From positions 30,791 through 94,790 of the forward strand of contig JAADGG010000041.1 of NCBI GenBank assembly GCA_013152485.1: DNA of 64,000 nt. Direction: 5' to 3'. This DNA comes from Nitrospirota bacterium (lineage in GTDB: Bacteria; Nitrospirota; Thermodesulfovibrionia; Thermodesulfovibrionales; JdFR-85). The notes beneath the pieces were generated by a model. That model searched no databases. It was not told the origin of the DNA and saw only the letters and a list, made by a program, of their open reading frames with translations. Positions 1 to 64,000 of this stretch are shown piece after piece. Position 1 is the first letter of the stretch. Each line of letters starts with the position of its first letter. Made by a program: the position numbers and the translations under genes.

Positions 1-2207
1 CCAACGAGAGGGCCTTCGACATGGCCGTGGACCCCGCCGGCAACATATACCTGGCCGGATACACGTTCGGAGACCTCTCGGGAAGCGGCAAGTCTGTACG
101 GTTCGACGCTTTCATTGCGAAGTACGACACGGACGGCAACCGGACATGGTTGAAGCAGTCCGACACTTTAAACATCGGCAGATTCGCCGGTATCGCCATC
201 GACGCCGGGGACGGCATCTATGTGACGGGGGAGACGCACGGCGATCTCGCCGGAACAGGGAGTGCCGGATACCGTGACGTGTTCATCAGGAAGTACGACA
301 CCGATGGCAACGAGGTGTGGGTGTCGCAGTTCGGCACTGAATACGATGACAGCGGCATCAGCATCGCTGCGGATGCCTCCGGCAACACCTACGTGACGGG
401 ATACACGAAGGCAGACATGGCCGGGCCAAATTCGGGTTACAAGGACGTATTCATCGCAAAGCACGACCCCTCCGGCAACATGATATGGACTCGACAATTC
501 GGCTCCAAGGGCGACGACATCGGTATCGGCATCGCTGTAGACTCCTCCGGCAACACCTACGTGACCGGATACACGAAGGCGGACCTCGCCGGAACCGATT
601 CGGGCTCCAAGGACGTATTCATAGCAAAGTACGACCGTAACGGCAATCTCCTGATAAAGCAGTTCGGCTCTGAAGGGGAAGACGCCGGCTCAGGAATAGC
701 GGTGGATTCATCCGGCAACAACTACATAGCAGGGGATACGGACGGGGACCTCGCATCAGCCAACTCGGGGTCCAAGGATGTGTTCATCGCAAAGAACTAC
801 GAGTCTTCGGTACCGCCCGCAGATGCAACCTACAGCCTCGGTGGAACGGCAAGCGGTGTCGACGAGGCAATAGAACTCGAATTCCTCGTGAGAAAACTGT
901 ATCCGGACGGATCAGGCACACTACTGTACGGAAGGGCCTCGGTGGAGGGGGACGGACCGTTCGTGCTGGGTGAGTTCGAGGATGGTTCCATGTATGAAGA
1001 TGTGAAGGTCGCCACTCCACGCGTGGCCTGCATCGTTACAAACGGCAGCGGAACGATAAGCGGATCGGACGTTACGGATATAGACGTTACATGCAGCAAC
1101 GTCCCCATACTGACCGACATAGCCGCCGGCTATACGTACAGCGTGGCACTGAAATTCGACGGCACGGTCTGGGGATGGGGAAGCAACGGCCGTGGAGAGC
1201 TGGGTGACGGGACCCTCACGAAGAGTGCCACACCCGTGCAGGCGGTCGGACTCACGCAAGTCATTGCCATCACGGCTGGAGCATCTCATACCGTTGCGCT
1301 CAGGGACGACGGCACGGTCTGGGCTTGGGGAAACAACGGCTCAGGCCAGCTGGGAACGGCAACCGGCTTCTGCTCCACAGTCTTTCCGGATCTGCCGTGC
1401 ACTGCCACGCCCGTGCAGGTGGAGGGGATTTCAGACGTCACGGCCGTCGCGGCAGGAGCTTTCCACACGGTAGCCCTCAGGACGGACGGCACGGTCTGGA
1501 CTTGGGGAAGCAACATCTTCGGGACCCTGGGAGACGGAACCACTACGAACCGTATCTCCCCGGAGCAGGTACCCGGACTCACGGACGTCACCGCCATCGC
1601 GGCGGGAAGCGCCTATACCCTTGCGCTCAAGAAAGACGGCACGGTCTGGGCTTGGGGAAACAACGGGTTAGGCCAGCTTGGGTCGGCAACCGACTTCTGC
1701 AATTCAGACTATGATTACCTGCCCTGTTCCACGATACCCTTACAGGTGGAAGGGTTTTCGGGGGCCACGGCCCTTGCAGCCGGGAATTCACGGACCTTTG
1801 CACTGAAGGCCGACGGCACCGTCTGGGCATGGGGGTCCGGACTGCTGGGAGACGGGACCACTGGAGGCAGCATATCCCCGGTGCAGGTAACCGGACTCAC
1901 GGACGTCACCGCCATCGCGGCAGGAAGCTCACACACCCTTGCGCTCAGGGAAGACGGCACGGTCTGGGCTTGGGGGGATGGCAGCGACGGCCAGCTTGGT
2001 GACGGGGAGAGGAGTTCCAGTCCCGTTCCGGTACAAGCATACGGTCTTACGGACGTAAAATCCATTGCAGCCGGTTATTGGTTCTCTCTCGCACTTAAGA
2101 ACGACGATACGGTCTGGGGATGGGGTGACAACTACTCGGACGAGTTGGGTGAAGGGGTAACTGGCAGCTACAGCAACGTACCGGTTCAGGTGTACTGGCC
2201 GCTGTAA
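1..2207 (+). CDS. Secreted repeat protein with N-terminal SBBP-type beta-propeller repeats fused to C-terminal RCC1 repeats (5' end off window)
   Basis: ORF 21..2207. The frame stays open back to nt 3, so the N-terminus is missing. About five ~60-aa repeats of form GNxYVTGYTxxDLAG..KDVFIAKYDxxGNxxWxxQFG are followed by seven repeats of form DGTVWAWGxNxxGQLGDG (RCC1 signature). Confidence 0.8.
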   Translation, partial: NERAFDMAVDPAGNIYLAGYTFGDLSGSGKSVRFDAFIAKYDTDGNRTWLKQSDTLNIGRFAGIAIDAGDGIYVTGETHGDLAGTGSAGYRDVFIRKYDTDGNEVWVSQFGTEYDDSGISIAADASGNTYVTGYTKADMAGPNSGYKDVFIAKHDPSGNMIWTRQFGSKGDDIGIGIAVDSSGNTYVTGYTKADLAGTDSGSKDVFIAKYDRNGNLLIKQFGSEGEDAGSGIAVDSSGNNYIAGDTDGDLASANSGSKDVFIAKNYESSVPPADATYSLGGTASGVDEAIELEFLVRKLYPDGSGTLLYGRASVEGDGPFVLGEFEDGSMYEDVKVATPRVACIVTNGSGTISGSDVTDIDVTCSNVPILTDIAAGYTYSVALKFDGTVWGWGSNGRGELGDGTLTKSATPVQAVGLTQVIAITAGASHTVALRDDGTVWAWGNNGSGQLGTATGFCSTVFPDLPCTATPVQVEGISDVTAVAAGAFHTVALRTDGTVWTWGSNIFGTLGDGTTTNRISPEQVPGLTDVTAIAAGSAYTLALKKDGTVWAWGNNGLGQLGSATDFCNSDYDYLPCSTIPLQVEGFSGATALAAGNSRTFALKADGTVWAWGSGLLGDGTTGGSISPVQVTGLTDVTAIAAGSSHTLALREDGTVWAWGDGSDGQLGDGERSSSPVPVQAYGLTDVKSIAAGYWFSLALKNDDTVWGWGDNYSDELGEGVTGSYSNVPVQVYWPL

Positions 2208-2220
2208 CACGGAACCTCCG

Positions 2221-2257
2221 GCATCCGTTGCGGCTGACAACCAGCCGCAACGGATGC
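2221..2257. terminator. Perfect 16-bp stem / 5-nt loop hairpin between convergent genes
   Basis: gcatccgttgcggctg-acaac-cagccgcaacggatgc lies between the stop of the RCC1 protein (+) and the stop of ugd (-). The adjacent A5/T5 run is on the wrong side to be a canonical U-tract for either transcript, so it is not a textbook intrinsic terminator. Confidence 0.5.
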
Positions 2258-2280
2258 GCAAAAAGACGAACAAAACGATG

Positions 2281-3591
2281 TCAACCTATGCTGTTTCTTC
2301 CGACACAGTGGTAGTTGAACCCGAGGCTCTTCATCTTGTCGGGAGCGTAGACGTTCCTGAGATCAAAGAAGTTGGGCGACTTCATGGACGACTTTATCCG
2401 TCCGAGATCGAGGTTTCTGAACTGGTTCCACTCGGTCATCAGCACGAGGGCGTCCACCCCCTTTGCCGTTTCGTAGGCATCCTTCTTGTAGCTGATCTTC
2501 GGGAAGACGGCCTTCATGTCGGCTGACGCAACCGGGTCATAGGCCTGCACCTTTGCACCGTCCTTGAGCAGGCTCTCTATCATGTACAGGGACGGCGCCT
2601 CCCTGATGTCGTTCGTGTTGGGCTTGAACGACAGTCCCAGGATCCCTATCCTCTTGCCGCTGACATCGCCGAGGACGCTCCTGAGCCTGGAAAACATCAG
2701 ATTCCTCTGCTTCTCGTTGGCCTTCACCGCAGCCTCCACGACGCCGAGGTCTGCATCCTTCTCCCTCGCAAGATGCAGAAGAGCGAGGGTGTCCTTCGGA
2801 AAACACGAGCCCCCGAAACCCGGACCCGGGTGGAGGAACTTCGGACCTATCCTCTTGTCGAGCCCCATGGCCTTTGCAACCACGTGTACATCGGCACCAA
2901 CGAGGTCGCACAGGTTCGCTATCTCGTTTATGAATGATATCTTCACCGCAAGAAAGGAATTCGATGAATACTTGATGAGCTCGGCGGTCTCGATGTTGGT
3001 TATCACAAAGGGTGTCTCTATCAGGTAGAGGGGCCTGTAGAGGTCCCGCATTATGGCTATGGCCTGGGGGCTCTCCGCACCGATCACCACCCTGTCGGGC
3101 CTCATGAAGTCTCCGATCGCGGAACCCTCGCGGAGGAACTCGGGATTGGAGGCGATATCGAAGTCGACGTCACCCTTGAGCTTCTCCTTTATCCATGCGC
3201 GGATCTTCTTGCCGGTCCCCACAGGAACAGTGCTCTTCGTCACGATGATCTTGTAGTCGTTCATGTACCGGGCTATCTCCTCGGAGACCTCCTTTACATA
3301 GCTGAGGTCAGCCGTTCCGTCACCCCTCGGGGGTGTACCCACCGCTATGAAGATGACGAGCGATGACTCCACGGCATCCTTCACCTTTGTGCTGAAGTTG
3401 AGCCTCCCCTCGGCGGCGTTCCTCTTGACCAGCTCCTCGAGGCCGGGCTCATAGAAGGGTATCTCTCCCTTCTTCAGTGCCTTGACCTTCCGCTCATCCC
3501 TGTCTACACAGGTAACGGAGACGCCGAACTCGGAAAAGCATGCGCCTGTTACAAGCCCTACATACCCTGTTCCAATGATTCCTATGTGCAT
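2281..3591 (-). CDS. ugd: UDP-glucose 6-dehydrogenase
   Basis: The N-terminal Rossmann motif MHIGIIGTGYVGLVTGACF and the GGSCFPKD active-site motif are present. I moved the start to the internal ATG at 3591, which is preceded by GGAGGA. The 38 upstream codons of the ORF look non-coding. Confidence 0.9.
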   Translation of the reverse strand: MHIGIIGTGYVGLVTGACFSEFGVSVTCVDRDERKVKALKKGEIPFYEPGLEELVKRNAAEGRLNFSTKVKDAVESSLVIFIAVGTPPRGDGTADLSYVKEVSEEIARYMNDYKIIVTKSTVPVGTGKKIRAWIKEKLKGDVDFDIASNPEFLREGSAIGDFMRPDRVVIGAESPQAIAIMRDLYRPLYLIETPFVITNIETAELIKYSSNSFLAVKISFINEIANLCDLVGADVHVVAKAMGLDKRIGPKFLHPGPGFGGSCFPKDTLALLHLAREKDADLGVVEAAVKANEKQRNLMFSRLRSVLGDVSGKRIGILGLSFKPNTNDIREAPSLYMIESLLKDGAKVQAYDPVASADMKAVFPKISYKKDAYETAKGVDALVLMTEWNQFRNLDLGRIKSSMKSPNFFDLRNVYAPDKMKSLGFNYHCVGRNSIG

Positions 3592-3882
3592 TCGTCCTCC
3601 AGTTAAAGGTTTGTCCCTGATCCAGCGACGGACGGCTCGAGGTGTTGCACAGGGGGGATATTGCCGGTTCGTCGTCGCTGGATATGAGTTGTATCGAGAT
3701 GTCAAGAAATTCCGGTCGTCATACTAAAAGAATAACCAATATAAGCCCATGAAGTCCACACCCCGCATTAGATCACAAAAAACGTCCGCGAACAACACTG
3801 TTCGATAAAGAGAGCAGGTCATAGCAGGACAGTATAGGCTTACGGTATTTAATTGCCGAATCCTGCAACAATGATGGTTGTT

Positions 3883-4018
3883 GGGAGCGATATGACAGAG
3901 TCTGAACGGTTTTAAGTATCACGAAAGCTTCACCTGGATGGTGAAGCGTGATACTTACCTCGGAGTCCAGGCCGGATGCCTGGACGAGAATGAGTGAAGA
4001 GTCTGTCATATCGCTCTC
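3883..4018. other. Nested inverted-repeat element (candidate structured RNA or MITE-like element)
   Basis: A 15-bp perfect outer stem (3885-3899 / 4002-4016) encloses two hairpins. These are aagtatcac..gcttcacc-tggat-ggtgaagc-gtgatactt (3914-3956) and ctcg..tccaggc-cggat-gcctgga-cgag (3959-3988). The strand of any transcript is unknown. Confidence 0.3.
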
Positions 4019-4265
4019 TTCCCGTAATCGAGACGTTTTATCGATGGAGCTGGGAATAGTGAATAAGACCGCTCAACCCTCAGCATATGAAAACCTGACC
4101 CGGCAATAAAACACCCTGTGAATTTGCTGCGAAATTAAAACCGTTCAAAATCAACATCCCCTGTCCTCAATTATAGTTCCTGAGTTTTTACCTGACATTA
4201 ATTGTACAAACAACAGCTTATTTCACGGACACTCTATTTTGATCTAACGGGCACCCCTCCTGAAC

Positions 4266-5039
4266 TCAGTAGTCCCCGCCGACGAGTTCGGCCTCTATGT
4301 AACCCACGGCCACCTTCGTCCTGATCAGTACGGGTATGTGTCTTTCGTCATCCGTGAGATATATGTAGATATCGCCCTTTCTGTCGAAAATCCCTTCGGA
4401 CTTCATGTCGGGTTTCACCACCACGGTCCTGAACCTGCCTGCCCGCGTCTTCACTTCCTCCCTTCTCAATATATCCACCCTGACCTTCCAGACCCTGTTG
4501 CTGTCGAAGATCGTCACATGTACGGGACGGCCGACCTCGAGGGGTCTTTTCCTCAGGAGGAAGAACCCGGAGAGGGGATCGAACGTATCCTCCGGGACAG
4601 GATAGACCTTCTTCTTTTTCTCCAGATGGTTCACGAACAGCACCGTTGCGCTTTCGCGGTCGAATATGAGTTCCTTGTCCCTCCTGTAGCGGCCCTCCCT
4701 GATCTTGAGCCTGTAGCGGACGGCAGCCCAGCCGTCCGCCTCCCCGCCCGGATCGTCCTTCCTCACCACGACACTCTCCACGCGGTCATCCACCTTGTAA
4801 AAGACGGAGAGCCACTTTGCGGATTCCGCCCTCGAGACTATCCTCAGCGAGTCGCCGTCCTCCAGGAAATCAAGCCGTGCCTCGCCCGCCTTTATCCCCA
4901 TCCACCTCAGATCGTAGCGAAAGGACTCCGAGGCGTACAGGGAGCAGGGAGCAACAAGCACGGCGGCGAGGATGAAGATCACGACTGCCGACACACGGCG
5001 CGGGACTCCGGCCCTTCGCGCTGCTACTGCCTCTTCCAC
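4266..5039 (-). CDS. DUF3108-like exported protein
   Basis: An N-terminal signal peptide is followed by LRWMGIKAGEARLDF.. and a beta-rich body that I recognise as DUF3108-type. No catalytic motif. Confidence 0.6.
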   Translation of the reverse strand: MEEAVAARRAGVPRRVSAVVIFILAAVLVAPCSLYASESFRYDLRWMGIKAGEARLDFLEDGDSLRIVSRAESAKWLSVFYKVDDRVESVVVRKDDPGGEADGWAAVRYRLKIREGRYRRDKELIFDRESATVLFVNHLEKKKKVYPVPEDTFDPLSGFFLLRKRPLEVGRPVHVTIFDSNRVWKVRVDILRREEVKTRAGRFRTVVVKPDMKSEGIFDRKGDIYIYLTDDERHIPVLIRTKVAVGYIEAELVGGDY

Positions 5040-5527
5040 TGCTCGATCTCCTGATGAAGCCTTATGAACCTCTCGACAGCACCTTCACCGATGCCTGGAA
5101 TACTCCTGAAGTCCTCCAGGGCCTCATCAAAGCCGGTCTCTCTGTCTCCACTTATGAGATTGTCGGCATATGCCACTATCTTTTCCTCGGGGGTCCGGGG
5201 AACGAAATCCCTGGCCGGGAGCCCGAGCGAGCGGGCCTCCTCGGCGGTGATCCCGGCCCCGATATGCCTCTCTATGATACTGACGAGGCGCTCGTCAACC
5301 CCAAGCTCCCTCGCCATCTCGGCGCCGACAACTGCATGTTCGATCCCGTGGGTCCTCGCCCTGCCGATATCGTGAAGGAGTGCACCCATCCTTACGAGTT
5401 CCCTGTCCACGGGAATCCTGACTTCACCGGCAATCCTGAGGGCAAGTTCCTTTACGGCGAGAACATGCCTTATGACCCTCTCGGAACATCCGACGCTCCT
5501 TAGGAGCCCCGTCTCCTTGTCTTCCAC
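5024..5527 (-). CDS. HD/HDIG-domain phosphohydrolase (TIGR00295-like)
   Basis: LLHDIGR (HD motif) and ERHIGAGI are present. GTG start preceded by GAGAGGTGA. Confidence 0.7.
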   Translation of the reverse strand: MEDKETGLLRSVGCSERVIRHVLAVKELALRIAGEVRIPVDRELVRMGALLHDIGRARTHGIEHAVVGAEMARELGVDERLVSIIERHIGAGITAEEARSLGLPARDFVPRTPEEKIVAYADNLISGDRETGFDEALEDFRSIPGIGEGAVERFIRLHQEIEQWKRQ

Positions 5528-5643
5528 GGTTCACCTCTCAACCGGTTCCGCCTCCGTGACGTTTTTACCGGGACTTGCTTTTACACGTCCTTATATATTA
5601 AATTATTCACTACCAATAATTCACAGAACGCACAGGAGGCACC

Positions 5644-5925
5644 ATGGCAAGGAAGAACCTCTCGGCACTGAAGAGAGTGAGGCAGGCGGAAAAGAGAAGA
5701 CTGCGGAACCAGGACTACAAGTCGAGGATCAAGACCTGCACGAAGAAGGTCGAGTCTGCAGTGGCTGCAAAAGATGCAGAGGCCGCAGCAAGGCTTCTCC
5801 GCGAGGCCATAAAAATCATCTCGAAGGTCTCGTCCAAGGGTATCATACACCGCAACACGGCTTCAAGGAAGATCTCCCGCCTGACCAAGAAGGTAAACTC
5901 GATACTCAAATCCGAAGCAGCCTGA
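5644..5925 (+). CDS. rpsT: 30S ribosomal protein S20
   Basis: MARKNLSALKRVRQAEKRRLRN..IHRNTASRKISRL is a typical S20 sequence. AGGAGG lies upstream of the ATG. Confidence 0.95.
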   Translation: MARKNLSALKRVRQAEKRRLRNQDYKSRIKTCTKKVESAVAAKDAEAAARLLREAIKIISKVSSKGIIHRNTASRKISRLTKKVNSILKSEAA

Positions 5926-6787
5926 CGAACAGCTCTTCAAGGGGATATTCACCTCCGGAGGTCTTCAGCCTCCTGTCGGCCTCGGCAAGACACCTGAAGA
6001 CCTCGGAAAAGTATCCATCCTTGCGGAGGGCCCCCTTCTTTGACAGCTCCGAGTACTTCCAGTTCACGGCACCGAGCACGGCAAACGGATCCAGTGTGTC
6101 ACGCACTGCGCTGTATATCCTGAAGACCTTCGTCTTGTCTCCGGATGCAAGTGCGTCGACCAGGCTGAAGACACTGTATGAGGCGGAGCCGTGCATGAGC
6201 TCACTTATGTCATCAGCATCGACTCTCCTTTTTCCCAGGAGACAGGCCTTCTCCGCCTCCCCGTAAAGGACGCCCATGTCGGTGCCGGAGGTAGCCATGA
6301 GAAGGCTGACGGCAGCAGGGGTAATATCCACCCCCTTCCGCCGTACGACGTCCCTGAGCCACGACCTTATCTCCTGGGGGCTCATATCGAGCGACACGAC
6401 CCTGACGGCATCCTTGAACTTCTCCCTCATGGCCTTGTCGGGGGGCTTGAGCGAGAGCATGACGAAGACCGAACCGGAAGACGGGTTGTCGATGTAGTTC
6501 AGCAGGAGTCTGAGCTCCCTCTTCTTCATGGACTGAATGTTCCGCATCACGACGATCTTCCTGTCGCCGAAGAAGCCGGGTGTATTGAGAACGTCAATGA
6601 CCGCATGCGCCGGCGGGGCCGACTCGGCGTCATAAATCATGACGTTGAACTCCCTCGTCTCCTCGGGGACGAGTTCCCCTATCCGGTCAACGGCATCCTT
6701 GACGAGAAAGGAATCCTTTGCATGGAGATAGTAAAGCGGTGAAGGTAGTCCGTCCTCCATCTCTTTCAGAAACTGCCTGCGGCTCAT
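5906..6787 (-). CDS. holA: DNA polymerase III delta subunit
   Basis: N-terminal PLYYLHAKDSFLVKDAVDRI. Size and the position downstream of lptE match the conserved lptE-holA arrangement. Confidence 0.7.
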   Translation of the reverse strand: MSRRQFLKEMEDGLPSPLYYLHAKDSFLVKDAVDRIGELVPEETREFNVMIYDAESAPPAHAVIDVLNTPGFFGDRKIVVMRNIQSMKKRELRLLLNYIDNPSSGSVFVMLSLKPPDKAMREKFKDAVRVVSLDMSPQEIRSWLRDVVRRKGVDITPAAVSLLMATSGTDMGVLYGEAEKACLLGKRRVDADDISELMHGSASYSVFSLVDALASGDKTKVFRIYSAVRDTLDPFAVLGAVNWKYSELSKKGALRKDGYFSEVFRCLAEADRRLKTSGGEYPLEELFVRLLRI

Positions 6788-6817
6788 CTGTTCCTCCCCG
6801 CAAAACGAAACCGGAGC

Positions 6818-7354
6818 TCAGTCATCGTCGAGGTCCGAACCGTAAATCATCTCGGCGATTATCCTCTGGGCGAGGCCCCTGACCGCCTTCTCCGTCGCAC
6901 GCTCTCTCTGAGACTGTATGGCCTGAATGTCGTCTGCAGAGACGAACGTCTCCATGAACTCGGAGCCTATGTCCTTGATTTCCCGCACACTTCCGTCAGG
7001 GAATCCGAGCCTGACGTCGGCTGCTATGCGGATGATGTATTCGACGGAGAGATCGTCTTTTATGCTGAGCGTATCGAGCCTGTAGTCCGTCAGGACCGCT
7101 GACAGCACGTATGCGGATCTGTCAGCGAGAGCTATACCGTTTCTGAGCAGTTCTTCCGCCATGACGTTTATGAAAAGGTCCTGCAGCCCGGGCTCGAAGG
7201 TCTGGTTCTCGACCACGCCGATCCTGACGGATCCGAACGGCAGCACGGATGTCTTATGCACCCTGTAGCCGCACGAGACCAGAAGCGAACACTGCAGTAA
7301 GAACAACACAAACGTGAGGTTGCTCAACAGCTTCTTACGGTTTACGAAACTCAT
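6818..7354 (-). CDS. lptE: LPS-assembly lipoprotein LptE-like
   Basis: Lipobox LLVSCGY follows a signal peptide, and the gene sits upstream of holA. I chose the internal ATG at 7354, which forms an ATGA overlap with the stop of the upstream gene. Confidence 0.6.
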   Translation of the reverse strand: MSFVNRKKLLSNLTFVLFLLQCSLLVSCGYRVHKTSVLPFGSVRIGVVENQTFEPGLQDLFINVMAEELLRNGIALADRSAYVLSAVLTDYRLDTLSIKDDLSVEYIIRIAADVRLGFPDGSVREIKDIGSEFMETFVSADDIQAIQSQRERATEKAVRGLAQRIIAEMIYGSDLDDD

Positions 7355-7602
7355 CTCCTCCAGTTCCTGATGTGTCTTACGCCGGAGTTGAACCTCTCGA
7401 GCAGTTTCTTGGCCCATACGAACTCACCGGCCAGTATTGCAAGCGAGAGGGGAATCACAACCGTTGCAGGCCCCGGAAGCACGATCAGCACGATGCCGAC
7501 CAGCAACAGGGTAAAGCCTATGACGATCTTCGTGACCCTCTTGGCCTGGGGAAGGGTCTTGACAGTCAGCCTGCTGATGAATAATTTAAGCGCCGTATTC
7601 AT
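7351..7602 (-). CDS. PGPGW-domain small membrane protein
   Basis: Two TM helices with LIVLPGPATVVIPLSLAILAGEFVWAKK (PGPGW-type motif). Confidence 0.6.
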   Translation of the reverse strand: MNTALKLFISRLTVKTLPQAKRVTKIVIGFTLLLVGIVLIVLPGPATVVIPLSLAILAGEFVWAKKLLERFNSGVRHIRNWRR

Positions 7603-7686
7603 TACGTTGATTTATTATAGAAGTAAGCGCCCGCCGAATACAAGAAAGCTACCCCGACAGCGCATGTTTGTGCTAAAATGTAAGGC

Positions 7687-8706
7687 ATGCCGTGCAGGAC
7701 AAAAGTGACCCTTTCATGCAATGACGGATCAATGAAGACATACAAGCCGATCTCCTTGAGACAGGTCAGGAGATACTCCCTGGAGGACAGAAAGAGCAAG
7801 GTAGAGGCGTCGAAGGCGGCCGGGACGTTCCCGGAGGGGGGCACATTCAAGGACTTCATCGACTCCCTGCCGGACTTTCTCGCCGCCAGGGACTTCAGGG
7901 AAGTGGTCGGCTCGATAGTGAGGGCGCGGCTGAATGACAGACCGGTTGTTCTCGCCATGGGGGCACACCCGATAAAGGTGGGGCTCTCCCCGTTGATCAT
8001 AGACCTTATACAGAAGGGCATAATCACGGCGATTGCCTCAAACGGGGCCGCCGTAATCCATGACTTCGAACTCTCCTACAGGGGAGAGACCTCCGAGGAT
8101 GTCGCATCGGAGCTCGAGGATGGGACGTTCGGGATGGCAAAGGAGACGGCGGTCATGATAAACAGGGCCATAAGGAAAGGGGCCGGGGAAGGCCTCGGCC
8201 TCGGGAGCGCGGTCGGCAGGATGATACTGAACGGACGGGGGTTTCACAACAGGAGGATGAGCATATTTGCCGAGGCGTACAGGCATTCGGTCCCGGTCAC
8301 CGTCCATGTAGCCTTGGGCACGGACATAATACACATGCACCCCGAGGCGGACGGTGAGGCCATAGGCAAGGCGAGTCTCCTCGATTTCAGGACCCTTGCA
8401 TCCGTGGTCGCCGACCTCGAGGGAGGTGTTTTCATAAACCTCGGCTCCGCTGTAATAATGCCGGAGGTCTTCCTGAAGGCGCTTACACTGGCAAGGAACC
8501 TCGGTCACGGGGTAAAGGAGATAACCACGGTAACCATGGACTTCAACAGGCATTACAGGCCCATGGAGAACGTCGTACGTCGGCCTGCCGCCTCGGGAGG
8601 CCGGGGTTACTATATCACGGGACACCACGAGATAATGTTTCCGCTCCTTGCAGGGGCGGTGAAGGAAGAGCTGTCCACGAAACAATCGGGCCTGAGAGGG
8701 ACGTAA
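7687..8706 (+). CDS. Deoxyhypusine synthase-like family protein
   Basis: VVLAMGAHPIKVGLSPLIIDLIQKGIITAIASNGAAVIHDFE resembles the DHS fold core, though the match is weak. An extended -10 (TGCTAAAAT, 7671-7679) sits 7 nt before the ATG. An alternative start is at 7732. Confidence 0.4.
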   Translation: MPCRTKVTLSCNDGSMKTYKPISLRQVRRYSLEDRKSKVEASKAAGTFPEGGTFKDFIDSLPDFLAARDFREVVGSIVRARLNDRPVVLAMGAHPIKVGLSPLIIDLIQKGIITAIASNGAAVIHDFELSYRGETSEDVASELEDGTFGMAKETAVMINRAIRKGAGEGLGLGSAVGRMILNGRGFHNRRMSIFAEAYRHSVPVTVHVALGTDIIHMHPEADGEAIGKASLLDFRTLASVVADLEGGVFINLGSAVIMPEVFLKALTLARNLGHGVKEITTVTMDFNRHYRPMENVVRRPAASGGRGYYITGHHEIMFPLLAGAVKEELSTKQSGLRGT

Positions 8707-9905
8707 TGGACATAAAGAGACTCCTGGAAGAATCCTCGCGGTATCTGATGAACACCTACAACAGATACCCCCTGATATTGAGAAAGGGGCGGGGGACCAA
8801 GGTATACAGCATAGACGGCAAGGAGTATCTCGACTTCGTCGGAGGCATAGCCGTCAACATACTCGGGCATTGCCATCCCAAGGTGGTGGTGGCGATACAG
8901 AAGCAGGCACAGAGACTCCTGCACGTCTCCAACCTCTATCAGATAGAGCCACAGATAAAGCTCGCGAAACTCCTCGTGGAAAACTCCTTTGCCGACAAGG
9001 TCTTCTTCTGCAACTCGGGGGCCGAGGCAAACGAGGGAGCGATCAAGCTCGCCAGGAAATATGCAAAGGAGCGCCATGGAGAAGAGAAGTTCGAGATAAT
9101 CACTGCGCTCAACTCGTTCCATGGACGGACACTGGCCACCCTGACGGCCACCGGACAGGAGAAGTTTCACAAGGGATTCGAGCCCCTCGTCCCGGGCTTC
9201 AGACATGTCCCGTTCAACGACATCGAAGCGTTGAGAGCCGCAGTGAACGACAGGACCTGTGCCGTAATGCTCGAGCCGATACAGGGTGAAGGCGGTGTGG
9301 TGGTCCCCTCTCACGAGTACATGAAAGGGGTACGGGAACTCTGTGATGAAAGGGGCATACTGCTGATACTCGACGAGGTCCAGACCGGGGTCGGGAGGAC
9401 CGGCAGGCTCTTCGCCTATGAGCACTTCGGCATAGAGCCCGACATAATGACACTCGCAAAGGGGCTCGGTGGCGGAGTGCCCATAGGCGCGCTGCTCGCC
9501 AGGGAAGATGTGGCCGGCGCGTTCGTCCCCGGCAGCCACGCCTCCACCTTCGGAGGCAACCCGCTCACAACCCAGGCTGCGATAGCCACTGTCGAGACGG
9601 TCCTCGAAGACGGCATCCTCCTCGAGGAGTGCAGAAGGCTGGGAAGATATTTCATGAGGCGGCTGGCGGGTCTTAAAGATTCGTTTTCGAGTATAATAGT
9701 GGATATAAGAGGAATGGGCCTCATGATCGGGATGCAACTGACCAGGGACTGCGCCCCGATAGTGAAGGCCTGCATGGAAAAAGGCGTGCTGGTCAACTGT
9801 ACCGCCAACAACACTTTGAGGTTCACACCACCGCTCATAGTGACGGAGAAGGAGATAGACACGGTGACGGATATAGTCGAAGACATACTCGCGAGGCTGT
9901 CATGA
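8706..9905 (+). CDS. argD: Acetylornithine aminotransferase
   Basis: Class-III aminotransferase motifs are present: FCNSGAEANE, FHGRT, LILDEVQTGVGRTG, TFGGNP. Confidence 0.9.
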   Translation: MDIKRLLEESSRYLMNTYNRYPLILRKGRGTKVYSIDGKEYLDFVGGIAVNILGHCHPKVVVAIQKQAQRLLHVSNLYQIEPQIKLAKLLVENSFADKVFFCNSGAEANEGAIKLARKYAKERHGEEKFEIITALNSFHGRTLATLTATGQEKFHKGFEPLVPGFRHVPFNDIEALRAAVNDRTCAVMLEPIQGEGGVVVPSHEYMKGVRELCDERGILLILDEVQTGVGRTGRLFAYEHFGIEPDIMTLAKGLGGGVPIGALLAREDVAGAFVPGSHASTFGGNPLTTQAAIATVETVLEDGILLEECRRLGRYFMRRLAGLKDSFSSIIVDIRGMGLMIGMQLTRDCAPIVKACMEKGVLVNCTANNTLRFTPPLIVTEKEIDTVTDIVEDILARLS

Positions 9906-10804
9906 AGAGAGACTTCCTCAGGCTCTGGGACTTCACCCGGGAAGAGATCGGCGATATCATCGAGAGGGCCATCGCCCTGAAGGCAGGGACCGATGCAAAC
10001 CAGTGCCCGCTGATAGGCAAGAGCCTGTGGCTGCTGTTCGAGAAACCCTCGACGAGGACACGGATATCGTTCGAGGTCGGCATCTACCAGCTCGGTGGAC
10101 AGTCCATATACATGAAGCCCTCGGAGATTCAGATCGGCAGGGGAGAAAGCACCGCCGACACTGCAAGGGTGCTGTCGAGGTATCTCGACGGCATCATCAT
10201 AAGGACCTTCGAGCACTCGAAACTCGAGGAGTTCGCCGCAAATTCCGACATTCCGGTCATAAACGGCCTGAGCGACATGCATCATCCCTGCCAGGTACTG
10301 GCCGACCTCATGACCATCAAGGAGAAGAAAGGCAGGATCGAGGGTGTAAAGGTCGCCTACATAGGAGACGGCAACAACGTGGCCAACTCCCTGATGGAGG
10401 CGGCAGGCAGGATGGGACTGTCGCTGAACATAGCCTGCCCCGAAGGTTACGAACCGGACATAAACATACTCGAAGAGGCAAGGACCGGAAAGGGGGAGAT
10501 CATCATCCTGCGGGACCCCAAGGAGGCGGCAGGCAGGGCTGACATCATCTACACCGACGTATGGGTGAGCATGGGACAGGAGGACTCCGCTGAGATGAAG
10601 AGGAAGAAGTTCATCTCCTACCAGGTCAACTCCTCGCTGCTCGCCTGCGCAAAGCAGGACGTCATCGTCATGCACTGTCTTCCCGCACACAGGGGCGAGG
10701 AGATAACCGATGATGTCATAGACGGCCCGCACAGCGTGGTCTTCGACCAGGCTGAAAACAGGCTTCACACACAGAAAGCACTTCTCGAGATGTTGATACG
10801 GTGA
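9902..10804 (+). CDS. argF: Ornithine carbamoyltransferase
   Basis: STRTR, HPCQVLAD and HCLPAHRGEE motifs are present. ATGA overlap with argD. Confidence 0.92.
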   Translation: MKRDFLRLWDFTREEIGDIIERAIALKAGTDANQCPLIGKSLWLLFEKPSTRTRISFEVGIYQLGGQSIYMKPSEIQIGRGESTADTARVLSRYLDGIIIRTFEHSKLEEFAANSDIPVINGLSDMHHPCQVLADLMTIKEKKGRIEGVKVAYIGDGNNVANSLMEAAGRMGLSLNIACPEGYEPDINILEEARTGKGEIIILRDPKEAAGRADIIYTDVWVSMGQEDSAEMKRKKFISYQVNSSLLACAKQDVIVMHCLPAHRGEEITDDVIDGPHSVVFDQAENRLHTQKALLEMLIR

Positions 10805-11010
10805 TGCAGGATCCTGCGGGCTGAAGGACGTTTCTTCATCGCCGGATTCCGACGAGACGGAACGGCTATGCCGGACGGTCGTCTGAGCGGAAAGGGACTT
10901 CAACCTGGAGTCGAGCATTCCAGACAGCCGGATACACCGAAAAGGACTGTTTTTTTGGAAGTCTTCCATCTGCAGAGATTCACGGCTGAGCCGAACAACC
11001 AGTTTGCCTT

Positions 11011-12666
11011 GTGAGCGAGCCACTTTACATAATACCACTTGGCGGCGTCGAAGAGGTGGGAGGGTTGAACATGACCGTCCTGCAATACGGCGACGACATG
11101 ATAGTCATCGACGCAGGTCTGATGTTTCCCGAGGACGAGATGCTCGGCATCGACTTCGTAATCCCGGACTTCACCTACCTGCTCGAAAACCGAGACAAGC
11201 TCAGGGCGATAATCATAACACACGGACACGAAGACCACACAGGGGCCCTACCCTTTCTCATCAGGGAACTCGACGGAACCGTACCAGTATACGGCACGCC
11301 GCTTACACTCGGCCTTCTCAGGAACAAGCTCTCCGAACACAGGATCTCAACGCCGTTTCATACCGTAAAACCGAGGGACACGGTGAGGCTCGGGGAATTC
11401 ACGGTTGAGTTCGTCCGTGTAACGCACAGCATCGTCGACGGCGTGGGACTCGGAATCAGCACGCCGTATGGGCTGGTCGTCCATACGGGCGACTTCAAGA
11501 TCGACCCGACCCCTGTAGACGGTGAACTGCTCGACTTCCACAAGTTCTCCGAATACGGCGACAGGGGAACACTGCTGCTGATGTCCGACAGCACGAACGC
11601 AGAGAAAGGAGGTTTCACGTACTCTGAAAAAGAGGTCAGGAGGGTCTTCGAGGACATCTTCTCCTCCGCACCCGGCAGGTTGATAATAGCCACATTCGCC
11701 TCCAACATACACAGAATCCAGCAGGTGATCGATGTGGCGGTGAAGTACGGAAGGAAGGTGGCCCTGTGCGGCAGAAGCATCGTATCGAACGCACAGATAG
11801 CCCTCGACCTCGGCTACCTGAGGCTTCCGGAAAAGACATGGCTGAACCTCGAAGAGATACACACGCGGCCTGACAGGGAAGTGACGATAATCACGACCGG
11901 CAGTCAGGGAGAACCGATGAGTGTTCTGTCGAGGATAGCAACCGGGGAACACAAGACCATAAAGATCGGCCCCGGAGACACCGTCGTGCTCTCCGCAAAG
12001 GTGATACCGGGCAACGAACGCTCGATCGGCAAGATAATAAATCATCTGTTCCACAGGGGGGCGAACGTGATCTACGAAAAGGTCTCCGAGGTCCACGTCT
12101 CGGGTCATGCGTCAAAGGAGGAACTGAAGCTGATGCTCAATCTCGTGAGGCCGACGTACTTCATGCCCGTACACGGCGAGTACAGACACCTCGTCTATCA
12201 CTCAAAGCTCGCCGAGAAACTGAACATTCCCAAGGAAAACATATTCATAATGCAGGATGGCGACATCCTGGAGATCAACGGCGAGGGGGCCAGGAAGAAC
12301 GGAAAGGTCCACTCCGGCAGGATATTCATCGACGGCAAAGGAGACATTGAAGATGTCGTCCTGAGGGACAGGTGGCGACTCGCCCATGACGGCATAGTGC
12401 TCGTCATCCTGTCCATGGAGAAACCGTCGGGCCGCATAACCTCGGGCCCCGACATAGTATCGAGGGGCTTCATTTTCGAGGAGGCCTCGCCGGAGGTGAT
12501 CGCCGAGGCGAAAAAAGTGGTCGCCGACACCATAACAGGGCTCGATGCCGAACTGCTCCAGGACCTCACGCTCATGAAGGCCAGGATCAGGAACACTCTC
12601 AAGAAGCATATATACAAGACCATGAATCGCAGACCCATGATAGTGCCGATCATATTTGAAATATAG
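11011..12666 (+). CDS. rnj: Ribonuclease J
   Basis: The metallo-beta-lactamase motif ITHGHEDHTGALP and the beta-CASP body are present, and the length of about 550 aa fits. GTG start. Confidence 0.9.
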   Translation: MSEPLYIIPLGGVEEVGGLNMTVLQYGDDMIVIDAGLMFPEDEMLGIDFVIPDFTYLLENRDKLRAIIITHGHEDHTGALPFLIRELDGTVPVYGTPLTLGLLRNKLSEHRISTPFHTVKPRDTVRLGEFTVEFVRVTHSIVDGVGLGISTPYGLVVHTGDFKIDPTPVDGELLDFHKFSEYGDRGTLLLMSDSTNAEKGGFTYSEKEVRRVFEDIFSSAPGRLIIATFASNIHRIQQVIDVAVKYGRKVALCGRSIVSNAQIALDLGYLRLPEKTWLNLEEIHTRPDREVTIITTGSQGEPMSVLSRIATGEHKTIKIGPGDTVVLSAKVIPGNERSIGKIINHLFHRGANVIYEKVSEVHVSGHASKEELKLMLNLVRPTYFMPVHGEYRHLVYHSKLAEKLNIPKENIFIMQDGDILEINGEGARKNGKVHSGRIFIDGKGDIEDVVLRDRWRLAHDGIVLVILSMEKPSGRITSGPDIVSRGFIFEEASPEVIAEAKKVVADTITGLDAELLQDLTLMKARIRNTLKKHIYKTMNRRPMIVPIIFEI

Positions 12667-12683
12667 GACTGATATTCTATAAT
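12655..12683 (+). promoter_or_regulatory. Sigma70-like promoter of the cytochrome operon
   Basis: TTTGAA (12655-12660), a 17-nt spacer, then TATAAT (12678-12683), 27 nt upstream of the ATG at 12711. The -10 lies inside the perfect palindrome TATAATATTATA (12678-12689). Confidence 0.45.
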
Positions 12684-12710
12684 ATTATAAATTTCAACAA
12701 AGGGGTCGGA

Positions 12711-13721
12711 ATGAAACCGAGGTTGCTGCTGATAACAGCCCTCCTGCTGGGGTTGAGCATCGTGTACGCGTGCACTGAGCTGAAGAGGTCCAAGCCAATC
12801 CTGCCGCTGAACGAGTATGAGAGGATGATAGCCGGACGTCTCGATGCCGACTATGTCGGAACCGAGACCTGCCTGGCGGCATGTCATGCCCACGACGCGA
12901 TAAAGGCCGCCTTCGACGCAAGCACAATGGGGACACAGCTGAGGAGGGAATCCGGGCTACCTCTCGTCGACTGCGAATCATGCCACGGCCCCGGGAGCCT
13001 GGCGATCAAGGGGATAACCCGGGAGCTCGTCGAGGAAAACAGCAGGAAAGGCATAAAGACGGAATGCAACTACGAGACCCTGATCGACATAAAGAACCTG
13101 CCCGCGATCGCAAAGAGCCTCATCTGTCTCAAGTGCCACACCGGCAACGCCACGTTCAACCTTCACGAATGGAACGCAGGCGTTCATGCGGTAAACGACG
13201 TCTCATGCTCAGACTGTCACGACATACACGAAGGAGCCGACCTGAAGGTGAAACCGAAGGATACGGCAGCCATGTGCCTCGACTGTCATCAGGAGATCAC
13301 GGCCTACTACAGGATGCCGAGTCACCATCCAGTGACCGAGGGAAAGGTCTACTGCACCGACTGCCACAATCCCCACGGCACGTCGACGGAGAAACTCCTC
13401 AGAAAGGCCAGTGTCAAGGAGACGTGCACCAGGTGTCACGGGGAGAAAGAAGGCCCCTTCCTCTACGAGCATGCCGATCTGACGGATGACTGCTTGAACT
13501 GCCACATGCCGCACGGCTCCCCGAACAACAATCTGCTCACCTTGAGGGAACCCTTTCTCTGCCTGCAGTGCCATCAGAGCCACAGGATAAACACCGCCAC
13601 CGGCGAACCGAAGACCACCGCATTGAAAGGGTTTTTCTTCACCAGGTGCACCAACTGCCACAGCCAGATACACGGCACCGACATACCATCGCCCGGGGGC
13701 AAGGGAAGGTTCATCCAATGA
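12711..13721 (+). CDS. Decahaem c-type cytochrome, DmsE/MtrA family-like
   Basis: Ten CxxCH motifs: CLAACH, CESCH, CLKCH, CSDCH, CLDCH, CTDCH, CTRCH, CLNCH, CLQCH, CTNCH. The N-terminal signal ends IVYAC. The C-terminal block GPFLYEH..CLNCHMPHGSPNNNLL..CLQCH..FTRCTNCHSQIHG is typical of MtrA/DmsE. Confidence 0.85.
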   Translation: MKPRLLLITALLLGLSIVYACTELKRSKPILPLNEYERMIAGRLDADYVGTETCLAACHAHDAIKAAFDASTMGTQLRRESGLPLVDCESCHGPGSLAIKGITRELVEENSRKGIKTECNYETLIDIKNLPAIAKSLICLKCHTGNATFNLHEWNAGVHAVNDVSCSDCHDIHEGADLKVKPKDTAAMCLDCHQEITAYYRMPSHHPVTEGKVYCTDCHNPHGTSTEKLLRKASVKETCTRCHGEKEGPFLYEHADLTDDCLNCHMPHGSPNNNLLTLREPFLCLQCHQSHRINTATGEPKTTALKGFFFTRCTNCHSQIHGTDIPSPGGKGRFIQ

Positions 13722-15679
13722 CCAGGAGCCGGACTGCAACAGGAAGAGGAAAGGCACGCTGCGGACTCATCGTGCTGCTCGTGATAGTGGTCCTTACCGC
13801 CCCTGCACGCGAGATACTGGCAGAGGACGGGAGCAGGCAGGCATACAGTCCCGGCTACTCCCTGGGAGCCGGATACAACTGGACCGGACTCGACGGCTCC
13901 AGAAGGGTCATAGAGTACAGCTCAGGGGTCAAGTCACCAGTCCTCGGCGCGGACATCGAGGTCTACCCCCTGCCCCACAGGCTGTATCTCGATCTCTCAA
14001 CCCGTGAAAGAGACGACCTCTACCTCGACACGGGATATGCATACAAGGAGGTCCTCCTGTCGAGATTCATTGCTCGAGGACTCACCCACAACCTCGACCA
14101 TTACGTACTGCCGGCCTCAGACCCTGATGAGGCCACGAGGAAATACAGGGACCGAGACACGAACGCTTCCTACCAGACGGACGTCACGACAACCGACCTG
14201 TTTCTCAGACTGAAGACCCCGGACTATCCTTTCCACCTCTTCGGCAGGTATTTCGGTTATGACAAGGAGGGCACCGTTCAACAGCGGTTCCTCGTGGGAT
14301 ACTTCAACGACATGACAGTAACTTCCCGGAGCAGGCGGATCGACTTCAGGACCGAGGAGCTGACCATAGGGTCGAACGGCCACTTCGGACCTCTGGAGGT
14401 GGAATACACCCATGGCGAGAAGAGTTTCGTTCCAGCCGGCCCCAAGGTTCTCGAAGACCTGTATCCCGCAACCGCTCAAAGACCAGAGGACGTATATCCA
14501 CACAACCTGGTGCCCGAAACGCGCACGTCGTCGGACTATATCAGGGCGCATTCATCCTACACGGGACGCATAACGGCCTCGGCATCGTTCGGCAGCATCA
14601 GGCAATCAAACCAGGACAGCTCCGTGGAGAGGACGATTATCGTCGGCGCCGGACAGCTGGCGTTCATCCCCATGGACGCACTCTCCTTCTTCCTCAGATT
14701 CCGTTACAGGGATCTCGATGAGGAGGGCCCCGGGACCACCGTGCTCAGGGGACAGAGCAATGAACTGGCATACAAGGTCCGCCCGTCCCTCGACACAAGA
14801 CAGAGGGAGATCTCACTGTGCATCAGGACGCGCCCATCGAGGGGCGTAAACCTTGCGGGCAGCTACTCCGTCGGCAGAAAAGACCTCTCGGACACGGAAG
14901 AGTGGTTGCTGGCCGACAGGAACACAACGGTCAACACCTTTGAGTTCAAGGCTTACGGGACGGTGTTGAAGGGAGCCAGGTTCAGGACGACCTACAAATA
15001 CACCGACCTCAAAAACCCGCTCTACAACACCGACCCGGACACCTCTCACGAACTCGATCTCTACGCAAGCTACACACTGACCCCCGGGGTCTTCACCGTT
15101 CTGACCTACAAGCTCAGGAAGGAGAGGCGCGACAACCTCAGGTTCATCAACACGCGGACGGAAACGCCTACCGAAACCGGACAGAGAGACAACACCTTCC
15201 ACAACGTACTGGGTCTCCTCGTGCTGACTCCATGGGAAAGAACATCCGTCACCGTGTCATGCGGATACTACAAGAACGGCCTGCGACAGACTCTGCTTTA
15301 CTCCACATTCCTCGGTGACGGCTCCTCTGAACCCGGGGAACCGATTGCAGAAGACGGCGTACCCTACAGTGACGAATCCACATCCTACTCTGTCGGGATA
15401 ACACACAGGTTCAACGACAGAACCGACGTCTCTGCAGACATGGGACAGACATTCTCGAAAGGCAAGTTCCGGACCGAGAATACGCTGGCCGAAAGCATAT
15501 CATCCTTCTCCATGCTGAGGGTGACGGAGACGGCCCTGTCGATAAAGGGCAGGCACGAGATGAACAACGGATTCGGCATCGAAACGGTTCTCGGTCTGAG
15601 AGACTACAACGACCGTACAGACGACCAGAACGACGGCAAATTCTATCAGGCCATGCTGATCCTGACAAAGAGGTGGTAA
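13718..15679 (+). CDS. Large outer-membrane beta-barrel, MtrB/PioB-like (cytochrome-associated porin)
   Basis: The start at the internal ATG 13718 overlaps the cytochrome stop (ATGA). It has a signal peptide (..LLVIVVLTAPAREILA), a 653-aa Tyr/Arg/Asp/Thr-rich sequence with alternating pattern, and a terminal ..LILTKRW aromatic end typical of OMPs. Confidence 0.6.
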   Translation: MTRSRTATGRGKARCGLIVLLVIVVLTAPAREILAEDGSRQAYSPGYSLGAGYNWTGLDGSRRVIEYSSGVKSPVLGADIEVYPLPHRLYLDLSTRERDDLYLDTGYAYKEVLLSRFIARGLTHNLDHYVLPASDPDEATRKYRDRDTNASYQTDVTTTDLFLRLKTPDYPFHLFGRYFGYDKEGTVQQRFLVGYFNDMTVTSRSRRIDFRTEELTIGSNGHFGPLEVEYTHGEKSFVPAGPKVLEDLYPATAQRPEDVYPHNLVPETRTSSDYIRAHSSYTGRITASASFGSIRQSNQDSSVERTIIVGAGQLAFIPMDALSFFLRFRYRDLDEEGPGTTVLRGQSNELAYKVRPSLDTRQREISLCIRTRPSRGVNLAGSYSVGRKDLSDTEEWLLADRNTTVNTFEFKAYGTVLKGARFRTTYKYTDLKNPLYNTDPDTSHELDLYASYTLTPGVFTVLTYKLRKERRDNLRFINTRTETPTETGQRDNTFHNVLGLLVLTPWERTSVTVSCGYYKNGLRQTLLYSTFLGDGSSEPGEPIAEDGVPYSDESTSYSVGITHRFNDRTDVSADMGQTFSKGKFRTENTLAESISSFSMLRVTETALSIKGRHEMNNGFGIETVLGLRDYNDRTDDQNDGKFYQAMLILTKRW

Positions 15680-15704
15680 AATAAAGAGGCTGTTAATATC
15701 AATC

Positions 15705-16610
15705 ATGGTCCTTCTCTCTCTTCTTGCAGGGACAGTCCATGCTGCAACAAAGGACAAGATTGTCGCGGGCGTGGTGTTCTCGGGCGACCTGCCCTTTTAC
15801 AGGGAGATACACGAGGAACTCGTCAGGGAACTGCTCGAGAAGGGATACGACAAGCGGGTCCGCTTCATCATCCAGAGACCCAACCCGGATGCACTCGCAT
15901 GGAGCAACGCCATCAGAAAGATGATCGCCTACGACGCCTCCCTCATAATAGTTTACGGCTCGGGAGCCGCACGTGCGGCGCTCTACGAGTCCTCCTCGGT
16001 TCCGATCATTTATGCCGCGGTGTATGAACCTGAGAGATCCGGCATAACGGGCAAGAACATCAGGGGAGTCGGGTACAAGGTCCCCGTATCCAGCATAATC
16101 CGCTACCTCAGGAAGACCGGTGAGATAAAGAGGATAGGAGTCCTGTACTCGGATTCCGAACCGAGTACCAGGACCCAGTACATGGATGTAAAGAACGTCT
16201 GCAAGAATCTCTCCATAGATGTGGTGAAGATACCGATAAAGAGGCCGAGAGAGATAGGTCAGAGACTGAGACTCATGTCCTATGACAGTCTCCTGCTTAC
16301 GAGCAGCGCACTGATAAACAAGTACTTCCCCGACTACATCCTCGTCTTCAGGAAGAAACCGGTTCCTCTGGCCACGATAATAAAGGGACTCGAAGAATAC
16401 TCCGTCATCACGCTCTCCACCGACCCGCGCAAGCAGGGGGCCGTACTGGCCAGGAACCTCATCAAGTTCATAAACAACGGCGAGATAGGCAGCATAGAGA
16501 ACACCGCGCTCCTCAAGAACTCCCTCACGTTCAACATGCGTCTTGCGATAGACCTCGGGCTGGACATACCGGTGGAGCTCCTTACGGAGTCTGACAGGGT
16601 GATCAAGTAA
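15705..16610 (+). CDS. Periplasmic substrate-binding protein (ABC_sub_bind / PF04392-like), orphan
   Basis: A short signal peptide is followed by KIVAGVVFSGDLPFYREIHEELVRELLEKGY..LIIVYGSGAARAA, which matches the PF04392 layout. There is no permease or ATPase nearby. Confidence 0.7.
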   Translation: MVLLSLLAGTVHAATKDKIVAGVVFSGDLPFYREIHEELVRELLEKGYDKRVRFIIQRPNPDALAWSNAIRKMIAYDASLIIVYGSGAARAALYESSSVPIIYAAVYEPERSGITGKNIRGVGYKVPVSSIIRYLRKTGEIKRIGVLYSDSEPSTRTQYMDVKNVCKNLSIDVVKIPIKRPREIGQRLRLMSYDSLLLTSSALINKYFPDYILVFRKKPVPLATIIKGLEEYSVITLSTDPRKQGAVLARNLIKFINNGEIGSIENTALLKNSLTFNMRLAIDLGLDIPVELLTESDRVIK

Positions 16611-17500
16611 TGAAGAAGGTCCTTGCCATAGCCGTGCTGAGCTGCTTCGTCCTCCTCTCTCTATCGACGAGGACGGATGCGGACGATATGGAGCTGCTGA
16701 TAGGGCTCATCCCCGAGCAGAACATCTTCAAGCAGATAGAGAGGTACAAACCCCTCGCCGCCTACCTGTCCGAGAGGACGGGGATAAGGGTCAGGCTGAC
16801 GATACTGAGCCGCTACGGCGACATCATAGACAGGTTCGTCCAAAGGGGTCTCGACGGCGCGTTCTTCGGAGACCTGACAGGGGCCCTCGCCATAGAGAAA
16901 CTCGACATAGAGCCGCTTGTACGTCCGGTGAACATGAACGGTTCGACCTACTCGTACGGCTACATAATCGTCAGGAAAGACAGCGGGATAAGGAGTGTGG
17001 CCGACATGAAGGGCAAGGTGTTGGCCTTTGTGGACAGGGCGACCGTGACAGGTTACCTGTTTCCACTGTCCTACTTCAGGTCTCACGGGGTGGCGAACCT
17101 CGAGGGATACTTCTCGGAATACTACTTTACGGGCAGTCACGATTCCTCTGTCTATGCCGTGCTCGATGGAAGGGCGGACATCGGCTGCATAAAGAACACC
17201 ATATTCAACAATCTGGTCTCCAGGGATCCGACGATCAAGGAAGAGATACGGATCATTGCGAAATCCCCCCTGATGCCCGAGAGCACACTCTGCCTGAGGA
17301 GGGACCTTCCGGAAGGCATCAAGAAGATGATAAAGGAAGTGCTCTTGACCATGGACAGGGACCGGGAGGGCCGCAGGATCCTCGCAAAGCTGCACGCGCA
17401 GAGGTTCATCGAGGCCTCGGTCGAAGACTTCAAGCCCGTTTACGAGATGCTGAAGACACTCGGAGAGGATATAGAAACATACCAGTACAGGGTCAGATGA
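16610..17500 (+). CDS. PhnD-like periplasmic binding protein (PF12974-like), orphan
   Basis: A signal peptide is followed by LLIGLIPEQNIFKQIERYKPLAAYLSERTGIRVRL. One-nt TAATG overlap with the upstream gene. Confidence 0.7.
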   Translation: MKKVLAIAVLSCFVLLSLSTRTDADDMELLIGLIPEQNIFKQIERYKPLAAYLSERTGIRVRLTILSRYGDIIDRFVQRGLDGAFFGDLTGALAIEKLDIEPLVRPVNMNGSTYSYGYIIVRKDSGIRSVADMKGKVLAFVDRATVTGYLFPLSYFRSHGVANLEGYFSEYYFTGSHDSSVYAVLDGRADIGCIKNTIFNNLVSRDPTIKEEIRIIAKSPLMPESTLCLRRDLPEGIKKMIKEVLLTMDRDREGRRILAKLHAQRFIEASVEDFKPVYEMLKTLGEDIETYQYRVR

Positions 17501-17528
17501 AGGAATCCCGAACGCCGGAGCTCCACAG

Positions 17529-19505
17529 ATGCGGAAAAAAATAACGCAATACCTCTTGACCATCTTCCTGCTCTTCGCCCTGAGCGGTGGAATAGCGATA
17601 ACGGCCCTGTCCCAGGTCACAAAGGATCTGAACAGCCTGATAACCCTCCACAAGGTAGAGATCATTCGTCAGAACCTCGTCATCAACCTCCAGACCGTAC
17701 AGACCAACCTTTACACGATAGGGACGTCCTTCGGTCCCGACCTGGACGTGATCGTCGACAACGTAAACTCCCTCGACAAGGCGATAACGAGCTGCACGGG
17801 CTGCCACCACAGCGCGGCACTCACAAAGAAACTGACGCGGCTGAAAAAATTCACCGAAAAGTACAAGGAGGCGCTCAGCGCCTTCATAACCACGACCGCC
17901 AATCCCGAACGCGTGAAGAGGCTCCAGATGGCAACGGCGGAAATAGGTGAGATGTTGCTGCAGAGCACACGCGAGATGGCCTTCATCACGAATCAGAAAC
18001 TCAAGGAAAAGTCTGCAACGGCACTGCGCGAGGTCGAACGCATCAAGTGGATACTGCTTGCAAGCCTGTTGGGCATAATGCTCACGGGCTGCATCATTGC
18101 GGTAAACCTCACGAGCGAGATACTCAAGCCCATAAGAGAGCTCTCCGATGCTGCGAGAGAGGTTGCCTCGGGCAATCTCGGCTACACGATAGACACCTCC
18201 GACACCACGGAGTTCGGGCATCTCGCAAGGGTGTTCAACGAGATGAGCCTGTCGCTGAAAGAGAGTCACGAGCGCAGCATGAAGTACATGATGAGACTGA
18301 GCGGACTGTACAGGCTCACCCTCTCCTTCCACATGGTGACCAACGAGCAGGACATCATCAGGGAACTGGTCTTCGGGGTGGCCGAGATCATAAAGGCCGA
18401 GAAGGTGCTCGTCTTCCTGTACAACAAGGAGAAAGACCGGTATTTCTCGGCCTTCCCGGCATACGGATTCACAGACGGTGACATAGAGAACTGGTCCTAC
18501 GAGCCTTCCTTCATAAACAGCATCTATCTCAAAAGCAACAAGAGGTCCATGATAATCCATCCGGAAGACCGCATGGCGAAACAGCTCCTCTTCCGGGCGA
18601 CCGGCGTGCGTAACCTCGCCGTGATATGGCTGAAGCAGAAAGGCGTGCTCACCGGCTTTCTGCTGAGCATAAACAAGGAGGGAGAAGGGTTTACGGAGGA
18701 AGACATCCGGCTGCTCAGCATAATAGCAAACAACTTCTCCGTTGCGATGGACAACGCACAGCTGTACAGGGACCTCCACACCCAGATGCAGAAACTCAAG
18801 GACACACAGGAACAGCTTGTCCAGGCGGCAAAGCTCGCTGCCATAGGCGAGCTCGCAGCAAACATCGCCCACGAGATCAACAATCCCCTGACGAGCGTAC
18901 TCGGCTATGCCGAACTGATGAGGGAGGAGGAGGACATAGAGAGCATAATGAGGGATCTCGAGATCATAGAGTCCGAGTCGCTGAGGGCAAGGGATATCGT
19001 CCAGCAGCTGCTCGAGTTCTCGAGGAAGTGGCCTCTCAAGATAGGCAAGGTGGACGTAAACAGGCTGCTCAAGGACGTCATGGATCTCGTCTCCATCAAC
19101 ATCAAGAACTCCGGGATCGACATAACGACGGATTTTTCGGACCTGCCCGAGATAAACGCTGATGCAAACCAGCTCAAACAGGTCTTCCTCAACCTCATAA
19201 ACAATGCCATACAGGCAATGCCCGAAGGCGGCACGCTCTCGCTCAGGACGGCAAAGGTGGACAACTCGGTGATCATAGAAGTCTCCGACACGGGCACCGG
19301 CATTCCGGACAACGTAGCACAGAAGATATTCGAACCCTTCTTCACGACCAAAAGAGACAAGGGGACCGGGCTGGGGCTTCCGATAAGCTACAGGATCATA
19401 AAAAAGCACGGCGGGAAGATCGAGGTGAAAAGCAGGGTGGAGAGAGGCACCACGTTCAGGGTGATACTGCCGGTCAGGATGTCTTCTTTACAAATATCTC
19501 CTTAG
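17529..19505 (+). CDS. Sensor histidine kinase (TM - helical periplasmic domain with CxxCH - TM - HAMP - GAF - HisKA - HATPase)
   Basis: The H-box is AHEINNPLTSVLGYAELM. N, G1 and G2 boxes are present (LINNAIQAM, DTGTGI, GTGLGL). CTGCHH lies at aa 89-94 between two TM segments. No receiver domain. Confidence 0.85.
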   Translation: MRKKITQYLLTIFLLFALSGGIAITALSQVTKDLNSLITLHKVEIIRQNLVINLQTVQTNLYTIGTSFGPDLDVIVDNVNSLDKAITSCTGCHHSAALTKKLTRLKKFTEKYKEALSAFITTTANPERVKRLQMATAEIGEMLLQSTREMAFITNQKLKEKSATALREVERIKWILLASLLGIMLTGCIIAVNLTSEILKPIRELSDAAREVASGNLGYTIDTSDTTEFGHLARVFNEMSLSLKESHERSMKYMMRLSGLYRLTLSFHMVTNEQDIIRELVFGVAEIIKAEKVLVFLYNKEKDRYFSAFPAYGFTDGDIENWSYEPSFINSIYLKSNKRSMIIHPEDRMAKQLLFRATGVRNLAVIWLKQKGVLTGFLLSINKEGEGFTEEDIRLLSIIANNFSVAMDNAQLYRDLHTQMQKLKDTQEQLVQAAKLAAIGELAANIAHEINNPLTSVLGYAELMREEEDIESIMRDLEIIESESLRARDIVQQLLEFSRKWPLKIGKVDVNRLLKDVMDLVSINIKNSGIDITTDFSDLPEINADANQLKQVFLNLINNAIQAMPEGGTLSLRTAKVDNSVIIEVSDTGTGIPDNVAQKIFEPFFTTKRDKGTGLGLPISYRIIKKHGGKIEVKSRVERGTTFRVILPVRMSSLQISP

Positions 19506-20133
19506 CTATGTCTATATCGATCGCCACGGTGGTCTCGTCGACCTGGACCACAACCGAAGGCCATTTCTGGAGGAGCTTCAGGGTGGAGCCTGCATTTATG
19601 CCTATGGAGTTCAGTCTGTTCAGTCGTGACGGGTCGGACGGCACTATATAGACTATCCTGCCCTTTTGCCCCACCTCGAAGTCTGCAAGCCTCACGACCA
19701 GCGGCTCCACATCCACCTTGTACTTCTTGCAGCACTCTCCCCTCGGAATCGGCTTGTCATGAGGACACGTGGGGGGATGGCCGAGGAAGGTACAGACGCT
19801 GTCGGTCAGTTCCTTGCTCAGTATATGCTCCATCTTGCAGGCATCCTCGTGTATGTACTCCTCCTTCATCTCGAAAACGTCTGCAAAGAGCCTTTCGGCA
19901 AGCCTGTGTCTGCGCACCACGCCCCTGGCTATCTCCTTGCCCTCGGGGGTGAACTTCACGTCTTCGCCGTCGACGGTTATGAGCCCCCTCTTCTGCAGCT
20001 CGGCTATGGTCTTCTCTATGCCCTCATCGTCGGAGCAGCCCTTGAGGCGTTTCAGTCCGCCCTTCTCCTCTTCTTCCAGGACCCAAAGGAGCTCCAGCGC
20101 CTCTTCCAGCCGTTCCTGATCCATCGTCTCCAT
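19474..20133 (-). CDS. DtxR/MntR-family metal-dependent repressor with C-terminal FeoA (SH3-like) domain
   Basis: VRRHRLAERLF and metal-site residues (HEDACKMEH) are present, with a C-terminal FeoA-like LADFEVGQKGRIVYI. The 3' end overlaps the kinase 3' end by 32 nt (convergent). Confidence 0.85.
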   Translation of the reverse strand: METMDQERLEEALELLWVLEEEEKGGLKRLKGCSDDEGIEKTIAELQKRGLITVDGEDVKFTPEGKEIARGVVRRHRLAERLFADVFEMKEEYIHEDACKMEHILSKELTDSVCTFLGHPPTCPHDKPIPRGECCKKYKVDVEPLVVRLADFEVGQKGRIVYIVPSDPSRLNRLNSIGINAGSTLKLLQKWPSVVVQVDETTVAIDIDIAKEIFVKKTS

Positions 20134-20260
20134 TTGAATATTATACCCTAAACCCGTGCTGAACTTTCATCATGGTTCATCGCCGCCCCGCCCTCCGTGG
20201 TGCAGATGCACACGAACTTCCGGCCCGGAAGCGGGGAGAGAGGGTGCCGGCGCGCCTTCA

Positions 20261-21721
20261 TCACCGGTTGAGCCGGTCGATGCCAGGCCGCCTCTCGTGC
20301 CACCCGGTGGACTGCTCGAAGGCATATGAAACATTCAAGACGGCCGCCTCGTCAAAATGCTTTCCGATGATCTGGAGTCCCACGGGAAGGCCCTCGGTGG
20401 TATACCCGCATGGGATGGATATTGCGGGCACTCCGGCCAGGTTCACGGATATGGTGAATATGTCGCTGAGATACATCTGCAGCGGGTCGGAAACCTTGTC
20501 GCCGATCCTGAATGCAGCCGTCGGACTCGTCGGCGTCACTATGACGTCGACCTCTTCGAAGGCCTTCTCGAAATCCGACTTTACCAGGGTCCTCACCTGC
20601 TGCGCCTTCCTGTAGTATGCATCGTAGTAACCGGCCGAGAGTGCGTAGGTGCCGAGCATTATCCTCCTCTTCACTTCAGGGCCGAACCCTGACGCCCTCG
20701 TCTCCATGTACATGTCGATCAGGTCCTTGCCTTCAGCCCTGAACCCGTACTTTACGCCGTCGAATCTGGCAAGGTTGGAGCTCGCCTCTGATGTGGCAAG
20801 GATGTAATACGTGGCGACCGCATACCCGGTATGCGGCAGGGATACCTCGACAACCTCTGCACCAAGCCGTTCCAGCGCTTCTATGGCATCCCGGACGCTG
20901 CGTTCAACATCCGGATCGAGACCCTCTATGAAATACTCCCTCGGAACCCCGATCCTGAGCCCCCGGATCTCACGGTCCAGCCCCGAGGTGAAGTCAGGAG
21001 CCTCCACGGGCACGGATGTGCTGTCTCTCTTGTCATGGCCTGATATGACGTTAAGAAGCAGGGCTGCGTCCTTCACGCATTTCGTTATGGGACCTATCTG
21101 ATCGAGAGACGAGGCAAAGGCGACAAGCCCGTAGCGCGAGACCCTTCCATAAGTGGGCTTCAGACCGACAACCCCGCAGAAGGCCGCCGGCTGCCGTATG
21201 GAGCCACCCGTATCAGAGCCGAGCGCTCCCAGACACTCGTCCGCAGCCACTGCTGCAGCCGAGCCGCCGCTGGAACCTCCCGGAACCCGCTCCAGATCCC
21301 AGGGATTGCGTGTCACGAAGAACCCGGAGTTCTCGGTGGAGGAACCCATGGCGAACTCGTCGAGGTTCGTCTTGCCGACGAGCACATATCCGCTGCTGTT
21401 GAGCTTCTCGGTCACCGAGCTCTCATACGGCGGGACGAATCCTTCGAGGATCTTCGAGGAGCAGGTCGTCCTGATCCCCTTGGTGCATATATTGTCCTTT
21501 ACTGCAAGGGGGATACCGGCGAGCGAGCCGTCGTCACCTGTACGGGCCAGGGTTTCAATGCGTTCATATGCCTCGGCCCTCGTCAGGGAGACAAATGCCT
21601 TGACGCTGCCTTCGACCGCCTCGATCCTGCTGAAGACGGCATCCAGAATATCCTTGGCGGACACCTCGCCCCTGCGCAGAAGGTCGCGTGCTTCGGAGAT
21701 GCCGAGTCTGAAGAGTTCCAA
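20261..21721 (-). CDS. gatA: Glu-tRNA(Gln)/Asp-tRNA(Asn) amidotransferase subunit A
   Basis: Amidase signature [13 protein letters not shown] and the overall GatA layout. Confidence 0.92.
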
Positions 21722-21822
21722 TCAGATCCCCCGTGCCGAAATAATATAAAGTGGTATTAATTATATAGGCTCAACAAAGAAGTTTGCAAGTTTTACACAC
21801 TCTGAATTAAACTATCTTAAAT

Positions 21823-22725
21823 ATGGATCCTGCAACTCATATCCTCACAGGCACGCTGCTGTCCAGGTGTTTTCCCAAAAGGAAGGCATCTCTTGCAATG
21901 CTGGTATTTGCTGCAAACGCCCCGGATCTCGACTACATAACATACCTCTGGGGAGCCGATGTGTTTCTGAGGTACCACCGTGGGTTTACACACGGCATAG
22001 CCTCGCTTGTGCTCTTCTCTCTCCTTGCAGGTCTGCTGATGCATGCAGTCTTCAAGCGGGGATTCGCATACTTCGCGCTGATATCATCCGCAGGCTATGC
22101 AAGCCACATCCTGCTCGACCTCCTGAACCGCTATCCCGTAAGGGTATTCTCTCCATTCGACTGGTCGAAGTACTCGCTGGACCTCCTCTTCGTCATTGAT
22201 CCGTATATTACAGGGGCGCTCCTGCTGGGAGTGATCCTGACGATCAGGAGAGAGAACAGGAAGCGGCTGATCGTGGCCGCCACCATGATCGTCGTCTCGG
22301 TCTACCTGACGGGAAGGCTGTATCTCAAAGGGCTCGCCGAGGATTTCCTCAGGACACGGTTGGATGCTTACAGCTACAACCTCTTCCCCCTGCCGAACGA
22401 CTTTCTGAGGTGGTGGTTCGTCACCGACTCTGCAGGGGTCTACAGGATCGGCACAGTAGACCTCTTTACAAGGAGGGTCGGTGTTTACGAGGAGTTCACA
22501 TATTCCGAGGACGAGCCCGAAGTAAGGGAGTCCAAGCAGTTGCGGACGGTGAAGAACTTTCTCTTCTTCTCGAGGTTTCCCCTGCCGGAGATCGAGAGGA
22601 GAGGTGGAGAGGCCGTCGTGACCTGGCGGGAGCTCTCGTATTCATTCCTCCCCGGAGATCACTTCATAGCCCGTGTAAGGTTCGACAGGATGGGACGCGC
22701 GGTGCAGCAGAGCATCGAATTTTAG
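21823..22725 (+). CDS. YdjM-family membrane-bound metal-dependent hydrolase
   Basis: MDPATHILTG..HRGFTHG motifs and multiple TM segments. Confidence 0.7.
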   Translation: MDPATHILTGTLLSRCFPKRKASLAMLVFAANAPDLDYITYLWGADVFLRYHRGFTHGIASLVLFSLLAGLLMHAVFKRGFAYFALISSAGYASHILLDLLNRYPVRVFSPFDWSKYSLDLLFVIDPYITGALLLGVILTIRRENRKRLIVAATMIVVSVYLTGRLYLKGLAEDFLRTRLDAYSYNLFPLPNDFLRWWFVTDSAGVYRIGTVDLFTRRVGVYEEFTYSEDEPEVRESKQLRTVKNFLFFSRFPLPEIERRGGEAVVTWRELSYSFLPGDHFIARVRFDRMGRAVQQSIEF

Positions 22726-22746
22726 CGCCTGACGCGAACGGGAGCC

Positions 22747-24135
22747 ATGGATATCCTGAAGAAAGTAAAGCAGACGATAAAAGAACACTCCATGCTCAAA
22801 GGCGGAGAGAGGGTGTTGGTAGGGCTCTCCGGCGGACCTGATTCGGTCTCGCTGCTGCATATTCTGGACGAGCTGAAAGGGGAGTTGGGACTTACCCTAC
22901 TCGCACTCTACGTCGACCATGGTCTCAGGCCCGAGCAGACCCCGAAAGAGATCGAGTTCTGCGCCGGGGTGGCCGAACGGCTGAACGTACCCTTCAGCGT
23001 AAGGAGCGTCGACGTAAAGGGACTCTCTGTCAGGGAGCGGCTCGGCATCCAGGAGGCCGCGCGGGAGCTCAGGTACCTCGCCTTCGAGGAGCATGCATAT
23101 CAAACAGAGGCCGACAGGGTCGCTACAGGGCATAACGCCGATGATCAGGCCGAGACCCTCCTGATGAGGCTCCTGCGCGGCGCCGGACCACGGGGGCTCG
23201 CAGGCATACCACCTGTACGGGGAATGTTCATAAGACCGCTTATCCGTACGGAGCGCAGCGAGATCGAGAAGTTCCTGCACGACAGGGGGGTCGGGTTCAT
23301 TGTTGATGCTTCAAACCTGAAGCAGGACTACCTTAGGAACAGGCTGCGTAAGGAAGTGCTGCCCGCCCTCGGGAAATTCAATCCCAACCTGACGGCAACC
23401 CTCTGCAGGACAGCCGACATACTCCGTGAAGAGAACGAATATCTGGAAACAGCAGTCACGAAGGCCCTGATGAGGCTCATCAGCCGCAAGACCGACGAGA
23501 GCATAGAGCTGTTCCTCTCACCGCTTGAACACATGGAAAAGGTCATCCTCAGGAGGGCCCTTATGAGGGCCGTCGGAGAGACACGGGGACTGCGGGGCAT
23601 AGGTCTCGAACATATAGAGGAGATGATCTCCCTGATAAGGAGAGGTACGAGCGGATCAAGGATCTACCTGCCGGGGGGAGTCCGTGTCATAAGGGATTAC
23701 TCCACCCTGGTCATCACATCGGCGGCACCCCGGAAACTGAGCGAGTATGTGCTGAAGGTACCCGGCGAAACAGTGCTTAAGGAGGCCGGTATCGTCCTGA
23801 TAGCGAGCACTCTTGACTCTCCAACAAGTACAGGTGACGGCAGGACCGAGGCGGTCTTCGACCTCGAGAGGCTGAGTTTTCCCCTGAAGGTGCGCCCCAG
23901 ACGGGCTGGAGACTTCTTTTACCCCTCGGGGTTCGGAAAGAGGAAGAAACTTCAGGACTACTTTGTCGACGAGAAGGTCCCGAGAGACCTCAGAGACACC
24001 GTACCGCTGCTCCTTTCGGGAGAGGAGATCATATGGGTGGTCGGCTACAGGACGGATGATCGCTACATCGTGAGACCGTCGAGCAGGAAGGCTCTCAGGA
24101 TAACGGTCAGGATGGCAAGACACGACAGGCCTTGA
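22747..24135 (+). CDS. tilS: tRNA(Ile)-lysidine synthase
   Basis: PP-loop LVGLSGGPDSVSL. The length and C-terminal TilS domain fit. Confidence 0.9.
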   Translation: MDILKKVKQTIKEHSMLKGGERVLVGLSGGPDSVSLLHILDELKGELGLTLLALYVDHGLRPEQTPKEIEFCAGVAERLNVPFSVRSVDVKGLSVRERLGIQEAARELRYLAFEEHAYQTEADRVATGHNADDQAETLLMRLLRGAGPRGLAGIPPVRGMFIRPLIRTERSEIEKFLHDRGVGFIVDASNLKQDYLRNRLRKEVLPALGKFNPNLTATLCRTADILREENEYLETAVTKALMRLISRKTDESIELFLSPLEHMEKVILRRALMRAVGETRGLRGIGLEHIEEMISLIRRGTSGSRIYLPGGVRVIRDYSTLVITSAAPRKLSEYVLKVPGETVLKEAGIVLIASTLDSPTSTGDGRTEAVFDLERLSFPLKVRPRRAGDFFYPSGFGKRKKLQDYFVDEKVPRDLRDTVPLLLSGEEIIWVVGYRTDDRYIVRPSSRKALRITVRMARHDRP

Positions 24136-24227
24136 GGGGTCGGGCCAGCCGTGTTTTGTGGTATAATTTCTATGTAGGGACGGGGGAGTGCAGTTACAAA
24201 CCACGCAGTCATCAAAGGAGGGGATCC

Positions 24228-24845
24228 ATGGAGAAGGAGGGGACCATGAAAGAGGTCGATACGAGAGAGGCCGTATCCAAGATTCACGGGATGAGCCAGG
24301 GTCTCGAGGAGGCCATATCGCTTCTCTACAATGCTTTCATCTACAACCGGGACACGTTCATCGATGAAGCCGAAGTGATAATCAAGGGAGTGAAAGATGT
24401 CGAGAAAGACCTGACCGATGTCCTGATCACGGCTTCGAAGTCGGATGAGACGGCCCGTCTCTTCTCCACTGTTCCGGCCCACATAGAAAGGATGGCGGGC
24501 AACCTCGAACACATAGCCCGCGCCATAAGGACGAAGGTCAGGGAAAGCATCCTCTTCAGCGACAAGGCGATCTCGGAGCTCAGTTTTCTCTTTCAGAGGA
24601 CGAGGGAGATATTAAATACGATCAGTGACCTCATACTTGCAAGGAATACATTCATTGCAAACTACATCAAGAAGTCCGAACTCGAGATAGAACGGACCGC
24701 CGACAGGTTTGCGACACTTCACGAGGAGAGGCTGGTCGAAGGGCTCTGCCTTCCAAAGTCATCAGGACTCTACATACTCATGCTCGATTCGATCAAGCGT
24801 ATTGCGTACAATGCAAAGGAGATCGCCCAGAAACTCACGAAGTGA
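24228..24845 (+). CDS. PhoU-domain-like helical protein
   Basis: An all-helical ~205-aa protein with two PhoU-like repeats. The start was moved to the ATG at 24228, which is preceded by AAGGAGG. The family call is tentative. Confidence 0.4.
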   Translation: MEKEGTMKEVDTREAVSKIHGMSQGLEEAISLLYNAFIYNRDTFIDEAEVIIKGVKDVEKDLTDVLITASKSDETARLFSTVPAHIERMAGNLEHIARAIRTKVRESILFSDKAISELSFLFQRTREILNTISDLILARNTFIANYIKKSELEIERTADRFATLHEERLVEGLCLPKSSGLYILMLDSIKRIAYNAKEIAQKLTK

Positions 24846-25097
24846 GTCCATGCCCGCGTATCTGAGGCTCTCCACCGATGAGCTCGGCAGGAGGACCAGC
24901 GAATTGCGTACAATGCAAAGGAGATCATCCAGAAACTCACGAAGTGAGTCCATGCCCGCGTATCTGAGGCTCTCCTCGATGAGCTCGGAAGGAGGACCAG
25001 CGTATTGCGCACAATGCAAAGGAGATCATCCAGAAACTCACGAAGTGAGTTCATGCCCGCGTATCTGAGGCTCTCCACCGATGAGCTCGGCAGGAGG
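24801..25097. repeat. Tandem repeat, ~2.9 copies of a 102-bp unit spanning a gene junction
   Basis: Units start at 24801, 24903 and 25004 (periods 102 and 101 nt). Each unit carries the last ~14 codons plus stop of the PhoU-like gene and the first ~15 codons of the radical SAM gene. The copies differ by a few substitutions and one 1-nt deletion. Confidence 0.9.
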
Positions 25098-25958
25098 GCG
25101 GACGAAGCAGGAGAGAGGCTCACGTCGTGCAGACTCTGCCCGAGAGGCTGCGGGGTGAACCGCAGAGAAGGGGAACTGGGTTTCTGCCGCACAGGGGACA
25201 AACCCGTCGTCTCAAGCTGGGGGCCTCATTTCGGCGAGGAGAGACCCCTTGTGGGACGCGGTGGTTCAGGAACCGTCTTTTTCACAAACTGCAACCTCGG
25301 GTGTCTCTTCTGTCAGAACTACACCATAAGCCACCTCGGCGAGGGGGCGGAAACGAGCATCGAGATGCTCTCAACCATCATGACGGGGCTTCAGGCACGG
25401 GGCTGCCACAACATCAACCTTGTAACCCCGACACATCAGGTCCCCATGATACTGGAGGCCCTGAGGCTCGCAACAGAGGGCGGCCTGCGCATCCCTCTCG
25501 TATACAACACCGGTGGATACGAGTCGGTCGAGACACTGAGGATTCTCGACGGCATAGTGGACATATACATGCCTGATTTCAAGTTCTCCGATCCGGAGAT
25601 GTCCAAGCGGTACTCTGCCGCCCCTGATTATCCAGAGGTCGCCAAAGAGGCGATAAAGGAGATGCACAGGCAGGTGGGCGACCTCGTGATCAACGAGGAA
25701 GGGATTGCAGAACGGGGGCTGCTCGTAAGACACCTCGTCATGCCGGAAGGCATCGCGGGCACCGAAGAGGTTGTCCGGTTCATAGCAGAGGAGATATCCC
25801 CGCACACATATATCAATATCATGGACCAGTACCACCCTTGCTACAGGGCGTTCGACCACCCACCCCTGAACCGCAGGATAACGCCGGAGGAGTACCGGGA
25901 CGCGGTCCAGGCAGCCATACGCGCCGGACTCAAGCGTATCGACGGCGTTACGTGCTGA
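25053..25958 (+). CDS. Radical SAM protein, PflX-like (COG1313-type)
   Basis: CNLGCLFCQN (CxxxCxxC) and N-terminal CRLCPRGCGVNR..GFC are present. The start was taken at the third repeat copy ATG (25053). Confidence 0.8.
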   Translation: MPAYLRLSTDELGRRADEAGERLTSCRLCPRGCGVNRREGELGFCRTGDKPVVSSWGPHFGEERPLVGRGGSGTVFFTNCNLGCLFCQNYTISHLGEGAETSIEMLSTIMTGLQARGCHNINLVTPTHQVPMILEALRLATEGGLRIPLVYNTGGYESVETLRILDGIVDIYMPDFKFSDPEMSKRYSAAPDYPEVAKEAIKEMHRQVGDLVINEEGIAERGLLVRHLVMPEGIAGTEEVVRFIAEEISPHTYINIMDQYHPCYRAFDHPPLNRRITPEEYRDAVQAAIRAGLKRIDGVTC

Positions 25959-25960
25959 CG

Positions 25961-26440
25961 TCACAGGGGAATGATGTCAGCCTCCATCCTGCCGATATCC
26001 ACAACGGCAACCGTTGCCTTTCCGTAGAGCCAGTGCCCCGCCTCTCCGGGGTTTACGACGAGCGTATCGTCGATCCTCTGGACCTCCGCCCGGTGTGTGT
26101 GTCCGTAGACGATGAGGTCGAAATGCCCGCTTGCGGCAAGGTCGTCGACAAGGTCAGGCTCGTGCATCACAATTATCCTCTTGTCCGCAAAGGTGAACTT
26201 GTGGGGCTGGCGATGGATCCTGCCCTTTGAACGATCCCTCAGCAGGAGCTTGTCTCCGTCGTTGTTCCCGTAAATACCGACAAAGTCGGCCTTCAGATCC
26301 CCGAACGGCTTCAGGGAAAACGGCGAAGTGAAGTCACCTGCATGAATAACAAGGGAGACCCCCTTCTCATTGAAGACGGATACGGCCTCTGCTATCCTGT
26401 CCACATTGTCGTGGGTATCAGATATCAGTCCAACCAGCAT
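25961..26440 (-). CDS. YfcE/MJ0936-family metallophosphoesterase
   Basis: ISDTHDN, HAGDF and YGHTH motifs. Confidence 0.85.
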   Translation of the reverse strand: MLVGLISDTHDNVDRIAEAVSVFNEKGVSLVIHAGDFTSPFSLKPFGDLKADFVGIYGNNDGDKLLLRDRSKGRIHRQPHKFTFADKRIIVMHEPDLVDDLAASGHFDLIVYGHTHRAEVQRIDDTLVVNPGEAGHWLYGKATVAVVDIGRMEADIIPL

Positions 26441-26530
26441 AAGTCTCCTCCTCCGTAAACGACTACTGTCTTGACACTATTCCGGCAACCGCCTGAAACA
26501 CCAGGGACAAACCGCCGGTCGCTTTCCTGC

Positions 26531-27139
26531 TCAACGCAGTCTCACCGTATTTTCGATACCGATCCTTATCATCATCACGGCTATGGAGGCGAGCAGAATG
26601 GCCATCAGCTTGGAGAGTGCCATCATGCCGTTCTTTCCGAGCCAGCGGGTTATCCTTGCCGAGTTCCGGAAAAAGACCCATACGATCATGAGATTCAGCA
26701 ACAGGGCCGTAACGGTCAAACCGACTCCATAGTGCTCCATCAGAACAAGCAGCGTAGTGAGCACCGCCGGGCCGACTATGAGGGGCACCCCTATGGGGAC
26801 CACTCCCACCCCCTCGTCGAGGACCCGCCTCCTCCTGTCTTCGTGCCTGACGACCTCGAGAATCGCTATCACCAGAAGCAGGAGGCCGCCGGCTATCTTG
26901 AAATCATCCACCGTAATGCCGAGCAACGTAAATATCGCCTCACCGACCGCGAGGAATCCCGAGCTCACGAGCAGGGCGGTCAGAATGGAGAGCCTGATGA
27001 CCCGCTCGGTCTTTTTCTGCGGCAGGCCGGCCGTGTATGCCATGAAGAGGGGCAGCAAGGCAAAGATATCCACTGCAACGAAGATAGGAATAAAGGTGTT
27101 GGGGAGGTTACCTATGTATGACAGGACCGACTCGATCAT
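26531..27139 (-). CDS. MarC-family integral membrane protein
   Basis: FIPIFVAVDIFALLPLF and about six TM segments. The start is at the internal ATG 27139, forming an ATGA overlap with the upstream DedA gene. Confidence 0.8.
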   Translation of the reverse strand: MIESVLSYIGNLPNTFIPIFVAVDIFALLPLFMAYTAGLPQKKTERVIRLSILTALLVSSGFLAVGEAIFTLLGITVDDFKIAGGLLLLVIAILEVVRHEDRRRRVLDEGVGVVPIGVPLIVGPAVLTTLLVLMEHYGVGLTVTALLLNLMIVWVFFRNSARITRWLGKNGMMALSKLMAILLASIAVMMIRIGIENTVRLR

Positions 27140-27720
27140 TTCATGAACTTCAGGACGATGAAACCACCGACCAGCACAGCGGTGAACCCGTATGTGAGGA
27201 GGTTGAAGTAGCGGTCGATGAAGTTTCTGATGTGTCTGCCGAAAAGATATATCAGGCCTCCCACGAGAAAGAACCGCGCACCTCTGCTCAGAAGCGAAAC
27301 CACCATGAATACCGAAAAGTCCACCTGGAAAAACCCCGCAGAAATGGTAAAGACCTTGTACGGTATGGGAGTGAACCCGGCTATGGCGATCGCCCACGCC
27401 TCGTAGTCACGGAAGTATGTCCTGACCGTCTCGAAGGTCTCCTCGCTCACATAGTGAAAGAGTATGCCCTGACCGATCGCCCAGAACTTCATCCCTATGA
27501 AGAAGCCCAACGCACCGCCGATCACCGATCCGACCGTGCATACGGCTGCGTAATAGAAGGCCTTGCGGCGCAGCGAGAGGCAGAGGGCTATAAGGAGCAC
27601 GTCGGGGGGGACCGGAAAGAAGGAAGACTCAGCCACTGCAAGCAGAAAAAGGGCGGGAACACCATAGGGTGTCTCAGCCCAGTGCAAAACCCAGTCGTAG
27701 AGTCTCCTCAGTATCTTCAC
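27136..27720 (-). CDS. DedA/YqaA-family membrane protein
   Basis: LLAVAESSFFPVPPDVLLIAL is a typical VTT/YqaA motif. Confidence 0.8.
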   Translation of the reverse strand: MKILRRLYDWVLHWAETPYGVPALFLLAVAESSFFPVPPDVLLIALCLSLRRKAFYYAAVCTVGSVIGGALGFFIGMKFWAIGQGILFHYVSEETFETVRTYFRDYEAWAIAIAGFTPIPYKVFTISAGFFQVDFSVFMVVSLLSRGARFFLVGGLIYLFGRHIRNFIDRYFNLLTYGFTAVLVGGFIVLKFMK

Positions 27721-27980
27721 GGTATATTAATAATAAACAAAACTCGTTAGAAATACAAACCGCCTTACCAGAGCATTTTCATATGGATTTTATTTTGAGG
27801 CAACGTTTACCATTTCATCAAGATTCATTCTTGAGGCAACACGAACCGCCCTCACCCGTCGGCCGCCCCCTCCGCCCCGTTGGGTCAAGTCAGGTGGCCG
27901 CGAAATGAGATATTCGGTCAGACCATGATCTTCGTCCGTAAGGACCGATCCGGTTATTCAGCGGTTTCGCTGAAGTCGGG

Positions 27981-28068
27981 TTTCCCGCGAGGACAACGAC
28001 CCCCTTTCACGGACTCCTCTTCTTCCGACCGGAGCCGATCCCCGGACACTTTTTACGATCTGATGCGC
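27981..28068. repeat. Direct repeat copy 1 (88 nt) flanking the TA-like cassette
   Basis: tttcccgcgaggacaacgaccccctttcacgg...acgatctgatgcgc is identical to 28698-28784 except for one C in a C-run. Confidence 0.9.
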
Positions 28069-28108
28069 GACACTTCATTTAAACAGGCGATCATGATAAA
28101 ATACAGCC

Positions 28109-28354
28109 ATGAAATGTACGCGATACTTTTCGTTCATCAAGCAGCGTCCGGACAGGTCAATCATTAAAGAGGAGTGGATATTGGATGCTATCGAAAAACC
28201 TATAAAAACAGAGCTTCAATCTGATGGAAGAATAAGGAAATGGAGTTACGTTGAAAAAATGAACAAATATCTCAGGGTGATTCTCCTGGAAGACGGAAAA
28301 ACTGTTCATAATGCCTTTTTCGATAGAGGCTTTAAGGAGGAGGACGAAAAATGA
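28109..28354 (+). CDS. Small toxin-like protein (DUF4258-like), first gene of a two-gene cassette
   Basis: An 81-aa protein ending ..LRVILLEDGKTVHNAFFDRGF. Four-nt ATGA overlap with the DUF2283-like partner. The family assignment is from memory and tentative. Confidence 0.45.
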   Translation: MKCTRYFSFIKQRPDRSIIKEEWILDAIEKPIKTELQSDGRIRKWSYVEKMNKYLRVILLEDGKTVHNAFFDRGFKEEDEK

Positions 28355-28557
28355 AAATCAGGTATTTTCCAGATACAGATACGGCACTGATCGAGTTTTC
28401 AAATGAACCAGTCTTTGAGACAAAGGAAATATCAGAAAACCTCTATATCGACCTGGATGAAAACGGCAATCTTGTAAGCATGACCATTGAACATGCAAAA
28501 GAAAAAGCAAGTATATCTGAAGTAACCTTTTTACAAATGGAAAAGACCGGTGCCTGA
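28351..28557 (+). CDS. DUF2283-like small protein (putative antitoxin)
   Basis: MKIRYFPDTDTALIEFSNEP...ENLYIDLDENGNLVSMTIEHA matches the DUF2283 pattern (YDxExDxLYI..G.vvGieI). Confidence 0.7.
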   Translation: MKIRYFPDTDTALIEFSNEPVFETKEISENLYIDLDENGNLVSMTIEHAKEKASISEVTFLQMEKTGA

Positions 28558-28697
28558 CAACCCAAATCCAGCGGATGCATAAAAACGCACTGCTGATCCT
28601 GAAACAGTTTCCCCGGGTTTTCCCGGGCATCGAATCGGGATAATAAGGAGCCGTAAAAGTCTTACAGCCCCGGAATGTCAGCCCAGACTCATTCCTC

Positions 28698-28784
28698 TTT
28701 CCCGCGAGGACAACGACCCCCTTTCACGGACTCCTCTTCTTCCGACCGGAGCCGATCCCGGACACTTTTTACGATCTGATGCGC
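28698..28784. repeat. Direct repeat copy 2 (87 nt)
   Basis: See copy 1. It ends just before a TTGACT..TAATTT promoter-like sequence upstream of tal. Confidence 0.9.
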
Positions 28785-28874
28785 CGTATTGACTCTGAAA
28801 AATGATAAATGCTAATTTAATGCATGTCCCCAGCATCGGGCGGTGCCGCCAGCTTCTTCAAACGGGAGGATGAA

Positions 28875-30002
28875 ATGCACAGCAATCCGCTTTTAGAGCT
28901 CAAGCAATACGGTCAGAGTTTCTGGTACGACAACATAAGCAGGGGACTGCTGAGGTCCGGGGAGCTGAAGAGGATGATAGACGAGGAAGGGCTCAGAGGC
29001 GTGACGTCGAACCCCACGATATTTCACAAGTCCATCCAGGCCGGCAACGACTATGATGAACAGCTGCAGGAACTCTTCAAAACGGACGCCTCTGAAAAGG
29101 AGATCTTCTACTCCCTTGCATTACAGGACATAGCAGAGGCGTGTGAACTGCTCATGCCCGTCTACGAGGAGAGCAAAGGGTTGGACGGATACGTGAGCGT
29201 GGAAGTAGATCCTCACCTCGCCCATGACACGGAAGGGACCATAAGGGAGGCATGCGAGCTCGCGGAAAGGACGGGAAAACAGAATCTCATGGTGAAGGTC
29301 CCGGCCACAGCAGAAGGCCTCCCTGCGGTTGAAGAGCTCATATACCGCGGCTACAACATCAACGTCACCCTGCTGTTCTCGATAAAGCGGTATGAAGAGG
29401 TCATAGACGCCTACATGAAAGGCCTCGAAAGAAGGATAGCCGAAGGCAAGACGGTTGAAGGCATAGCCTCGGTGGCGAGCTTCTTTGTAAGCAGGGTGGA
29501 CACCCTTACGGACAGGCTGCTCGAAGACAGACTGAAGGAGGCGGATGCCGATGCCGAGAAGATAAGGTCCCTCAAGGGAAAGACCGCCGTTGCAAACGCA
29601 AGGGCGGCCTATCAGGTCTTCAAGGATGCATATTCGTCGGAGAGGTTCTTTGCCCTCATCAAGGAGGGCGCAAGGATACAGAGGCTGCTCTGGGGCAGCA
29701 CCAGCACGAAGAATCCCGACTACCGTGACGTCCTGTACGTCGAGGAGCTCATAGGCCCCGGCACCGTAAACACCATGCCGGATGCAACATGGCGGGCCTT
29801 CAAGGATCATGGCAAGGTCGGCAGGACTGTCGACGCCGATATCGACGAGGCATTGTCGGTCATTCAATCGATAGAAGGGCTGGGGATCAGTCTCGATGAC
29901 GTGACAAGGGAACTCGAGGAGGAAGGGGTGAGACTCTTTACAGAGTCGTTCGACGCACTGATGGAGCTCATAGCCGAGAAAAAAAGGGCCTGGACCTGTT
30001 AG
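28875..30002 (+). CDS. tal: Transaldolase
   Basis: GQSFWYDNISR, GVTSNPTIF and NLMVKVPAT motifs. The start is at ATG 28875, preceded by GGGAGGA. Confidence 0.9.
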   Translation: MHSNPLLELKQYGQSFWYDNISRGLLRSGELKRMIDEEGLRGVTSNPTIFHKSIQAGNDYDEQLQELFKTDASEKEIFYSLALQDIAEACELLMPVYEESKGLDGYVSVEVDPHLAHDTEGTIREACELAERTGKQNLMVKVPATAEGLPAVEELIYRGYNINVTLLFSIKRYEEVIDAYMKGLERRIAEGKTVEGIASVASFFVSRVDTLTDRLLEDRLKEADADAEKIRSLKGKTAVANARAAYQVFKDAYSSERFFALIKEGARIQRLLWGSTSTKNPDYRDVLYVEELIGPGTVNTMPDATWRAFKDHGKVGRTVDADIDEALSVIQSIEGLGISLDDVTRELEEEGVRLFTESFDALMELIAEKKRAWTC

Positions 30003-30008
30003 AATCTG

Positions 30009-30728
30009 ATGACCGCCATGAAGAGCCGGATCATTGTCATTCCCGTCACACTGGTTTTCATTATCTCCTGCGCAGCGCTTGGACAGGAGAGACTGAACCA
30101 GGCAGACGCCCACTTCAAACTCGCAATCTCCCACCTGAACAGGGGACAGATGCAGGCTGCCTTCGTAGAGCTGCAGAAGAGCATCGAACTCGACCCGAGA
30201 AACAAAAGGGCGCACAATGCCCTCGGCCTCGTATACCGCTACTTCGAGGACATGAAAAAAGCCGAGGAAGCCTTCAAGACCGCGCTCAGGATAGACCCGG
30301 AATATTCAGAGGCGTACAACAACCTCGGTGTGGTATACATGTATACCAAGCAGTGGGACCTCGCGATAGAAGCCTTCAAGAAGGCCCTGGAAAATCCCCT
30401 GTACCTCAAGCCTGAAACGGCTTTCACCAACCTGGGGAAAATCTACTACAGGAGGGGCGACTACGTAAGTGCGGTACGCGCATACAAGAAGGCGATCAAG
30501 CGAGCACCGGACTATGAAGCACCGTACTACGGATTGGCGCTCTGCTACAATGCAATGGCGAGATACGGAGATGCCTCCGAGGCTCTCACACAAGCCATCA
30601 ACCTCGACCCCTTCTTCAGGGGAGACAGGGAAAAAGCGGAAGCAAAGCTGACGGAGCAGAAACTCAAGGCCTCCGATGCGGACGAGGAAGCGGACTATAT
30701 CAACCTGATCGAGATTCTCCACTACTGA
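30009..30728 (+). CDS. TPR-repeat lipoprotein (PilW/PilF-like)
   Basis: Lipobox FIISCA, then about five TPR repeats (AHNALGLVY.., AYNNLGVVY.., AFTNLGKIYY..). Confidence 0.65.
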   Translation: MTAMKSRIIVIPVTLVFIISCAALGQERLNQADAHFKLAISHLNRGQMQAAFVELQKSIELDPRNKRAHNALGLVYRYFEDMKKAEEAFKTALRIDPEYSEAYNNLGVVYMYTKQWDLAIEAFKKALENPLYLKPETAFTNLGKIYYRRGDYVSAVRAYKKAIKRAPDYEAPYYGLALCYNAMARYGDASEALTQAINLDPFFRGDREKAEAKLTEQKLKASDADEEADYINLIEILHY

Positions 30729-30738
30729 CACCGACCTC

Positions 30739-31128
30739 ATGAAGACGAACGACTACATAGAACGCCTGTACGGCGAGGCCGTGAAGGCGATGCGGAACGC
30801 GGTTGCACCACTGTCAGGCTTCAGGGTGGGCGCAGCCGTGCTCACTTCCAGCGGGGAGGTATACACGGGCTGCAACATCGAGAACCCCTCACTGATGTTG
30901 AGTGCATGTGCCGAGAGGGTGGCCATACTCAAGGCCGTCTCCGAGGGGACGAGGGATATACGGGCTGTCATGGTCGTCTCGGACGGCGGAGACTACTGCT
31001 ATCCCTGCGGCTCGTGCCGGCAGCTGATTTACGAGTTCGCAACAGGGGCCGAGATATTCATAGCAGGAGGAGGCGGCATAAAGAAGTACTCGATCGAAGA
31101 GCTTCTTCCTTATGCCTTCAAGAGATGA
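30739..31128 (+). CDS. cdd: Cytidine deaminase
   Basis: CAERVA and PCGSCRQ zinc-site motifs, 129 aa. Confidence 0.9.
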   Translation: MKTNDYIERLYGEAVKAMRNAVAPLSGFRVGAAVLTSSGEVYTGCNIENPSLMLSACAERVAILKAVSEGTRDIRAVMVVSDGGDYCYPCGSCRQLIYEFATGAEIFIAGGGGIKKYSIEELLPYAFKR

Positions 31129-31153
31129 CGGAACGGCATCGAGGTGATACTCC

Positions 31154-32347
31154 ATGAAGAGAGACGTTGATATTCCCCTGGGCTACCGGTTTTCGGTCGC
31201 TGCAGCAGGCATCAAATACGAGAACCGGACCGACATGGCCCTGATATATTCCGAAAGGGAGGCCGTTGCCGCCGGCGTATTCACGACAAACAGGGTAAAG
31301 GCCGCCCCTGTCGTGCTCGACATGAAGAGGCTCAGGTCGGCAACTGCAAGGGCGATAGTGGTAAACAGCGGAAACGCGAACGCCTGTACCGGACAAAGGG
31401 GAATGAAAGACGCCGAGTCCGTATGCGTGAGGATATCGGAAAGACTCGACATACCGGAAAAGCATGTACTGGTCGCCTCCACCGGCGTCATCGGCATCCC
31501 GCTGCCCATGGACAGGGTATACGGCGGTTTGGAGGCGCTCACCGGCGGGACCGTCGGTGCCGACATGGAGGACGTTGCTCGGGCGATCATGACCACGGAC
31601 AAGTTTCCGAAGTTCGCCTCGAGGAGGATCAGGATCGGCAAGACCGACGCCGTACTGTCAGGCATGGCCAAGGGGGCGGGAATGATATCCCCGAACATGG
31701 CCACCATGCTCTGCTTTCTGCTGACGGACCTGGCAGTCGAGAAAAAGACACTCAAGCGTACACTGAGGGAGGCGACCGACAGGACCTTCAACCTGATCAC
31801 CGTCGACGGAGACATGAGCACCAATGACACGGTCATCATGATGGCGAACGGACTGGCCGGAAACAGCCCCCTGACGGAGACATCCCCCGGATACCGAAGG
31901 TTCAGGACTGCGCTCCTTGAGTTGATGGATGAGCTTTCACGCATGATCGTTAAGGACGGAGAAGGAGCCACGAGGCTGATGATCATACGGCTGCGCGGAG
32001 CAAGAAACGCCGCCGATGCCAAGAAAGCAGCATTCTCCGTCGCAAGGTCACCGCTGGTGAAGACGGCGGTATACGGCAGGGACGCCAACTGGGGCAGGAT
32101 AATGGCGGCTCTCGGCTATTCCGGAGCATTCATCCGCGAAGACAGCATAGACATATCGATCAACGGTATAAAGCTCGTGGGCAACGGACTGGCGACCGGC
32201 AGAGACCCCGAGGCGTCAGATGCCTTGAAGCACGGCGCCGAGACCGTCATCGACATCAACCTCAAGCTCGGCCCGGCATCGGAGAGGGTATACACGTGCG
32301 ACCTGACGGAGGAATACGTGAGGATCAACGCAGCATACAGAACATGA
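31154..32347 (+). CDS. argJ: Bifunctional ornithine acetyltransferase / N-acetylglutamate synthase
   Basis: The autoprocessing site is PNMATMLCFLLTD. NSGNANACTG and MSTNDT motifs are present. Confidence 0.92.
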   Translation: MKRDVDIPLGYRFSVAAAGIKYENRTDMALIYSEREAVAAGVFTTNRVKAAPVVLDMKRLRSATARAIVVNSGNANACTGQRGMKDAESVCVRISERLDIPEKHVLVASTGVIGIPLPMDRVYGGLEALTGGTVGADMEDVARAIMTTDKFPKFASRRIRIGKTDAVLSGMAKGAGMISPNMATMLCFLLTDLAVEKKTLKRTLREATDRTFNLITVDGDMSTNDTVIMMANGLAGNSPLTETSPGYRRFRTALLELMDELSRMIVKDGEGATRLMIIRLRGARNAADAKKAAFSVARSPLVKTAVYGRDANWGRIMAALGYSGAFIREDSIDISINGIKLVGNGLATGRDPEASDALKHGAETVIDINLKLGPASERVYTCDLTEEYVRINAAYRT

Positions 32348-32604
32348 CGGAGAGAGCCGCGCCACGGCACCGAAAGCGGCCTCACGCATGGATAGTAATC
32401 TCTGCGTTTTGCTATAATAAAGACTGAACCTCACCGGCGGTTTGCACGGCGACACACAGGGAACACGGCCTGTTGGTCGGCAGCCGATGGACAGGCCGAC
32501 AGCACGGCGGACACATATTTGTTCTATATTCATCACGGTGTCTCTGGTTGACATAAACTCTCAGGGTCTGAGAATACTACAAATCAGAAAACAACGGAGG
32601 AAAC

Positions 32605-33495
32605 ATGAGCTCAGTCACCAAGGCGTTACTACCTGCAGCAGGACTTGGAACGAGGTTCTTGCCGGCCACCAAGGCGTCTCCGAAGGAAATGCTTCCCATA
32701 GTGGACAAGCCCATGATCCAGTACGCTGTTGAGGAGGCCGAGGCCTGCGGAATAAACGAATTCATCATCGTCACGGGCAGGCACAAGAGGAGCATAGAAG
32801 ACCATTTCGACATCGTATATGAACTCGAAGAAGACCTGAAGCAGAAGGGCAAGAAGAAACTCCTCCAAATGATAAACAGACTCAGCCATCTCGACTTTGC
32901 ATATATACGCCAGGGCAGGCCTCTCGGCCTCGGGCACGCCATACTACGGGCGAAGCCCTTCGTCAAGAACGAGCCGGTCGCCGTGCTCCTGAGCGACGAC
33001 GTGATAGACCCCGAGGAGAACTTGCTGAAAAAGATGATACGCCTCTACGAGGAGCTCGACTGTCCCGTCGTGGCACTCGAGGAGGTCCCCAGGGACGAGA
33101 TCCACAGGTACGGCGTCATCGAGGGTGTCGCCGAGGGGGAAGACCTCTTCAGGATAACGGACTTTGTCGAGAAACCAAAGCCTGAAGAAGCGCCGAGCAA
33201 CCTGGCCATCATAGGCAGATACATACTTACGCCCGATATCTTCAAGATACTCGAGAACATGAAACCCGGCAGAGGGGGGGAGTATCAGCTCACGGACGCG
33301 CTCAAGATGCTCCTCAAGAAGAGATCCATATACGGTTACGTCTTCAGGGGCAAGAGATACGATGCGGGAGACAAGTTCGGATTCCTCAAGGCCACCGTCG
33401 ACCTTGCACTCAGGAGCTCGAACGTCTCCGAAAAGTTCAGGGAATACATCATTCATGTTGCAGAGAAGATAAAGGAAGCGGAACAGAAGAAGTAG
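32605..33495 (+). CDS. galU: UTP-glucose-1-phosphate uridylyltransferase
   Basis: KALLPAAGLGTRFLPATKASPKEMLPIVDKP. GGAGGA lies upstream. Confidence 0.92.
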   Translation: MSSVTKALLPAAGLGTRFLPATKASPKEMLPIVDKPMIQYAVEEAEACGINEFIIVTGRHKRSIEDHFDIVYELEEDLKQKGKKKLLQMINRLSHLDFAYIRQGRPLGLGHAILRAKPFVKNEPVAVLLSDDVIDPEENLLKKMIRLYEELDCPVVALEEVPRDEIHRYGVIEGVAEGEDLFRITDFVEKPKPEEAPSNLAIIGRYILTPDIFKILENMKPGRGGEYQLTDALKMLLKKRSIYGYVFRGKRYDAGDKFGFLKATVDLALRSSNVSEKFREYIIHVAEKIKEAEQKK

Positions 33496-33510
33496 ACCTG
33501 TAGACTCACT

Positions 33511-33888
33511 ATGGAATATCTCTTTGAAGAGGTCTTCTACTTAAAGTCGGGCCCCAGGAAGGATTATCCGCCCGTAGACATCTACGAAGGGAAGGACGAC
33601 ATCGTCTTCATGATAGACCTGCCGGGGGTGGATGTAAGGGACGTGCTTGTAAAGGTCTACCGCAATTTGTTTATAATTGAGGGGTTGAAGAGGGAACCGA
33701 TCAATGAACGTTGCGGGATTTACATCTGCATGGAGAGGGAGTTCGACAGTTTCAGGAGGATCCTTCCCATACCGGTCCCGGTCGATCCGGCTGACGGCAG
33801 GGCCACATACAGTGACGGCGTGCTCACGGTCACTCTGCCCAAACCGAAAGACAGGGTTTACAAAATAAAGATAGAAAAGGAGAAATGA
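33511..33888 (+). CDS. Hsp20/alpha-crystallin small heat-shock protein
   Basis: [21 protein letters not shown]...GVLTVTLPK. Confidence 0.9.
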
Positions 33889-36380
33889 TGGTTGATCCGA
33901 TAAAAGACGAAAAAGATATAGAGATTCCGGATACCCTACCCGTACTGCCGGTAAGGGACATCGTGGTCTTTCCATACATGATCATCCCCCTGTTCGTAGG
34001 CAGAGAGATGTCCATCAAGTCCATCGACCACTCTCTCAACACCAACAGGATGGTGCTGCTTCTGACACAGAAAGACCTCAGCGTCGAGAACCCTCAGCCC
34101 GAGGACCTCTACAAGGCAGGCACCGTGGGACTCATAATGAGGATGCTCAAGCTCCCGGACGGCAGGGTGAAGATCCTCGTCCAGGGGCTCTCAAAGGCGC
34201 GTGTCCTGGACATACACGTCAAGGACAGCTATCTGGAGGCCTCCATACAGAAGATCGAGGATACGAAGCCCGCGGAGATGACCATCGAGATCGAAGCACT
34301 CATGCGGACCGTGAAGGAACAGCTCGACAAGTCCGTCTCCCTCGGCAAGACCATACTGCCCGACATAATGGTGGTCATAGAGAACCTCGACGACCCTGGG
34401 AGGCTTGCCGATCTCGTGGCGTCGAACCTCGGACTGAAGACGGACCAGGCTCAGGAGATCCTCGAGATATCCGATCCCGTACAGAGGCTCAAGCGGGTCA
34501 GCGAGATACTGGGCAGGGAGATAGAACTGCTGCTCGTGCAGCAGAAGATCCAGACCGAGGCACGTGGGGAGATCGACAAGACACAGAGGGAGTACTTCCT
34601 GAGGGAGCAGCTCAAGGCGATACAGCGTGAACTCGGCGAGATCGACGAGCGCGCGGAAGAGATAAACGAGTTCAGAAAAAAGATCGAGGAAGCGAAGATG
34701 CCGGAAAAGGTGCTGAAAGAGGCGGAAAAGCAGCTCAAGCGCCTCGAGAAGATGCATCCGGACAGTGCAGAGGCGGCCACGGTACGGACATACCTCGACT
34801 GGCTCGTCGAGATTCCCTGGAGCAAGTCCACAAAGGATGTCCTGAACATAAAGGCAGCCAAAAAGGTCCTCGACGAGGACCACTACGACCTCGAGAAGGT
34901 AAAGGAACGAATACTCGAATACTTGAGTGTGAGGAAGCTGAAGGCAAAGATGAAGGGCCCCATACTCTGTTTTATCGGCCCTCCCGGTGTCGGAAAGACA
35001 TCCCTGGGCAGATCCATAGCAAGAAGCCTCGGGAGGGAATTCGTCAGGATGTCCCTTGGAGGCGTGCGGGACGAGGCCGAGATCAGGGGACACAGACGCA
35101 CCTATGTGGGAGCGCTTCCAGGACGCATAATACAGGGCATAAAACAGGCCGGCACCAACAACCCGGTCTTCATGCTCGATGAGATAGACAAGATAGGCAT
35201 GGACTTCCGGGGTGATCCATCCTCGGCACTGCTCGAAGTACTCGACCCGGAGCAGAACAATGCCTTCGTGGACCACTATCTCGGCGTCCCGTTCGATCTA
35301 TCGAACGTCATGTTCATAACCACCGGCAATATGGTGGACACCATACCCGGCCCGCTGAGGGACAGGATGGAAATAATTTACCTGAGCGGCTACACGGAAG
35401 AGGAAAAGCTCGGAATAGCCCGCAACTACCTCATCCCCAAGCAGCTCGAAGAGCATGGAATAACCGACAAGATACTGAGCGTCACCGATTCCGGACTCAG
35501 GGTCCTGATCTCCCAGTACACGCGGGAGGCAGGGGTGAGAAACCTCGAGAGAGAGATAGCGAACCTCTGCAGGAAGGTGGCGAAACAGATAGCAGAGGGA
35601 AAGAAGAAGAGGTTCGTCATAACCGCAAGGAACCTCCACAAATACCTTGGGGCACCGAAGTACCTCCCCGAGGAGGAGATGGAGAAAGACGAGATAGGGG
35701 TGGCAACGGGACTCGCATGGACAGAGTCGGGCGGCGACATCATCTATGTCGAGGCCACGATCATGAAGGGCAGGGGACAACTGACCCTGACGGGCCAGTT
35801 GGGTGACGTCATGAAGGAATCCGCACATGCCGCCCTCAGTTACATACGATCCCGGGCGAAGACCCTGGGCATAAAGGAGGACCTCTTTTCCAAGACGGAC
35901 ATCCATATCCATGTCCCGGCGGGTGCGATCCCCAAAGACGGCCCCTCCGCCGGTATCACGATGGCCGTAGCCATAGCATCAGCCTTCACGGGCAGGCCTG
36001 TCGACAAGAAGATAGCCATGACCGGAGAGGTGACACTGAGGGGAAGGGTGCTCCCGATCGGCGGGCTCAAGGAGAAGATCCTTGCAGCCAAAAGGATGGG
36101 CATCCCGAAGGTGATAATACCGAAGAGGAACGAAAACGACCTCGAGGACATCCCAAGGTATGTAAAGAAGAACGTGGAGTTCATCTTTGTCGACAAGGTG
36201 GACGACGTCCTGAAAGTCGCCTTGAAACCGAAGAATACCGCTGTAACGAAAAGGAAAACAAAGGCTGTTGCCACGAAGGCTGTCGCTGCAGCCAAGACGA
36301 AGGTCACCGCAATAAAGAAGAGGAAGACAGCCACAGCCGGCAAGTCAAAGGCCGCCACGGCAAAAAAGAGCAAGAAATAG
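33885..36380 (+). CDS. lon: ATP-dependent Lon protease with Lys/Ala-rich C-terminal tail
   Basis: LON N-domain, Walker [10 protein letters not shown], and protease site [12 protein letters not shown] overlap with hsp20. The last 51 aa are KA-rich. Confidence 0.95.
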
Positions 36381-36420
36381 CGGCCTGTTCGTTGCAGGGG
36401 ACCACAACAGCAATAAGCAG

Positions 36421-37410
36421 ATGAAACTTGGAGATGCCGGGGAGCTTAAGGTGCTGGAGAGACTGAGGGAACGGTTTCCCTCCGGCTCCCGCGACGTAAT
36501 CATCGGCATCGGGGATGACGCTGCAGCCCTCGATATCAATGGGCAGGCCCTGCTTCTGAGCACCGACACCATGACCGAGGGGATACACTTCGATCTCTCC
36601 CTGTTTACACCTTACCAGATCGGTTACAAGCTCGTCTCGTCAAACGTGAGCGACATTTTCGCCATGGGCGGAAGACCGAAATGGTCACTGCTGGGCATGA
36701 CGCTTCCTCCAGAGACGGACGAGGCCTTCCTCGAGGCCTTCCTTGACGGCGTATCGGATGGACTGAAGAGATACGGACTGACACTGGTCGGCGGAGACGT
36801 TACCGGGAGTACTGGTCCGCTCACCGTTTCCCTTACGGTTTCCGGCACAGTGGAAGGAAAGATCATAAGGAGATGCGGGGCTTCCGCCGGGGAAAGGGTC
36901 TACATATCGGGCCCTGTCGGAGAGGCGTCGTGCGGTTTGGAGTTTCTCAAGAGACTCGGCCGCTCCGTGAGCCTGGAGCTGGGCGAGGAGCTGCATCTCG
37001 CGGTGGAGTGGGAGAGTGTCGAACCCCTGCTGAAACGGTTCCTTCTTCCCGAGGCCTGTGACCTCTCAGAACATTCAGCCCATATAACTTCGATGATAGA
37101 CATAAGCGACGGACTGTTTCTCGACCTTACAAGGCTGTGCCGCGAGAGCTCGGTGGGTGTGAGGCTTTACGAAGAGAAGATCCCGGTGACCGGGGCACTC
37201 GAAGCGGTCTCCGCCTTTCTCGGCATCTCTCCTTACCGGTTCATCACCTCCGGCGGAGAGGACTACCAGCAACTGTTCACATCAGGCAAGGCGTTTCCCG
37301 CGTTTGCCGAGATAGGCGAGATAACGGAGACCGGCATGTATATCGTCAGAACGGACGGCTCTGAAGAAGAAATACGACCGGAAGGATACCAGCACTTTGT
37401 CTATCCGTGA
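36421..37410 (+). CDS. thiL: Thiamine-monophosphate kinase
   Basis: IGDDAAAL, the AIR-synthase-like fold, and GGEDYQQLF. Confidence 0.88.
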   Translation: MKLGDAGELKVLERLRERFPSGSRDVIIGIGDDAAALDINGQALLLSTDTMTEGIHFDLSLFTPYQIGYKLVSSNVSDIFAMGGRPKWSLLGMTLPPETDEAFLEAFLDGVSDGLKRYGLTLVGGDVTGSTGPLTVSLTVSGTVEGKIIRRCGASAGERVYISGPVGEASCGLEFLKRLGRSVSLELGEELHLAVEWESVEPLLKRFLLPEACDLSEHSAHITSMIDISDGLFLDLTRLCRESSVGVRLYEEKIPVTGALEAVSAFLGISPYRFITSGGEDYQQLFTSGKAFPAFAEIGEITETGMYIVRTDGSEEEIRPEGYQHFVYP

Positions 37411-37834
37411 CAGGCTCAAGATAATATTCAGTGTCAGGGAGACACCCAGGAAGATCGCGCTGGCATTCGCCATGGGTGTCTTCATCGGTATCTCGCCGTT
37501 TCTGGGGCTTCACACCCTGATGGCCATCGCCTTCGCCTCCGTCTTCAGGCTGAACAAACTGGTTACGCTCGCGGGGGCCTTCGTCACAAACCCGTGGACC
37601 ATAATCCCCATATACAGTTTCGCCACGTGGATAGGCATAAAGATGACAGGACACGAAAGCACACTGACTCAGACCAACTTCAAGGAGATAACGATCGTCA
37701 ACATATTCAGCATACTGAAGGAACTGATACTGCCCTTCTTCGTGGGCACGATATGCTTCGGCCTGGTGGCCGGCGCAGTCTCATATCTGTTCGTCTACTC
37801 GATAATGAAGCGGATGAGGAAGGCATCCGTATAG
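37397..37834 (+). CDS. DUF2062-family membrane protein
   Basis: TPRKIALAFAMGVFIGISPFLGLHTLMAIAFA..TNPWT. Confidence 0.75.
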   Translation: MSIRDRLKIIFSVRETPRKIALAFAMGVFIGISPFLGLHTLMAIAFASVFRLNKLVTLAGAFVTNPWTIIPIYSFATWIGIKMTGHESTLTQTNFKEITIVNIFSILKELILPFFVGTICFGLVAGAVSYLFVYSIMKRMRKASV

Positions 37835-37852
37835 ATACGGGCAGGATTCCCG

Positions 37853-38710
37853 TCACTCCCCGCCGCTCAGAGACTCATACCCGCTGATGATCTCCAGAAC
37901 CTCCGCAGTCACCTCCTCCTGCCTGACATAGTTGAACAGGGTCAAGAGATCTTCCCTCTTCCTTTCTATGTTCTGAGCGGCGGAGTCCATGCTCCTCAGC
38001 CTGCTAGAGTTCTCGCTTGCAAGGCTTTCGGCATAAGCCCTGTAAAGCGATATCAGCAGGTGTTCCTCGACGAGTCTTTCAAGCACGTCTTCCGGACTCA
38101 TGTACATCAGGGGCTCTCTCCGCATGGCCTTTCTCCTGCTGAACCTGCCTAGATCAGGCGGCAGCACGCGGGAGCTCATTATCCTGTACTCACCGAGTCT
38201 CCTGTGTAGCGCAAATACCACCGACAGCCGGTCGAAAGTCCCCTGCCTGTAAAGTTCGAACAGCTCGACGGTAAGGTTCATCACCTTGAGCTCTATGGAA
38301 TCGGCACTGACCGGCCCTTTCAGCGCCTTGAGCACCGGGATCCCCCTTGCGAGGGCCTCGTCCTGCCCTCTCCTGCCGGATATTATGAAAACGGACTTCG
38401 CTGAATCCTCGAGTCCCTGACAGTAATCGAGCAGCCGCTCGTTGAATGTCCCGCAGAGGCCCTGTTCAGAGGTGAAGACCACATACGCAGTCCTTCCGGC
38501 GTCAGGGCCGGGGGCCTCGGCAAGATATGGAAAGTGGTGCAGGACCTCCCCCATCGACTGATGGACATGCTCGTTGTACATCCTGATCGTCGGGAGCAGC
38601 TCTTCGACCTTTCTTACCGTAAGGGTCGCAAGGGCCTTCATGGAGTTTACGATCTCGTGGATCGTCTTCAGGTTCTCGATCTTGCGTTCGAGCTCCAGTG
38701 ATCCTGCCAT
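37853..38710 (-). CDS. atpG: ATP synthase gamma subunit (N-ATPase-type operon)
   Basis: Gamma-like N-terminal helix (KIENLKTIHEIVNSMKALA) and C-terminal helix (..RQEEVTAEVLEIISG), directly downstream of alpha. Confidence 0.8.
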   Translation of the reverse strand: MAGSLELERKIENLKTIHEIVNSMKALATLTVRKVEELLPTIRMYNEHVHQSMGEVLHHFPYLAEAPGPDAGRTAYVVFTSEQGLCGTFNERLLDYCQGLEDSAKSVFIISGRRGQDEALARGIPVLKALKGPVSADSIELKVMNLTVELFELYRQGTFDRLSVVFALHRRLGEYRIMSSRVLPPDLGRFSRRKAMRREPLMYMSPEDVLERLVEEHLLISLYRAYAESLASENSSRLRSMDSAAQNIERKREDLLTLFNYVRQEEVTAEVLEIISGYESLSGGE

Positions 38711-38712
38711 GG

Positions 38713-40224
38713 TCAGTGGATCCTCTCGAGGGCCTTCTCCATGAGGGACCTCAACTCTGCCTGGTGTGACTCCGTAAGGTCACCTGATGACTGTATGTCA
38801 TCGACAAGCCTGCGCCCCTCCCTTCTGATCTCCTCGAGAATCTCGGCGACATAGCCATGCACCCTGTCGACCTCTACGGCATCCAGATACCCCTCGTTGA
38901 GAATGAAGAACGTCATGACCTGTTCGGAGAGGGTCAGCGGAGAGTATCTTGGCTGTTTCAAGACCTCCCTCAACCTCTGCCCCCGCCTTATGAGTGCAGC
39001 CGTCCTCTCCTCGACTCTCGCTCCAAAGCGGGTGAATATCTCCACTTCGAGGAACCGTGCATAGTCGAGTTTCAGCTTTTCAGCCACCTTACGCATGGCG
39101 GGCATCTGGGTTTTTCCGCCGATCCGGGAGACGGAGCGCCTGATGTCGATCGGGGGCAGGATCCCCCTGTTGAAGAGCCCCCGGTCCAGGACTATCTGCC
39201 CGTCGGTTATCGATATGAGATTCGTGGAGATGTAGCCGGAAATCCTGCCCGCATAGATCTCGGCAATCGGCAACGCAGTGATGGAACCGCCTCCGATGGA
39301 ATCGTGCCTCCTTGCGGCCCTCTCGAGGAGCCTCGAGTGGATGTAGAAGACATCCCCCGGAAACGCCTCCCTGCCCGGCGTCCTTCTGAGAAGCAGGGAA
39401 AGCCCCCTGTAGGCATTGGCGTGCTTTGTAAGGTCGTCATAAACGACGAGGGCATCCCTGCCGCTGTCCATGAAGAACTCGGCCACCGCACATCCCGCAT
39501 AAGGGGCAAGGAAGCTCATTGCAGGAGAAGCATCTGCATCAGCCGCCACGACTACGGTAAACTTCATGGCATCATGCCTCTGAAGGTCTTCGACCACCCT
39601 CGCTATCTGTGCCTTCTTCTGTCCTATCGCCACGTAGACACAGATGACGTCACCGCCCTTCTGATTGACAATGGCATCGAGTGCTATGGATGTCTTGCCC
39701 GTACCGCTGTCGCCGATTATGAGCTCTCTCTGTCCGCGCCCTATCGGGAGCATCGAGTCTATTATCTTTATGCCCGTGTAAAGGGGCTCCCTGACGAAAT
39801 CCCTCTCTATGATGGAGAGGGCCTCTCTCTCTATCGGATAGTGCAACCGCTCCCCGATCTCTCCAAGGTCGTCAAGAGGAACGCCGAGCGGGTCTATCAC
39901 ACGGCCGAGGAGTCCGTCTCCAACAGGCAGCGAGGCAACCCTGCCTGTAAGCCCCACCTTGCCGCCGGCCTTTACGAGCGAGTGGTCTCCGAGTATGACG
40001 ACGTCAATAAACCTCCTGTCCATCCCGAAGACTATTCCCTGCACTCCGGCATCGAAACTGAGGAGCTCGTAGTAGCCTGCGTCCGGGAGGCCTTCGACGC
40101 GTGCAACCCCGTCACCAACGTCGGCAACAACCCCCTCCTGCGCAATGCGCACATCGAACCTCACCCCGCGCACACCGGTCTCTATCGATTCGAGCAAGCC
40201 CTCTATATTCAGCACCTCATCCAT
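38713..40224 (-). CDS. atpA: ATP synthase alpha subunit
   Basis: Alpha-type P-loop GDSGTGKTSIALDAI, plus YDDLTKHA and PGREAFPGDVFYIHSRLLER. The start is ambiguous (40224 or 40290). Confidence 0.9.
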   Translation of the reverse strand: MDEVLNIEGLLESIETGVRGVRFDVRIAQEGVVADVGDGVARVEGLPDAGYYELLSFDAGVQGIVFGMDRRFIDVVILGDHSLVKAGGKVGLTGRVASLPVGDGLLGRVIDPLGVPLDDLGEIGERLHYPIEREALSIIERDFVREPLYTGIKIIDSMLPIGRGQRELIIGDSGTGKTSIALDAIVNQKGGDVICVYVAIGQKKAQIARVVEDLQRHDAMKFTVVVAADADASPAMSFLAPYAGCAVAEFFMDSGRDALVVYDDLTKHANAYRGLSLLLRRTPGREAFPGDVFYIHSRLLERAARRHDSIGGGSITALPIAEIYAGRISGYISTNLISITDGQIVLDRGLFNRGILPPIDIRRSVSRIGGKTQMPAMRKVAEKLKLDYARFLEVEIFTRFGARVEERTAALIRRGQRLREVLKQPRYSPLTLSEQVMTFFILNEGYLDAVEVDRVHGYVAEILEEIRREGRRLVDDIQSSGDLTESHQAELRSLMEKALERIH

Positions 40225-40246
40225 GGCGGTCCGTCCAATGCCGTCT

Positions 40247-41002
40247 TCAAAGAGTCCATGTTTCTTCTTTGAGCTTCTCTGCCGCTGCATCGAGGTTTCC
40301 CCTCAGTGTGCCGTCCAGTACATGTCCGTCTATCTTCAGCCTCACCCCTGCAATGAGGGAAGGATCCCTACGTTCGACCAGGTCGACGCTGCACTTCAGG
40401 ATATTCCGGAGGGTGGACTTTATCTCCTCGGTCTGTTCGCTGCTCAATTGCGCCGCGGAGTGGACCTCTGCAGTGCACGTGCCGTCCCTGACCGTTTCGT
40501 TGAGCCTCCTCAGCTCTTCCTCCGGAAGGTGAGCGAGCCTCTCCGTCATCATCCTCAGCAGCCTTTCCTGCAGGAAGTCGTCGGAAACATCCGACAGCAA
40601 CCTCCCGGCCATCTCTACTGCAACCGAAACAACGCGTTCCCTCATCTCCTCGAGGGCCCTCAGCTTCTCCTGCCGTATGAGCCTGACCGTCTTCTTCCGC
40701 TCCGTGTCGATCTCCTGCATCGCCTCCCTCATGATCCTTTCTCTCTCCTTGAGAGCCTCAACCCTGGCATCCTCGAGATAACCGGCCTTCACTTTCTCAA
40801 GCTTTTCAAGGCCCTCTTCATACCTCTCCTTCAGCCCGTCCACCTCCCTCCGGGTTCTTTCGATATCGTCCCTCACCGTCTTTATCTCCCTCTCGCGCTG
40901 ACGGAGGATGTCTCTCACAGGACTGAAGAGGACCCTGTAAAGGATGTAGACCACGACAACAAAGTTGACTACCTCGAATATGAACGTCCAGGGATTGAAC
41001 AT
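40247..41002 (-). CDS. atpF: ATP synthase b subunit with delta/OSCP-like C-terminal region
   Basis: An N-terminal TM helix plus long coiled coil (b-like). The C-terminal DPSLIAGVRLKIDGHVLDGTLRGNL resembles the C-terminus of delta. No separate delta gene. Confidence 0.7.
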   Translation of the reverse strand: MFNPWTFIFEVVNFVVVVYILYRVLFSPVRDILRQREREIKTVRDDIERTRREVDGLKERYEEGLEKLEKVKAGYLEDARVEALKERERIMREAMQEIDTERKKTVRLIRQEKLRALEEMRERVVSVAVEMAGRLLSDVSDDFLQERLLRMMTERLAHLPEEELRRLNETVRDGTCTAEVHSAAQLSSEQTEEIKSTLRNILKCSVDLVERRDPSLIAGVRLKIDGHVLDGTLRGNLDAAAEKLKEETWTL

Positions 41003-41006
41003 GCCT

Positions 41007-41273
41007 CTACTTCATGACCAAGGATATGAGAGGATTGGCAAACAGGAGAATCAAAGAGATCACAAGGGAGTAAATAGCAACTGATTCCACCATGGCCATG
41101 CCCACGAAGAGGGTTCTGATGATCTGATTGGCTGCTTCCGGCTGTCTTGCTATGGCCTCTATGGCCTTGGTCAGTGCCTCTCCCTCCCCCCTCGAAGGGC
41201 CGTAACCGCCGATGGCAATGGTTATGCCGGCCGTCAGGATCGAAACTGCAACGACTATGCTGACTGCATCCAT
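41007..41273 (-). CDS. atpE: ATP synthase c subunit
   Basis: Hairpin protein with the ARQPE loop and the ion site VESVAIYSL. An extra Glu (E30) sits at the helix-1 position that is Gln32 in the I. tartaricus c subunit. Confidence 0.9.
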   Translation of the reverse strand: MDAVSIVVAVSILTAGITIAIGGYGPSRGEGEALTKAIEAIARQPEAANQIIRTLFVGMAMVESVAIYSLVISLILLFANPLISLVMK

Positions 41274-41292
41274 CTCACACCTCCCGATATTC

Positions 41293-41961
41293 TCAAGTTT
41301 CCGAAGCCTTTATGCCGCCTGCAATGAAGACAAGGGTCAATGCACCGAACAGGTAGGCCTGTATGACGTCACCGACAATGCTGAGCAGGATCAGGGGTAC
41401 GGGAACGATGAAACCTACGAGGAGCAGCAGTATTGCGACTATCATCTCCCAGCTCAACATGTTCCCGAACAGCCGTACCGCCATGGCTAGAGACCTCGAG
41501 ACCTCACCGAAGACATTGAAGGGCAGCAGAATGAAAACCGGCTTCGTATAGCGGCGCATATAGGCCTTCAATCCCAGATGCTTTATCCCGTAATAGTGAA
41601 CCGACATGAAGGATACAAATGCGAGGGAGGAAGCGGTCGAGAGGTCCCGCGTAGGATTATGGAGCCCGGGTATCAAGCCCACGAGGTTCAGAGATGCAAT
41701 GAACAGCCACATGCCCCCTATGAGGGGAACGAACTCCCACGGGTCCCTCTGCAGCACCCCCCTGATTGTATCGGAGATCGCCTGGTATAAGGCCTCGAGC
41801 ACGAGCTGCCGCCGCCCCGGCTCCCAGACGGTCAGCCCCCTGGTCAGAAGGGTTCCGGATACCGCCAGCACCAGCATTACACCCCACGTAGTCACCACCA
41901 CCTCCGTAACCTCCACGGGGCCGACCCTGAAGACGACTTCCGAGAAGATGCCGAACCTCAT
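41293..41961 (-). CDS. atpB: ATP synthase a subunit
   Basis: The conserved Arg region is LAMAVRLFGNMLSWE. The start was set at the internal ATG 41961, just after the atpR stop. Confidence 0.85.
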   Translation of the reverse strand: MRFGIFSEVVFRVGPVEVTEVVVTTWGVMLVLAVSGTLLTRGLTVWEPGRRQLVLEALYQAISDTIRGVLQRDPWEFVPLIGGMWLFIASLNLVGLIPGLHNPTRDLSTASSLAFVSFMSVHYYGIKHLGLKAYMRRYTKPVFILLPFNVFGEVSRSLAMAVRLFGNMLSWEMIVAILLLLVGFIVPVPLILLSIVGDVIQAYLFGALTLVFIAGGIKASET

Positions 41962-41963
41962 AT

Positions 41964-42242
41964 CTACCCTCCTAAAGAGCCGGAGCCGATCGCTTTCCAT
42001 CTGAAGATGAGCAGGTACAACGGCCTGCCCACCAGTATGCCCGGAAGAAGGAACAACAGGCACTCCCCGCCTGCCACGGCTGCAAAGAACAGGACCGCGG
42101 CAAGAGCGAGATATCTCGCCCAGAAAGTGTAGAACACCGAATCGTTCCTGCCGCGGCTGATCCTGATCACCTGCTGCCAGAGGTGCTCGTGATAGAGCAG
42201 TCCGAACAGAATCCCCAGGGACATGAACGCAAAGATTTCCAT
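41964..42242 (-). CDS. atpR: Small membrane protein, AtpR-like (N-ATPase subunit)
   Basis: 92 aa with hydrophobic segments and GILFGLLYHEHLWQQV near the N-terminus. Its position immediately upstream of atpB matches N-ATPase operons. The family call is tentative. Confidence 0.5.
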   Translation of the reverse strand: MEIFAFMSLGILFGLLYHEHLWQQVIRISRGRNDSVFYTFWARYLALAAVLFFAAVAGGECLLFLLPGILVGRPLYLLIFRWKAIGSGSLGG

Positions 42243-42248
42243 AAAACA

Positions 42249-42257
42249 ATTATATCA
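42249..42257 (-). promoter_or_regulatory. Extended -10 element (TGATATAAT) directly upstream of atpR
   Basis: The minus strand reads gTGATATAATtgttttATG, so the A of the start codon lies 7 nt after the -10. This suggests a leaderless or near-leaderless transcript. Confidence 0.35.
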
Positions 42258-42306
42258 CCTTTCATTCCTTATTGATACAAACGCGACGCATCTCCGCTTG
42301 TTCGCC

Positions 42307-42336
42307 TTGACTTCATCTCCCCATAACGTATACAAT
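42307..42336 (+). promoter_or_regulatory. Sigma70-like promoter upstream of tRNA-Asp
   Basis: TTGACT (42307-42312), 18 nt, then TACAAT (42331-42336), about 55 nt upstream of the tRNA. Confidence 0.4.
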
Positions 42337-42390
42337 AAACAACCTTGCCGGCGCTTCGTGTTGCGCTGTCCGGATCCTCATAGAGGTTAA

Positions 42391-42467
42391 GGGGTGGTAG
42401 TTCAGTCGGTTAGAACGCCGGCCTGTCACGCCGGAGGTCGCGGGTTCGAGTCCCGTCCACCCCGCCA
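42391..42467 (+). tRNA. tRNA-Asp (anticodon GTC), CCA encoded
   Basis: Manual cloverleaf. Acceptor GGGGTGG/CCACCCC, D stem GTTC/GAAC, anticodon stem CCGGC/GCCGG with loop CTGTCAC, T arm GCGGG-TTCGAGT-CCCGT, discriminator G, then CCA. Confidence 0.95.
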
Positions 42468-42584
42468 CACAATCCACAACAAAACTCCCATGTTTCATAC
42501 GTACAACAAGGCATTTGCGCCTGTTCAGGGAAAAGATCCGCCCGCCCATACCCCTGACACGCCCCTCATACCACTATTCCGCAC

Positions 42585-42618
42585 AAAAGTCACCTGTTCT
42601 TTGGAACAGGTGACTTTT
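42585..42618. promoter_or_regulatory. Perfect 15-bp inverted repeat containing a lux-box-like 20-mer (alternatively a bidirectional terminator)
   Basis: aaaagtcacctgttc-tttg-gaacaggtgactttt. The core ACCTGTTCTTTGGAACAGGT (42592-42611) has the ACCTGT-N8-ACAGGT layout. It is flanked by A4 and T4 runs. Confidence 0.5.
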
Positions 42619-42758
42619 GACGGTATTTTCGTGCTCAATAAATATGAGGGGGCGGGGAAATCGTACCACCAGGCAAAAGTAACAACTGGAATTACACCGG
42701 CACTTCAGTTGACACTTTTGTATCGATCCATGAGGGTGGATTCGTCGTCAAAAACCTG

Positions 42759-43412
42759 GTGTACGATGAAGAAAGGATTCAGGCTTACCACCTCAGGCAC
42801 AGGATATTCTGCAGAGAGCTGGGGTGGGTTCCGGGGAGGGAAGATCTCCTCGAGATCGACGACTACGACGATTATGCGGTCTTCTTCGGTGTCTTCGACA
42901 GCGAGAGAAGGCTGGCGGCATACCTGCGACTCATAATGCCGGAAAAGCCGTTCATGCTGGAGAAGGAGTTCCTGTCGCTGGTCGGCCCCGGACACAAGAT
43001 CGAGAGGAGCAGAGACAGGGCGGAGATCTCGAGGCTCTGCGTGGCGCCGGAGGCGAGAAAGAGCAGAATCGCCAGCGGCTCACGCACATACGGCATCTCC
43101 ATCTTTCTCTTCAAAGGGGTCTATCATTGGTGCATCGACAAAGGCATCCGGTATCTCTATGCAGTCACCGAGGAGAAAGTCTACAGGCTTTTCTGCGCAA
43201 AAGGTTTTCCCTACAGGCTCATAGGCGAACCGACGACAATGGCCGATGGAGTGACCGCAATGGCGGTGATACTGGACTGGAGGGAGTTCGAGGAGCTGAA
43301 TTCGGCAAAACGGCCGCAGATGCTCGAATGGTTCAGTCAACGTCGATCAGACGCTGCTCGATCGCAATGGCGACGGCATGAGTCCTGGTCACGGCATCAA
43401 GCTTTTGCATGA
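42759..43412 (+). CDS. LuxI-family acyl-homoserine-lactone synthase-like protein
   Basis: LRHRIFCRELGW, EIDDYDD, AAYLRL and AEISRLCV match the conserved R/F/W, E-D-D, R and E-S-R positions of the autoinducer synthase family. GTG start with no clear SD. The frame is open upstream to 42648, so the start is uncertain. Confidence 0.7.
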   Translation: MYDEERIQAYHLRHRIFCRELGWVPGREDLLEIDDYDDYAVFFGVFDSERRLAAYLRLIMPEKPFMLEKEFLSLVGPGHKIERSRDRAEISRLCVAPEARKSRIASGSRTYGISIFLFKGVYHWCIDKGIRYLYAVTEEKVYRLFCAKGFPYRLIGEPTTMADGVTAMAVILDWREFEELNSAKRPQMLEWFSQRRSDAARSQWRRHESWSRHQAFA

Positions 43413-44091
43413 CGTTACAGACATGAAACTTGACGGTCCGTTCACTCACCCCGAGGATCCTTGATATCTCCCACGTACTCTTGCCCTCTTTCACCCACTT
43501 CAGCACTTCCTTCTCCCTCGAAGAGAGCTGTACCTGCTTTCTCTTGTTGTCCTGTTCGACAATGCGTACGAGGACCTGATGAAAATGGGGAACGACGAGG
43601 CTCAGTATGAGCTCGGTCCTCGAGTTGTGCTCCATGGAGTCTCCGGAAAGGGAGAAGAGGCTGCCCTCGGTCTCCCTGTAGTTGCGTGCACCGTGTGTAT
43701 AGCCGTCCCTGAGGCCGAAGTCTTCGGCAAGCGAGAGGAATTCCGGAGGAGGAGGACCGTATGTCTTGTATGTATCCGACCATCTCTGCAGCTTGAACCT
43801 GGAGAAGTTTTCCTTGGCGACGGGATCTATCTCCTGATATCTCCTCGCAATATAGATGTCGATCCACTCGACTGGATAATTTATGTTTACGGGATTATGG
43901 AACTTCACAACGCCGTCCGCCTCCCTCTTTCCAAGCAGGCAGATGGCAAAATCGTAAGGGACCAGACACCTGAGTATACCCATGAGTCCGGCGAGGTCCT
44001 CTCTCGAACTGCACGAAAGGCTTCTGTGGATCAGATCCAGAAGAGAGAAGACGTCCTTTTTGGACAGCCAGCGTGTAAGCCCTGATATCAT
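43333..44091 (-). CDS. LuxR-family regulator (autoinducer-binding domain + GerE-type HTH)
   Basis: The N-terminal domain has WIDIYIARRYQEIDPV (W/Y/D ligand-pocket pattern). The C-terminal is LSSREKEVLKWVKEGKSTWEISRILGVSERTVKFH. AGGAGG lies upstream. Confidence 0.85.
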   Translation of the reverse strand: MISGLTRWLSKKDVFSLLDLIHRSLSCSSREDLAGLMGILRCLVPYDFAICLLGKREADGVVKFHNPVNINYPVEWIDIYIARRYQEIDPVAKENFSRFKLQRWSDTYKTYGPPPPEFLSLAEDFGLRDGYTHGARNYRETEGSLFSLSGDSMEHNSRTELILSLVVPHFHQVLVRIVEQDNKRKQVQLSSREKEVLKWVKEGKSTWEISRILGVSERTVKFHVCNVMQKLDAVTRTHAVAIAIEQRLIDVD

Positions 44092-44239
44092 GCAATCCTC
44101 CTGGATCGAGACCCCTCCGGGAGACTTACGCCCATATACAATTATACCTCCCTACGGAACAAAAACTGAACCACCGCATGAAGAAAGCACACGCCCGGAT
44201 GGCCGGCTTCCCGTGTTCTGTGTTATAATAACGCCGCCG

Positions 44240-44839
44240 ATGCTTAAAGCCGTTCTTATAAGCCTCAATCCCTCTTCCGACATCTACGGATGCCTGCGCA
44301 GCAAGGGCTTCCCTCTGTTCTTCATCCTCCTCGCGATGTTCCTCCTGTACGCCTGCACCGAAAAGTCCGCACCCCCGTATCCCCAGTCCTCCGCTGAAGG
44401 GACAGACCATTCACCCGCCAACATGGACGGCAGCATCGAGAAGCTGAGGGAGGCCGCCAGAAAAGAACCGGAGGACCTCAACATCCGCATCATGCTCGGG
44501 AACCTTCTCATGGATGCCGGAAGGCTCGAGGAGGCGATAGAAGTTTATGAAGAGATACTCAAGACAAGCCCCGAAAACTCCGACGTGAGAGTGGACCTGG
44601 GGACGTGCTACAGGAACTCCGGGGACCCTGAAAGAGCTGCCGCTGAATATCAGAAGGCACTGCGTTACGACCCTGGAAACCCTCATGCTCACAGGAACCT
44701 CGGAATCGTGCTCGCCTATGACCTCGGCAGGATAGAGGAGGCGATTACCGAGCTCGAAACCTACCTCAGAATCTCTCCCGATGTGCCTGACGCCGAACAG
44801 GTCAGACAAGCAATCAAGGAATTACGTGAAAGATCCTGA
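44240..44839 (+). CDS. TPR-repeat lipoprotein
   Basis: Internal ATG start, with a hydrophobic signal ending LLYAC. Three or four TPR repeats. TGTTATAAT (44221-44229) lies just upstream. Confidence 0.65.
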   Translation: MLKAVLISLNPSSDIYGCLRSKGFPLFFILLAMFLLYACTEKSAPPYPQSSAEGTDHSPANMDGSIEKLREAARKEPEDLNIRIMLGNLLMDAGRLEEAIEVYEEILKTSPENSDVRVDLGTCYRNSGDPERAAAEYQKALRYDPGNPHAHRNLGIVLAYDLGRIEEAITELETYLRISPDVPDAEQVRQAIKELRERS

Positions 44840-44855
44840 AGAACAAGCCTCCCGG

Positions 44856-45119
44856 TTATTCCCTGTCCTTGTCCTTCCTGATGCCTTTCATGAGCAGTCT
44901 GTACTTCTCCTCCCCGACACATTCCTTTGCAGCAGGGCACCACTCGAGACACGTGGGCTTCATCTCTCTCGTAACAACCCTTCCGCAATCATCACAGAGG
45001 GCCTCTGTCTCGTCTGACCATATTTCAACCTTGTTGCCGCAGAAGACACAGACGATCTCCTCGGGAAAGGGATTCTTTATCTCTTTGCTGCCAGGGCATC
45101 CTTCCTTCAAGTTGCTCAT
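44856..45119 (-). CDS. Small Cys-rich zinc-ribbon-like protein
   Basis: CVFCGN..(14)..CDDCG plus CLEWCPAAKEC, 87 aa. It lies 51 nt downstream of the HD-GYP regulator on the same strand. Confidence 0.5.
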   Translation of the reverse strand: MSNLKEGCPGSKEIKNPFPEEIVCVFCGNKVEIWSDETEALCDDCGRVVTREMKPTCLEWCPAAKECVGEEKYRLLMKGIRKDKDRE

Positions 45120-45170
45120 AACTCTATTATAACACTACCAGATCAAAAGGCCATGATCTATATCATAACC

Positions 45171-46352
45171 TCACACATCATAACGCCTCGTGCCTCCGTA
45201 ATCCCGGTGAGCATCGTAAATCTCCCTGAACATCCTGGCCGAGTCCTTGAAAGCCTCGAGCACATGCGGGTCGAAATGTTCGGGCCTGGTCCTCGTATCA
45301 CCGACGGTCAGTATGTTTACGACACTCTCGTGATCCAGCACGGGCTTGTAGGGCCGCCTGCTCCTCAGTGCATCATACTGGTCGACGATGTTCATTATCC
45401 TCCCGGATACCGGAATCTCTTCCCCCATCAGACCGTTCGGATAGCCGCCGCCGCTCCACCTTTCGTGATGGGTGAGGGCTATCTCCTCGGCCATCTTCAG
45501 ATAGGGGGACTTCGAGTTGCTCAGGATCTTTGCTCCTATGACGGTATGGGTCTTGACCAACTCCCATTCCTCGGGCGTGAGCCCCTCCTGCTTGAGAAGG
45601 ACACGGTCTGGAACACCCACCTTGCCGATGTCGTGCATCGGCGAGGCGTAGTAGATGGTCTCGATATATTCCTTGCTCATGCCGAGAGCAGATGCGAGCT
45701 CCTTTGCGTACAGACTGATCCTCTTTATGTGGGCGCCGCTGTCTTCGTCCTTGTACTCAGAGGCGAGGGTAAGGCGGTAAACCGTCTCCACATAGCCCGT
45801 CTTGATCCTCCTGTAGACCTTCTCAAGCCTCTCGAAGGCCCACTCGAGGGCTTTTATCCTCGTCGCCACCTGTTCCTCGAGCACCTGTTTGTGCTCTCTG
45901 AGAAAGTCGCGGCACTCCTTGAGCTTCAGCAGGTTCTTCACCCTGAGCGTAAACTCGATTGAGTCGAACGGCTTTACGAGAAAGTCGTCAACCCCCTTTG
46001 CAATGCCTGCCCGTCGTTCCAACGGGGAATCACAGACTGAAAGGACAACGATCGGAATGTGTTCGGTCAGCTCACTGGACTTCAGCCTCTCCACGATCTC
46101 GAATCCGTTCATGCCCCGCATGGTTACATTCATGAGGATAAGGTCCGGCAGGTACTGGAGAGTATGTTCAAACGTCTCATAGGCATCCTTCGCCACTATG
46201 GTTTCATAACCGTGGTCTTCACAGAATGCCTTCAAGAGCTTCACGTCCTTTTCATCATCGTCAACAATGAGGACCCTGAATACCTTCTCCCTATGGTTCA
46301 ATCCTGTTTTCACTATCCCCCCCTCAAAGGATCTCTTAGAAAGTTCACGCAC
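45171..46352 (-). CDS. Response regulator with HD-GYP phosphodiesterase domain (RpfG family)
   Basis: The receiver has [19 protein letters not shown]. The output domain has HDIGK and [14 protein letters not shown]. Confidence 0.9.
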
Positions 46353-46651
46353 TCTTGACGGCTCTCACCCCCGGCAGCAGCAAGGCATGCACGTCGTCCT
46401 TCCCGACTTCCCTCCACGTCCGGAAAGGTTTTTTCCCGTCCCGGCCGCCCCGTCCCGCAGCGCACTGCCCGGCGAGATACCGCAGTATTTCAGGCTTTCG
46501 GGGCATGACGGACGGTATCCATAAAAAAATTCTATCACAAAGAGACAAAAAAAACGAGAAAAAAATAAACCCATGCTATAAAATAGAAGAACCGGATGGT
46601 GGCTTCTGAATAAAGTCATTTGCCGACTCACAAAAAAACAAGGAGGTCGAG

Positions 46652-48637
46652 ATGTCTGAAAAGGGGATTTCCGTCTTACTCGAAGAACAGAGGAGCTTTC
46701 CTCCTTCCGAGGAGTTTTCTCGCAGGGCCCATATCAAGAGTATGGCCGAGTACGAAGCACTCTATCGCCGCTCAGTCGAAGACCCCGAAGGCTTCTGGGC
46801 GGAGATGGCCGAGAAGAACATCTCGTGGTTCTCGAAGTGGGACAGGGTGCTCGAGTACGATTTTGAGAAGCCTTATGTGCGATGGTTCGCAGGCGGCAAA
46901 CTGAACGCCTCGTACAACTGTCTCGACAGGCACGTCAGAACCCCTCTGAGAAACAAGGCCGCCATTGTGTGGGAATCGGACGAGGGCCAGTACAGGACAT
47001 ATACATACCAGCAGCTCCATCACGAAGTCAACAGGTTCGCCAATGTCCTGAAGAAGCACGGCGTGGGCAGGGGCGACCGCGTAACCATATACCTGTCAAT
47101 GATCCCCGAGCTTGCAATAGCGATGCTTGCATGCGCAAGGATCGGAGCCATTCACAGCATCGTATTCGGCGGCTTCTCCTCCAAGTCCCTTAGAGACCGG
47201 ATAAACGACTGCACGGCAAAACTCGTCATCACCGCGGATGAAGGCATAAGGGGCGGCAGAAGGGTTCCGCTCAAGGCGAACGCCGATGAGGCACTGCTTG
47301 AGTGCCCGTCCGTCGAGAAGACGATCGTCGTCAGAAGGTCGTCGGGAAACATAGAGATGAAGCCGGGCAGGGACTTCTGGTGGCACGAAGAGATGGCGGC
47401 AGAGGACATAGCCAACTACTGCGAGCCCGAGCAGATGGACGCGGAGGATCCCCTGTTCATACTCTACACTTCCGGATCGACCGGAAAACCCAAGGGGGTT
47501 CTTCACACAACCGGGGGGTATCTCCTGTATACGAACCTCACCTTCAAGTGGATCTTCGACTATCACGACGAGGACATCCACTTCTGCACGGCGGACATCG
47601 GATGGATAACCGGGCACAGCTATATCGTCTACGGACCGCTCTCCGCCGGTGCCACGTCTCTGATGTTCGAAGGGATCCCGAACTACCCCGACCCCGGCAG
47701 GTTCTGGGACATTGTGGACAAGCACCAGGTGAACATACTCTATACCGCTCCCACTGTAATAAGGGCCCTGATGAGGGAGGGCGAGCAGTGGGTCTACAAG
47801 TATGACCTGTCGAGCCTCAGGCTCCTCGGCACGGTCGGGGAACCTATAAACCCTGAGGCGTGGATGTGGTACTACACACACGTGGGAAAGAAGAAGCTTC
47901 CCATTGTGGATACGTGGTGGCAGACGGAGACGGGCGGAATACTGATCACCCCCTTGCCGGGCGCCATGACGCTGAAGCCCGGCTCCGCCAACAGGCCCTT
48001 CCCCGGGGTCGTGCCGAGGATATTGAAGGAGGACGGCACCCCGGCCGCAGTGAACGAGGGAGGGTATCTCGTCATGGAGAAGCCCTGGCCCGGCATGCTC
48101 AGGGGCATGTTCGGAGATGTCGAGGGAAAGAGATTCAAAGAGGTCTATTTCAGCAGGTTCCCGGGCAGGTATTTCACCGGAGACGGCGCAAGGGTCGACG
48201 AAGACGGAGACTTCTGGCTCATGGGCAGGATAGACGACGTCCTGAACGTCTCGGGCCACAGGATCGGCACTGCAGAGGTGGAGTCGGCCCTCGTCAGCCA
48301 CGAAAAGGTTGCAGAGGCTGCAGTGGTCGGTTATCCTCACGAGATAAAGGGCGAGGGTATATACGTATTCGTCGTGCTGCAGGAAGGGATCCAGCCTGAT
48401 GAGGCCCTGCAGGAAGAGCTCAAGAACCATGTGAGAAAGCTTATCGGACCGATTGCAAAACCCGACAAGATGCAGTTCGCTCCTGGATTGCCCAAGACCC
48501 GGAGCGGCAAGATAATGAGAAGGATCCTCCGGAAGATCGCGCGCGGGGACACCGAGGACCTGGGCGACATATCGACACTCGCCGATCCCTCCGTTGTCGA
48601 CGAGCTCGTGAGGAACCGGATTCAGGACACCGCATGA
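46652..48637 (+). CDS. acs: Acetyl-CoA synthetase
   Basis: [19 protein letters not shown], and the length of about 660 aa. Confidence 0.95.
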
Positions 48638-48849
48638 GGAAACAGCGGAAACGCTCGGGATAGGCGCTCCAAGGCCTCCTTTACATCTCGACGATCACTA
48701 TGGTATCCTTTATGGTACACTGTTTTGGTTCAGCTCAAATCGACCGAAATCAACGAGGAGGCCCGCGCCCAACCCGCAGCCGGGAGAAAGGGCCGTGTGG
48801 TTTGTCGCGGCCTTCAAACCATTCAAAACCAGGAGAAAGGGGTGATACA

Positions 48850-49119
48850 GTGCCTCTCACAAAAGAGAGAAAGAACGGCATCATCGAGGCATTCAAGGTA
48901 CACGCAAAGGATACGGGGTCACCCGAGGTCCAAGTGGCTTTGCTCACGGAGAGGATAACTTACCTGACGGAACACTTCAAGGTCCATAAAAAAGACCATC
49001 ATTCAAGGAGGGGATTGCTGAAGCTGGTCTCCCAGAGGAGAAAGCTCCTTGATTACCTGAAGTCCCGGGACAGACAGCGGTACGAGAAGCTCATTGAGCG
49101 CTTAGGATTAAGAAAGTAG
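48850..49119 (+). CDS. rpsO: 30S ribosomal protein S15
   Basis: The GTG start is preceded by [45 protein letters not shown]. Confidence 0.93.
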
Positions 49120-49133
49120 AGGTGACAACTCAG

Positions 49134-51275
49134 ATGTCAGAAATCGATGCTCCACAGAATTGTGACGGGACCGTTCCGTACAGGGAAAAGCATGAGATCA
49201 GAGAACACCAGCTTGTGATAGAGACCGGAGAACTTGCAAAACAGTCCGACGGCTCAGCCCTTATAAGTTACGGCGACACCGTAGTACTCGCCACGGCAGT
49301 GGCTGCGAAGAGGGAAAGGAAGGACATAGACTTCTTTCCCTTGACCATAGACTACCAGGAAAAGGCTTACGCTGCAGGCAAGATACCGGGGGGGTTCTTC
49401 AAGAGGGAAGGGAAGCCTTCAGAGAAGGAAGTGCTGGCATCCCGCCTGATAGACAGGCCCATCAGACCCCTGTTCCCGGACGGGTTCCGCTCAGAGACCC
49501 AGGGAATAGCTTCCGTCATCTCGTTCGGAGACGAAAACGTATCGGACATACTCGGGATAATCGGGGTGTCCACCGCTCTCATGATATCGGACATCCCCTT
49601 CAACGGTCCGGTATCGGCCGTGAGGATCGGCAGGATCGACGGCGAATTCGTGCTCTGTCCATCCCTTGAAGAGACGGAGAAGATGGAACTCAACTTTGTA
49701 GTCGCCGGAACGGACGATGCAGTCATGATGGTCGAAGGCAGTGCAACCGAGGTGTCGGAGGAAGTGGTCCTTGAGGCGATAGATACCGCCCATGAAGAGA
49801 TAAAGAAGATAAACGCCGTGCAGAGACGGCTTGCACAGGCATGCGGGAAACCGAAAAGACAGCTCACCCCGACCGAAATCGACGAGAACCTGAAGGAAGA
49901 GGTGAAAGGCTTCGTGCTCGAGAGGATGAAGGAGGCCGTGAGGATCCCCTCCAAGATGAAGAGACAGGAGGCCTTGGACCTTCTGCTCGAGGAAGCGCTC
50001 GAGAAGTTCGGCTCCGAGGAAGACGACAGGTCGAAGGAGATCTCGGGGATTTTCCATGACATTGAAAAAGACCTCGTGAGGAGGATGATCATAGACGAAG
50101 GCGTCAGGGCCGACGGAAGGAGGCCCGAGGAAATAAGGCACATATACAGCAAGGTGGGGTTCCTGCCTCGGGTACACGGGTCCGCCCTCTTTGTCAGGGG
50201 CGAGACACAGGCCCTCGTGGCGGTCACCCTCGGAACGGCATCCGACGAGCAGAGGATAGACGCGCTGGAAGGCGAGACATTCAAGTCCTTCATGCTGCAC
50301 TACAACTTTCCTCCGTTCAGTGTAGGAGAGGTCAGGAGACTGGGTTTCACGGGCAGAAGGGAGATAGGCCACGGTGCACTCGCTGAGAAGGCCCTGAAAC
50401 CGGTAATCCCGTCGAAGGAGAAGTTCCCCTACACCATCCGGGTCGTCTCGGATATCCTCGAATCGAACGGTTCCTCCTCCATGGCGACCGTCTGCGGCGC
50501 GACCCTCGCGCTGATGGACGCCGGAGTGCCCATAGAAACACCCGTTGCAGGCATTGCAATGGGACTCATACACGAAAGCGACAAGACCGTGATACTGTCT
50601 GACATACTCGGCCTCGAAGACCACCTCGGAGACATGGACTTCAAGGTAACGGGGACGCGAAACGGCGTAACGGCCTTCCAGATGGATGTCAAGATCAGCG
50701 GCATAACCAGACAGATCATGGAGGCGGCCCTCGAGCAGGCAAGAAGAGGGAGGCTGCACATACTGGACAAGATGAACGAGACACTCCCGGCACCGCGGAA
50801 GAACCTCGCACCGAACGCCCCGAGGATATACACCATCCAGATCAAGCCGGAAAAGATACGGGACGTCATCGGTGTCGGCGGCAAGGTCATCAGAGGCATA
50901 ACCGAACAGACAGGCGTGAAGATAGACATAAACGACAACGGACTCGTCAACATCGCATCTGCTGATGAGGCATCCGCCATGAAGGCCAAAGAGATCATCG
51001 AAGGGATCGTCCAGGAGGTGGAAGTCGGCAAGATCTACATGGGAAAGGTCAAGAAGATCGTGGACTTCGGCGCCTTCGTGGAAGTACTGCCGGGAGTGGA
51101 GGGACTCCTGCACATCTCCCAGATAGCAGAGGAACGGGTCGGGAAGGTTACGGACGTCATCAATTACGGCGACGAGGTCCCCGTCAAGGTCATCGAGATA
51201 GATGACATGGGAAGACTCAAGTTGAGCAGAAAAGAGGCCCTCCGCGAAGAGGCCAAGAGAAAGGCGAAGGGATGA
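49134..51275 (+). CDS. pnp: Polynucleotide phosphorylase
   Basis: Two RNase PH domains, a KH domain (VIGVGGKVIRGI) and an S1 domain (GKVKKIVDFGAFVE). The ATG at 49134 is preceded by GAGGTGA. Confidence 0.95.
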   Translation: MSEIDAPQNCDGTVPYREKHEIREHQLVIETGELAKQSDGSALISYGDTVVLATAVAAKRERKDIDFFPLTIDYQEKAYAAGKIPGGFFKREGKPSEKEVLASRLIDRPIRPLFPDGFRSETQGIASVISFGDENVSDILGIIGVSTALMISDIPFNGPVSAVRIGRIDGEFVLCPSLEETEKMELNFVVAGTDDAVMMVEGSATEVSEEVVLEAIDTAHEEIKKINAVQRRLAQACGKPKRQLTPTEIDENLKEEVKGFVLERMKEAVRIPSKMKRQEALDLLLEEALEKFGSEEDDRSKEISGIFHDIEKDLVRRMIIDEGVRADGRRPEEIRHIYSKVGFLPRVHGSALFVRGETQALVAVTLGTASDEQRIDALEGETFKSFMLHYNFPPFSVGEVRRLGFTGRREIGHGALAEKALKPVIPSKEKFPYTIRVVSDILESNGSSSMATVCGATLALMDAGVPIETPVAGIAMGLIHESDKTVILSDILGLEDHLGDMDFKVTGTRNGVTAFQMDVKISGITRQIMEAALEQARRGRLHILDKMNETLPAPRKNLAPNAPRIYTIQIKPEKIRDVIGVGGKVIRGITEQTGVKIDINDNGLVNIASADEASAMKAKEIIEGIVQEVEVGKIYMGKVKKIVDFGAFVEVLPGVEGLLHISQIAEERVGKVTDVINYGDEVPVKVIEIDDMGRLKLSRKEALREEAKRKAKG

Positions 51276-51284
51276 CCGTCTCCG

Positions 51285-51306
51285 CCTCGAGAAGGCCTTC
51301 TCGAGG
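51285..51306 (+). terminator. Hairpin after pnp
   Basis: cctcgagaa-ggcc-ttctcgagg lies 10 nt after the pnp stop. The T-tract that follows is weak (ctgatttg). Confidence 0.35.
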
Positions 51307-51455
51307 AGCAGGCCTTCTGATTTGTCCTTCAACAGAATGACCATGTGCCCTCTGGCCCAGCTCTCCTGCCCCATATCCTGTCCGCCTCAGGCTCGGGCAG
51401 ACGACGGAGAAACCGGAATATCAGACTGTCCATCGGATCATCAGGAGTGAAACAG

Positions 51456-52688
51456 GTGTTCAGAAGAGGATATCTTGACAACGGGATACCGGTACTGATG
51501 GAACGTATACGCGGCGTGCGTTCAGTGTGCCTCGGCATCTGGGTAAAGGTGGGTTCCCGATACGAAACTCGGCAGACGAACGGAATCTCCCACTTCCTGG
51601 AACACATGTTCTTCAAAGGAACCGAAAACCGCTCCCAGAAAGAGATAGCGGTTGAGATAGACTCGCTCGGCGGAGACCTCAACGCCTACACGTCCAAAGA
51701 GACGACGACGTTCTACATAAAGCTGCTCGACGACTATCTGGACAAGGGGATCGAGCTTCTCATGGACATCTTTCTCAACTCGAAACTCCCGGAGGACGAG
51801 ATCGAGAAGGAAAAGGGCATCGTGATCGAAGAGATAAAGATGGTGGAAGACACCCCCGATGACTACATACACGACCTCTTCAGTGAATACGCCTGGAACC
51901 GGGAGGGACTCGGCCTGGGGATTCTCGGCACCAGGAAGACCGTCAGGTCGTTCACCAGGAAGGATCTGCTTGAACATATCAGAAAATACTACACCGTCGA
52001 CAACATCGTCATATCGTGTGCAGGCAACATAGAGCATGAAAACGTCCTCGGGATGCTCAACGGCTACATGGGCTCTGCGAGCAACACCTCCTCGGCCAGC
52101 TCACTCTCGCGGCCGACGTTCCGTCACGGCACAAAGGTGGTGACAAAGGACTGTGCCGAGGTGCACCTGTGTATCGGTACGGAGGGCATTGCCCAGGGGA
52201 GTCCCGAACGGTACGCAATGCTGCTGATGAATACGGTAGTGGGTGCAGGGGTCAGTTCGAGGCTCTTTCAGGAGATCAGGGAGCAGCGGGGGCTCGCCTA
52301 CTCCGTCTATTCCTACATCTCCTCCTATCACGATTCCGGCCTTTTCAGCGTGTATGCCGGAACGGGCAGGAAGAGATACCAGCAGGTGATCGACCTGGTA
52401 AGGGACGAACTCGTCGGCCTGAGGGACACCCTGTCCGAAGACGAGCTGACAAGGGCGAAAAAGCAGCTCAAGGGGAACCTCGTCCTCGCACTCGAGTCCA
52501 CATCCGGCAGGATGAACAACCTCGCCCGGCAGGAAATATACTACGGAAAACACATTACCCCGTCAGAAATAATCAAGGCGATCGACGGTGTCCGGTTCTC
52601 AGAGGTCAGAGACCTCGCCGACAGGCTCTTCACAGACAGGAGGTTCGCTCTCACGGTTCTCGGTCCCGTCAAGAATGCATCGGTCTAA
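51456..52688 (+). CDS. M16-family (insulinase-type) zinc peptidase
   Basis: HFLEHMFFKGT (HxxEH zinc motif). The GTG at 51456 is preceded by AGGAG. Confidence 0.85.
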   Translation: MFRRGYLDNGIPVLMERIRGVRSVCLGIWVKVGSRYETRQTNGISHFLEHMFFKGTENRSQKEIAVEIDSLGGDLNAYTSKETTTFYIKLLDDYLDKGIELLMDIFLNSKLPEDEIEKEKGIVIEEIKMVEDTPDDYIHDLFSEYAWNREGLGLGILGTRKTVRSFTRKDLLEHIRKYYTVDNIVISCAGNIEHENVLGMLNGYMGSASNTSSASSLSRPTFRHGTKVVTKDCAEVHLCIGTEGIAQGSPERYAMLLMNTVVGAGVSSRLFQEIREQRGLAYSVYSYISSYHDSGLFSVYAGTGRKRYQQVIDLVRDELVGLRDTLSEDELTRAKKQLKGNLVLALESTSGRMNNLARQEIYYGKHITPSEIIKAIDGVRFSEVRDLADRLFTDRRFALTVLGPVKNASV

Positions 52689-53488
52689 CCCTTGATGATC
52701 CCGACCGTGTCCCCTATCCTGATGCCGAAACTCTCCGCCGCATTCCCCCTGCAGATGAAGAACTCGAGGAAGCCGAAACTGTTGATGAGACAGTACAGTT
52801 CCTTGTCGTCCACCTCTGCATAGCAGCTTTTGACCGGAACCACCCTGCCCTTCAGCACTATCCTCAACCTCCCGCCCCCGTTCACGGAATCATTGAGGAG
52901 GTCCGACGATATGTTGGTGATCGCATTACCGAAACGGTCGATGTATATGACCTCGCCCTCGATCGTGTTCCTCGACGGCATCCCGGGTTCAGGCAGGTGT
53001 ATGTTCATGAAGTCGTCTATACGGACGCCGAAATGATCGACCGGAATCCCCTTTGAAAGCCAGGCGGCCACAGGGGCGAAGATATCCCTGCCATGAAACG
53101 TCGTGGAATCCTTCTTCAGGAAGTAATGCTCGGAGGTTATGTGGATCACGCGCAAAGAGTCCTTCTCCTTCCTGTACACCATCGAAAACACACCATTGTC
53201 CGGACCGACGAAGTAGTGATTCTGAGTCGCCACTATGATGGGCCTCCTGCTCGAACCGACCCCGGGATCCACCACCACGAGGTGGATTGTTCTTACGGGA
53301 AAGTACTCGTAACTCATGCCTGTAAGGACGGCACCCTCCCTGATGTTGTGCGGTGAGATCTCGTGTGATATGTCCACAAGCTCAACGTCAGGGTTGGTAT
53401 TGAGAATCACGCCCTTCATCTGCCCCACGAAGGGGTCCCTCGTACCGAAATCGGATGTCAATGTGATCAAAGGTCTTCTCGTTCCCAT
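52685..53488 (-). CDS. SAM hydrolase / SAM-dependent halogenase family protein (DUF62)
   Basis: LITLTSDFGTRDPFVGQMKGVI and HVVVVDPGVGS. Confidence 0.85.
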   Translation of the reverse strand: MGTRRPLITLTSDFGTRDPFVGQMKGVILNTNPDVELVDISHEISPHNIREGAVLTGMSYEYFPVRTIHLVVVDPGVGSSRRPIIVATQNHYFVGPDNGVFSMVYRKEKDSLRVIHITSEHYFLKKDSTTFHGRDIFAPVAAWLSKGIPVDHFGVRIDDFMNIHLPEPGMPSRNTIEGEVIYIDRFGNAITNISSDLLNDSVNGGGRLRIVLKGRVVPVKSCYAEVDDKELYCLINSFGFLEFFICRGNAAESFGIRIGDTVGIIKG

Positions 53489-54390
53489 AACAAGCCTCCT
53501 TTAATAGTCGAAATATCCCCGATCCCATGGGCCGCCATATAGTCTCTGATGCCGGTTATTATATCCGTTGTCGCAGTCGGCGTAACAAAGTTTGCGGTGC
53601 CGACCGCCACGGCAGCGGCTCCGGCAAGCATGTATTCGACGGCATCCTCTCCGCTCATGATTCCACCGGAACCTATCACGGGAATGCCGACCGCCTTGAA
53701 GACCTCCCAGACCATCCTGACCCCGATGGGCTTGATGGCAGGACCTGACAGTCCTCCGGTTACGTTCGCCAGCTTGGGCCTCCTCGTATTTATGTCGATG
53801 GCCATTCCTGTAACGGTATTTATCAGGGACACTGCGTCGGCACCCGCATCCTCCGCAACCCTCGCCATTTGTGCGATGTCGGTAACGTTGGGCGAGAGCT
53901 TGACTATGAGGGTAAGGTCCGTCACCCTCCTCACAGCGCTTACGACCTCGAAGGTCACCTCCGGGTCAGTGCCGAAAACGAGCCAGCCCGCCTGCTTGTT
54001 GGGGCAGGATATGTTCATCTCGAGCCCGTCTATGCCGTCGGCGCGGCTCAGCCTCTCTGCAGCGCCGACAAACTCGTCTATGGAATCCCCGAAGAAGTTG
54101 GCTATCACTGGCACGTCAAACTGCTCGAGAAACGGCAGTTTCTCCTCTATGAACCTCTCCACCCCTATGTTCTGAAGGCCTATGGCATTGAGCATCCCGG
54201 CGGGTGTTTCGACGATACGCGGTGGCGGATTCCCCTCCCTCGGCTTCAGCGAAAGCCCCTTCGTCACGATCGCACCCAGCAGGGAAAGGTCGACGAACTC
54301 GGCATACTCTTCTCCGTAACCGAACGTTCCCGAGGCCGTCATGACCGGATTCTTGAGTGCAAGGTCCCCTATCTTGACCGAGAGGTTCAA
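53467..54390 (-). CDS. pyrD: Dihydroorotate dehydrogenase, catalytic subunit (class 1B)
   Basis: NPVMTASGTFG, NISCPN and GGLSG motifs. ATGA overlap with pyrK. Confidence 0.9.
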   Translation of the reverse strand: MNLSVKIGDLALKNPVMTASGTFGYGEEYAEFVDLSLLGAIVTKGLSLKPREGNPPPRIVETPAGMLNAIGLQNIGVERFIEEKLPFLEQFDVPVIANFFGDSIDEFVGAAERLSRADGIDGLEMNISCPNKQAGWLVFGTDPEVTFEVVSAVRRVTDLTLIVKLSPNVTDIAQMARVAEDAGADAVSLINTVTGMAIDINTRRPKLANVTGGLSGPAIKPIGVRMVWEVFKAVGIPVIGSGGIMSGEDAVEYMLAGAAAVAVGTANFVTPTATTDIITGIRDYMAAHGIGDISTIKGGLLWEREDL

Positions 54391-55151
54391 ACGGCTATCT
54401 CCCTTGCATCAAACACTGGGCCTTCCTTGCATACCCTCCGGTATCCCCGTACAGTCTCGACAACACAGCCCAGGCAGGCACCGACACCGCAGGCCATCCT
54501 CTCCTCGAGCGACACGTGCCCGGGGATCCCCCTCCTCCTCAGCATGCCGAGGAGAGACTTCGTCATACCTTCGGGGCCGCACGCATACACAACAGGACTT
54601 GGAACCGAGCTGCCATCCAGATACGCCGTCAAGCGCTCGACCGCATTGCCCCTGAAGCCCATGCTGCCGTCATCCGTGCTTACATGAAGATTCCGGGTGA
54701 GTCCCCTTATTTCATCGACGAGGTAGAGGTCCCCGGCACTTACGGCTCCATAGAAGAGCCGGACCTCGGGACGGAAACGCTCTATCAGCGGATAGACGGA
54801 TGCTATACCGACACCACCGGCAACGAGTATCGGGGTCTCGCCGTCGACTGGTTCGGGATAGCCGTTGCCGAGCGGCCCCAGGAGGTCTATCCTCTCGCCG
54901 GGCTTCATGTTCCTGAGAAGGAGCGTCCCCCTGCCCTTCAGCCTTATGAGGAATTCGAGACCGTCCTCGTCCCATCTCAGTATGCTCAACGGTCTCCGCA
55001 GTAGTGGATCGAGGGTCCCGGAGACTCTCAGAAGATAGAACTGTCCGGGATACGGCATTGTATGGGGTTGCAACGGTGTGATCTTGAGGATATTGTGAGT
55101 CCGGGACAGCAGAACATTCCCTGTGACCTCTGCCTGGAAGAACCTACTCAA
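54387..55151 (-). CDS. pyrK: Dihydroorotate dehydrogenase electron-transfer subunit
   Basis: FNR-like fold plus the C-terminal 2Fe-2S motif MACGVGACLGC. Confidence 0.88.
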   Translation of the reverse strand: MSRFFQAEVTGNVLLSRTHNILKITPLQPHTMPYPGQFYLLRVSGTLDPLLRRPLSILRWDEDGLEFLIRLKGRGTLLLRNMKPGERIDLLGPLGNGYPEPVDGETPILVAGGVGIASVYPLIERFRPEVRLFYGAVSAGDLYLVDEIRGLTRNLHVSTDDGSMGFRGNAVERLTAYLDGSSVPSPVVYACGPEGMTKSLLGMLRRRGIPGHVSLEERMACGVGACLGCVVETVRGYRRVCKEGPVFDAREIAV

Positions 55152-55617
55152 AACTGATCTCTATGATCTCATACTCTATGGTTTTCGCGGGAGCTTTCAC
55201 CACCACCGTATCCCCGACCTCCTTGCTCATCAATCCCCGGCCCACGGGCGAGGTGATCGAGATCTTGCCGCTGTTGACATCGGCCTCGTCTGGCCCGACG
55301 AGCTGGAACTCCTTCTCCTCGTCCGTCGACAGGTCATAAACCTTCACTTTTGCACCAAACGCCACCTTGCTGCCCTTGAGTTTCGAGGTGTCGATAACCT
55401 GGGCCATCGCTGTCTTGGCCTGTAGTTCCCTTATGCGGCCTTCGATGAAAGACTGCCTCTCCTTGGCGGCATGATATTCCGCATTCTCGCTCAGATCCCC
55501 ATGGGACCGCGCCTCCTCGATGTCCCTTATATTCTTCGGTCTCTCAACCCTGAGGAGATGCTCCAGTTCTTCCTTCAGTTTCCTGTAGCCTTCTTCTGTC
55601 ATGGGAACCCGGTTCAT
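55144..55617 (-). CDS. greA: Transcription elongation factor GreA
   Basis: HGDLSENAEYHAAKE and the C-terminal ISITSPVGRGL. Confidence 0.93.
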   Translation of the reverse strand: MNRVPMTEEGYRKLKEELEHLLRVERPKNIRDIEEARSHGDLSENAEYHAAKERQSFIEGRIRELQAKTAMAQVIDTSKLKGSKVAFGAKVKVYDLSTDEEKEFQLVGPDEADVNSGKISITSPVGRGLMSKEVGDTVVVKAPAKTIEYEIIEISFE

Positions 55618-55922
55618 GCTGACCTCCCCGATTCTGATCTAAGGTTGTAACATATTATGCGTGAATGATATAATGGTTGGTGACACAGTAATAATTTAAC
55701 CATTATTTTGCTTGCTTAGTCAACACTCGTCAAGTCGAAGTTTTTTTCAGACTCACAGTCTGTGGAGTTTGCTCACGATCCGGAAACACGACCGGAGAGA
55801 GGTTTTCCGGCAAGAGTACAGCAGAGGCCGCCGTATGGCACGGCTGCAGGAGATGAGGAGTTACACTGCGTGATCCATACGTCCTATTTTAACGATGCCG
55901 AACCCCGACAGACAGCGCTGAC

Positions 55923-57203
55923 ATGCCCGAAAACACCATAGCCCTCAGGAAGGAAGTTCAGGAGAAGGTCCGCGAACTCGGAGAGGCGGACATAGTCGTC
56001 GGCATCCCGAGCTACAACAATGCCAAGACGATAGGACACGTTGTGAGGGCCGTACAGGCCGGACTCTCGAAATACTTCCCGGACTCAAAGTCCGTACTTG
56101 TAAATTCCGACGGTGGATCAACCGACGGCACCATGGATGTCGTAAGGGAGACCACTGTAGACTTCGACTCCATTCTGCTTCATCACAGGGTCGGCAACCT
56201 GCACAAGATCATCACCCCCTACCATGGGATCCCCGGCAAGGGCAGTGCGTTCAGGACCATATTCGAGATAGCGAAGAGCCTCAACGTAAAGGCATGCGCC
56301 GTGGTGGATTCCGATCTCAGGAGCATAACACCGGAGTGGATCGAGCTCCTCGTCAGGCCGGTCCTGAATGCAGGCTACGACTACGTGGCGCCGTATTATC
56401 ACCGGCACAAGTACGACGGGACCATCACCAACACCATAGTCTACCCGATGACTAGGGCTCTGTACGGACACAGAATACGCCAGCCGATAGGAGGGGACTT
56501 CGGGCTCTCCGGCAAGCTCGCATCCTTCTATCTCTCGAAGAATGTTTGGGACACGGACGTCGCCCGCTTCGGGATCGACATCTGGATGACCACAACCGCC
56601 GTCGCAAACTCGTTCAAGGTCTGCCAGGCGTTCCTCGGCGCCAAGATTCACGACCCCAAGGAACCGGGATCCGACCTCAGCGCCATGCTTCATCAGGTGG
56701 TGATATCGGTCTTCAATCTCATGGAAGAGTATGCCGGGGTATGGAAAAACATCAAGGGATCCCGGCCTGTACCGACCTTCGGATTCGTATACTCGGTCGG
56801 GCTCGAACCCATCAAGGTCAACCTCGAGGGAATGATAGAGAAATTCAGGCTCGGCGTGAAAGAACTCTCGGTCATGTATGAATCGTTTCTTCCCGGGGAA
56901 CTGATGTGGTTTCTTGCAACCGTGGGAGAAAAGCCCAAGGAGAAGTTCTCGATTCCGGACAATGTCTGGGTGGAGATAGTCTATAACTTTGCAGTGGCGT
57001 GCCACAGAAAGCTCATGAGCCGCGAGCACATAATAAAGTCTCTCACGCCCCTCTATCTCGGCAAGGTGGCCTCGTTCGTGATAGAGACGTGGGAGAGCAC
57101 CGCTTCAGAGGTCGAGCAGAGACTGGAAGAACTCTGCATAGCCTTCGAAAAGGAAAAACCCTACCTTATAGACAGGTGGTTTGAAGAGGAGGAAGAGGAG
57201 TGA
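55923..57203 (+). CDS. GT-A fold glycosyltransferase (family 2-like)
   Basis: The N-terminal VVGIPSYNNAKTIGHVV..NSDGGSTDGT is typical of a GT2 nucleotide-sugar binding region. The specific function is unknown. Confidence 0.55.
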   Translation: MPENTIALRKEVQEKVRELGEADIVVGIPSYNNAKTIGHVVRAVQAGLSKYFPDSKSVLVNSDGGSTDGTMDVVRETTVDFDSILLHHRVGNLHKIITPYHGIPGKGSAFRTIFEIAKSLNVKACAVVDSDLRSITPEWIELLVRPVLNAGYDYVAPYYHRHKYDGTITNTIVYPMTRALYGHRIRQPIGGDFGLSGKLASFYLSKNVWDTDVARFGIDIWMTTTAVANSFKVCQAFLGAKIHDPKEPGSDLSAMLHQVVISVFNLMEEYAGVWKNIKGSRPVPTFGFVYSVGLEPIKVNLEGMIEKFRLGVKELSVMYESFLPGELMWFLATVGEKPKEKFSIPDNVWVEIVYNFAVACHRKLMSREHIIKSLTPLYLGKVASFVIETWESTASEVEQRLEELCIAFEKEKPYLIDRWFEEEEEE

Positions 57204-57272
57204 GTCTGGGAGGGGTAACGGTCGGCAAGCATCGGCCGTCAACGTGTTGCATCAAATCAAGGAGGGTCTTTT

Positions 57273-57974
57273 ATGGAAAACCTATTCGATAAAATCGTGA
57301 CTTCACCTATGAAGGACTGTTTCCAGAGACTCGTCGAGTTCCTGCCGAACCTTCTGAGTTCCATGGTCATATTTACGATGGGGTTCCTCTCGGGATGGGT
57401 CATAAAGAGTGTGATACAGAAGATTCTCGAAATATTCAACACCGACCGGTTCTGTCAGAGAATGGGGATCACGCCCGTGCTCGAGAAAGGCGGCATAAGA
57501 TCAACCCCGACAAAGCTCATAAGCCAGATATCGTACTGGTTCGTAGTGATCATTTTCTTCATAATGGCTCTGTACACCCTGAAGATTCCGGCAATCGAGG
57601 ACCTGCTCGAAAAGTTCTTCCTCTACCTGCCGAACGTCTTCGTCTCGGTGCTGCTCATCGTCGTCGGATACATACTCAGCAACTTTGCCGGAAGGGCAAC
57701 ACTGATAGCCTCTGTAAACTCCGGGATAAAGTTCTCCGGCCTGTTAAGCAAGACCGTCAAAACGATCGTCTTCCTGCTCGCATTCACAATGGCCCTCGAA
57801 CAGCTCGGCATAGGCCGTGATACGGTGATCGTGGCCTTCACGATCATATTCGGGGGAATCGTGCTCGCCCTCTCCATCGCTTTCGGACTCGGCGGCAAGG
57901 ATGTGGCGAGAGAGTATCTGGAAAGGAAGTTCAGGGGAGAAGCCGAGAAGGAAGACGACCTGAAACACCTCTGA
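57273..57974 (+). CDS. Membrane protein with conserved-TM-helix repeats (MscS N-terminal-like, no beta domain)
   Basis: Four or five TM segments with repeated LPNLLSSMVIF / LPNVFVSVLLIVVGY motifs. Confidence 0.5.
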   Translation: MENLFDKIVTSPMKDCFQRLVEFLPNLLSSMVIFTMGFLSGWVIKSVIQKILEIFNTDRFCQRMGITPVLEKGGIRSTPTKLISQISYWFVVIIFFIMALYTLKIPAIEDLLEKFFLYLPNVFVSVLLIVVGYILSNFAGRATLIASVNSGIKFSGLLSKTVKTIVFLLAFTMALEQLGIGRDTVIVAFTIIFGGIVLALSIAFGLGGKDVAREYLERKFRGEAEKEDDLKHL

Positions 57975-58170
57975 GGCCCGTATGGACGGTGTCAGGACCG
58001 CCACGGGCTGACACCGCCCGTGCGGAGGGAGCGAGGACGTGTCGTATCATCCATGCCGCCCTCCCCGTCACCGCGCCGTGCTCATTTCCGCACCCCGCGA
58101 GTCCCGCCTTGAGACCGTGCCGCAATGGTGCCACCGGACGGGAAGACCCGATGCAGAGCGGGACTTTTTT

Positions 58171-58211
58171 CTTGACTTTTCATATATACATATGTAAATA
58201 TGTTTATATGA
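58171..58211 (+). promoter_or_regulatory. Promoter-like sequence plus 34-bp imperfect palindrome (candidate ArsR operator)
   Basis: TTGACT (58171-58176), 17 nt, then TAAATA (58194-58199). The palindrome TTCATATA..TATATGAA (58178-58211) has perfect 8-bp outer arms and overlaps the arsR-like ATG at 58208. Confidence 0.4.
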
Positions 58212-58618
58212 AAGAGTTGACCGACACATTCAAGGCACTCTCGGACGAGCAGAGACTCCGCATACTCATGCTGCTCGACAGGAAGGAACTCTGTGTATGC
58301 CAGCTGATGGGCATACTCGGCGTGGCGCAGCCCCTTGTGTCGAGAAACCTCGCCATACTGAGCAGGGCGGGCTTCCTTCAGGAGAGACGGGAGGGAAAGC
58401 TGCGCTTCTACCGCATCAACGCAAGGCTCGCCGAAGACAGGAAGGCGGTCATGAAAATACTCAGGAGACACTTGAAGGACCACGAGCCGATACAGCGCGA
58501 CCTCGAGACCCTTCAGGAGTGCACCGAGTTTCAGAAGATGACCGGCAGGTGCGACATGAAGACGTTCACGGAGTTCCTGAAGAAGAGAAGGGCCGGAAAG
58601 GGAGGCAAAAGGCGATGA
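58208..58618 (+). CDS. ArsR/SmtB-family transcriptional regulator
   Basis: FKALSDEQRLRILMLL..ELCVCQL..GVAQPLVSRNLAILSRAGFL. Confidence 0.85.
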   Translation: MKELTDTFKALSDEQRLRILMLLDRKELCVCQLMGILGVAQPLVSRNLAILSRAGFLQERREGKLRFYRINARLAEDRKAVMKILRRHLKDHEPIQRDLETLQECTEFQKMTGRCDMKTFTEFLKKRRAGKGGKRR

Positions 58619-59964
58619 GGGCACATCGAAAGATCCTCATGCTGACCGTATTCACCGCCCTTATCCTTGCGGTGTCCGCTGCAGATGCAGAGGTGATGAC
58701 GCTGAGAAAGGCGGTGGAGGCGGCACTTGAGGAAAACGCGGTACTGAAGGCATACGCATGGAGGCTCGAGGGACAGCGGGAGGAGCTGAAGGCGGCACAG
58801 GGGCGGCTCTATCCGCGCATAACGGCGGAGGAGACGTTCACGAAGACGGACAATCCGACATACGGCTTCATGGCCAAGCTCGACCAGGAAAGGATCGCCC
58901 GTGAGGACCTCGGCGTGGACACCCTGAACAACCCCGCCCCCGTCACCGACTTCAGGACCGCACTGAGGTTCGACATCCCCCTCTACGTCCCGAGGACATA
59001 CGCGGGCATAGACCGGTCGGGAAGGGAACTGGAGGCGATGAGGGCTGAATACGAAAGGAAGAAGGAAGAGATCGTCCTCGAGGTGATAAGGGCATACCTC
59101 ACGGCACAGGCGGCCGAGGGACATCTAAGGGCCGCGCGGAGGGGGCTCGAGGACGCAAGGGAGCATGTGAGGCTTGCGGCGCTGAGATACGAGGGCGGCA
59201 CAGGACTCTATGCCGACCTGCTGAGGGCGAGGGTGGCGCTGAAGGAGGCAGAGGCCGCGGTTGTGAAGGCGGAGAGCGGCCTCGACACGGCCAAGAGGGC
59301 CGTCGGCCTTCTGACAGGCAGAGAAGGCAGGGTAGACGTGGGCAGTGAAAAGCCCCTCCTGCCCGTTCATGCCCCGGACACCTACATAGAAGCCGCCGCG
59401 GACAGACAGGACCTGAGGGCCCTGAGACTGAGGCATGAGAGCGCACTGAAGGCCGTAAGCATGGAGAAGGCCTCTCGGTTGCCGGAGATCGGGGTCGGGG
59501 GAAGTTACCAGCTGAACGACGGGGATATGCCGCTTGGCGCAGACGGACGAAGTTATCAGGTAATGGTCGTTGCAAGGCTGAACATCTTCGACGCCGCCAC
59601 CTCCCACAGGATAAGGAGGGCGGCCGCGGCCGCCCGGGAAGTGCAGGAGTATTACGAAGGGCTCGAAAAGGAGGTCCGGTTCAGGATATACCAGGCCTAC
59701 AGCAAAGTGACGGAGAAGGGCAAGAGGCTCGAGCTCTCGAGGGCTGCACTGGATGAGGCCGAAGAGGCGAAGAGACTCGTCGAGGTGAGGTACAGGAACT
59801 CCCTCTCGACGATGGCGGACCTGCTCGATACGCAGGCGGTGCTGGACAGGGCGAGGGCTGTGGTGCTCGAGGCCGAGAAGGAATATATCGTGTCGATCGC
59901 AGAGCTGTATTTCCACAGCGGCATCCTCCTGAAGTCGTTCGGCCGGGCAGAAAGCATCAAATAA
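58615..59964 (+). CDS. TolC-like outer-membrane efflux protein
   Basis: The internal ATG at 58615 forms an ATGA overlap with the arsR-like stop. A signal peptide is followed by two OEP repeats (LTLRKAVEAALEENAVLKAY.., ..DLLDTQ). Confidence 0.8.
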   Translation: MRAHRKILMLTVFTALILAVSAADAEVMTLRKAVEAALEENAVLKAYAWRLEGQREELKAAQGRLYPRITAEETFTKTDNPTYGFMAKLDQERIAREDLGVDTLNNPAPVTDFRTALRFDIPLYVPRTYAGIDRSGRELEAMRAEYERKKEEIVLEVIRAYLTAQAAEGHLRAARRGLEDAREHVRLAALRYEGGTGLYADLLRARVALKEAEAAVVKAESGLDTAKRAVGLLTGREGRVDVGSEKPLLPVHAPDTYIEAAADRQDLRALRLRHESALKAVSMEKASRLPEIGVGGSYQLNDGDMPLGADGRSYQVMVVARLNIFDAATSHRIRRAAAAAREVQEYYEGLEKEVRFRIYQAYSKVTEKGKRLELSRAALDEAEEAKRLVEVRYRNSLSTMADLLDTQAVLDRARAVVLEAEKEYIVSIAELYFHSGILLKSFGRAESIK

Positions 59965-59986
59965 TCGAGAACCGGAGGCATTTGAC

Positions 59987-61135
59987 ATGAAAAGGCTTGC
60001 AGTAGTCGTCGGGCTTGTGCTGGGACTGTCGGTCCTGGCCGGTTGCGCTGATAAGGCAAGAAGTGACAAGGGGGGTGGTGCCACCCCGGTGGTTGAAGGC
60101 ATAGAGACCGCAGAGGTGGAGTACTCGTATGTCAAGGACCTTTACGAGACAGCAGGGACCGTGAGGGCGGTGAGGAGGTCCTCGGTCTCGGCAAGGGTGA
60201 TGGGGGTCGTAAGGACCATCCATGTAAAGGAGGGACAACGGGTCAGGAAGGGTGATGTGCTCGTGGAGATCAGCTCTCCCGACATCGAGGCCAAGGCGAG
60301 GGCCGCCGGCAAGGCGGTCGAGGAGGCCGAGAAGGTGCTGGACATGGCCATAGAGGAGAAGCGGCTGGCTGATGCGACCTTTGAACGGTTCAGGGGACTG
60401 TATGATGGGAAGGCGGTCAGCGGGCAGGAGTTCGACGAGGTTAAGGCACGGAAGGAACTCGCCCTCCTCAGGTACGAACAGGCCCTGAAGGGGCTGGAGA
60501 GGGCGAAGGCGATGTCCGACGAGGCCCTGTCTTTCCTTGAATACACGTTCGTACGCTCTCCCATTGACGGCACGGTGGCACAGAAGAGGATCGACGTCGG
60601 AAGCATGGCAACCCCGGGCACCCCCCTGTTGATCGTCGAGGGCCGGGAGTACCTCGTCGAGGTGCCGGTGGACGAATCCATGACCGGCAGGATAAGGGAA
60701 GGGGTGGATGTGCTGCTGAGCATCGACTCACTCGGGGTGAAGGCGGACGGAAAGGTGAGTACCGTGGTGCGGCAGGTAGATCCAGTTACGAGGACCTTCA
60801 CGGTCAAGATACGGCCCGGGGGAGAGATCGAGGGGTTGAGAGGGGGCCTCTTTGCAAGGGCCGCCTTTCCCATGGCCGAAAGGCCCCGTCTCCTTGTCCC
60901 TGCCGGTGCCGTCGTAAAGAGGGGCCAGTTGCGGGGCGTCTATGTAGTCGACGGCGACGGAATGGTCTCGCTCAGGTTCGTCTCTCTCGGAAGGGTGAGG
61001 GGTGACAAGGTGGAGATACTCTCGGGCCTCGCCACCGGAGAGAGGATAGTCGTAAGCGGCACTGAACGGGTGGTCGGCGGAGGGCTCACGGCACAGAGGC
61101 AGGGACGGCCGCTCGGCAGCGCCGTCACCGACTGA
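59987..61135 (+). CDS. RND efflux periplasmic adaptor (membrane fusion protein)
   Basis: Lipobox LSVLAGC, plus lipoyl/hairpin/beta-barrel pattern (V..GD.L..I, SPIDGTVA). Confidence 0.85.
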   Translation: MKRLAVVVGLVLGLSVLAGCADKARSDKGGGATPVVEGIETAEVEYSYVKDLYETAGTVRAVRRSSVSARVMGVVRTIHVKEGQRVRKGDVLVEISSPDIEAKARAAGKAVEEAEKVLDMAIEEKRLADATFERFRGLYDGKAVSGQEFDEVKARKELALLRYEQALKGLERAKAMSDEALSFLEYTFVRSPIDGTVAQKRIDVGSMATPGTPLLIVEGREYLVEVPVDESMTGRIREGVDVLLSIDSLGVKADGKVSTVVRQVDPVTRTFTVKIRPGGEIEGLRGGLFARAAFPMAERPRLLVPAGAVVKRGQLRGVYVVDGDGMVSLRFVSLGRVRGDKVEILSGLATGERIVVSGTERVVGGGLTAQRQGRPLGSAVTD

Positions 61136-61160
61136 AGAAAAAAAGGAGGATTGACATAAA

Positions 61161-64000
61161 ATGCAGGTACTCGGCATATCAGGCCGGATCGCAAAGGCGT
61201 TCCTCAGATCCAAGCTTACGCCGCTCGTCGTGATCACCTCGATACTCCTCGGCGTCTTCGCAACAGTGATGACGCCGAGGGAGGAGGAGCCGCAGATCGT
61301 GGTCCCCATGGTGGATGTATTCGTCACCTATCCCGGCGCCTCCGCCAAAGAGGTGGAAGAGCGTGTCACGAGGCCGGTGGAAGAACTCCTCTACGGGATC
61401 CCTGGTGTGGAATACGTATATTCCACGTCGAGACCCGGCGCGAGCCTGATCGTCGTCAGGTTCTACGTGGGCGAGGATATGGAGGACAGCCTGGTCAAGC
61501 TGTACAACAAGCTCATGTCCAACTACGACATGATTCCACCAGGGGTCTCTCTCCCGCTTGTCAAGCCGAGGTCCATAGACGACGTACCGGTACTGACGCT
61601 GACGCTCTGGTCCGGCCGCTACAGCGGCTCCGAGCTGAGAAGGCTGGCTCAGGAACTGGATGACGAGATAAGAATGGACGAGGACGTCTCAGAGACGCGG
61701 ATAACCGGCGGACTGAAGAGAGAGGTCAGGATAACCCTCGACCCTGTAAGGCTGAGGGCATACAACGTCTCTCCCGCAGGCATCCTGAAGGCACTCAGGC
61801 AGGCGAACATACTGGTGCCGTCGGGGTCGTTTCAGAGAGACAACAGGGAATACCTCGTCGAGACAGGGGCATTCATCGAGAAGGCGGCCGAAGTAGAGCG
61901 CGTGGTGGTTGGCCTCAACAGGGACAGGCCCGTCTACCTCGGTGACGTTGCAGAGGTAACGGACGGCACCGAGGAGCCGGACAGTTACGTCTTCATGGGC
62001 GTGGGGCCGGGCTTCGGTACGGTGGACGGTAGAGAGGCCGGAAACGGGGCGGGCGTTTACGAGGCCGTCACCATCTCCGTCGCAAAGAAGAAAGGCGCCA
62101 ATGCATCACTCCTCACAGAGAGGACGTTGCAGAGGATCGAAAGGCTCAAGGGAACGCTCATACCTTCAGACATAGAGGTGACCGTCACGCGGAACTACGG
62201 GGAGACGGCCAGGGAGAAGTCGGACAGCCTGCTCGAACACATGAGTATCGCCACGGTCTCCGTCGTGATACTCATCGCACTGGTACTGGGCTGGAGGGAG
62301 GCGGTCGTTGTGGCCGTGGCGGTCCCCGTCACCCTGGCACTCACACTGCTTATAAACTATCTCTACGGCTACACACTGAACAGGGTCACACTGTTCGCCC
62401 TCATATTCTCGATCGGCATACTGGTGGATGACGCCATAGTCGTCGTCGAAAACATCCACAGACATTTCAAGACACACGGGATAAGCCCGCTGAGGGCCGC
62501 ACTGGCAGTCGACGAGGTGGGCAATCCCACCATACTGGCGACTTTCACGGTTATCGGGGCGCTTCTGCCCATGGCCTTCGTCAGCGGCCTGATGGGGCCC
62601 TACATGAGGCCCATACCCGTAGGGGCGTCGGCAGCCATGATCTTCTCCCTGCTGATCGCCTTCATCGTCAGCCCCTGGATGAGCTACAAGGTGCTCAGGG
62701 GAGTGAAGACAGCGGGGCCGGGACACGAAGGCAGGGGAGTGCAGCAGGCATACGGCAGGGTGCTGGGCCCACTGATCGAGAAGACGTGGGCGCGGTTCCT
62801 GGCACTCGGCTCTGTTGCGCTGCTTCTGGGATTGACGCTGCTGCTGGTGCCGCTCAAGAAGGTCACCATGAAGATGCTGCCCTTCGACGACAAGAGTGAG
62901 CTCCAGGTGGTGATCGACATGCCGGAGGGCAGCACCCTGGAGGAGACACTCAGGGTAACCCGCGAAATGGGAGAGTACCTGAAGACCGTCCCGGAAGTGA
63001 CCGACTTTCAACTCTACGTGGGCACGTCGGCCCCCTTCAACTTCAACGGGCTCGTAAGGCACTACTTCCTCAGAAGGGGACCAAACGTCGCAGACATCCA
63101 GGTCAACCTCGTAGGCAAGGAGCTCCGAACCAGCCAGAGCCATGACATCGCAAAGAGGCTGAGGGAGCCGCTGAACAGTATAGCAGGCCGCTACGGTGCA
63201 AACGTGAAGATCGCGGAGATACCGCCGGGTCCGCCTGTACTCAGCACCCTGGTGGCGGAGGTCTACGGCCCTGACCCGGAGCGCCAGAGAGAGATCGCCA
63301 GACAGGTGAGAGGGATCTTCAGGACGACTCCAGGCGTGGTGGATGTGGACTGGTACGTCGAAGAGCCACAGGTGAAATACACGCTCGAGGTCGACAGGGT
63401 CAAGGCGGCGCTCTCGGGCGTCAGCACGGAGGCCGTTGCACGGACGGTCAGGATGGGACTCGAGGGGACAAGCGCGGGACTCCTTCACCTGAGGGATGAA
63501 AAGGCCCCGGTCGAACTGGTGCTGCGCATGCCGAGAGGACAGAGGTCAGGCATGGGAGACCTGACGGCACTCACCGTGCCGTCTGCAAACGGGACACTCG
63601 TGCCGCTCTCGGGACTCGTGACCGTCAGGAAGGGGATCCAGGACACGGCCATATACCACAAGAACCTCAGAAGGGTGGTCTATGTAACGGGCGATGTGGC
63701 CGGCAGGGAGGAGAGCCCCGTGTACGCCATCCTCAAGATGAAGGAACGGATGGAGGAGCTGAAGATGCCCGAGGGATACGAGCTCAGGCAGTACTTCTCG
63801 AAACAGCCAGGCTCGGGCGACGACTACTCGCTGAAGTGGGACGGTGAGTGGCAGATCACGTACGAGGTCTTCCGCGACCTCGGGATAGCCTTCGCAGCAG
63901 TACTGGTATTGATATACGTGCTGGTGCTGGCATGGTTCAGGAACTTCGTAACGCCGCTCATCATAATGGCGCCCATTCCGCTGACACTCGTGGGTATTCT
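61161..64000 (+). CDS. RND efflux permease, AcrB/HAE1-like (3' end off window; absent from the ORF track)
   Basis: I translated it by hand from the ATG at 61161 (AAGGAGGA upstream): [45 protein letters not shown]... The frame stays open to nt 64000. The TM4 region is [17 protein letters not shown]. Confidence 0.9.

What the first reader, a model, noticed from the sequence alone, without database searches (positions are those of the whole stretch)
42391..44091. LuxI/LuxR-type quorum-sensing pair beside tRNA-Asp, with an 80-nt convergent overlap
Seen in sequence:
- A 217-aa ORF carries the conserved LuxI-family positions (RxxxF..LGW, E.DxYD, RL, ExSRL).
- A 252-aa convergent ORF has an autoinducer-binding-type N-domain plus a GerE HTH.
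- Their 3' ends overlap over 43333-43412.
- The synthase has a GTG start without an SD, about 10 residues short of typical LuxI N-termini. Its frame is open upstream to 42648.

Inference: this is a functional acyl-HSL-type circuit in a lineage where such circuits are uncommon. The overlap allows antisense or transcriptional-interference control. The location next to a tRNA hints at horizontal acquisition, although no integrase is present.

Alternative: the synthase belongs to the related exosortase-associated N-acyl amino acid synthase family (TIGR03694).
Basis: partly seen in the sequence, partly recalled or inferred. Interest (0 to 1): 0.55.

Follow-up and report, generated by a model that had tools for sequence, protein, structure and literature searches.

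The report
CviI/CviR-type AHL quorum-sensing pair, Nitrospirota
This is very probably a working acyl-homoserine-lactone quorum-sensing gene pair of the Chromobacterium CviI/CviR type in an uncultured Nitrospirota bacterium; the design is already known, and its one odd detail is a signal-synthase gene that starts at a rare AUC codon, which gene finders miss.

Summary
tRNA-Asp lies at 42391-42467, a LuxI-like ORF on the + strand ends at 43412, and a 252-aa LuxR ORF lies at 43333-44091 on the - strand, so the 3' overlap is 80 nt.

The 217-aa GTG-start synthase is an ORF-calling artefact. The real gene is 42660-43412 (250 aa) and starts at ATC, 7 nt after a GAGGGGG Shine-Dalgarno sequence. Five related lineages have ATC or ATA there and a sister lineage has ATG.

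The evidence favours an AHL circuit over an exosortase-type N-acyl amino acid synthase:
- The synthase scores 65 bits on PF00765 (cutoff 24). TIGR03694 scores 73 bits, below its cutoff of 112.
- Its best sequence and fold matches are AHL synthases.
- The regulator is most like CviR, and its AHL-pocket residues are intact.
- A perfect lux box (ACCTGT-N8-ACAGGT, 42592-42611) lies upstream of the synthase here and in at least 12 other loci.

The 80-nt convergent overlap recurs in 18 of 31 loci across phyla. Chromobacterium csuI/csuR has the same 80-bp overlap. tRNA-Asp adjacency is conserved synteny, not evidence of recent transfer.

Verdict: a new member of a known kind, of modest interest. AHL production itself is untested.

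The parts
42391..42467 (+). tRNA-Asp (GTC). It is the conserved upstream neighbour of the cassette in this sub-clade.
   Evidence: ARAGORN. tRNA-Asp is also upstream of the pair in L033, L026 and L001.
42584..42619 (.). 16-bp-stem palindrome holding a perfect lux-type box, ACCTGT-N8-ACAGGT (core 42592-42611; the inner 16 bp are CTG-N10-CAG, as in the CviR box). It is the probable LuxR operator for the synthase promoter. It probably also acts as the tRNA-Asp terminator or as an insulator.
   Evidence: It is the only exact match in the 64-kb window. Perfect or near-perfect boxes lie 53-93 nt upstream of the synthase start in about 20 loci, including L001, where the region is divergent and a terminator makes no sense. 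The terminator scan also flags it, and the RNA hairpin has z = -4.9.
42646..42657 (+). G-rich Shine-Dalgarno tract (GAGGGGGCGGGG). The GAGGGGG part ends 7 nt before the ATC start.
   Evidence: Read directly from the sequence. The same tract and spacing precede ATA, ATC or ATG starts in L001, L004, L033, L047, L048 and L049.
42660..43412 (+). LuxI-family acyl-homoserine-lactone synthase gene, 250 aa, with a non-canonical ATC start.
   Evidence: Upstream frame aligns with homologue N-termini (A1). PF00765 scores 65.4 bits. PDB sequence hits are AHL synthases only. The AlphaFold model has pLDDT 88.8, and its top 10 fold matches are AHL synthases. The LuxI residues R, F, W, E-D-YD, R and E-SR are invariant in the clade.
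43333..43412 (.). 80-nt convergent 3' overlap. It encodes the last 25 residues (plus part of residue 225) of the synthase tail, which is predicted to be disordered, and on the other strand the last 25 residues (plus part of residue 227) of the LuxR HTH domain.
   Evidence: exactly 80 nt in 18 of 31 paired loci. The tail has pLDDT about 50. The tail frame stays open more often than synonymous resampling predicts.
43333..44091 (-). CviR-like LuxR-family AHL receptor and transcription factor, 252 aa. The autoinducer-binding domain maps to about 43576-43887 and the GerE HTH to about 43363-43530.
   Evidence: PF03472 78 bits and PF00196 73.5 bits. Best solved homologue is CviR, E = 7e-36 over residues 9-244, with the pocket residues conserved. 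These residues are conserved across the family. The identical protein is in NCBI as a Nitrospirae MAG LuxR-family regulator.

Best explanation

How it probably works:
1. The 250-aa LuxI-family enzyme (42660-43412) makes an acyl-HSL from S-adenosylmethionine and an acyl-ACP or acyl-CoA.
2. The convergent 252-aa CviR-like LuxR (43333-44091) binds that signal in a canonical pocket and dimerises.
3. The dimer binds the ACCTGT-N8-ACAGGT palindrome, centred 58 nt upstream of the synthase start, and activates synthase transcription. This is positive feedback.

Three features probably keep basal output low:
- a weak AUC initiation codon behind a strong Shine-Dalgarno sequence;
- the operator hairpin, which also stops read-through from tRNA-Asp;
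- the conserved 80-nt convergent overlap with no terminator between the genes, so induced synthase transcription runs antisense into luxR and could damp receptor expression.

Shown here: the domain and fold assignments, residue conservation, conservation of the operator and of the overlap, and the position of the start site.

Inferred: AHL chemistry, activation rather than repression, the effect of the AUC start, and any antisense or interference effect.
For: Synthase:
- PF00765 scores 65 bits against a gathering cutoff of 24.
- The only PDB sequence hits are the AHL synthases TofI, BjaI, RpaI, LasI and EsaI.
- The model has pLDDT 88.8. Its top 10 Foldseek hits are all AHL synthases (E = 1.5e-12 to 4e-10), while FeeM reaches only 2e-7.
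- The LuxI signature residues are invariant across 67 clade members, including the Trp of 'LGW'. That Trp is replaced in the true TIGR03694 proteins I recovered.

Regulator:
- PF03472 and GerE are both present.
- CviR is the best solved homologue (126.8 bits, E = 7e-36, full length).
- CviR residues Y80, W84, Y88, D97, P98, W111 and S155 are matched by Y72, W76, Y80, D89, P90, W104 and S147.
- D89 is invariant, and W76, Y80 and W104 are conserved in at least 90% of 38 clade LuxRs.

Operator:
- It is the only exact ACCTGT-N8-ACAGGT in the 64-kb window.
- A perfect box occurs in 13 further loci and a box with 1-2 mismatches in 5 more, 53-93 nt upstream of the start. A sub-clade carries a variant, ACCTACCC-N4-GGGTAG[GC]T.

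Architecture:
- The 80-nt overlap is identical in 18 of 31 loci from Nitrospirota, Geobacteraceae, Desulfovibrio and Thermodesulfobacteriota.
- Chromobacterium csuI/csuR has an 80-bp convergent overlap and a palindrome upstream of csuI, with positive feedback (PMC12114271).

Start site:
- GAGGGGG plus 7 nt precedes ATC or ATA in five lineages; the sister lineage L048 has ATG after the same tract (9 nt). The NCBI record for L001 uses the ATA start.

Precedent: AHL production by Nitrospirota is documented (PMC5767232; PMC6478669).
Against: - No chemistry or expression data exist for this locus or for any proven member of this exact clade. I could not obtain the AubI, NmoI, NjpI or CviI sequences to place them.
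- The top NCBIfam hits are nominally the exosortase-associated families for both proteins (TIGR03694 at 73.2 bits vs TraI at 65.2; TIGR03020 EpsA at 101 vs SdiA at 88). All are below their cutoffs.
- The synthase has no canonical start codon, so it may be translated poorly or not at all.
- The operator could serve mainly as a terminator, since it is followed by T-rich sequence in many loci.
- No other box occurs in the window, so no regulon target is identified.
Confidence: 0.8

Rival explanations
1. The enzyme is an exosortase/PEP-CTERM-type long-chain N-acyl amino acid synthase (TIGR03694-like). It is paired with an EpsA-like regulator that controls exopolysaccharide production, and it is not an AHL system.
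For: TIGR03694 is the top NCBIfam hit for the synthase (73.2 bits vs 65.2 for TraI). TIGR03020 EpsA is the top hit for the regulator (101.3 vs 87.6 for SdiA). JGI names some clade members 'N-acyl amino acid synthase of PEP-CTERM/exosortase system'.
Against: - Both scores are far below the trusted cutoffs (111.95 and 170).
- Other clade members score higher on TraI than on TIGR03694 (P0102, P0019, P0078).
- True TIGR03694 proteins (L037-L039) score 110-162 bits, have no adjacent LuxR, show no or weak PF00765 (none, none and 39 bits, against 65 for this clade), and lack the LGW tryptophan.
- FeeM is a much weaker fold match than the AHL synthases.
- The receptor keeps every residue that contacts the homoserine-lactone head group in CviR.
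- The immediate neighbours are atp genes, a TPR lipoprotein, a response regulator with an HD domain, and acs. None is an exosortase gene.
Confidence: 0.07
2. The synthase is a decaying or silent gene because it has no ATG, GTG or TTG start, and the LuxR acts as a solo receptor that eavesdrops on foreign AHLs.
For: The frame holds no canonical start codon before residue 34. Gene callers truncate the gene: P0001 to 217 aa, P0002 to 218 aa and P0003 to 229 aa. One relative, L035, does appear disrupted.
Against: - The same ATC or ATA start after an intact SD is kept in five diverged lineages (68-80% amino-acid identity), with an uninterrupted 250-codon frame and a conserved N-terminal peptide.
- All catalytic-motif residues are intact.
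- The operator is perfect.
- The tail frame is kept open.
Confidence: 0.06
3. It is a genuine LuxI/LuxR circuit, but the signal is a non-standard homoserine lactone, for example one derived from a CoA-linked branched, aryl or unsaturated acyl group. The clade would then be a third branch between classical LuxI and TIGR03694.
For: HMM scores sit between the TraI-type and TIGR03694 models. The CoA-dependent synthases BjaI, RpaI and MesI are among the best sequence and fold matches. The enzyme has an extra N-terminal segment of about 23 residues and two extra ordered C-terminal helices (207-226) compared with solved LuxI enzymes.
Against: The best single match is the ACP-dependent C8-HSL synthase TofI. 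The architecture matches CviI/CviR, which uses ordinary C6/C10-HSL. Nitrospirota systems studied so far make ordinary C8-C14 AHLs. Substrate class cannot be read from these data.
Confidence: 0.15

Closest known systems
CviI/CviR (CsuI/CsuR) of Chromobacterium violaceum and C. subtsugae
   Same: - Synthase and receptor are transcribed convergently, with an 80-bp 3' overlap.
- A palindromic CTG-N10-CAG operator lies upstream of the synthase and gives positive feedback (PMC12114271).
- CviR is the best solved homologue of this regulator over its full length, and the ligand-contact residues are conserved.
- JGI's KEGG-style annotation calls many clade LuxRs 'CviR'.
   Different: - The host is Nitrospirota, not Betaproteobacteria.
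- Identity to CviR is only about 29%.
- The operator half-sites are the longer lux-box type (ACCTGT/ACAGGT), not CTGNCC/GGNCAG.
- The synthase uses an AUC start.
- The operator doubles as a hairpin after a tRNA gene.
- Orthology of the synthase to CviI was not tested, because no sequence was available.
R2 topology of AHL circuits (convergent, overlapping luxR/luxI; for example the G. uraniireducens Rf4 pair)
   Same: Convergent luxR/luxI with overlapping 3' ends. Gelencser et al. report overlaps of 2-79 bp in 53 proteobacterial genomes and suggest mutual antagonism (PMC3386692). The G. uraniireducens Rf4 pair (L002) belongs to this same clade: 49% identity, an 80-nt overlap and a box with 2 mismatches.
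   Different: That survey covered only Proteobacteria. Here the same cassette is found in Nitrospirota, and the overlap length is fixed at 80 nt across phyla.
Nitrospirota AHL systems: AubI/AubR (metagenomic clone), NjpI/NjpR (N. japonica), N. moscoviensis LuxI
   Same: These are LuxI/LuxR pairs from the same phylum with AHL production demonstrated: C12-HSL for Aub and C10-C14 for NJ1 (PMC5767232; PMC6478669).
   Different: Whether they fall in this clade is untested. The present lineage groups with hydrothermal and subsurface Nitrospirae MAGs rather than with nitrite-oxidising Nitrospira.
TIGR03694 PEP-CTERM/exosortase-associated N-acyl amino acid synthases, and FeeM
   Same: Same GNAT/LuxI superfamily fold. 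The R..F, E.D.YD, R and E.SR motifs are shared.
   Different: - This clade scores below the family cutoff.
- It keeps the LuxI tryptophan.
- It is always paired with an AHL-type LuxR.
- It scores much better on PF00765.

Membership tests
LuxI-type AHL synthase (Pfam PF00765 Autoind_synth) | Score above the Pfam gathering threshold | tested here: met
   65.1-65.4 bits against a cutoff of 24.
LuxI-type AHL synthase (Pfam PF00765 Autoind_synth) | Conserved N-terminal and active-site residues (R, F, W of 'R..F..LGW'; E.D.YD; R; E.SR) | tested here: met
   They align to the same residues in TofI. R46, W56, E65, D67, Y69, D70, R90, E122 and R125 are invariant, and F50 and S124 are at least 90% conserved, in 67 clade members.
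LuxI-type AHL synthase (Pfam PF00765 Autoind_synth) | LuxI fold, closest to solved AHL synthases | tested here: met
   The model has pLDDT 88.8. Foldseek ranks 1-10 are TofI, BjaI, RpaI, LasI and MesI (E = 1.5e-12 to 4e-10). FeeM reaches 2e-7.
LuxI-type AHL synthase (Pfam PF00765 Autoind_synth) | Produces an acyl-homoserine lactone | not testable with these tools
   Requires expression and LC-MS/MS or biosensor assays.
NCBIfam TraI-type AHL synthase (NF010408 / NF052393) | Score above the curated cutoff | tested here: not met
   65.2 and 58.3 bits against cutoffs of 292 and 250. It is not a TraI orthologue, and none was expected.
TIGR03694 PEP-CTERM/exosortase-associated acyltransferase | Score above the curated cutoff (111.95 bits) | tested here: not met
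   73.2 bits for this protein and 54-68 bits for five other clade members. Three recovered TIGR03694-type proteins score 110, 130 and 162 bits; the first of these falls just under the cutoff.
TIGR03694 PEP-CTERM/exosortase-associated acyltransferase | Genomic association with exosortase/PEP-CTERM genes rather than with an AHL-type LuxR | tested here: inconclusive
   Every complete clade locus has an adjacent AHL-type LuxR, and the true TIGR03694 loci have none. The neighbours scanned here are not exosortase genes. The rest of the window and the genome were not scanned.
Quorum-sensing LuxR (AHL receptor) | PF03472 autoinducer-binding domain plus PF00196 GerE HTH | tested here: met
   78.2 and 73.5 bits, against cutoffs of 23 and 23.5.
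Quorum-sensing LuxR (AHL receptor) | Conserved ligand-pocket residues (TraR Y53, W57, Y61, D70, P71, W85, G113; CviR Y80, W84, Y88, D97, P98, W111, S155) | tested here: met
   Y72, W76, Y80, D89, P90, W104 and S147 align to the CviR residues. D89 is invariant, and W76, Y80 and W104 are at least 90% conserved in the clade.
Quorum-sensing LuxR (AHL receptor) | Binds an AHL and a lux-type box | not testable with these tools
   A conserved candidate box exists, but binding needs EMSA, footprinting or reporter assays.
TIGR03020 EpsA (XrtB/PEP-CTERM-associated regulator) | Score above the curated cutoff (170 bits) | tested here: not met
   101.3 bits.
CviI/CviR-type (R2) cassette architecture | Convergent synthase and receptor with an overlap of about 80 bp, and a palindromic operator upstream of the synthase | tested here: met
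   80-nt overlap. The box at 42592-42611 contains CTG-N10-CAG. The Chromobacterium description is in PMC12114271.
CviI/CviR-type (R2) cassette architecture | Synthase orthologous to CviI | not tested

The most novel reading that the evidence does not exclude
This cassette may represent a distinct, cross-phylum branch of the LuxI superfamily, lying between classical AHL synthases and exosortase-type N-acyl amino acid synthases. On this reading it has hard-wired noise suppression: a conserved non-AUG (AUC/AUA) start, an operator that is also an insulating terminator, and a selected 80-nt antisense overlap that encodes a disordered tail. In hydrothermal, anaerobic Nitrospirota it would make a signal other than an ordinary straight-chain AHL.
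Probability: 0.12. Interest if true: 0.6.

Novelty: new member of a known kind. Interest (0 to 1): 0.3.

Why it matters
- It adds a well-resolved example of AHL-type quorum sensing outside the Proteobacteria. The host lineage consists of uncultured, partly hydrothermal Nitrospirota.
- It shows that the CviI/CviR cassette design (80-nt convergent overlap plus an autoregulatory palindrome) is shared across at least three phyla, which implies that the pair moves as a unit.
- A practical point: in this sub-clade the synthase starts at AUC or AUA. Automatic annotation therefore truncates the gene, and apparently omits it from the NCBI record of this MAG. Surveys could then score such genomes as carrying a 'LuxR solo'.
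- The biology itself is expected rather than surprising.

Tried and rejected
1. **Assembly frameshift in the GGGGG run (42648-52) joining ATG 42644 to the gene.** Rejected. The same out-of-frame ATGA or GTGA arrangement recurs in five independent assemblies. L048 shows that the SD-proximal codon is the start.
2. **Leaderless ATG 42644 plus a +1 frameshift, or a regulatory uORF.** Not excluded, but less parsimonious. Left as a note.
3. **Extra amino-acid-level constraint on the overlap-encoded synthase tail.** LuxR third-position entropy is 1.31 in the overlap and 1.40 outside it, so there is no signal. Only the openness of the frame appears to be selected.
4. **Palindrome as a tRNA terminator only.** Rejected as the sole role. 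The specific half-site sequence is conserved in loci without a tRNA and in a divergent intergenic region.
5. **More boxes or paralogues in the window.** None found.
6. **Placing AubI, NmoI, NjpI or CviI in the clade.** Not possible. The source papers were not held and no sequences were in the supplements.
7. **Exact-sequence contig look-ups for the window's own proteins.** Nothing on record.
8. **Technical failures.** One search used bad coordinates and timed out. Both were redone.
Full report
**Observation**

- ORF 42759..43412 (+, GTG, 217 aa) and ORF 43333..44091 (-, ATG, 252 aa) overlap by 80 nt, over 43333-43412.
- tRNA-Asp(GTC) lies at 42391-42467 on the + strand.
- The + strand ORF scores 65 bits on PF00765 Autoind_synth (gathering cutoff 24).
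- The - strand ORF scores 78 bits on PF03472 Autoind_bind and 73.5 bits on PF00196 GerE.
- G+C across the pair (0.53-0.54) is not distinct from the surrounding window (0.52-0.58).

**The true synthase gene**

Homologues are almost all 248-252 aa. The frame upstream of the GTG (42651-42758) aligns residue for residue with their N-termini (alignment A1). That frame opens after a TGA at 42645-47 and has no ATG, GTG or TTG before 42759.

At 42660 there is an ATC, 7 nt after GAGGGGG. The same layout occurs in related Nitrospirota genomes:

| Locus | Codon at the equivalent position |
|---|---|
| window | ATC |
| L033 / L049 | ATC |
| L001 | ATA |
| L004 | ATA |
| L047 | ATA |
| L048 (sister lineage) | ATG |
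| all more distant members | ATG after GGAGG-like SDs |

The NCBI record behind L001 actually calls the ATA as the start: P0004, 249 aa, gene 10001-10750.

I therefore place the CDS at 42660..43412 (250 aa). The GTG start, the missing SD and the short N-terminus all follow from a 'first canonical start' ORF rule. JGI and other gene callers made the same mistake (P0001 217 aa, P0002 218 aa, P0003 229 aa).

A homopolymer assembly error was considered and rejected, because five independent assemblies share the arrangement.

**AHL synthase or exosortase-type N-acyl amino acid synthase?**

NCBIfam puts TIGR03694 nominally first (73.2 bits) and TraI second (65.2 bits). Both are far below their cutoffs (111.95 and 292). 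Within the clade the order flips for P0102, P0019 and P0078.

True TIGR03694 proteins, recovered as distant hits (L037-L039), differ in four ways:
- They score 110-162 bits on TIGR03694.
- They have no neighbouring LuxR.
- They have no PF00765 hit, or only a weak one: none, none and 39 bits, against 65 for this clade.
- They have R or Y in place of the LuxI tryptophan in 'ELGW'. That tryptophan is invariant in 67 clade members, as are R46, E65, D67, Y69, D70, R90, E122 and R125.

Against the PDB, the sequence matches only AHL synthases: TofI, BjaI, RpaI, LasI and EsaI. An AlphaFold model is confident (pLDDT 88.8, pTM 0.83). Its ten best Foldseek matches are AHL synthases (E = 1.5e-12 to 4e-10). 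FeeM, the only solved N-acyl amino acid synthase, appears at 2e-7.

**The receptor**

The best solved homologue is CviR of Chromobacterium (126.8 bits, E = 7e-36, residues 9-244; about 29% identity). The CviR residues that hold the lactone and amide are matched as follows:

| CviR | This protein |
|---|---|
| Y80 | Y72 |
| W84 | W76 |
| Y88 | Y80 |
| D97 | D89 |
| P98 | P90 |
| W111 | W104 |
| S155 | S147 |

In 38 clade LuxRs, D89 is invariant and W76, Y80 and W104 are at least 90% conserved. TIGR03020 EpsA is the top NCBIfam hit (101 bits) but is below its cutoff of 170.

Positions 42584-42619 form a 16-bp-stem palindrome whose core, 42592-42611, is ACCTGTTCTTTGGAACAGGT. It is the only exact ACCTGT-N8-ACAGGT in the window.
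- The same 12 specified bases occur perfectly in L004, L007-L013, L019, L025, L033/L049, L047 and L048.
- They occur with 1-2 mismatches in L001, L002, L005, L030 and L031.
- In all these loci the box lies 53-93 nt before the synthase start.
- A sub-clade carries ACCTACCC-N4-GGGTAG[GC]T instead.
- In L001 the box lies in a divergent intergenic region where a terminator has no role.

What is conserved is the sequence of the half-sites, not merely their ability to pair, which indicates a protein-binding site. From my own knowledge, this is the half-site pattern and spacing of the V. fischeri lux box. Its inner 16 bp fit the CTG-N10-CAG frame of the published CviR box, CTGNCCNNNNGGNCAG (PMC12114271).

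In this window the hairpin is also a credible intrinsic terminator for tRNA-Asp, and T-rich sequence follows the box in many loci. A dual role as operator and insulator is likely, but that is inference.

**The overlap**

Of 31 loci with both genes, 18 overlap by exactly 80 nt and 23 by at least 77 nt. They span Nitrospirota, Geobacteraceae (including G. uraniireducens Rf4), Desulfovibrio and Thermodesulfobacteriota.

I resampled synonymous codons for the last 27 luxR codons, using each gene's own codon usage. The synthase tail frame then stayed open to at least 80 nt in only 27% of trials on average, and ended at exactly 80 nt in 18%. The read-through is therefore maintained. One caveat: the null was computed on the 18 loci that have the 80-nt overlap, and the loci are phylogenetically related.

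LuxR third positions are as variable inside the overlap as outside it (1.31 vs 1.40 bits). The tail (about residues 227-250) is predicted to be disordered (pLDDT about 50). What is selected therefore seems to be translation through the overlap, or the overlap itself, rather than a specific tail sequence.

The design is not new. Gelencser et al. describe the convergent overlapping 'R2' topology (2-79 bp, 53 proteobacterial genomes) and propose mutual antagonism (PMC3386692). Chromobacterium csuI/csuR overlap by 80 bp (PMC12114271). No convincing terminator lies between the genes.

**Context and origin**
- The identical LuxR is deposited as a Nitrospirae MAG protein on a 130,914-bp contig (P0121).
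- Left of the cassette is the atp operon, and right of it are a TPR lipoprotein, a small Cys-rich ORF, a response regulator with an HD_5 domain, and acs.
- The right flank is syntenic in L001, L047, L048 and L049.
- tRNA-Asp is upstream in L033, L026 and L001 as well. The tRNA is therefore an inherited neighbour, not evidence of recent insertion.
- In G. uraniireducens the pair sits among integrase, IS91, IS1595, IS110 and group II intron genes. Together with the cross-phylum distribution, this points to horizontal spread of the cassette as a unit over longer timescales.

**Mechanism, and how much of it is shown**

Shown:
- the identities of both proteins at domain, residue and fold level;
- the start site, by comparative evidence;
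- a conserved operator upstream of the synthase;
- a conserved and maintained overlap.

Inferred:
- that the product is an acyl-HSL;
- that ligand-bound LuxR activates the synthase promoter (positive feedback, as in CviR);
- that AUC/AUA initiation lowers basal synthase levels;
- that convergent transcription through the overlap damps luxR.

No regulon target beyond the synthase was found in the window.

**Novelty and score**

AHL quorum sensing is already documented in Nitrospirota: AubI/AubR with C12-HSL, N. japonica NjpI/NjpR with C10-C14 AHLs, and N. moscoviensis (PMC5767232; PMC6478669). The G. uraniireducens member of this clade has been noted in genomic surveys. Many clade members are already named 'acyl-homoserine-lactone synthase' by NCBI.

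This is a new member of a known kind. The minor new points are the sub-clade-specific non-AUG start, which causes mis-annotation; the operator that doubles as a terminator; and the evidence that the 80-nt overlap is actively maintained across phyla. Interest is about 0.3.

Noticed in passing
window 42644-42682: An out-of-frame ATG overlaps the TGA that closes the upstream frame (ATGA). It opens a 12-codon ORF (MRGRGNRTTRQK*) that runs across the SD and the ATC start. The same ATGA or GTGA plus short ORF is present in L001, L004, L033/L049 and L047, and in L048 it is in frame with the gene. Adding 42.5 nt to the box centre lands exactly on this ATG (42644). A leaderless uORF or a +1 frameshift is not excluded.
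   Followed up: partly
window 42660-43412; P0001, P0002, P0003: Gene callers truncate this synthase: JGI to 217 and 218 aa, and a third record (P0003) to 229 aa. The exact protein appears only from JGI, whereas the LuxR next to it is also in NCBI. The NCBI record of this MAG therefore probably lacks the synthase, which would make the LuxR look like a solo.
   Followed up: partly
window 40247-41002 (-): A single 251-aa ORF carries both ATP-synt_B (residues 6-136) and the C-terminal part of OSCP/delta (residues 155-244). This is a fused b-delta subunit within the atp operon.
   Followed up: no
L002 (G. uraniireducens Rf4, CP000698) 7591-14857: The orthologous LuxI/LuxR pair is flanked by a phage-type integrase, IS91-family Y2 transposase, group II intron maturase, and IS1595 and IS110 transposases. 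This looks like a mobile-element island, unlike the Nitrospirota loci.
   Followed up: no
L035 6001-6420 and 6613-7347: In this deltaproteobacterial MAG the synthase frame ends early: it aligns only to residues 21-159, and a 192-nt gap separates it from luxR, while the LuxR is intact. This may be a decayed synthase or an assembly error.
   Followed up: no
L005 (JALUWC010000331.1, 2009 bp): A complete bacterial-type LuxI/LuxR pair, with the 80-nt overlap and a box, sits on a 2-kb contig binned as the archaeon 'Geoglobus sp.'. This is most likely a binning contaminant.
   Followed up: no
window 44856-45119 (-) and 45171-46352 (-): An 87-aa Cys-rich ORF with no Pfam hit and a response regulator with an HD_5 (HD-GYP-like) domain lie just beyond the TPR lipoprotein gene (probable start 44240). 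ORFs of 83-89 aa occupy the same position in L001, L047, L048 and L049, and the response regulator with an HD domain is also present in L001. They could be conserved neighbours or outputs of the circuit; no box was found near them.
   Followed up: partly
L015, L016, L020, L023, L032, L035 (upstream of the synthase): One sub-clade replaces the ACCTGT-N8-ACAGGT box with ACCTACCC-N4-GGGTAGGT. This suggests that operator and LuxR specificity have co-evolved within the family.
   Followed up: partly
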